Assembly (NCBI GenBank): GCA_044358425.1
Contig: CP054849.1
Coordinates: forward strand, 673,947 to 700,041
Source of the DNA: Marine Group I thaumarchaeote
Lineage (GTDB): Archaea; Thermoproteota; Nitrososphaeria; Nitrososphaerales; Nitrosopumilaceae
DNA length: 26,095 bases
Direction: 5' to 3'
Shown: positions 1 through 26,095 of the stretch, piece by piece
Numbering within the stretch: position 1 is the stretch's first letter
How the letters are laid out: the number at the start of each line of letters is the position of its first letter
Translations under genes and position numbers: made by a program
The notes under the pieces: model-generated
What the model was told of the DNA's origin: nothing
Seen by the model: only the letters and a program-made list of their open reading frames with translations
Database searches by the model: none

Positions 1-14
1 TGCCCTCGGCACCA
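1..14 (+). tRNA. 3' end of a tRNA gene (truncated by window edge; isotype not determinable)
   Basis: TGC-CCTCGGC-A-CCA reads as the end of the T stem, a 7-nt GC-rich acceptor strand, discriminator A and encoded CCA, followed by a TTTT run. It is GC-rich in an AT-rich background. Only 14 nt are visible. Confidence 0.6.
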
Positions 15-92
15 TTTTACATCCAGGCAAATTTCCAATTATGATAGAATAACCTGCTCTTTTAGGCTCAATATGGAATAGTTTATGATCTT

Positions 93-263
93 ATGATTTG
101 TAATATTTTAGGATGTAACACAGAATCCTATTTCCGAGTACTATATTCCCATTATAATAAATCCAAAACCCCTTTTGCAAAAGAGATCATGAGAGTGTGT
201 GAAAATCATGCAAAAATGATTGCAGATGAAGATACAGAAATAAGAATTCAAGTACTGAATTGA
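93..263 (+). CDS. 56-aa C2CH zinc-finger-like microprotein (not in ORF track)
   Basis: Hand translation MICNILGCNTESYFRVLYSHYNKSKTPFAKEIMRVCENHAKMIADEDTEIRIQVLN; C-x4-C-x27-C-x2-H; its stop overlaps the next start (TTGA). Confidence 0.65.
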   Translation: MICNILGCNTESYFRVLYSHYNKSKTPFAKEIMRVCENHAKMIADEDTEIRIQVLN

Positions 264-427
264 GAAAAATTGAGATTAAATTACAGGATAAGGATTATTT
301 TGATTTTCTTAGTATTTCTATAAACGAAGAATTGTCAGTTGAAGAAAATTTAAAAAATATAATAAAATATCATTTGATAATTTATAGAAATAAAAAGAAA
401 ATAAGAAATAAGAAATTATTTCCTTAA
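260..427 (+). CDS. 55-aa putative ribbon-helix-helix (CopG/Arc-like) DNA-binding protein (not in ORF track)
   Basis: TTG start overlapping the upstream TGA; MRKIEIKLQDKDYFDFLSISINEELSVEENLKNIIKYHLIIYRNKKKIRNKKLFP shows an alternating beta strand, two helices and an S-V-E turn. Confidence 0.55.
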   Translation: MRKIEIKLQDKDYFDFLSISINEELSVEENLKNIIKYHLIIYRNKKKIRNKKLFP

Positions 428-435
428 CGAATTTT

Positions 436-777
436 TTATGCATCTACTAAATTGTAGAAATTTTTGCCAGAGCTAGATTTCTCCATAATGCATTTTACAT
501 GAAGTGTTTCTTTACCAGAATTAATATCATCACGAAGTTTTTGATTAGAAAATTTCTTGACAATAGCGACACGGGTAGTATGAAATTTATTCATTTGATT
601 GCCATCAATTGAAAAAAATTCTTTCATGGTTAATTTAACACCTTTAGTGATTTCATCACCTTGCGTGTAATGAGAATCTTCAATTTCAGTAATTGTAAAA
701 GATTGACCATCAATTTTTGCCAATGATGCTGAATTGCTAACTACTTGATAATCTGCTAATTTTGCTATCTTATTCAC
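436..777 (-). CDS. hypothetical protein, possible virus-derived phi29-p5-type single-stranded DNA-binding protein
   Basis: Open frame with uncertain start (TTG 807, GTG 777 or ATA 768 after a perfect SD); beta-rich; C-terminus ETLHVKCIMEKSSSGKNFYNLVDA resembles the end of phi29 SSB as recalled. Confidence 0.7.
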   Translation of the reverse strand: MNKIAKLADYQVVSNSASLAKIDGQSFTITEIEDSHYTQGDEITKGVKLTMKEFFSIDGNQMNKFHTTRVAIVKKFSNQKLRDDINSGKETLHVKCIMEKSSSGKNFYNLVDA

Positions 778-782
778 CTCCC
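774..782 (-). promoter_or_regulatory. Shine-Dalgarno sequence GGGAGGTGA
   Basis: Reverse complement of tcacctccc; complementary to the archaeal 16S 3' end; 5 nt upstream of an in-frame ATA codon. Confidence 0.55.
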
Positions 783-937
783 AACACAGTAAAATGAAAT
801 CAAACAAAAATAAAGTAATTCAAAAGTAAAGTGTTGACTAATACATACTGTTTTTTCAATATTTTTAAAAATAATCAAAAAATATGAAAAATAGTCAAAA
901 ACATAGAAAATAAATTTAACAGAAAAATTTGGGTAAT

Positions 938-1165
938 ATGATAAAAGAAGAAGAATTGAATCAATGGATAAGTGAATTTCATCCAACAGTGGAAACTGAA
1001 ATAATTGAGGTATTGCGGGCACGAGTCCAATATGCAATTTTAGATGAATTAAACTACATGGTTTCGAATCAAATTGGGACTCCAGATCAAGTAAAAAAGA
1101 TCGTATTAGACGAGATTACAGAGATCACAAATGACTCAATTGAGATAGATACTGAAGAAGATTGA
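938..1165 (+). CDS. small acidic helical hypothetical protein
   Basis: ORF track 929..1165; ATG at 938 preferred because TAAATTTAA lies about 27 nt upstream. Confidence 0.75.
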   Translation: MIKEEELNQWISEFHPTVETEIIEVLRARVQYAILDELNYMVSNQIGTPDQVKKIVLDEITEITNDSIEIDTEED

Positions 1166-1230
1166 CCTAAAATAGAAGAAAAAACTACAAAATCTTTAAA
1201 AGCTACTCAATCGCAAGATTTTCGATATTA

Positions 1231-1446
1231 ATGGCTGAAAAAAAAGTGGTAAAGAAAACAACTGCAAAAGCAAAGAAAACAACCACTAAAGCAAAGAAAA
1301 CAAAAAGTAAAAAAATCAAAGATGAGCCTAGCGGAGATAGTGGAATAGTGATTGTGGATGATGATTTAGTCATAGATCAAGAAAAAATTAATGAAGAGCG
1401 AAGAGCATATCTTGAAGAAGCCAGATCTCAAGAAGCCACAGACTAG
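1231..1446 (+). CDS. hypothetical protein with Lys-rich N-terminus and acidic C-terminus
   Basis: 71-aa ORF with KKTT repeats, then IVIVDDD and EERRAYLEEAR; TTTAAA upstream. Confidence 0.85.
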   Translation: MAEKKVVKKTTAKAKKTTTKAKKTKSKKIKDEPSGDSGIVIVDDDLVIDQEKINEERRAYLEEARSQEATD

Positions 1447-1537
1447 AAACGTAATAATTGGTTTAGAAAATACGTTGGCACATATTTACCAAATTAATGT
1501 CAGTAAAACTCAGAAAAACCATTTTTTAAAACAGAAA

Positions 1538-1633
1538 TTATTTCTTTAAACAGACACAAGTACAGTCAAACATTCCAGCTTTACCCATACATTGTTCATG
1601 ATATGTATCAGAGCATTTAGTGCAAATTACCAT
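1538..1633 (-). CDS. 31-aa Cys-rich metal-binding (metallothionein-like) microprotein (not in ORF track)
   Basis: MVICTKCSDTYHEQCMGKAGMFDCTCVCLKK; 6 Cys and 1 His; ATG 1 nt after the upstream stop; AAGGAG SD-like motif at 1646-1651. Confidence 0.7.
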   Translation of the reverse strand: MVICTKCSDTYHEQCMGKAGMFDCTCVCLKK

Positions 1634-1634
1634 A

Positions 1635-1742
1635 CTAATCCAAATCTCCTTTTGTATGAGTTCTTTCATGAATAATGACTTTTTCAAAAGTATCAGAATA
1701 TCCACTCCATTTGAAACTACAATTACGACATTTGTAATTCAT
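1635..1742 (-). CDS. 35-aa single C2H2-type zinc-finger microprotein (not in ORF track)
   Basis: MNYKCRNCSFKWSGYSDTFEKVIIHERTHTKGDLD; Y-x-C-x2-C-x16-H-x3-H; ATG 1 nt after the upstream stop. Confidence 0.75.
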   Translation of the reverse strand: MNYKCRNCSFKWSGYSDTFEKVIIHERTHTKGDLD

Positions 1743-1743
1743 T

Positions 1744-1857
1744 TTATTCACATTTACCTATCTTTTGTGTTTCAAATTCTTTGAATGCGTTTACATCATT
1801 TGCTACTCTGGTTTTACCAAAAGCAAAATTTGATTTTTTAATGATTTTTTTGAACAT
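1744..1857 (-). CDS. 37-aa basic microprotein, first gene of a three-gene operon (not in ORF track)
   Basis: MFKKIIKKSNFAFGKTRVANDVNAFKEFETQKIGKCE; TATATAT 22-28 nt upstream; stop lies 1 nt before the next ATG. Confidence 0.6.
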   Translation of the reverse strand: MFKKIIKKSNFAFGKTRVANDVNAFKEFETQKIGKCE

Positions 1858-1878
1858 ACTAACCCATGATTTTTACTC

Positions 1879-1885
1879 ATATATA
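1879..1885 (-). promoter_or_regulatory. TATA box of the microprotein operon
   Basis: Minus strand reads CCGG-TATATAT-G at roughly the spacing expected for a leaderless transcript starting at ATG 1857. Confidence 0.5.
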
Positions 1886-1957
1886 CCGGCGTATTGAACG
1901 AAAATATCCTTTTTTAAAAATTAGAAGTTAATTTATCAAACACCAAACGTTTGAGAT

Positions 1958-2134
1958 TTATTTTCTGTTAAATTTTCTATCTAACATAGCGATAGCAATT
2001 CCAAAACCTATCAAAACAACAGCTGCAATCCTAACATAATCAAATCTTTCTTCAGGCATTATAATACCAACAACTGTAAACCAAGCTCCAAACACAAGAA
2101 CTACTACTGCTACAGCTTTTCCTAATGTACTCAT
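1958..2134 (-). CDS. 58-aa two-TM helical hairpin membrane protein (not in ORF track)
   Basis: MSTLGKAVAVVVLVFGAWFTVVGIIMPEERFDYVRIAAVVLIGFGIAIAMLDRKFNRK; two hydrophobic stretches and a basic tail; starts 2 nt after the upstream stop. Confidence 0.8.
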   Translation of the reverse strand: MSTLGKAVAVVVLVFGAWFTVVGIIMPEERFDYVRIAAVVLIGFGIAIAMLDRKFNRK

Positions 2135-2136
2135 TT

Positions 2137-2319
2137 CTAATTTGATAGTGTCAAAGTGTCATTAGGATTACAAATTCCAATATTGCATAGGTTCTGGTAA
2201 CCATCATCAGTTTCACCTTTATCATACGTTATTGCACAGCACTCATGATACACATGATCATTTCTAATTATGACTTTATGATTCAATTCAATTTCTTTTT
2301 TGCAATAGACACAATTCAT
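2137..2319 (-). CDS. small zinc-binding protein (LIM half-domain-like)
   Basis: C-x2-C-x18-H-x2-C plus a C-x4-C pair; TTTAAAA about 25-29 nt upstream on the minus strand. Confidence 0.75.
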   Translation of the reverse strand: MNCVYCKKEIELNHKVIIRNDHVYHECCAITYDKGETDDGYQNLCNIGICNPNDTLTLSN

Positions 2320-2519
2320 CTTATTACTTAATCAAAGAAGTTTTAAAATAAAAAAGACACTCGGCCCTACTGTTATTGTTTACAAAAGAAACACCCTTTT
2401 TTAAAAATCAGAATAATTCTTGAAAAATAGGCATGAAAATGTAAACTGTGCCTGAGTCCATCATCTTTCTTTAGATATATCCTAGAAATATTTATCAAAT
2501 TGATTCACATAAAGTAGTC

Positions 2520-2759
2520 GTGTATGCATTATGTTTGATTACTGTTAAACCAGGAAAAGTAGATTCAGTAGTTGAAATTTTAAAGAAAAAACGTAAAGTT
2601 GTAAAACAGGTAATGGTAGTTACTGGAAGAGCAGATATCAGTGTAATTTTACAAGGAAAAATGGATCAAATCAATCAAATGGTAATTGATTTTAAAAAAA
2701 TTAAGGATATTGTTACGACGGAGACTCTAATTGAAGTGGAGGTAGATTTAGGTTGGTAA
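2520..2759 (+). CDS. stand-alone Lrp/AsnC ligand-binding (RAM) domain protein
   Basis: ALCLITVKPG...VVTGRADI...TTETLI pattern; no HTH; GTG start with TTTATC at -29. Confidence 0.85.
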   Translation: MYALCLITVKPGKVDSVVEILKKKRKVVKQVMVVTGRADISVILQGKMDQINQMVIDFKKIKDIVTTETLIEVEVDLGW

Positions 2760-2971
2760 AAGCAATAATTTTAGTAAAATCTCCAAAAAAATTAATTGCT
2801 GTTAAATTAAGAAAATTGACAAAAGTTTCAAATTCATTTCCAACAAGCGGACAATTTGATGCAGTTGCAATAATTGATGTTCAAGAATTAATTGAAATTA
2901 AAGAAGTGGCAAATCAAATTCAAAAAATTAGCGGCGTTGAAAGAACTGAAACAATGGTTGAGGTTCAATAA
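2753..2971 (+). CDS. stand-alone Lrp/AsnC ligand-binding (RAM) domain protein
   Basis: KAIILVK...TSGQFDAVA...GVERTETMV pattern; TTG start overlaps the previous gene by 7 nt. Confidence 0.85.
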   Translation: MVKAIILVKSPKKLIAVKLRKLTKVSNSFPTSGQFDAVAIIDVQELIEIKEVANQIQKISGVERTETMVEVQ

Positions 2972-3044
2972 TTGATTTCAAAATAATTTAAAAAAATAAA
3001 ATTAAAATGGTAATTGATTTAAGCAACTTTCACCCATATTCTTT

Positions 3045-3458
3045 GTGAATATCAAAAAAGTTGGAAATGTAATATTGGCAGTCCAAGATTTAGACAAGTC
3101 AATACAATTCTACAATGAAATAATTGGTCTTCCAATTAAAGACCAAAGAAAAACATGGGTAGATTTAGGTACATCCGGAGCTTTGTTGAGTTTACACCCT
3201 GCATCGTCAACTGCAGAACATGTAGGAGATTCCATAGATAATGGAATAAGTGTTGGATTTCTAGTAGGAGATTTGAAATCTGCCATAGAAGAACTAAAAA
3301 CAAAAGATGTTACAGTTCATCGAGACATTATGGAAAGCGAGGTAGGCAAAAATGCAGTAATATTGGATCCAGACAAATATATGATTTCATTGTTTGAACC
3401 CAATTTTGAGGACAAAGATCAACAAACCAGTGGATATGTTGGATTTACACCAGCTTAG
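3045..3458 (+). CDS. VOC family (glyoxalase/bleomycin resistance) protein
   Basis: VILAVQDLDKSIQFY...IGL, VGFLVGDL and LDPDKYMISL motifs. Confidence 0.9.
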   Translation: MNIKKVGNVILAVQDLDKSIQFYNEIIGLPIKDQRKTWVDLGTSGALLSLHPASSTAEHVGDSIDNGISVGFLVGDLKSAIEELKTKDVTVHRDIMESEVGKNAVILDPDKYMISLFEPNFEDKDQQTSGYVGFTPA

Positions 3459-3838
3459 ATTGTCTTTTTTATTGAAGAGATAATCTTCTCCAAGCTTTTT
3501 TCTTTTGAATTAATTGAAATGTAGAAAGTTACATCACTTTTTTGTAAAATAAGAACATTAACTTTTGAATGTTTCAACAAAATATGGTCTAATTTTCCAA
3601 AGGAAGTATTAATTTTTCTTAATGAGAGCAATGTAGATGTAATGAAAAATTCATGTTTGACATCTTCAGAATTCAATAGAGGTTTAAGATTGGGTTTAAT
3701 TACACCAGTTAATGTCCTACCATAATTGTTTATCACACCAGCATATCGAATATTATTAGAAACTTCAAGAATAGTTTGACATTGTTTTTTATATTTTAAA
3801 ATATTTTTTTTCCATTTATCTGAAGGGGTTTTTACCAT
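3455..3838 (-). CDS. conserved thaumarchaeal hypothetical protein (roadblock/longin-like fold, DUF6659-like)
   Basis: C..IL....IRYAGVIN..GR...G pattern of an expanded thaumarchaeal family. Confidence 0.75.
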   Translation of the reverse strand: MVKTPSDKWKKNILKYKKQCQTILEVSNNIRYAGVINNYGRTLTGVIKPNLKPLLNSEDVKHEFFITSTLLSLRKINTSFGKLDHILLKHSKVNVLILQKSDVTFYISINSKEKSLEKIISSIKKTI

Positions 3839-3891
3839 ATTAAAAAACGAAATCAGAATTTAATAAGGCTTGTCAATCGTGCAATCAAATC

Positions 3892-4281
3892 TTAAGGATT
3901 ATGCTTATCTTTTGGTCTATTGTTTAATTTTTTCTTTAGTTCTAAATTCTCTTTAATGAGTTTCTCATTTTCAGTTTTTAGTGTTTGAACTGAATTTCTA
4001 CCACTAAACAAAGGATGGCCAGGTGGAACAATTGGGGATTCAGGTGAGATTAAACCTGAAGCATATTGTTGATAGAGTTTTTGAAATCCTTGAAGTTTTT
4101 GATTAAGGGTTTCATCATGCTGAGATAATTGTGATTTCATTTGATTCTGATGCATTGGAGATAAAGGATGATTTAGTCCTGGAGGCAATCTAGGAAACTG
4201 AAATGCCATGTGAGGAATGTTTGGATTTAATCCATAAAGGTCTTGAAGATGTCTCATTACCATATTATCCATAAATTTCAT
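3892..4281 (-). CDS. Pro/His/Gln-rich hypothetical protein with C-terminal coiled coil
   Basis: 129-aa ORF with two PPG(xx)HPL motifs and heptads LKTENEKLIKENLELKKKL; start uncertain among several Met codons. Confidence 0.8.
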   Translation of the reverse strand: MKFMDNMVMRHLQDLYGLNPNIPHMAFQFPRLPPGLNHPLSPMHQNQMKSQLSQHDETLNQKLQGFQKLYQQYASGLISPESPIVPPGHPLFSGRNSVQTLKTENEKLIKENLELKKKLNNRPKDKHNP

Positions 4282-4409
4282 CCTAATTTGCTATATTTGT
4301 GGCTTACTTTAGGCATTTGATATACTAACTAGTTTAATTTCAGTCATTTTTACTCAAATTCAGCTGATCGCAGATCCTTATAGATTCCCACAATTGAACG
4401 ATCTTAGTC

Positions 4410-4556
4410 ATGGCAAAAGAGAAAAAATCATGTTTGAGATGTAAAAAAGACATCAAACAAGAGGAACTACACAAAATTGTGATGTATGTTGTTCAAAACG
4501 AATTCACTGAACACCACTATGAGCATGTAGAGTGTCCTGAAAAATTTACAGTTTAA
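4410..4556 (+). CDS. 48-aa zinc-finger microprotein (not in ORF track)
   Basis: MAKEKKSCLRCKKDIKQEELHKIVMYVVQNEFTEHHYEHVECPEKFTV; C-x2-C-x27-H-x2-C; CTTATA about 30 nt upstream. Confidence 0.8.
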   Translation: MAKEKKSCLRCKKDIKQEELHKIVMYVVQNEFTEHHYEHVECPEKFTV

Positions 4557-4576
4557 TTTAGTATTTTAAGAATCAA

Positions 4577-5356
4577 TTATCCCTTGAATTCAAAAACTTG
4601 ATAGATTTCTCCTGTATGTCTTGAACGATAATTCCATTGGACATTTTTCCAAATTATTTGTTGGAAATCTTTTTGAGAATTTGGATGTAATCTTTTACAA
4701 ACATCAGAACCGATTAAAATTTGATTAGGTTTTGCCATTGATTGAATTTTTGCAGCTATATTCATAGCAGGTCCCATTAAATCAACATGAGAATGTTGTT
4801 CATCAGCACCATATCTAACTACGATATTTTGACCAAAATCAACACCAATTGTTACCATTAAATCCGGATAATCATATTGATCAAGTATTGGATTTATTCC
4901 CTTTTGAATAACAGTAATCATAGATTTAGCACAATTAACTGCATTATCTGCAGTAAGTAATGAATTTGATTCTGCAACAAAATATCCAATAACTGCATCA
5001 CCTACAAATTTTAAAACATATCCATGATGTTGTCTAATCACAGCTGCCATTTCTTGTGCAAAAGAGCTAATTATGGTGGCAATTTTATCGGAAGGCATTT
5101 CCAAAGCCATCTTTGTTGAACCAACTAAATCCACATACAACACCATCATATCTAGTTTTGAAAATACATTTTTTCTAAGAAAATCTTCAGATTCATCATG
5201 TACTCCTGAATACTCATATCCTTTTTTCAAAGCTCCCCAAACACGTTTTTGAGTTTCCAGAATCATACTTTCAGAATCTACAGCAGCTTCTGCATTTCGG
5301 CTTAGAAGCATATCTACTACTCGATTGTCATTTTTTTCATTAATATTTTCACTCAT
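4577..5356 (-). CDS. class III adenylate/guanylate cyclase domain protein (adenylate-type specificity residues)
   Basis: YVDLVGST (metal Asp 1), KFVGDAV (specificity Lys, metal Asp 2), DLMGPAMNIAAK (specificity Asp, transition-state Asn). Confidence 0.92.
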   Translation of the reverse strand: MSENINEKNDNRVVDMLLSRNAEAAVDSESMILETQKRVWGALKKGYEYSGVHDESEDFLRKNVFSKLDMMVLYVDLVGSTKMALEMPSDKIATIISSFAQEMAAVIRQHHGYVLKFVGDAVIGYFVAESNSLLTADNAVNCAKSMITVIQKGINPILDQYDYPDLMVTIGVDFGQNIVVRYGADEQHSHVDLMGPAMNIAAKIQSMAKPNQILIGSDVCKRLHPNSQKDFQQIIWKNVQWNYRSRHTGEIYQVFEFKG

Positions 5357-5366
5357 TTTTATTCAA

Positions 5367-5489
5367 TTAATCCAACGGAAAATCAATTTTACAGTTGTCA
5401 CATTTACCTCTATTGCCCTTATATTGTTCATTATAATATTCAATAATCTCAGAATTACAATTATAGCACAAAATTTTAGATTCCACCAT
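5367..5489 (-). CDS. 40-aa C4 zinc-ribbon microprotein (not in ORF track)
   Basis: MVESKILCYNCNSEIIEYYNEQYKGNRGKCDNCKIDFPLD; C-x2-C-x18-C-x2-C; ends 10 nt before the cyclase ATG. Confidence 0.75.
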   Translation of the reverse strand: MVESKILCYNCNSEIIEYYNEQYKGNRGKCDNCKIDFPLD

Positions 5490-5608
5490 GCCTAAAAAGG
5501 ATGTTTAACGTATTTAGATATTGTTGAGAATTAATCAAATAAATCAAAATTAGATATTTTTCAAATATGAAAATGAAGGTTTAAGGAGAGTTATTTTTTA
5601 GCAAAATT

Positions 5609-6451
5609 GTGCGACTAGGTTCGAGATCACCAGATGAATTTATTCAATTATTGAATAAAAAAAATGATGAGATTCAAAAAGATTTTTTAGAAAAAATGAT
5701 AGAGAAAACCAAGATTGCTAATGTCAAAGTGATGATGGGGGATTCTACAATTACAGAACAAAAGACATTTGATCCTAAAGAAGTATCCAATTACCTAGAA
5801 GGCATAATTCAAAGATTAGATGGATGGTCTTTACAAAATGTATCAACGACAAATAATGAGGATCTAAGAAGAATATTTACTAAATTTGAAATTACTGAAG
5901 GTAATTATTTGATATCAGGTCATTTATCAATACAATTCCATGTATTATTATTTTACAAGCCAGTTCAAAGAGTGATTGATTCACAAAAAGAATTAGCTGA
6001 AATTTTAGACAATACAAAAAAACAGGAATCAGATTTATCAAATAACAGTGATCAATTTGTCTTAGACAAGTTAAAAGAAATGGGATACAAAGATTTTGAT
6101 CATCAAAAATTATTTGAAATATTTTATGAAGATGAAGAATTTAGTAAAAAAGTGTATGCAGAAATTGAAAAAGAATCCAGTGAAGAATTTAAAAAATTAA
6201 CTGAAAAGAAAAACAAATTGATAAAAGAATTAGATTCTTTATTAATTGAAACATATCAAACAAGTTCAGTATTGATTGATGATACTAGATTAGTAGCAGG
6301 TGAAGAAGGATGTTTGTGTACATTAGACATAGAATTTATCAAAAATAACAATCGTGAAGGTCTGTTTGATCCAAGAAAAATGTCAAATAACGTAAAAGAA
6401 AATATTATAAAAAAATTGGAAATACTTCAAGAACAAATTAATTTAAAATAA
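5609..6451 (+). CDS. conserved hypothetical protein (acidic, central helical/coiled-coil region)
   Basis: 280-aa open frame; GTG start with TTTAAG at -29; no motif recognised. Confidence 0.85.
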   Translation: MRLGSRSPDEFIQLLNKKNDEIQKDFLEKMIEKTKIANVKVMMGDSTITEQKTFDPKEVSNYLEGIIQRLDGWSLQNVSTTNNEDLRRIFTKFEITEGNYLISGHLSIQFHVLLFYKPVQRVIDSQKELAEILDNTKKQESDLSNNSDQFVLDKLKEMGYKDFDHQKLFEIFYEDEEFSKKVYAEIEKESSEEFKKLTEKKNKLIKELDSLLIETYQTSSVLIDDTRLVAGEEGCLCTLDIEFIKNNNREGLFDPRKMSNNVKENIIKKLEILQEQINLK

Positions 6452-6589
6452 AAAATAATTTCAAAAATACTTTGAAAAGATCCTAGGCACAATTATGATA
6501 AAAATTCATCATATTTACGCACAAAAAATAAGATGAAAATTAGCCATAACGATTAACTCAAATACCTCTAAAAGTGAGCAACATCTCCA

Positions 6590-7798
6590 ATGAATCCAAC
6601 ATACGATGAAATACTAAAAGCAAATGCATTACGAGGAAATGTAATTAGAAAAACACCTTTAATTCATTCACCAACATTTAGTGATTTAACAAATTCAGAA
6701 ATTTTCCTAAAAGAAGAATTTAGGCAAAAAACAGGATCATTTAAGATCAGGGGAGCATATTATAAAATTAAATCATTATCAGATGATGAAAAAAAACATG
6801 GGGTTGTAGCTGCATCAGCAGGAAATCATGCACAAGGGGTTGCGTTAGCATCATCATTAGAAAATATATCATGTACAATTGTAATGCCTAAAAATGCATC
6901 ACCTGCAAAAGTTGCTGCAACTAGAGGTTACGGAGCAAATGTAATTTTAGAAGGAGTAAACTATGATGAATCATATTCTAAGGCAAAAGAAATTTCTGAA
7001 AACACTGGTGCTGCATTAATACAAGCTTTTGATGATCCTCAAATAATTGCAGCACAAGGAGTAATTGGATTAGAAATATTAGAAGACTTACCAGATGTTG
7101 AAGAAATTTATTTACCAATAGGCGGTGGGGGTCTAGCAGCAGGAACTGTGATAGCAATTAAAGAAAAAAATCCAGATGTCAAAGTCGTAGGAGTTCAATC
7201 AAAATCATTTCCATCCATGTATGAGTCTGTAAAACAAAATACACGAACACTAACTGGTGGAGAGAGAACAATTGCAGATGGCATATCTGTAAAAATGCCT
7301 GGAGAAATAACTTTCAACATAATCAAAGAACTAATGGATGAAATTGTATTAGTAGATGATGATGAAATTACAAAAGCTATGTTCCTATTAATGGAAAGAA
7401 TGAAATTTGTAGTTGAACCGGCAGGTGCAGTAGGCCTTGCATATCTATTATCGAAAAAACCGTCACCTGGAAAAAAAGTAGTAGCAGTATTAGCAGGAGG
7501 TAACGTAGACATGTATCTATTAGGTCAGATTGTAGATAAAGGACTAGCAGCAATGAGCAGATTGTTGAAACTATCAGTTTTGTTACCTGACAGACCAGGA
7601 GCATTTAAAGAAATTGTAGATATTATCACTTTAGCTAATGCAAATATTGTTGAAGTGGTTCATGATAGATTAAGTTCAGATGTAAATGCAGGTTCTGCAT
7701 CAGTCACTCTTAATTTAGAAACACAAGGAAAAGAACAAGCACAATCATTGATCAAATCTCTAGAGGAGAAAAATGTTAAATTCAAATTATTGACATAA
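6590..7798 (+). CDS. ilvA: threonine ammonia-lyase (threonine dehydratase) with C-terminal ACT domain
   Basis: PLP lysine motif TGSFKIRGA; ASAGNHAQG; PIGGGGL; VVEPAGA; GGNVD; ACT motif LPDRPG. Confidence 0.95.
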   Translation: MNPTYDEILKANALRGNVIRKTPLIHSPTFSDLTNSEIFLKEEFRQKTGSFKIRGAYYKIKSLSDDEKKHGVVAASAGNHAQGVALASSLENISCTIVMPKNASPAKVAATRGYGANVILEGVNYDESYSKAKEISENTGAALIQAFDDPQIIAAQGVIGLEILEDLPDVEEIYLPIGGGGLAAGTVIAIKEKNPDVKVVGVQSKSFPSMYESVKQNTRTLTGGERTIADGISVKMPGEITFNIIKELMDEIVLVDDDEITKAMFLLMERMKFVVEPAGAVGLAYLLSKKPSPGKKVVAVLAGGNVDMYLLGQIVDKGLAAMSRLLKLSVLLPDRPGAFKEIVDIITLANANIVEVVHDRLSSDVNAGSASVTLNLETQGKEQAQSLIKSLEEKNVKFKLLT

Positions 7799-7811
7799 GA
7801 TTAGTGAAAAT

Positions 7812-8039
7812 ATGCCTTTATTTTGTAAACAATGTAATGAAAGAAGATTACCAAAATCAGTAAAACCAGAAAATACAACATTATGGTTATGTGAAAAATG
7901 TAAAAATTTTGTGGATTCTAATGATTTCATTGTAAGAGAAGCAAAAACTGATGAATGTAACACATCACAAGAGGATTATAAAAAATGGGTAAAATCCATC
8001 CCTCCAACAGATGGTACTAAAGATTCATTTCGATACTAA
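7812..8039 (+). CDS. small C4 zinc-ribbon protein
   Basis: CKQC-x18-CEKC; starts 13 nt after the ilvA stop. Confidence 0.8.
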   Translation: MPLFCKQCNERRLPKSVKPENTTLWLCEKCKNFVDSNDFIVREAKTDECNTSQEDYKKWVKSIPPTDGTKDSFRY

Positions 8040-8043
8040 ATAA

Positions 8044-8139
8044 TTAAAAATTTAATTCAATTCCCAAAACAAGTAATTGAACTACAAAAACTACCCCTAG
8101 TAATACCGATCCTAAAACAATTTTAAGAATTTTAGACAT
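8044..8139 (-). CDS. 31-aa single-TM microprotein (not in ORF track)
   Basis: [31 protein letters not shown]; basic N-terminus and a hydrophobic stretch of about 20 residues; fills the gap between its neighbours. Confidence 0.55.
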
Positions 8140-8181
8140 AGTACATTAGATATTTTTAGTGCATTTTAATGAATTTATTTA

Positions 8182-9324
8182 ATGGCAAAAATTTTGGGCA
8201 TTATCGGAGGAGGTCAATTAGGAATGATGCTTACAGAAGCTGCCAAAAAAATGCCCGAACACATATCAAAAGTAATAGTTTTAGATCCAAATGAAAATTG
8301 TTCAGCATCATTAGTTGGAGCAGAGCAAATAGTGGCAGATTTTAAAGATAAAGACTCAATCATCAACCTAGCAAACCAAGTGGATATTATCACATATGAA
8401 ATTGAATCAGGAGATAGTGATGTATTAAAATCCGTTGAAAATAAGGCTGAGATCAACCCATCTCCAGAAACTCTAAAAACTATTCAAGATAAATTTTTAC
8501 AAAAAACATTTTTGCAAAATCACAATATTCCAGTTCCAGAATTTATCAAAGTGGAAAACATTGAAGAGGTTAAAGAAGGATTAAAAAAATTTGGGTATCC
8601 AGCATTACTGAAAGCAAGAAGAGATGCATATGATGGAAAAGGTAATTTCAAAATAGATTCAGAAAATGAGATTCAAACAGCATATGATTATTTCAAAGGA
8701 CAAAAACTCATGTTAGAAAAATTTGTCCCATTTAAAATGGAAGTATCAGTCATAGCATCAAGAAACACTAAAGGAGAAATTAAGACATATCCATTAGTTG
8801 AGAACATTCATGAGAGAAACATTCTTCGAGAAACAATTGCACCATCTAGAACATCAAATGAAGTTTCAGAAAAAGCTGGAAAAATAGCTAGTAATACAAT
8901 GGATGTTTTGAAAGGTGCCGGAGTATTTGGAATAGAAATGTTTGTTACTCAAGATGATGAAATAGTAATTAACGAAATAGCACCAAGAGTTCATAATTCA
9001 GGTCATCACACATTACAGTCAAGTAAAACATCTCAATTTGAACAACATTTACGTGCAATTTTAGGATTGGATTTGGGAAGTACTGAATTACTTCACAACA
9101 CAATAATGTACAACATTTTAGGTAATTTGGATTTTCAAGGAGAATATAAAAAAATAGAAATTTCTGAAAAGAATATTTTCCTAAAAATGTATGAAAAGAA
9201 AGTTTCTAAACCTCTAAGAAAACTAGGTCATTTAAACATCGTTGGATTTGAGAAACAATCAATTGATGAATTACTGACACAATTAGAAAAAATCAAGAGT
9301 AGTGTAAACGTAGAATCAATATAA
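8182..9324 (+). CDS. purK: 5-(carboxyamino)imidazole ribonucleotide synthase (ATP-grasp)
   Basis: GIIGGGQLGMM; QDKFLQK; YDGKG; NEIAPRVHNSGH; SQFEQHLRAILGL; RKLGH. Confidence 0.96.
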   Translation: MAKILGIIGGGQLGMMLTEAAKKMPEHISKVIVLDPNENCSASLVGAEQIVADFKDKDSIINLANQVDIITYEIESGDSDVLKSVENKAEINPSPETLKTIQDKFLQKTFLQNHNIPVPEFIKVENIEEVKEGLKKFGYPALLKARRDAYDGKGNFKIDSENEIQTAYDYFKGQKLMLEKFVPFKMEVSVIASRNTKGEIKTYPLVENIHERNILRETIAPSRTSNEVSEKAGKIASNTMDVLKGAGVFGIEMFVTQDDEIVINEIAPRVHNSGHHTLQSSKTSQFEQHLRAILGLDLGSTELLHNTIMYNILGNLDFQGEYKKIEISEKNIFLKMYEKKVSKPLRKLGHLNIVGFEKQSIDELLTQLEKIKSSVNVESI

Positions 9325-9357
9325 TTGGTTTAAATATTGTAAATTTTCAATTCAAAT

Positions 9358-9732
9358 ATGGCATTAAAAGCAGCAGCAATGGCACTTACTGGAATAGCAA
9401 TTGCATTACTGGTGATATATGGTGCTGATGTTGCAGTATCAATGGGTAATGCCGATAAAGAAGGATTTTTGCCATTAGATGATATGCAAAGAGGTATGGG
9501 ACTAGGAGGTCCAGCAATAATTTTACCAATTATTGCATTTTTCATAGCTATTAGAGAAAAATCTAAGGGATTAGGAGGATTAATCATTATTTCAGGAATA
9601 TTAATTCTAGTTGGAGGTATTGCAATGATAGCAACACCTGCACCAGAAGGAGCAGAAAGAAGTCCAATAATGTTATTTGCACCTGCAATTATCCAACTTG
9701 TATTAGGTGCAATTAAAATAGTAAAATCCTAA
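9358..9732 (+). CDS. small integral membrane protein (about 4 TM)
   Basis: Four hydrophobic segments in 124 aa. Confidence 0.85.
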   Translation: MALKAAAMALTGIAIALLVIYGADVAVSMGNADKEGFLPLDDMQRGMGLGGPAIILPIIAFFIAIREKSKGLGGLIIISGILILVGGIAMIATPAPEGAERSPIMLFAPAIIQLVLGAIKIVKS

Positions 9733-9743
9733 GTGAATACATA

Positions 9744-9890
9744 ATGCCAATTTGTGCAAAATGTAGTAATGATGTCAAAAAAGTGTATGATTGTGATCAT
9801 ACAAAATATGAAGATTATTGTGTAGAATGTTATACTGAACTTCACTACTACATAACGGAGAATAATAAAGACGAAGATGTTAACTGCTAG
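9744..9890 (+). CDS. 48-aa multi-Cys/His zinc-binding microprotein (RING/B-box-like spacing; not in ORF track)
   Basis: MPICAKCSNDVKKVYDCDHTKYEDYCVECYTELHYYITENNKDEDVNC; C-x2-C-x9-C-x-H-x6-C-x2-C-x4-H; starts 11 nt after the upstream stop and overlaps the next gene by 14 nt. Confidence 0.8.
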   Translation: MPICAKCSNDVKKVYDCDHTKYEDYCVECYTELHYYITENNKDEDVNC

Positions 9891-10116
9891 AGAAATTGCA
9901 ATTTATGCACTAGGTAAGACAGAGGGAGTAAATTCCCTTGCAGAAACACTTGGAAAAGGCATGGATGATGAAAAATACATAGAATCATGGAATAAAACAT
10001 TGAAACTTTTAGGAATAGAGTTACCGCTAGAAGAATTAGAAACAATTTACAATGAATTTGCAAAGAAAATGGATGAAATTGTTAATGACTCTGAAATAAA
10101 TGAAATTAAGAAATAA
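9877..10116 (+). CDS. small helical hypothetical protein
   Basis: 79-aa ORF inside a same-strand gene run. Confidence 0.8.
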   Translation: MLTAREIAIYALGKTEGVNSLAETLGKGMDDEKYIESWNKTLKLLGIELPLEELETIYNEFAKKMDEIVNDSEINEIKK

Positions 10117-10155
10117 TAAGATAAATTTGAATAGTTGATTATAGAAAATTTAGCA

Positions 10156-10824
10156 ATGAAAGCAATTATTTTAGCAGGTGGTAGAGGAAAAAGACTGAAG
10201 CCAGTTACAGATTATGTTCCAAAACCATTAGTTCCAATAAAAAATATTCCAATTATTGAATGGCAAATAAGATATTTGAAGAAATTTGGTATTAATGAAG
10301 TCATAATTTGTACGGGTTACAAAACAGATATGATTGAAAGTTATTTGAGTATGAAAAAATTAGGACTGAAAATTAAATTTTCAATAGAAAAAACTCCACT
10401 AGGTACAGGTGGTGCAATTAAAAAAGCAGGCAAATTAATTAACGAAAAATCTTTTTTTGTAATTAATGGCGATACTATAACAAATATTGATTTACATAAA
10501 CTAGCAAGTAAGAAAAATGCAATTGCTGCCATTGAACTAAGAACAAAGTATGGTATTTTGGAAACAGAATCAGACAAGATTATTAATTTTAAAGAGAAAA
10601 AAGAAATTGCAGATACATGGATGAATGCAGGAATTTACCATCTTGAAAAAGAGATTCTAAAAAAATTACCAATAAAAGGAGACATAGAAAAAACAGTTTT
10701 TCCAGATTATGCAAAAAAAGGATTACTAAACATAATAAAATTTAAAAATGTAGAATGGTTTTCTGTGGACTCATTCAAAGACATGGAAGAATGTTCTGAA
10801 AGAGTAGAAAAAATAATTAAATAA
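10156..10824 (+). CDS. sugar-phosphate nucleotidyltransferase (NTP_transferase family)
   Basis: MKAIILAGGRGKRLKP...PKPLV; EKTPLGTGGA; INGD; NAGIY. ATG 10156 preferred over TTG 10135. Confidence 0.93.
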   Translation: MKAIILAGGRGKRLKPVTDYVPKPLVPIKNIPIIEWQIRYLKKFGINEVIICTGYKTDMIESYLSMKKLGLKIKFSIEKTPLGTGGAIKKAGKLINEKSFFVINGDTITNIDLHKLASKKNAIAAIELRTKYGILETESDKIINFKEKKEIADTWMNAGIYHLEKEILKKLPIKGDIEKTVFPDYAKKGLLNIIKFKNVEWFSVDSFKDMEECSERVEKIIK

Positions 10825-10833
10825 AATATTAGA

Positions 10834-10977
10834 TTATGCACCTGTTCTGTGTAGTGTTACCATCATGTATGCAACTTCCTCTACAAACAACTCATCATTA
10901 CTAGCAGAAGCATATTTTGTTGCATTTTTCCAAAATTTCTCATTTTTAGTAGATCCTTGAAAAATCTGTTCAGCCAT
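10834..10977 (-). CDS. 47-aa hypothetical microprotein (not in ORF track)
   Basis: MAEQIFQGSTKNEKFWKNATKYASASNDELFVEEVAYMMVTLHRTGA; ATTAATTA about 25-32 nt upstream; fills the intergenic gap. Confidence 0.65.
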   Translation of the reverse strand: MAEQIFQGSTKNEKFWKNATKYASASNDELFVEEVAYMMVTLHRTGA

Positions 10978-11077
10978 AATATCATTGGATAATTGGTGAG
11001 ATAATTAATCACCTCAATCAAAATTAACCTATTACTAAAACAGATACACTAGAATATCCAATATTCATACTCAATTC

Positions 11078-12043
11078 ATGCGTATAGCGTGCAGTTTAGG
11101 CTCATTACTAACAGTTGAAGAAGTGTTACACTGTTCAAAATCCATATCTGATTCAAAAATTGATTCAATATGGATTCCAGAAACCTGGGGAATGGAAAAT
11201 TTTTCAACTATGTCAGCAGTGGCAAGTAACACAGATAGTCAAAAAATAGGCTCATCAATAATCAATATCTATTCAAGAAGTCCATCAACAATTGCAATGG
11301 GTGCTGCCACAGTAGATATTTTATCAAACGGGCGATTAATTTTGGGATTAGGTACAAGTAGTATGCCCATAGTTGAAGATTTTCATGGAAACAAATTTTC
11401 CAATCCAGTTCAAAGAATGAAAGAATATGTAGAAATCATTAGATTGGCATTATCAAAAAAACAGATGAATTATTCAGGTAAAGTATTTGAATTAAATAAT
11501 TTTACATTATTGATTGAACCAAAAAGAAAATCAATTCCAATATATCTTGCAGCAATTAATGAAAAAATGGTTAATTTAACTTGGGAAATTGCAGATGGAG
11601 TAATTTTCTATTTGAGACCACTAGAAGAATTGAAAAAAACAATTACAAAAATGCAATCAAAAAAAAGAATTGATGTTGCATGTCAAATTATTACATGCGT
11701 ATCTGAAGATTCAGAAAATGCAATTTTAAGAGCAAAAAAAACACTTGCATTTTATGTTTCAGTAGGTAATATCTATAGAGAATTTTTATCTAAAAATGGG
11801 TTTCAAAATGAAACAAAAAATATTTTTGAAGAATTTAAAAATTCAGGATTCAAATCAAATTATGAATTAGTTACTGATAAGATGTTAAATTCACTATGTA
11901 TTGCAGGAAATCCAAATGAAAGTAAAAAACAATTACAAAAATTCAGAGATTCAGGAATAGACTTACCAATAATTCAATTCAATCCAATTGGAGATACTAA
12001 AGAATCATTTTCATTATTGAAAAAAACATTTTTGGAGAATTAG
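11078..12043 (+). CDS. LLM-class flavin/F420-dependent oxidoreductase
   Basis: DSIWIPETWG; IGSSIINIYSRSP; LSNGRLILGLG; IPIYLAA; EIADG. Confidence 0.92.
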   Translation: MRIACSLGSLLTVEEVLHCSKSISDSKIDSIWIPETWGMENFSTMSAVASNTDSQKIGSSIINIYSRSPSTIAMGAATVDILSNGRLILGLGTSSMPIVEDFHGNKFSNPVQRMKEYVEIIRLALSKKQMNYSGKVFELNNFTLLIEPKRKSIPIYLAAINEKMVNLTWEIADGVIFYLRPLEELKKTITKMQSKKRIDVACQIITCVSEDSENAILRAKKTLAFYVSVGNIYREFLSKNGFQNETKNIFEEFKNSGFKSNYELVTDKMLNSLCIAGNPNESKKQLQKFRDSGIDLPIIQFNPIGDTKESFSLLKKTFLEN

Positions 12044-12045
12044 AC

Positions 12046-13155
12046 ATGAATAAAGTTGGAATTGTAGGTTATGGAAATACATCATTTACAAAGGATGATG
12101 ACAAAATTGAATCTATTTTACATAAATCTGCAAATCAACTTTTTAAAAAAAATCCAGAAATCGATAAAAAACAGATTGATGCAGTACTTGTTTCAACAAA
12201 TAATAATTCAAAATACCTGTCACCCATTTTATCAGAAATGGTGGGAATTCAACCAAAAATTGCTCATTCCATAGAAAGTTTGTGTAATTCAGGCACAAAT
12301 TCAATAGTTTCAGCATTTTCATATATTTCATCAGGGTTAGCAGATATGGTTCTTGTTTCAGGTGCAGAAAGATTTGATAGTCCTGGTCAGATACTTGAAT
12401 GGGACAATTCTAGAGGAGAGTTCAAACATCCAATATTTTGGGCATCAATTTTTTCCAAATCCTATAAACAAAAATTTAATGTTTCAGAGGAGGATCTTGC
12501 AATTGTTTCAGTAAAAAATCATAAACAAGCACAGAAAAATCCTAATGCGTTATCAAAAAAAACATATTCAGTTGAAGATGTAATTAATTCTAAAAAATTA
12601 ACAGAAGATTTAAGATTATTAGATTGTTCTAGACCTTGTTCTGGTGGTGCATCAATTGTATTAGCATCAGAAGAAATATCTAAAAAAATTACAGATACAC
12701 CAATATGGATTAGTGGAATTGGGCAAAAAACAACCTCAGCAGGGTTTACTAAAAATGAATCATTGTTTTCAATGAATTCAAGTAAACAGGCAAGTGCATC
12801 TGCACTAAAAATGGCAAATAAAAATATCTCACAAATAGATGTTGCCGAAATTCATGATGCATTTTCAGTTTGTGAACCAATGGCGCTAGAATCTATGGGA
12901 TTTACAAATCAAGGAGAAGGTATGAGTTTAGTTAAAAATTTACATGAGACAAATAATTTTAAAATAAATTCACGTGGAGGACTAATTGGTTGTGGACATC
13001 CATTAGGAGCTACGGGAATATCTCAAACAATTGAAATTGTACAACAATTACAACAATCAGCAGAGGGAAGACAAGTAGATAAACCAGAAATTGGACTAGT
13101 ACACAATATGTCAGCTGCAGCAACATCATCAACAGTATTGGTTTTAGAAAAATGA
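12046..13155 (+). CDS. SCP2/SCP-x-type thiolase (acetyl-CoA C-acetyltransferase family)
   Basis: Catalytic Cys in ESLCNSG; AEIHDAF; GHPLGATG; GLVHN. Confidence 0.93.
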   Translation: MNKVGIVGYGNTSFTKDDDKIESILHKSANQLFKKNPEIDKKQIDAVLVSTNNNSKYLSPILSEMVGIQPKIAHSIESLCNSGTNSIVSAFSYISSGLADMVLVSGAERFDSPGQILEWDNSRGEFKHPIFWASIFSKSYKQKFNVSEEDLAIVSVKNHKQAQKNPNALSKKTYSVEDVINSKKLTEDLRLLDCSRPCSGGASIVLASEEISKKITDTPIWISGIGQKTTSAGFTKNESLFSMNSSKQASASALKMANKNISQIDVAEIHDAFSVCEPMALESMGFTNQGEGMSLVKNLHETNNFKINSRGGLIGCGHPLGATGISQTIEIVQQLQQSAEGRQVDKPEIGLVHNMSAAATSSTVLVLEK

Positions 13156-13460
13156 ATTTTGAAGAGGAATTAACTAAAGGGAATTTTGCCATTCCCGAAT
13201 GTGTATCGTGTAAAAAGATTATTTGGCCACCTGCAGAATTTTGTAATGTATGCTATAATGAAACATGCCTAAAAACAGGGCAATTTACAGGTAAAATTAT
13301 AGAATATTCTAAACAAAATGAGGAATATTTCTGCATGGTGGAATTTCTAGATTCTTTTAGACTAATGGCAAAAATAAATGATAAACCACAAATTGGGCAA
13401 ATTGTTAAAATTACAAAGTGTGGTATTTTAAACGGAAATTATTTTTTTCAGATTATCTGA
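13152..13460 (+). CDS. DUF35 family Zn-ribbon/OB-fold protein (thiolase partner)
   Basis: CVSC...WPP...CNVC followed by OB-like strands; ATGA overlap with the thiolase. Confidence 0.88.
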   Translation: MNFEEELTKGNFAIPECVSCKKIIWPPAEFCNVCYNETCLKTGQFTGKIIEYSKQNEEYFCMVEFLDSFRLMAKINDKPQIGQIVKITKCGILNGNYFFQII

Positions 13461-14280
13461 ATTTTGTAAAAATGTATGGAGTTTCAATATTTTGATCAAA
13501 AGTCCATACTGTTGGCAATGAAACAGTTTCAATAACAGACAATTTATTTTCTTCAATAAGGGAACTCCATCCACCTTCAGATAAATTTCCAGATAATTGT
13601 CGTTTGGTATCACTGCCAGCAAAAACAATTCCTGTATTATTTTTTAAATTACTAATTGAATTAATTTTTTTAATTATGCTTGTAGCTAAAATATCTCCTC
13701 CCATTTGAGCAAGTCCCCCTATAAAGAATACTGGATTTTGTAAATTCAATTTTGAATAATCAAATTCTAACGCATCATTACATTTTGGATTAAAATTTTG
13801 ATTTGTATCATTACAAATTGTATTTTGTAATTCTACTAGAACATCATCAATTTCTATACTATGAGAATCAAAGTCAAGTATTTTTCCACAGTATGCAATT
13901 CGACCATCACCTGAACCAATATCTACAAGTTCAGAATATCCAATTTTTTTTGCAACTAAAGACATTACATATGCAGACATTATCCATGTCGGGTAAAATG
14001 GTTGACAACTTGAACCATGCTTAATACTATTAAGCCAATATTCATTGATATCACCCTCATAAACAATACAAGGAAAATCAAGGATATTTTTCTCAAATGA
14101 ATTAAGATAGATAGGGTTTTTTTGTGCAAAAAGATGTAATTGTTCTAAATGTTGTGTATCAATTGGAAATTCCTTTGATGGTTTTAAAGGCAATATTTCT
14201 TGAATATGTGCATTTCCTGTGTAATTTTGTGCAAAATCTTGCTTAATCTTAATTAAATTATCAACAAGTTCTTTGATCAT
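13453..14280 (-). CDS. class I SAM-dependent methyltransferase-like protein
   Basis: Motif I LVDIGSGDGRIA; acidic strand-2 end SIEID; NDAL. Confidence 0.8.
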   Translation of the reverse strand: MIKELVDNLIKIKQDFAQNYTGNAHIQEILPLKPSKEFPIDTQHLEQLHLFAQKNPIYLNSFEKNILDFPCIVYEGDINEYWLNSIKHGSSCQPFYPTWIMSAYVMSLVAKKIGYSELVDIGSGDGRIAYCGKILDFDSHSIEIDDVLVELQNTICNDTNQNFNPKCNDALEFDYSKLNLQNPVFFIGGLAQMGGDILATSIIKKINSISNLKNNTGIVFAGSDTKRQLSGNLSEGGWSSLIEENKLSVIETVSLPTVWTFDQNIETPYIFTKFR

Positions 14281-14319
14281 AAAATTTCTAAAATAATGGG
14301 TATGATAAACTCATTGTAA

Positions 14320-14520
14320 CTAATCATGTTTTTTAGATACAATTTGAGAAATTTCTTTTTGTAATTTATCTAATTCATTTAAAGTGTTTTTTTCTAATTC
14401 TTTAATTTTTTTTATTTCCTCATCAGTAGGCTCCATCATTAGTTCAAAAGTTATATGTTTTAAAATATTGAGATAAGAATCACGTTTTTCAAATAATTTC
14501 TCAATATCAAATTCTGACAT
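14320..14520 (-). CDS. small coiled-coil hypothetical protein
   Basis: 66-aa helical hairpin; TATATA 23-28 nt upstream. Confidence 0.8.
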   Translation of the reverse strand: MSEFDIEKLFEKRDSYLNILKHITFELMMEPTDEEIKKIKELEKNTLNELDKLQKEISQIVSKKHD

Positions 14521-14666
14521 TATTAGAGGTATTTTTTTGAAGTATATACAATTAGATAATCATTGAAAAATATTTATAGAAAATAAGTAATTTGTATGAC
14601 CGAAATTATAGATATTGTTGAGTTATAATGTAATTACCAAGATTACTAAATCTAAACTAGTAAAAA

Positions 14667-15236
14667 ATGCATATGAATAACAATCTAAAATCAATTACCA
14701 TTATGAAACTAAAAAAAGAAATGAAAAAAACCAATCATAAAAATGCAGCAAAAACAAGAAGGCAAAGAGGCTATCAATGGGAAGACACAATTGTCAAGAG
14801 ATTCAAAAAAACTGAAAATTGGAAGGCTTTCAGATTAGGATCGCCTAGCATTGCATTACCCGATGTATTAGCAGTAAATACAGAAAAAAGCACCATATTC
14901 ACAATTGAAGCAAAATCAGGAACAAGTACAACACTTCCAGTACCAGCAGATCAAATTGAAAGATGTTTAGAATGGATCAAAACTTTTGACATATACAAAA
15001 ACAAACAAGTTCTATTAGCATTCAAATTTTTATCTAAAAAACGATTAGATGTAGGAGTGTATGAAAACAGGGAATTAAGAGAATTTTTTAAAATTTGGGA
15101 CGAAAAATTAGAGATTAGTGACTGTGTTTGCACATATGATGGAAAAATTTATTCAAAAATTAATGGTGAAAAAAAAGAATTGACACTCAAAGAATGCAAA
15201 ATGCCATTTAAAACAAAACAAAGATCTAGTGCCTAA
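14667..15236 (+). CDS. hjc: archaeal Holliday junction resolvase-like PD-(D/E)XK nuclease (Hjc family)
   Basis: RG..WE..IV, PDVLAV and IEAKS motifs; start uncertain (14667, 14702 or 14721). Confidence 0.85.
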   Translation: MHMNNNLKSITIMKLKKEMKKTNHKNAAKTRRQRGYQWEDTIVKRFKKTENWKAFRLGSPSIALPDVLAVNTEKSTIFTIEAKSGTSTTLPVPADQIERCLEWIKTFDIYKNKQVLLAFKFLSKKRLDVGVYENRELREFFKIWDEKLEISDCVCTYDGKIYSKINGEKKELTLKECKMPFKTKQRSSA

Positions 15237-15286
15237 CTAGATTTTATTTTCAAATCGTTATTAAGGATAGAAGAATTAGTTAACGT

Positions 15287-15736
15287 ATGTCTGAAGAAAA
15301 TTCTAAAGAGGATACCATAGAATCAACTGCAGAGTCATTACTTGAAACAGTCTCTGATGCAGAAGTTAATTCAAGAATAAGTTTTGAAGAATTTACTGAC
15401 GAAAGAGCACTAATCAGTCGTGATGCATTTGGAAAAAAACAAATGAAAATTAAAGTTTTAGAGGTATCTGATGAAAATCCCGTACTAAAATGGAAATTTG
15501 GAGATCGTGTTAAAGTAACAAAAATACTTGTCACTATCAAACATCTTACCACACAGGAAGTAGAAGAGGCAGAATTCGATATTGAAGAAATTGAAAAAGA
15601 ATTATCTGAAAAAAGACACTACACTTCAACAAATAGATGGATTCCCACCGGAGATATCAAAAATGGTTATGTAGTAGGGGATAAACATACAAGATTAATC
15701 AGTGATGCAGCTGCATTAGATTACATTGTATTTTAA
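15287..15736 (+). CDS. conserved hypothetical protein
   Basis: 149-aa ORF; TATTAAG about 28 nt upstream. Confidence 0.85.
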   Translation: MSEENSKEDTIESTAESLLETVSDAEVNSRISFEEFTDERALISRDAFGKKQMKIKVLEVSDENPVLKWKFGDRVKVTKILVTIKHLTTQEVEEAEFDIEEIEKELSEKRHYTSTNRWIPTGDIKNGYVVGDKHTRLISDAAALDYIVF

Positions 15737-15793
15737 GCACACAGATAAATTTTCTCTGAAAAACATTATAAACATCACAATTTGAAAATGATT

Positions 15794-16111
15794 ATGAGTT
15801 CAAAAGAATTCGATATTAACGGAACAGATTATACTATTACAATAACAGAACAAGTAATTGGACATGTTAATAATTTAAAAAATCTGTACAATGCTGCATA
15901 TGAAGATCCTGAAAGTTTTGAAGACGTAAGTTCTGAAATTTCAAGCACAATTACAGATATTGCAAGTACAGTTGAGCCAGAAGTTGAAGATAGTGACCTA
16001 GATGGATTAATTCAAGAAATAATTAAAGCAGTAGATAACAAGGCTGCAGAAATTGAAAAAGAGCTTTCAGCCAAAGAAAAACCAGCCAAAAAATCAAAAT
16101 CAAAAAAATAA
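15794..16111 (+). CDS. acidic hypothetical protein with basic C-terminal tail
   Basis: ORF track 15782..16111; ATG 15794 fits TTATAAA about 27 nt upstream. Confidence 0.82.
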   Translation: MSSKEFDINGTDYTITITEQVIGHVNNLKNLYNAAYEDPESFEDVSSEISSTITDIASTVEPEVEDSDLDGLIQEIIKAVDNKAAEIEKELSAKEKPAKKSKSKK

Positions 16112-16185
16112 TTCCAATTTGACCTTAAAATCAGATTAAATTAAGGTAAGGGATAAATTCTAAAAAAAAGTACTATACTAAAGAT

Positions 16186-16302
16186 ATGTCTAAAAGTTGT
16201 GAATGCGGAATATGTGATCATCATTACGAAAATGAATGTTTAGAAAAAGAGTGCAAATGTTGTTTAAATTTTCACGAGAGATCAGGCCCTAGAAGAAAGT
16301 AG
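16186..16302 (+). CDS. 38-aa metallothionein-like microprotein (not in ORF track)
   Basis: MSKSCECGICDHHYENECLEKECKCCLNFHERSGPRRK; 7 Cys and 3 His; CxC, CxxC and CxCC motifs. Confidence 0.78.
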   Translation: MSKSCECGICDHHYENECLEKECKCCLNFHERSGPRRK

Positions 16303-16306
16303 TCCA

Positions 16307-16405
16307 TTAATTGTAACAATTACATTTTTTTGAAAAATGTTTAGAGCACCCTATTAATCGATGATCCTTACAACCACATAATACACATTTTTTTTGTTCA
16401 GTCAT
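16307..16405 (-). CDS. 32-aa metallothionein-like microprotein (not in ORF track)
   Basis: MTEQKKCVLCGCKDHRLIGCSKHFSKKCNCYN; 6 Cys and 2 His; ATGA overlap with the stop of 16402..16776. Confidence 0.72.
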   Translation of the reverse strand: MTEQKKCVLCGCKDHRLIGCSKHFSKKCNCYN

Positions 16406-16776
16406 AATCTTTCCAATAATTCCTTGATATTGTTCATCATGTTATTATTTTTTAAGGATTCTAAAATTTTTAATCTCATATTTTTGATACGATTAACGTC
16501 ATTTGAGTACAAAGGAGCCATAGTTTCAATTTCCTTTTCAAACGAGTAGGTCTCCAGATATTCTGCAAATTTTTTTTTAGTTATTTTAAAATCGGCTAAA
16601 GGAATTTTTTCAGTTTCAATTTTATTAGATATGACTCTGACAAATCCATTAATTTTTAGCATTTCTTTTTCTATTTTTTTAAGATCTCCAGGCTTATCCT
16701 CAATCGCTTCCAGAGCATTATAGGATTCCACAATACGATTTAGAATACTCTTCAAATATTCCACGTAAGTGACCAT
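16402..16776 (-). CDS. helical hypothetical protein
   Basis: 124-aa ORF; no motif recognised. Confidence 0.82.
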   Translation of the reverse strand: MVTYVEYLKSILNRIVESYNALEAIEDKPGDLKKIEKEMLKINGFVRVISNKIETEKIPLADFKITKKKFAEYLETYSFEKEIETMAPLYSNDVNRIKNMRLKILESLKNNNMMNNIKELLERL

Positions 16777-16880
16777 ACAATATTAAAAAAATACACCAAT
16801 CTAAAGTTTAGGAAATTAGCTAGACTCGTGTAAATTATTCACGTTTGCTTTAAATTATTAGCAATTTTCAACAATTACAC

Positions 16881-18218
16881 ATGCAAGAAGATGCTTTTCT
16901 AAAATGTGTACATCCAAAATGTGGTTTAGTGTATCCCATTTACAGTACAAATGTACAATGTGAAAATGGGCATGTTTTAGATGTAAAATATAAAAATACA
17001 CCATCTACAAAACTAAAAGATACATTTTATGAAAGACGAAATTCCAAAGGCAGTATATTTAATGAAAGTGGGATTTGGCGATTTAGGGAATTATTGAATT
17101 TTTGTCAAATTGATACTGAAAGTTTAGAAGAATGCTCAAAATTTTTAGTTTCATTAGATGGGGCAGAAGGCAGACAATCCAAACCATATCATATGTCAAA
17201 GGCTGCTGAGTTTTTAGGAATTGAAAAAGATGGGTTGTGGTTACAACCAGAAGGATACAATCCAAGTGGCTCGTTTAAAGATAATGGAATGGTAACAGCA
17301 GTAACTCATGCTAAATTGGTAGGAGCAAAAAAAATTGTATGTGCATCAACTGGAAACACTTCAGCTTCTGCTGGCATGTTTGCAGCAAACGAAGGAATAG
17401 ATTGTGATGTGTATATTCCTGCAGGACAAATTGCACCAGGAAAACTTAGTCAAGCTTATCAATTTGGAGCTCAGATTGTAGAAGTTGAAGGAAATTTTGA
17501 TGATGCATTAAAGCAATCTTTAGATGATGCACAAAATCATGACGGATATACAGTAAATTCAGTTAATCCATTTAGAATTGAAGGACAAAAAACAATTCCA
17601 TTTAGAGCATTAGAATATTTGAATTGGGATGTACCAGATTGGATTGTTTATCCTGGAGGAGCATTAGGAAATACTTCCAGTTGTGGAAAAGCACTAATGG
17701 AATTATACGAATGGGGATGGATTAAAAAAATACCAAGAATCGCAGTAATTAATTCAGAAGGCGCAAGCACATTATCGGATTTGTATAATGGTGAATTTGA
17801 AAATGAAGAATTAAGATGGAATAAGGGAGAACCAAATACAGAATTAATTTCTAGATATTATGATCATTTAGACAAAGAAGGTATTAGACCAAAAACTAAA
17901 GCAACAGCTATTCAAATTGGAAGACCAGCTAACATCTTGAAAGGATTAAGAGCATTAGAATTTACAAACGGAGTAGCTACAACAGTTACTGATTCAGAAA
18001 TGTTAGATGGTATGTCTGTAGTAGGACTAAATGGATTTGATTGTGAAATGGCATCTGGAGCATCAGTTGCAGGGATAAAAAAATTGATGAATGAAGAAAT
18101 AATTAAAAAAGACGATACAGTCGTAGGAATCCTTACAGGTAGACAAAAAGATGCAATGATTCCAGTTGACTACCACCACAATTCAGAAAATACATTTGCA
18201 AATCCTCCAAAAAATTAG
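16881..18218 (+). CDS. thrC: threonine synthase
   Basis: N-terminal Cys pair; IWRFRELL; EGYNPSGSFKDNG (PLP Lys); CASTGNTSAS; NSVNPFRIEGQKT; ATAIQIG. Confidence 0.95.
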   Translation: MQEDAFLKCVHPKCGLVYPIYSTNVQCENGHVLDVKYKNTPSTKLKDTFYERRNSKGSIFNESGIWRFRELLNFCQIDTESLEECSKFLVSLDGAEGRQSKPYHMSKAAEFLGIEKDGLWLQPEGYNPSGSFKDNGMVTAVTHAKLVGAKKIVCASTGNTSASAGMFAANEGIDCDVYIPAGQIAPGKLSQAYQFGAQIVEVEGNFDDALKQSLDDAQNHDGYTVNSVNPFRIEGQKTIPFRALEYLNWDVPDWIVYPGGALGNTSSCGKALMELYEWGWIKKIPRIAVINSEGASTLSDLYNGEFENEELRWNKGEPNTELISRYYDHLDKEGIRPKTKATAIQIGRPANILKGLRALEFTNGVATTVTDSEMLDGMSVVGLNGFDCEMASGASVAGIKKLMNEEIIKKDDTVVGILTGRQKDAMIPVDYHHNSENTFANPPKN

Positions 18219-18224
18219 CCTCAA

Positions 18225-18232
18225 TTTTTTTT
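18225..18232 (+). terminator. oligo-T archaeal terminator candidate after thrC
   Basis: T8 run 6 nt after the thrC stop. Confidence 0.4.
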
Positions 18233-18362
18233 ATAAAAAATTAAAAATTAAAAGAAAACTGAAGAGTTTAAATCCATGAATTGTTAAATTATCTTACCAA
18301 AAGATGGTGCAAAAAAACTAAATGAAAAATAGTATTTCTAAGAAATTTTCAAGGGGAAGATC

Positions 18363-19616
18363 ATGGTAGAGTTATGGGTTGAAATTACAGCACTATCAGT
18401 TTTGATTGGCTTATCGGGATTTTTCAGTGGTTTAGAAGTTGCATTAGTTGGGGTAAGAAAATCAAAAGTTGTTCAATTATTCAACGAAGGAAAAAAAGGT
18501 TCAAAGGCACTACACAAATTAAAAATGAACCCAAGTTGGATGATGTCAAGTGTTAATCTTGGCAATAATTTGGTTAATGTTGGAGCATCTGCATTAGCCA
18601 CAAGTGTAGCAATTAGATTATTTGGAAATGATGGTTTAGGAATTGCCGTAGGAGTTATGACATTTTTAATTTTAGTTTTTGGGGAGATTACTCCAAAAAC
18701 ATATTGTAATGCAAACTCAACAAAAGTTGCATTAAGATATGCACCAGTTTTACTAGTGTTCAGTTATGTGTTTTATCCAGTTGTAAAATTCTTTGAAATA
18801 ATTACTAGAGGAGTTGTAAAAATTACTGGTAGTAGTTATACGCCACCACCAATAACTGAAGAAGAAATTAAAGGAGTAATTGATCAAGGTTTAGCAGAAA
18901 AAGCATTAGAAAAAGAAGAAATGGAATTAGTTCATGGAGCATTGAATTTTGATGATACTGTAATTCGTTCTGTAATGACACCAAGAACAAAGATGTTTAC
19001 ATTAAATGCAAAAATGCTACTTTTTGAGGCATTACCACAAATTAATCAAAGTGCTCATTCTAGAATTCCAATTTTCGGAGATACAAGGGACGATATTGTT
19101 GGATTTATTCACGTTAGAGATGTACTAAAGGAATTAGAGAAAGACAAGGACGTAGTAACTTTAGAACAAATTGCAAGAAAACCAGTATTTGCTTCTCAAG
19201 AAAAAATGATTAGTTCTTTATTAAAAGAAATGAAGGGAAGAAAAACTCACATGGCCATAGTCGTTGATGAACATGGAGGAGTAGAGGGCTTGGTTACTCT
19301 AGAGGATTTACTAGAAGAAATTGTAGGAGAAATAGAAGATGAAACAGACCTAAAAAGAGAAAAAGGATACGAACGAATTGATCAAGATACGATAATTACA
19401 AACGGAGATATTGAAATCGATGTAATTAATGAAATTTTTAAAACAAAAATTCCTGAAGGAGATGATTATGCATCACTCAATGGACTACTTCATGAAAGAT
19501 TACAAGATATACCTCAAGAGGGAGATAAACTAGAATTAAATGAACTAAAAATTATAGTTGAAAAAGTTACAAAAAATATTCCACAAAAAATTCGAATTGA
19601 AAAAATTAGAATCTAG
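18363..19616 (+). CDS. CNNM/CorB-CorC (HlyC, hemolysin-like) family protein: DUF21, CBS pair, CorC domain
   Basis: [11 protein letters not shown]; GNNLVN; FGEITPK; VMTPR; HSRIP; [25 protein letters not shown]. Confidence 0.95.
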
Positions 19617-20665
19617 TTATTTTTAGCAAAATTTTCTTGTAATTTTTGTTTTTTCTCTTTCATATGAAAAATGGACTCAGTATGAGCAAATGCATCTTCA
19701 TAGGATTTATCAAACAACATGGCTTGCAATAACATATGATTTTCAGGAATAACAATTCCTGTTTGATCATCAGAATACATTAGTTGAACAGTGTCTCCAA
19801 TCGAAGTAGTCATGTTTGCATGTATGTGTATCATGTTTGTATCTGTAAAATTAAAGCCCATATTTTGAGCATAATCTCTAATATCTTTAGTACCCTTTGC
19901 AGTCCACAATATAGCTACACCAAATTCATCTGCAAATAATTCATGTATTTGAGAAGGTTTAGGTGCGGTTTCTTTGAATCTAATATCCATTATGTGTAAG
20001 TGCATTTGTCTAGTAGGTACTTTTATTGCACGAACATAAAGAGGAGCATCTTTTCCAAAATATAATTTCACATCATCACCGTGATGTGGTTTTTCTGTCA
20101 TTTCAATTGTGTCAGAAACATTTTTTTCAGTCTGTTCAATATCAGCCCATCTTCTAACTAAAGTCACATCAAATCGTACTAAATCATTACCAAATTTTTC
20201 ACGTAGTGGTTCTAAAATTCTACCCATTCCGGTTACATTACAACTACCTTGCATGACATGTTTTTTACCTAAAACATGATCATAGTTTGCACGAGAATTA
20301 AATAATAAATCAGAAACAGATTCTTCACCTACGGTAGATTCTCCACCTTGATAGATAGCAGGAATATTTTTTGGCTCATAAAGATTTTTTTTATTTTTGT
20401 AACCATGACCGCCAGGTGCAGCATCAATTACCAAATCACATTCGTCTAAAGCAGATTCAATTGTACCTGAAATTTTATAATTTGAAAAATCATCTAATTT
20501 TCTTTCCGGAACGTACACATTTAATCCACGAGAAATTGCATCAGCTACTTTCTCATCTGGAGAATATTTTCCAATACCAAAAACAGTAATTTCAGGATCA
20601 TCTTTTAGAAAGGATGTAATTCTACTACCAATAGAACCATAACCATTAACAAACACCTTTTTCAT
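19613..20665 (-). CDS. gap: archaeal type II glyceraldehyde-3-phosphate dehydrogenase
   Basis: VNGYGSIG; IYQGGE; catalytic SCN; VRRWAD; HHGDDV; IVIPEN. Confidence 0.93.
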   Translation of the reverse strand: MKKVFVNGYGSIGSRITSFLKDDPEITVFGIGKYSPDEKVADAISRGLNVYVPERKLDDFSNYKISGTIESALDECDLVIDAAPGGHGYKNKKNLYEPKNIPAIYQGGESTVGEESVSDLLFNSRANYDHVLGKKHVMQGSCNVTGMGRILEPLREKFGNDLVRFDVTLVRRWADIEQTEKNVSDTIEMTEKPHHGDDVKLYFGKDAPLYVRAIKVPTRQMHLHIMDIRFKETAPKPSQIHELFADEFGVAILWTAKGTKDIRDYAQNMGFNFTDTNMIHIHANMTTSIGDTVQLMYSDDQTGIVIPENHMLLQAMLFDKSYEDAFAHTESIFHMKEKKQKLQENFAKNN

Positions 20666-20738
20666 ATCTACTCTCCAATTATCTTACTTATTTACTAATT
20701 GAACAAAGTCTAAATGTACTTTAAGAAATTCAAATTTA

Positions 20739-21443
20739 TTGATTCATCCGCCATCTTTAGCCATAGGTGCCATAATTGCATCAATTGCAATAGTGGCTGT
20801 AATTTTTGGATTAAATGGAACTTTTGATGAGTCTGAATTAGCAATAAAACCAACACCCGAAATGGATAGTGTAGGACCGGCCAAAATTACAATGGAAACA
20901 TTTGTTGAAAATGGTTCAACAGTCTACGGTGATCCTAATGCACCAATTACATTAGTGGAGTTTGGAGATTACCAGTGTCATTATTGTAATGTGTTTTTTG
21001 AGACAATTGAAGGCGATATAATTACAAACTATGTTGAAACGGGTAAGGTAAAAATAATTTTTAAAGATTTCAACATAATTGGTTCTGATTCAGTAAATGC
21101 TTCACATGGTGCTCATTGTGCAAAAGATCAAGGAATGTTTTGGGAATATCATGATATTCTCTACTCAAACTGGACAGGAGAAAATAACGGATGGGCATCT
21201 CCAGAAAACCTAACAATATTTGCAGAAGAAATCAATTTAGATATGGATCAATGGGTTGAATGTATGAATGAAAAACCTCATTCAAAGACAATCCTGACTA
21301 GTAATGAAGATGCAAAAAAATTACAGTTAACTGGAACTCCGGCATTTTTTGTAATCAATTCTGACGGACAAGTTTCAAAATTGTTTGGAGCACAACCATT
21401 TGAAGTCTTTGAAAGATTGTTTGATGAACAACTTGAAAACTAG
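20739..21443 (+). CDS. membrane-anchored DsbA-like thioredoxin-fold oxidoreductase
   Basis: N-terminal TM helix; GDPNAPITLVEFGDYQCHYC; cis-Pro loop GTP. Confidence 0.92.
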   Translation: MIHPPSLAIGAIIASIAIVAVIFGLNGTFDESELAIKPTPEMDSVGPAKITMETFVENGSTVYGDPNAPITLVEFGDYQCHYCNVFFETIEGDIITNYVETGKVKIIFKDFNIIGSDSVNASHGAHCAKDQGMFWEYHDILYSNWTGENNGWASPENLTIFAEEINLDMDQWVECMNEKPHSKTILTSNEDAKKLQLTGTPAFFVINSDGQVSKLFGAQPFEVFERLFDEQLEN

Positions 21444-21487
21444 CGATCTATGCGTAAAAATCTCAAAACAGAATAAAAAATTCATTC

Positions 21488-21499
21488 CTAGTTAACTAG
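21488..21499. promoter_or_regulatory. perfect 12-bp palindrome upstream of the HMG-CoA synthase promoter
   Basis: CTAGTTAACTAG, 16 nt upstream of TATA-like CTTAAT at 21516. Confidence 0.35.
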
Positions 21500-21543
21500 A
21501 ATTTACAACAAATACTTAATTACTCATGTAGAAGACGAAGCTT

Positions 21544-22938
21544 ATGGCAGCTGGTATTGATGATGTTGCAATCTATATTCCAAGATTATATCTTGATGCA
21601 GCAGATTTTGCAAACGCAAGAGGACTAGATCCTGTAAAATTACAAAAAGGATTAGGTGTTTCTCAAATGGCAATAGTTGATGCAAATCAAGATCCTGCAT
21701 GTTTGGCTGCAAATGCATGTTTACGAATTATGGAAAAAAATAACTTATCACCAGATGACATAGGCAGATTATACATTTCTACTGAATCTGCATTTGATGA
21801 ATCAAAAGCAATGAATTCTTACGTTATTGGAATGCTAGAACAAGTTTACGGTCAAGGCTCATTTGAACACTGTGGAGGAGTTGAAACAAAATTTGCTTGT
21901 GTGAGTGGATCTTATGCACTTTATGATAATACTAATTGGATTAGAGCAGGAGAGGCAGAAGGGAAAAGCGCCCTAGTAGTTGTTTCAGATATTGCAAAAT
22001 ATGACATGGGTTCAAGCGGGGAAATGACACAAGGTGCAGGTTCAGTTGTAATGTTACTAAATGACAAGCCAAGATTATTAGAGTTTGATCCAAAAGTCAC
22101 ATCAACATCAATTAAAGATGAATATGATTTCTACAGACCATTTGGAAAAGAAACTCCAATTGTACATGGGCAATATTCAAATTTACTATACATGATTCAA
22201 GTTAGAAAAGCATTAGAGGCATACAAGAAAAGAGTAGTTGCAACTAATTTAATTGAGATGAAAGAGGGTGAAACAATTTTGGATCATATGGACTATATCA
22301 ACATGCACTTACCTTACAGCAACATGGGAAAAAAGGCATTAGCATATTTAGTTAGACATGAGTGGCGTCAATTACCTAGATGGAAAAATATCCTAGAACA
22401 AATAGGAACAGAGGAACCCATTCCAAAAGATCCGCGTGGAACTATTGAATCAGTGTTAGGAGATGAAGAGTTTATGGCAAAAGATCATGAATTTACAAAA
22501 ATGTTTACAAAAACACAAGAATATCAAGATGTGTATGAATCAAAATTATCAAGTTCACTTATTGCTTCATCTATGATTGGTAATTTGTATACTGCCTCAT
22601 TGTATCTTGGATTTAGAAGTAGTTTAGAATTTGAATATCAAAAAGGAGTAGATTTAGAAGGTAAAAGAATTGGATTTGGATCATATGGTAGTGGAAGCAG
22701 TGCAATGGTTTTCAGTGGCGTAGTCCAACCAGAATACGAAGATATTGTCAAATCTATGAACCTAGAGGCAGAAATCGGACCTCGAAGAAGATTAACTTGG
22801 AGTGAATATGAAGATCTACATGAAAACAAACTAACTCCCGAGGAGTCTAAAATGCATACTAAAAAGGAATTTGTTTTAGTTGATGTAAAAACTGAATTAG
22901 AAAGCAGAGGTGAAAGACGCTATGTCTTTACAAACTAA
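21544..22938 (+). CDS. mvaS: hydroxymethylglutaryl-CoA synthase
   Basis: Catalytic Glu (STES), Cys (KFACVSG) and His (HLPY); SDIAKY; TQGAG; DFYRP; GNLYTASLY; SYGSG. Confidence 0.94.
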   Translation: MAAGIDDVAIYIPRLYLDAADFANARGLDPVKLQKGLGVSQMAIVDANQDPACLAANACLRIMEKNNLSPDDIGRLYISTESAFDESKAMNSYVIGMLEQVYGQGSFEHCGGVETKFACVSGSYALYDNTNWIRAGEAEGKSALVVVSDIAKYDMGSSGEMTQGAGSVVMLLNDKPRLLEFDPKVTSTSIKDEYDFYRPFGKETPIVHGQYSNLLYMIQVRKALEAYKKRVVATNLIEMKEGETILDHMDYINMHLPYSNMGKKALAYLVRHEWRQLPRWKNILEQIGTEEPIPKDPRGTIESVLGDEEFMAKDHEFTKMFTKTQEYQDVYESKLSSSLIASSMIGNLYTASLYLGFRSSLEFEYQKGVDLEGKRIGFGSYGSGSSAMVFSGVVQPEYEDIVKSMNLEAEIGPRRRLTWSEYEDLHENKLTPEESKMHTKKEFVLVDVKTELESRGERRYVFTN

Positions 22939-23006
22939 TCTAACATTATAGAACATAAAGTTGGAATTTATTCATTCGAAAGATGTACCAATTATTATTT
23001 AAAAAA

Positions 23007-23025
23007 AATGTAATACATTGTATTA
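23007..23025. promoter_or_regulatory. candidate operator: overlapping palindromes between TATA box and start codon of the wHTH gene
   Basis: TAATACA-T-TGTATTA (23011-23025) and AATGTA-A-TACATT (23007-23019); TTTAAAA at 22998; TTG start at 23027. Confidence 0.55.
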
Positions 23026-23026
23026 G

Positions 23027-23560
23027 TTGTCTAATCAGAAGTTAAGTCCTTGTAGGAAATCAGTAAAAGAATGTGTGTTGAAAAGACCTATGACATTTAT
23101 GAAATTAGTGTCTGAGACACAATGTGCAACAGAAACAGTTGAAAAATATCTATCAGAATTTCTCGACGAAACCATAGTTAAACAAAAAAAAGGCAAATTC
23201 AGAATAATATATCCATCAGAATTGGATAAAACATTTGTAGAGTTTTATGAATTACTTCTAAATCCAACAATCAAGGCAATTGTAATTGTTTTACTCAAAT
23301 CACAACAACCATTATCTCAAATTGAGTTGGTGGCAATTACTGAAAAATCAAATCCATCAATATCAAGAGGATTAAAAGAATTATTAGATAAACGAATTAT
23401 TCGGAGAAATTATCATGCACCATTTTCAACATACCAAATCAGCAATAAAGAAAAAGTATTTGAAAGATTAGAAAAAACACATCCTGAAATTAATCATAAT
23501 TTTAATGAGTTTGAATTGTGTTATCCGCAACCAAAGATTTTTCTAGACATTCATAAATAA
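23027..23560 (+). CDS. winged helix-turn-helix transcriptional regulator (probably two wHTH domains)
   Basis: C-terminal LSQIELV...SNPSISRGLKELLDKRII; weaker N-terminal HTH-like segment MTFMKLVSET...TVEKYLSEF. Confidence 0.8.
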   Translation: MSNQKLSPCRKSVKECVLKRPMTFMKLVSETQCATETVEKYLSEFLDETIVKQKKGKFRIIYPSELDKTFVEFYELLLNPTIKAIVIVLLKSQQPLSQIELVAITEKSNPSISRGLKELLDKRIIRRNYHAPFSTYQISNKEKVFERLEKTHPEINHNFNEFELCYPQPKIFLDIHK

Positions 23561-23606
23561 TCTCAAAACCGATGAATTAATCAAGGGATAGTTATTAAGA
23601 AAACTA

Positions 23607-24290
23607 ATGAAGTCAATTTTCATTACAGGAACTGACACAGATGTTGGAAAAACATACATCACTGCAGGGTTAGCAATTACTTTACGAAAAATGAACATAG
23701 ATGTAGGCGTGATGAAACCTTTTGCCGCAGGTGTAAAGCAAAAAAAAGGATTCAAGTCAGAGGATGTGGAAATTTTATCAAATTCAGCTAAAATAGATGA
23801 TCCAGAAGAATTAGTAAATCCACAATTTTTTCCAATTTCGGCATCACCTTATACTGCTTGGAAAAAATTAAAAATTAAACCAAAGATCCTACTAATTCTT
23901 TCTAGTTTTAAAAAATTATCAAAAAAACATGAGATGATGTTGGTAGAAGGAATGGGTGGAACTATGACTCCAATTCTTAAAAATTATTTTGTAACAGATT
24001 TGATAAATGAAATGAAAATTCCTACAATTATAGTTACACGAAGTAAAGTAGGTACAGTCAATCACACAATTATGACAGTAAAAATGTGTCAAAAATACAA
24101 AATTCCAATCAAAGGTATAATTATCAATAATTTTGATAAGGGATATCCAATTAATCAATTAAAAAAAGATTTAGAAAGTTTAACTGGAATCAAGGTTTTA
24201 GGTTCAATTCCATTCATTAAAGATATGAGCGATAAATCACTATATAGAATTTTTAAAAAAAATATAGATATGAAATTAGTTTTAAAATAA
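23607..24290 (+). CDS. bioD: dethiobiotin synthase
   Basis: FITGTDTDVGKT P-loop; MKPF; LVEGMGG; GTVNHT. Confidence 0.96.
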   Translation: MKSIFITGTDTDVGKTYITAGLAITLRKMNIDVGVMKPFAAGVKQKKGFKSEDVEILSNSAKIDDPEELVNPQFFPISASPYTAWKKLKIKPKILLILSSFKKLSKKHEMMLVEGMGGTMTPILKNYFVTDLINEMKIPTIIVTRSKVGTVNHTIMTVKMCQKYKIPIKGIIINNFDKGYPINQLKKDLESLTGIKVLGSIPFIKDMSDKSLYRIFKKNIDMKLVLK

Positions 24291-24292
24291 TT

Positions 24293-24841
24293 TTAAATTC
24301 TTAGAATTTTGAACTTATTTGATTTACCAACATTTGAAAATTGTGAAATTTCAAATATTATTTTTGAAAAGGAATTATTTTCTTTGGATAAAATAAATGA
24401 TTTACAATTTGTAGGGACATCTTTGGATAAAACAACCCAAATATTTTCAATAATTGGTTGTACAGACTTTAATTGAGAGATCTTTTGATTAATAATTTGT
24501 TTATCAGAAGATTTTGGAATTAATATTAACAGAGTCATTTTTGAATCTTTTTCCAATGTTCTAACATCAGGTATTACAATATCAAGTTCTAATCCATGAA
24601 ATTCTACTTTTCTTTGACTGTTTAAAAGAGCATTTGTAAGCAAATAATGGAGCAACCCTGTTGCCAGAATTCCAATTGCCTCCTCTTTTTCATCCATTAC
24701 TACAATATCATCATAGCAATTTTGAATAATTTCATCAATAATAACATCAAATTTTTGTTCAGAAATTAATTTAGGAATAGTTTTTGATTTGTCAATGTAA
24801 TCAAAAAGATAGTCTTTGATGGGATTAGATTCTTCAGACAT
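24293..24841 (-). CDS. hypothetical protein
   Basis: 182-aa ORF; SQRKV...LDIVIPD weakly recalls a restriction-endonuclease-like fold. Confidence 0.82.
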   Translation of the reverse strand: MSEESNPIKDYLFDYIDKSKTIPKLISEQKFDVIIDEIIQNCYDDIVVMDEKEEAIGILATGLLHYLLTNALLNSQRKVEFHGLELDIVIPDVRTLEKDSKMTLLILIPKSSDKQIINQKISQLKSVQPIIENIWVVLSKDVPTNCKSFILSKENNSFSKIIFEISQFSNVGKSNKFKILRI

Positions 24842-24911
24842 ATAATTAAATCCTATTTCATCTACATTATAATCTAATTATTTTTATGCGGAATTATCAT
24901 TAACTAAAGAT

Positions 24912-25142
24912 ATGGATTTTTTCAAAAATAAGGTCAAAAAGTTTCAGGAAAAAAAATTGGATGAGATTTTATTCAAAATACAGTTTCATGAATCCACTAG
25001 AAAAAAACTCGAAGAGGAAATGAAAAAAACCAAAATATCTGATGAAAAATCTCAAAAGAAAATAAAGTATCATTCTCAAATGGAAGAGATTTGGAGAGGA
25101 AATGAAAAAAAATTGCGTAGTCAAATGAAAGAAAATGAGTAA
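24912..25142 (+). CDS. small charged coiled-coil hypothetical protein
   Basis: 76-aa ORF; TTTTATG about 30 nt upstream. Confidence 0.78.
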   Translation: MDFFKNKVKKFQEKKLDEILFKIQFHESTRKKLEEEMKKTKISDEKSQKKIKYHSQMEEIWRGNEKKLRSQMKENE

Positions 25143-25203
25143 AAAATCTAATTATTATGAAAAAAAAATATCGTTTTAATACAAATATCGTGTATAGTGA
25201 ATA

Positions 25204-25362
25204 ATGGATTTACATTTTCTAAATGAATTAAAAAAAGAGGATAAGGAATTACGAAGAGAACAAAATAAAAGATATCGTGAAAAATATAGAGAAATTCTAA
25301 ATTTAAAAAAACAACTTGTATACCATAGAGAAAATTTTGAAAAAAAACGTGTAAAAAAGTAA
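25204..25362 (+). CDS. 52-aa highly basic helical microprotein (not in ORF track)
   Basis: MDLHFLNELKKEDKELRREQNKRYREKYREILNLKKQLVYHRENFEKKRVKK; TTTTAATA about 30 nt upstream. Confidence 0.6.
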   Translation: MDLHFLNELKKEDKELRREQNKRYREKYREILNLKKQLVYHRENFEKKRVKK

Positions 25363-25439
25363 ATTTTTAAGCGCATTTTTTTATTTAAAATAAAAACAAT
25401 TACAAGAAATTATTAAGTTCTGAAAGTATATCAAAATAC

Positions 25440-26095
25440 TTGACTAGTTCTGTATGGCATCCAAATACCCAGATGAAAGAATGGGGCACTTTTGATACAA
25501 TATCAAAAGGTAAAGGAATATGGCTAATTGATTCCAAAGGCAATAAAATAATTGATGCAGTAGGATCAATGTGGTGCAATGTATGGGGACATTCAAACCC
25601 AGAATTAGTCAAAGCAATTACAAATCAGAGTAAAAAAATTCAGCATTCATCAATGTTTAATCTTACAAATGAGCCTGTTGAAAAATTGGCAAAAAATCTG
25701 ATAAGAATTTCTCCGGGAATGAATAAGGTGTTTTATTCAGATAACGGCTCATCTGCAATGGAAATAGCCATAAAAATTGCATTGCAATATTGGAAAAACA
25801 TAGGAGAATCAAAAAAAACACAGATTGCAACTATTGAAAACGGATATCATGGAGATACCTTTGGAGCAATGTCAGTTGGATATGTTCCGGAATTTTTTGG
25901 TAAATTTAAAAAACAATTATTTTCAACTATACAATTTCCAGTTCCCAACAAGTACAGAATTCCTAAAGGATTGACATTAACTGATTATCAAAATGATTGT
26001 TTAGAAAAAATGGAAAAAAGATTTTCTAAAAACAACAACATTGCTGCATTCATAATGGAAAGTGGTGCACAGATGGCAGGTGGAGTGATAATCTA
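25440..26095 (+). CDS. bioA: adenosylmethionine-8-amino-7-oxononanoate aminotransferase (3' truncated by window edge)
   Basis: TTG start with TATTAAG at -29; VWHPNTQM; DAVGSMWCNVWGH; VFYSDNGSSAMEIAIKIALQYW; GYHGDTFGAMSVG; close to bioD. Confidence 0.93.
   Translation, partial: MTSSVWHPNTQMKEWGTFDTISKGKGIWLIDSKGNKIIDAVGSMWCNVWGHSNPELVKAITNQSKKIQHSSMFNLTNEPVEKLAKNLIRISPGMNKVFYSDNGSSAMEIAIKIALQYWKNIGESKKTQIATIENGYHGDTFGAMSVGYVPEFFGKFKKQLFSTIQFPVPNKYRIPKGLTLTDYQNDCLEKMEKRFSKNNNIAAFIMESGAQMAGGVII

Follow-up and report, generated by a model that had tools for sequence, protein, structure and literature searches.

A putative leaderless micro-operon encoding three conserved microproteins in a Nitrosopumilus-type ammonia-oxidising archaeon

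The minus strand between nucleotides 1896 and 1505 of the window (the whole 26,095-nucleotide stretch of DNA analysed here) is, on balance, best explained as a self-contained leaderless tricistronic micro-operon that encodes three microproteins, p1, p2 and p3, as putative chromatin or transcription cofactors (Table 1). The host is a Nitrosopumilus-type ammonia-oxidising archaeon. The coding and operonic part of this explanation is held with high confidence. More tentatively, their motifs and neighbours suggest that p2 and p3 may be zinc proteins associated with nucleic acids or the transcription machinery, serving as chromatin or basal-transcription cofactors or regulators, and a regulatory role for the cassette is plausible. 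Reading of the minus strand over 1857–1538 recovers the three ORFs of 37, 35 and 31 aa with junctions of 1 nt each (TAA-A-ATG for p1/p2 and TAG-T-ATG for p2/p3), exactly as an earlier reading made from the sequence alone (hereafter the sequence-only reading) had described them.

Table 1. Features of the micro-operon and its surroundings, in window coordinates
Feature	Positions	Strand	Description
p1	1857..1744	-	37 aa, net basic, lysine-rich, first cistron
p2	1742..1635	-	35 aa, C-x2-C-x16-H-x3-H, predicted single C2H2-like zinc finger
p3	1633..1538	-	31 aa, microprotein with 6 Cys and 1 His
Promoter	1879..1896	-	GC-rich BRE-like element (…ACGCCGG) followed directly by TATATAT
Oligo-T tracts	1505..1537	-	TTTCTGTTTT…GGTTTTT…GTTTT just past the p3 stop
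Variable ~1-kb island	1443..2481		five minus-strand microgenes, including p1-p2-p3
60-aa Cys-rich ORF	2319..2137	-	island microgene
58-aa membrane ORF	2134..1958	-	island microgene

The tiling of the three ORFs is by itself within reach of chance. Among 200 random first-order Markov sequences of the window length, 18% contained at least one triple of ATG-initiated ORFs of 30–60 aa separated by gaps of –4 to +10 nt, and the source genome holds only five triples that fit this definition. The ORFs are counted as genes because they are conserved in relatives, not because they tile. Of the 24 other genomes of the genus that were searched, 18 matched the cassette DNA, some of them in several copies, and the ORF tables of relatives give the same gene order with gaps of –4 to +9 nt. 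Across 80 named species genomes, p1-to-p2 gaps fall between –4 and +2 in 24 of 25 pairs, and p2-to-p3 gaps range from –14 to +11 with a mode of –1 (39 pairs). The frame, start, stop and Cys/His ligands of each ORF are retained in relatives, and the median dN/dS is 0.33 for p1 (133 usable pairs), 0.30 for p2 and 0.10 for p3, with values below 1 in 99–100% of usable pairs across the three. These comparisons show, at the level of sequence, that frames, starts, stops, ligands and the BRE/TATA promoter are kept by purifying selection. The conserved order, Cys/His retention and dN/dS below 1 for which the sequence-only reading had asked are thus all present, and the broken frames lacking codon-level conservation that would have spoken against it were not seen, the frames being intact and the indels in the p1 alignment in-frame. 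Its claim of genuine, tightly coupled microprotein genes is thereby supported.

By comparison, the idea that the ORFs are merely chance open frames, or belong to a non-coding RNA, and are no protein genes at all is scarcely credible. The frequency of triples in random sequence and the absence of any family database match would fit it, but it is contradicted because the comparative data show that frames, starts, stops and ligands persist across genera with dN/dS of 0.10–0.33. Furthermore, no Rfam family reached its gathering score in 1300–2500; the sole match there, U54, lies outside the ORFs and reached 20.7 bits where 40 would be needed. The sequence-only reading had also placed all three ORFs below usual gene-caller cut-offs, which holds in part, since callers sometimes do recover such ORFs: 21 clusters of p3 relatives came out when 1.84 billion predicted proteins were searched by profile, and the ESM Atlas holds clusters near p2 named 'hypothetical protein'.

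The signals flanking the ORFs are those of a leaderless coupled operon, namely the TATA spacing, the lack of a Shine–Dalgarno (SD) motif at the first cistron and junctions of a few nucleotides. The TATA box noted earlier upstream of p1 lies at –28 to –22 relative to the p1 ATG (TATATAT at 1885–1879), and the BRE/TATA block ATTACGYCRGTATATAT recurs near-invariantly 22–29 nt upstream of the p1 ATG in 19 of 19 starts from relatives, a count that rests on visual alignment of the block; where a simple pattern matched, the TATA falls at –26 to –30. The conserved promoter carries ATTACGCCGGTATATAT, and the core promoter motif is unique within the unmasked part of the source genome searched. The spacing between this box and the p1 ATG implies a leaderless transcript, with a predicted start at or next to the ATG. 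AGGT and AAGGAG stand 12–17 nt ahead of the p2 and p3 starts, respectively. An SD-like 4-mer at –18 to –4 is found at 0 of 18 p1 starts, 14 of 25 p2 starts and 10 of 17 p3 starts, against a background of 9.7% of random genome 20-mers, in agreement with the SD-like motifs previously assigned to genes 2 and 3. These motifs sit in the Lys/Glu-rich tails of the preceding ORF, whose codon content may partly explain them.

In the proposed mechanism, transcription would begin at or beside the p1 ATG, positioned by the TATA box; the leaderless 5' end would load ribosomes, so that p1 is translated first; p2 and p3 would follow by re-initiation at the 1-nt junctions, aided by the SD-like GAGG/AGGT motifs; and transcription would stop in the oligo-T tracts past p3, which are a likely archaeal transcription terminator. 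Metatranscriptome contigs place the locus in RNA libraries. A 358-nt contig of run X5 maps to 1502–1848 with 0 mismatches, and a 291-nt contig of run X6, from a second study, maps to 1665–1955 with 7 mismatches; runs X1 and X3 gave no contig over 1538–1857, which is no evidence of absence. Being assembled contigs, these are blind to strand, ends and single transcripts, and RNA libraries can contain DNA. The RNA mapping called for by the sequence-only reading is thus answered in part: DNA of the locus is present in RNA libraries, and strand, ends and a single transcript lie beyond what contigs report. The end of the X5 contig at 1502, just beyond the oligo-T tracts, is a weak hint at a terminator, because contigs do not define RNA ends, and the X6 contig spans the predicted start, so that read-through from upstream is possible.

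The first cistron, p1, is predicted to be disordered and is the least conserved of the three proteins, with M1 and F2 as its only invariant residues. Across an alignment of 18 sequences, conservation is nevertheless evident at the N-terminus (MFKKII-K-LKF) and in a motif midway along (DVNAFKE-E), and all indels are in-frame. In the source genome, p1 differs at 8 of 37 residues from that of a 93%-identical relative with a pairwise dN/dS of about 1.9, and is therefore loosely constrained here. This raises the alternative that p1 serves chiefly as a leader cistron of a leaderless mRNA, for ribosome loading or regulation; its translation would count for more than its peptide, and only p2 and p3 would be functional proteins. 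Consistent with such a role, p1 is always first, shows no SD-like motif, begins at the predicted transcription start, has the weakest conservation and is replaced by an Alba gene directly before p2 in 8 loci. By comparison, the median dN/dS of 0.33, with 99% of pairs below 1, together with the preserved motifs and in-frame indels, argues for selection on the peptide sequence itself, and we regard the leader role as unlikely. A complex prediction of p1 with p2 and Zn scored 0.01, which weighs neither for nor against binding.

The second cistron encodes a protein whose candidate ligands C5, C8, H25 and H29 are invariant in 25 of 25 aligned sequences, all of which carry the Cys-x2-4-Cys … His-x3-5-His set of a C2H2-like protein, in line with the finger assigned on first reading; among the copies adjoining p3 in named genomes, 37 of 39 retain the pattern. 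The aromatics Y3, F10 and W12 and the motif HE(K/R)TH are also conserved. The AlphaFold2 model (pLDDT 82.5) has strands at residues 2–4 and 11–13 and a helix at 20–32, and p2 is predicted to be a C2H2-like ββα finger in which C5, C8, H25 and H29 would hold one Zn. The best structural neighbours of the model are eukaryotic C2H2 fingers, at non-significant values (Foldseek E of at least 2, VIA Z of at most 2.8). The best Pfam score, to zf-H2C2_5, is 11.7 bits against a cutoff of 27, and 0 of 25 family members reach E ≤0.01 with the C2H2 Pfam models. In all 25 sequences, 16 residues separate the second Cys from the first His, as compared with 12 in classical C2H2 fingers, and Y3, F10 and W12 take the place of the canonical F/L core.

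The third cistron is the most strongly conserved. The p3 pattern, C4-x2-C7-x4-H12-x2-C15-x8-C24-x-C26-x(1-2)-C, is whole at 77 of the 79 named loci; within the core QCMGKxGM, M16 and M21 are present in all 79. Its seven Cys/His ligands would hold one or two metal ions. The AlphaFold2 model (pLDDT 59) is too poor for use in a fold search, and ESM Atlas matches are unnamed clusters only (0.84–0.86). Assignment as a PHD finger was considered and rejected: the source p3 scores 18.8 bits against a Pfam cutoff of 24 (E 0.0016), family-wide 1 of 17 sequences matches PHD and 2 of 17 match PHDvar_NSD at E ≤0.01, all under cutoff, and p3 has seven ligands instead of the eight of C4-H-C3, because the first C-x2-C pair is missing. 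In the PDB, the p3 matches are PHD fingers of MTF2 and Pcl (E 0.23–0.26), and a sequence search with the p2 and p3 profiles found nothing below E 0.23. No family in Pfam or NCBIfam fits p1, p2 or p3, and the literature covered, which leaves subscription journals and supplements aside, holds nothing on these microproteins in ammonia-oxidising archaea; the statement that no described system has this layout therefore agrees with the databases and literature searched.

Our comparison of genomes reveals that the three genes do not travel as a unit. p3 is present in 171 of the 301 genomes of Nitrosopumilaceae (16 of 27 genera), and p2 in 100 of 301 (12 of 27 genera), single genomes carrying as many as 7 copies of p2. 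One genus (g27) has p3 in 36 of 37 genomes and p2 in none, and a second (g22) has p3 in 9 of 11 and again no p2. Neither p3 nor the p1-p2 pair was found in the 193 genomes of 19 sister families searched. Solitary p3 accounts for 40 of 80 named loci and for 16 of 20 loci from other genera. Conversely, p1-p2 pairs exist that have no p3, including a second pair in the source genome, where p3 is single copy, copy-number statements being limited by the 15% of that sequence which, as searched, is N. The operon is thus a composite of two independently distributed modules, a multi-copy p1-p2 and a family-wide, mostly single-copy p3, and the earlier picture of one indivisible three-gene system does not hold.

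The cassette lies in a variable island. A contig of the X6 RNA library fuses 1442 directly to 2482, omitting 1039 nt, and in a 93%-identical relative (G010) the cassette and the 58-aa gene lie within an insert whose flanks are contiguous in the source genome at about 751,455. Neither direct nor inverted repeats nor an integrase were seen at the island ends; the repeat search at the island did return a recurring TTTTTAAAAAAGG-like motif after gene ends. These observations bear on whether a small element, mobile or derived from a virus, carries the cassette, with an anti-virus, addiction or selfish function in place of a housekeeping one. The multi-copy p1-p2 (as many as seven per genome), the different chromosomal sites in two 93%-identical genomes, the island missing from the related strain represented by the X6 contig and the near-identity of the promoter among paralogous copies all point this way, and one study offers a precedent in the C2H2-type fingers that crenarchaeal viruses carry (PMC3541406). 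Weighing against it, none of 66 p3 pattern matches in IMG/VR viral contigs was confirmed, a single-protein query with p2 gave no match in 50,697 phage records, the island ends show no integrase or terminal repeats, and p3 is found across the family, mostly as a single copy, with a dN/dS of 0.10 that marks strong purifying selection. We consider a mobile origin of this kind improbable.

The recurrent neighbours of the two modules carry the functional part of the preferred explanation, a role in chromatin or transcription. An Alba, TBP or TFB gene, three types of neighbour that Pfam bears out, lies within about 1.2 kb of 31 of 79 p3 loci, as compared with 2.9% of the source genome lying within that distance of such a gene; because neighbour links are inherited within clades, the independent events are fewer than this count suggests, and the adjacency falls into roughly five arrangement classes. 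The end of an Alba ORF abuts the p2 start in 8 loci, a divergent TBP gene lies 3–64 nt upstream of solitary p3 in 10, and TFB ends directly ahead of p3 in 2. The source locus itself has no Alba, TBP or TFB neighbour. Other recurrent neighbours of p3 or the cassette are two small ORFs of no assigned identity. Two further assignments were set aside: a 45-aa neighbour as a ribbon-helix-helix protein, for which DUF7557 at E 0.014, under cutoff, was the only match, and a 202-aa ORF next to the cassette of G010 as a cupredoxin, suggested by eye and having no Pfam match. Because p3 and p2-p3 repeatedly adjoin Alba, TBP and TFB in several arrangements, a chromatin or transcription role would be favoured over metal sensing.

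The sequence-only reading had instead proposed a metal-sensing system, and this can be widened to p3, with or without p2, being a sensor, buffer or chaperone for a metal such as Cu(I) or Zn, in a homeostasis mini-system of a copper-dependent ammonia oxidiser. The composition of p3 is compatible with it: 31 residues hold 6 Cys, 1 His, the invariant M16 and M21 (79 of 79) and a C-x-C-x(1-2)-C tail, and Cu(I) favours thiolate- and thioether-rich sites. Seven ligands also fall short of two standard four-ligand Zn sites, which leaves room for a cluster or for a site that is shared. On the other side, the p2 ligand set is typical of a structural zinc finger, the cupredoxin-looking ORF in G010 is without a Pfam match, and what recurs beside the cassette or solitary p3 is Alba, TBP, TFB and the two small ORFs, with no transporter, metallochaperone or metal-regulator gene among them. 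Metal handling as the main function thus appears doubtful, and the metal-sensing claim is not upheld by the neighbourhood.

A more specific version of the cofactor explanation is a rather distant prospect. It would make p3 together with p2 unrecognised, lineage-specific zinc cofactors of TBP, TFB and Alba, built as free-standing eukaryote-like finger modules. Here, p2 would be a minimal C2H2 finger and p3 a 'half PHD-like' seven-ligand knuckle in which a dimer or a trans partner completes the second metal site, and the p1-p2 pairs would form a proliferating adaptor family under one shared dedicated promoter.

Nitrosopumilaceae are among the most abundant archaea of the ocean and drivers of marine nitrification, and to our knowledge their gene regulation is almost unstudied. 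The present analysis makes three items available for testing. The first is a Cys/His protein of 31 aa that is spread across the family and subject to strong purifying selection. The second is a family of C2H2-like microproteins, multi-copy and served by a near-invariant promoter of its own, and the third is a clear-cut case of a polycistronic micro-operon predicted to be leaderless; Pfam and NCBIfam contain no model for any of them. The repeated proximity to TBP, TFB and Alba provides a concrete hypothesis, namely that a lineage near the eukaryote-like archaeal machinery may have transcription or chromatin cofactors not described before. The p1-p3 ORFs merit entry in Nitrosopumilus annotation and in small-protein proteomics databases.

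Close known systems include the C(P)XCG zinc-finger µ-proteins of haloarchaea, such as HVO_2753 and HVO_0758 of Haloferax volcanii (PMC6562870, PMC10716476, PMC11241148). They resemble p2 and p3 in being archaeal and shorter than 70 aa, with little beyond a Cys/His metal site; there are many to a genome, frequently overlooked or left without a name, and they are proposed to have regulatory or adaptor roles. By contrast, p2 (C-R-N-C-S) and p3 (C-T-K-C-S, C-T-C-V-C) lack the C(P)XCG motif, the ligand set being Cys2-His2 in p2 and sevenfold in p3; a relationship in sequence was not detected, and p1-p3 lie in a leaderless polycistronic micro-operon found, among the genomes searched, only in Nitrosopumilaceae. 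In Halobacterium salinarum, the small zinc-finger protein Brz regulates bop transcription (PMC2253796). Brz, too, is archaeal, very small and built on a zinc motif; it acts on transcription, and its gene adjoins those with which it is linked. It differs from p1-p3 in lineage, motif and its monocistronic gene, with no homology detected.

Classical eukaryotic C2H2 fingers share with p2 the C-x2-C…H-x3-H ligands, an aromatic two positions ahead of the first Cys, a predicted β-hairpin plus helix and, in HE(K/R)TH, a helix end resembling H-x-R-T-H, and they are its best Foldseek, VIA and Atlas neighbours; p2 departs from them in its longer spacer, sub-threshold Pfam scores and non-significant structural matches. 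The C2H2 proteins of crenarchaeal viruses of the AFV1p06 type are likened to p2 by description, and a 2013 survey reports that no AFV1p06 homologues turned up in Thaumarchaeota (PMC3541406). Residues 1–17 of p3 (M-h-h-C-x-K-C-x4-H-x-Q-C-M) appear to mimic the central C3-C4-H5-C6 stretch of PHD fingers, of the binuclear treble-clef (RING-like) kind, a likeness that is a resemblance only.

Strand reading and ORF listing confirm the three minus-strand ORFs of 37, 35 and 31 aa with 1-nt junctions described in the sequence-only reading: the lysine-rich first cistron p1, the C2H2-like p2 and the Cys/His microprotein p3 meet at TAA-A-ATG (p1/p2) and TAG-T-ATG (p2/p3), so that each gene is shifted +1 relative to the preceding one. 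Such tiling on its own is weak evidence for genes; at least one comparable triple appeared in 18% of 200 random first-order Markov sequences of window length, and only five are present in the real genome, a single 1.36-Mb contig to which the window belongs. Conservation among the sequences of relatives shows p1, p2 and p3 to be genes. Of the 24 other same-genus genomes searched, 18 contain DNA matching the cassette (~68–93% identity, several copies in some), and tblastn together with ORF tables recovered all three proteins in relatives, in the same order and with stop-to-start gaps of -4 to +9 nt. Residues C4, C7, H12, C15, M16, K18, A19, G20, M21, C24 and C26 of p3 are invariant among 17 aligned sequences, the seventh Cys lying at 28 or 29; p2 retains Y3, C5, C8, W12, H25, E26 and H29 (25 sequences), and p1 only M1 and F2, with indels of whole codons only (18 sequences). 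Median dN/dS values (Nei–Gojobori, non-independent pairs) are 0.33 for p1 (133 usable pairs), 0.30 for p2 (163) and 0.10 for p3 (76), with 99–100% of pairs below 1; the p1 of the window is unusually diverged from that of a 93%-identical relative (differences at 8 of 37 residues, pairwise dN/dS ~1.9). With conserved order, Cys/His retention and dN/dS below 1 all found in relatives, the earlier observation is very probably right that these are real genes.

Features of the cassette, its surroundings and related loci (bare positions refer to the window)
Feature	Position	Strand	Description
TATA box TATATAT	1885-1879	minus	-28..-22 from p1 ATG
p1	1857..1744	minus	ATG start, 37 aa, 9 basic and 4 acidic residues
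p2	1742..1635	minus	ATG start, 35 aa, C5-x2-C8-x16-H25-x3-H29
p3	1633..1538	minus	ATG start, 31 aa, Cys 4, 7, 15, 24, 26, 28 and His 12
Oligo-T tracts	1537-1505	minus	directly 3' of p3 stop
TTCTRATTTTTAAAAAAGG-like motif	1902-1926, 2389-2413, 1514-1531	minus	repeated, 18-25 nt
Island	1443-2481		~1 kb; cassette and two more coupled microgenes; indel between strains
60-aa Cys/His-rich ORF	2137-2319	minus	first of upstream microgene pair
58-aa membrane ORF	1958-2134	minus	2 nt from 60-aa ORF
71-aa ORF	1231-1446	plus	convergent with p3; N-terminal half very lysine-rich
Second p1'-p2' pair	G000:C1:311000-311239		own genome, outside window; own TATA box (311000-311370 stretch)
45-aa ORF	L051:2170-2304		19 further loci, e.g. 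L075, L081, L083, L130-L140
~60-aa MPGYLG ORF	L009:1232-1417	minus	and relatives; own-genome copy G000:308437-308604
Repeat-bearing p1 homologue (L035)	G016:C155:1306-1528		runs into tandem repeats

Scanning one genome for each species gave 80 named loci. They carry the labels Nitrosopumilus, Nitrosarchaeum, Nitrosopumilaceae/-ales or Marine Group I/Thaumarchaeota, apart from two MAGs labelled Nitrososphaeraceae, one Nitrososphaerota and one just 'archaeon'. The ligand pattern is intact in 77/79 loci for p3, with M16 and M21 present in 79/79, and in 37/39 for p2; p2-to-p3 gaps span -14 to +11 (mode -1), and p1-to-p2 gaps fall within -4 to +2 in 24 of 25 pairs.

The TATA box proposed 5' of the cassette is likewise upheld. 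The 60 nt 5' of p1 are strikingly conserved in relatives, a GC-rich ACGCCGG block directly precedes TATATAT, and an ATTACGYCRG-GTATATAT block ends 21–22 nt before the p1 ATG in 19/19 loci, paralogous copies included; within the unmasked own genome (~15% of the sequence used is N), the core motif occurs at the cassette only. Solitary p3 genes of other genera carry TATTTAT-type boxes at similar distance, some with an ACGTCGG prefix as well. In genus g27, three genomes also have a conserved hairpin-like GGGGGGTAAAAATAACCCC element ~35–45 nt 5' of their solitary p3 (loci L047, L048, L060). The TATA-to-ATG spacing seen at p1 is that required of leaderless archaeal mRNAs. SD-like motifs, taken as 4-mers from GGAGGTGA at -18 to -4 (the genome contains the 16S 3' end GGATCACCTCC), precede 0/18 p1, 14/25 p2 and 10/17 p3 starts, compared with 9.7% of random genome 20-mers, bearing out those noticed before genes 2 and 3. 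This distribution fits a mechanism in which p1 would be initiated leaderless and p2 and p3 would follow by coupled, SD-assisted re-initiation, although the motifs fall within the Lys/Glu-rich tail of whichever ORF comes before. Four RNA libraries from four studies, chosen from 24 runs with parts of window 1000–4000, yielded contigs that establish presence in RNA libraries rather than strand, ends or a single transcript: that of X5 (358 nt, zero mismatches, 1502–1848) takes in p3, p2 and, from codon 4 onward, p1, and stops shortly beyond the T-tracts, that of X6 (291 nt, 7 mismatches) covers 1665–1955, and those of X1 and X3 lie in the flanks only. At the level of sequence, the predicted operon mechanics are well supported. 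The TTCTRATTTTTAAAAAAGG-like motif follows gene ends or precedes the promoters of microgene units; it may serve as a terminator or mark a boundary.

The single three-gene system originally envisaged does not hold across the family. The p3 profile matches 171/301 Nitrosopumilaceae genomes in 16/27 genera (a tally including seven genomes flagged unpublished), nearly always with a single match each and in every case in an open frame of ~31–100 aa, and none of 193 genomes from 19 other families of the order; the p2 profile matches 100/301 genomes in 12/27 genera (including one genome flagged unpublished), at most 7 copies occurring in any one genome, and likewise none in those other families. Some genera have p3 without p2 (g27, 36/37 vs 0/37; g22, 9/11 vs 0/11) and a few p2 without p3 (e.g. 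g30, 2/5 vs 0/5). The 80 named loci comprise p3 alone (40), p1-p2-p3 (20), p2-p3 (15), p1-p2-p3-p2 (4) and one of unresolved architecture; among 20 loci from other genera, p3 stands alone in 16 and the full adjacent triple occurs only in L056. The own genome holds one p3 and a second p1'-p2' pair, 3' of which a 41-aa CxxC…CxxC zinc-ribbon-like micro-ORF takes p3's place. These separate distributions and mixed architectures show the cassette to be a composite, in which an old family-wide p3 has become linked with a proliferating p1-p2 module, as seen in three genera (g1, g20, g38). In one relative's genome, the p1 homologue of L035 runs into tandem repeats of a 'ETKHESKDECCST'-like unit that reach the end of the contig; this may be a repeat-expanded variant or an assembly effect.

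The island also varies between strains. An X6 contig links 1442 to 2482 directly, and in the 93%-identical relative (L002, G010:575374-579000) the cassette and the 58-aa gene occupy a 1.5-kb insert at another chromosomal site, whose flanks are contiguous in the own genome. Neither terminal repeats nor an integrase were seen at the island, and a mobile or viral origin of the cassette seems unlikely, as IMG/VR yielded no relative of p3 and phage records none of p2. DNA of the window's 60-aa ORF, whose RING-like Pfam matches are all sub-threshold, is multi-copy in G016 and G022, two relatives' genomes. DNA of the 71-aa ORF, which has no Pfam family and might encode a small chromatin-type protein, is kept in most same-genus genomes at chromosomal places other than the cassette's.

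No Pfam or NCBIfam model reached threshold for p1, p2 or p3. The AlphaFold2 model of p2, built on its alignment (pLDDT 82.5), has a β-hairpin (2–4, 11–13) and a helix (20–32); top Foldseek/VIA ranks are eukaryotic C2H2 fingers (SALL3/4, CTCF, ZNF484, Nizp1; E at least 2, Z at most 2.8), and in the ESM Atlas the nearest family-labelled clusters are C2H2 types (0.88–0.89), the closest of all being unnamed 'hypothetical proteins' (0.93–0.96). The proposed single C2H2 finger thus stands in its ligands and predicted fold, by which p2 is C2H2-like, but not as a demonstrable C2H2 member, because its spacer has 16 residues instead of 12 and it scores below threshold against the profiles. The p3 model (pLDDT 59) is too low for use. 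Residues 1–17 of p3 resemble the C3-C4-H5-C6 core of a PHD finger (Pfam E 0.0016 for the window p3, PDB E 0.23); assignment as a PHD finger was rejected, the likeness occurring in only 1–2 of 17 members and the first ligand pair being missing. A search of 1.84 billion protein representatives with the p3 profile gave 21 clusters (31–102 aa). None is fused to a known domain, and the longer ones are spurious extensions or read-throughs.

Recurrent neighbours of same-genus cassettes are a ~60-aa Cys/His ORF (11 loci), TBP (5), TFB (4) and Alba (4). Alba (13), TBP (15) or TFB (6), three neighbour types that Pfam confirms, lies within ~1.2 kb in 31/79 resolved named loci, perhaps five events rather than 31 since the arrangements are clade-inherited; only 2.9% of own-genome bases are that near to such a gene, and the window's own locus has none. 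Alba ends exactly at the p2 start, in p1's place (8 loci), TBP is divergent 3–64 nt 5' of solitary p3 (10) or ~1.2 kb downstream of full cassettes (5), and TFB ends directly before p3 (2). The metal-sensing role first suggested finds no backing in this context and is less likely, as no metal-transport or metal-regulator gene recurs around p3 or cassette loci. Given this and the Alba/TBP/TFB recurrence, we favour p2 and p3 as small zinc proteins acting with nucleic acids or the basal transcription/chromatin machinery, a transcription/chromatin association being a tentative functional assignment. A conserved 45-aa ORF, its sole Pfam match DUF7557 (E 0.014, below cutoff), lies within ~0.1–0.8 kb of p3 in 20/79 named loci, with neither side nor strand fixed; the unmasked own genome yielded no copy. 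The ~60-aa neighbour (MPGYLG…HHLA…C…C-x2-C), for which Pfam gave no match, is present at 11/23 same-genus cassette instances and 14/79 named loci; its own-genome copy and the second p1'-p2' pair are ~2.4 kb apart.

As the earlier reading held in knowing of no described system with this layout, no description of these microproteins was found in the literature searched. The nearest printed statement (PMC3541406) is that an AFV1p06-type C2H2 homologue was not found in Thaumarchaeota. The cassette is a new, lineage-restricted form of archaeal zinc-finger microproteins, set in an unusual polycistronic and probably leaderless layout.
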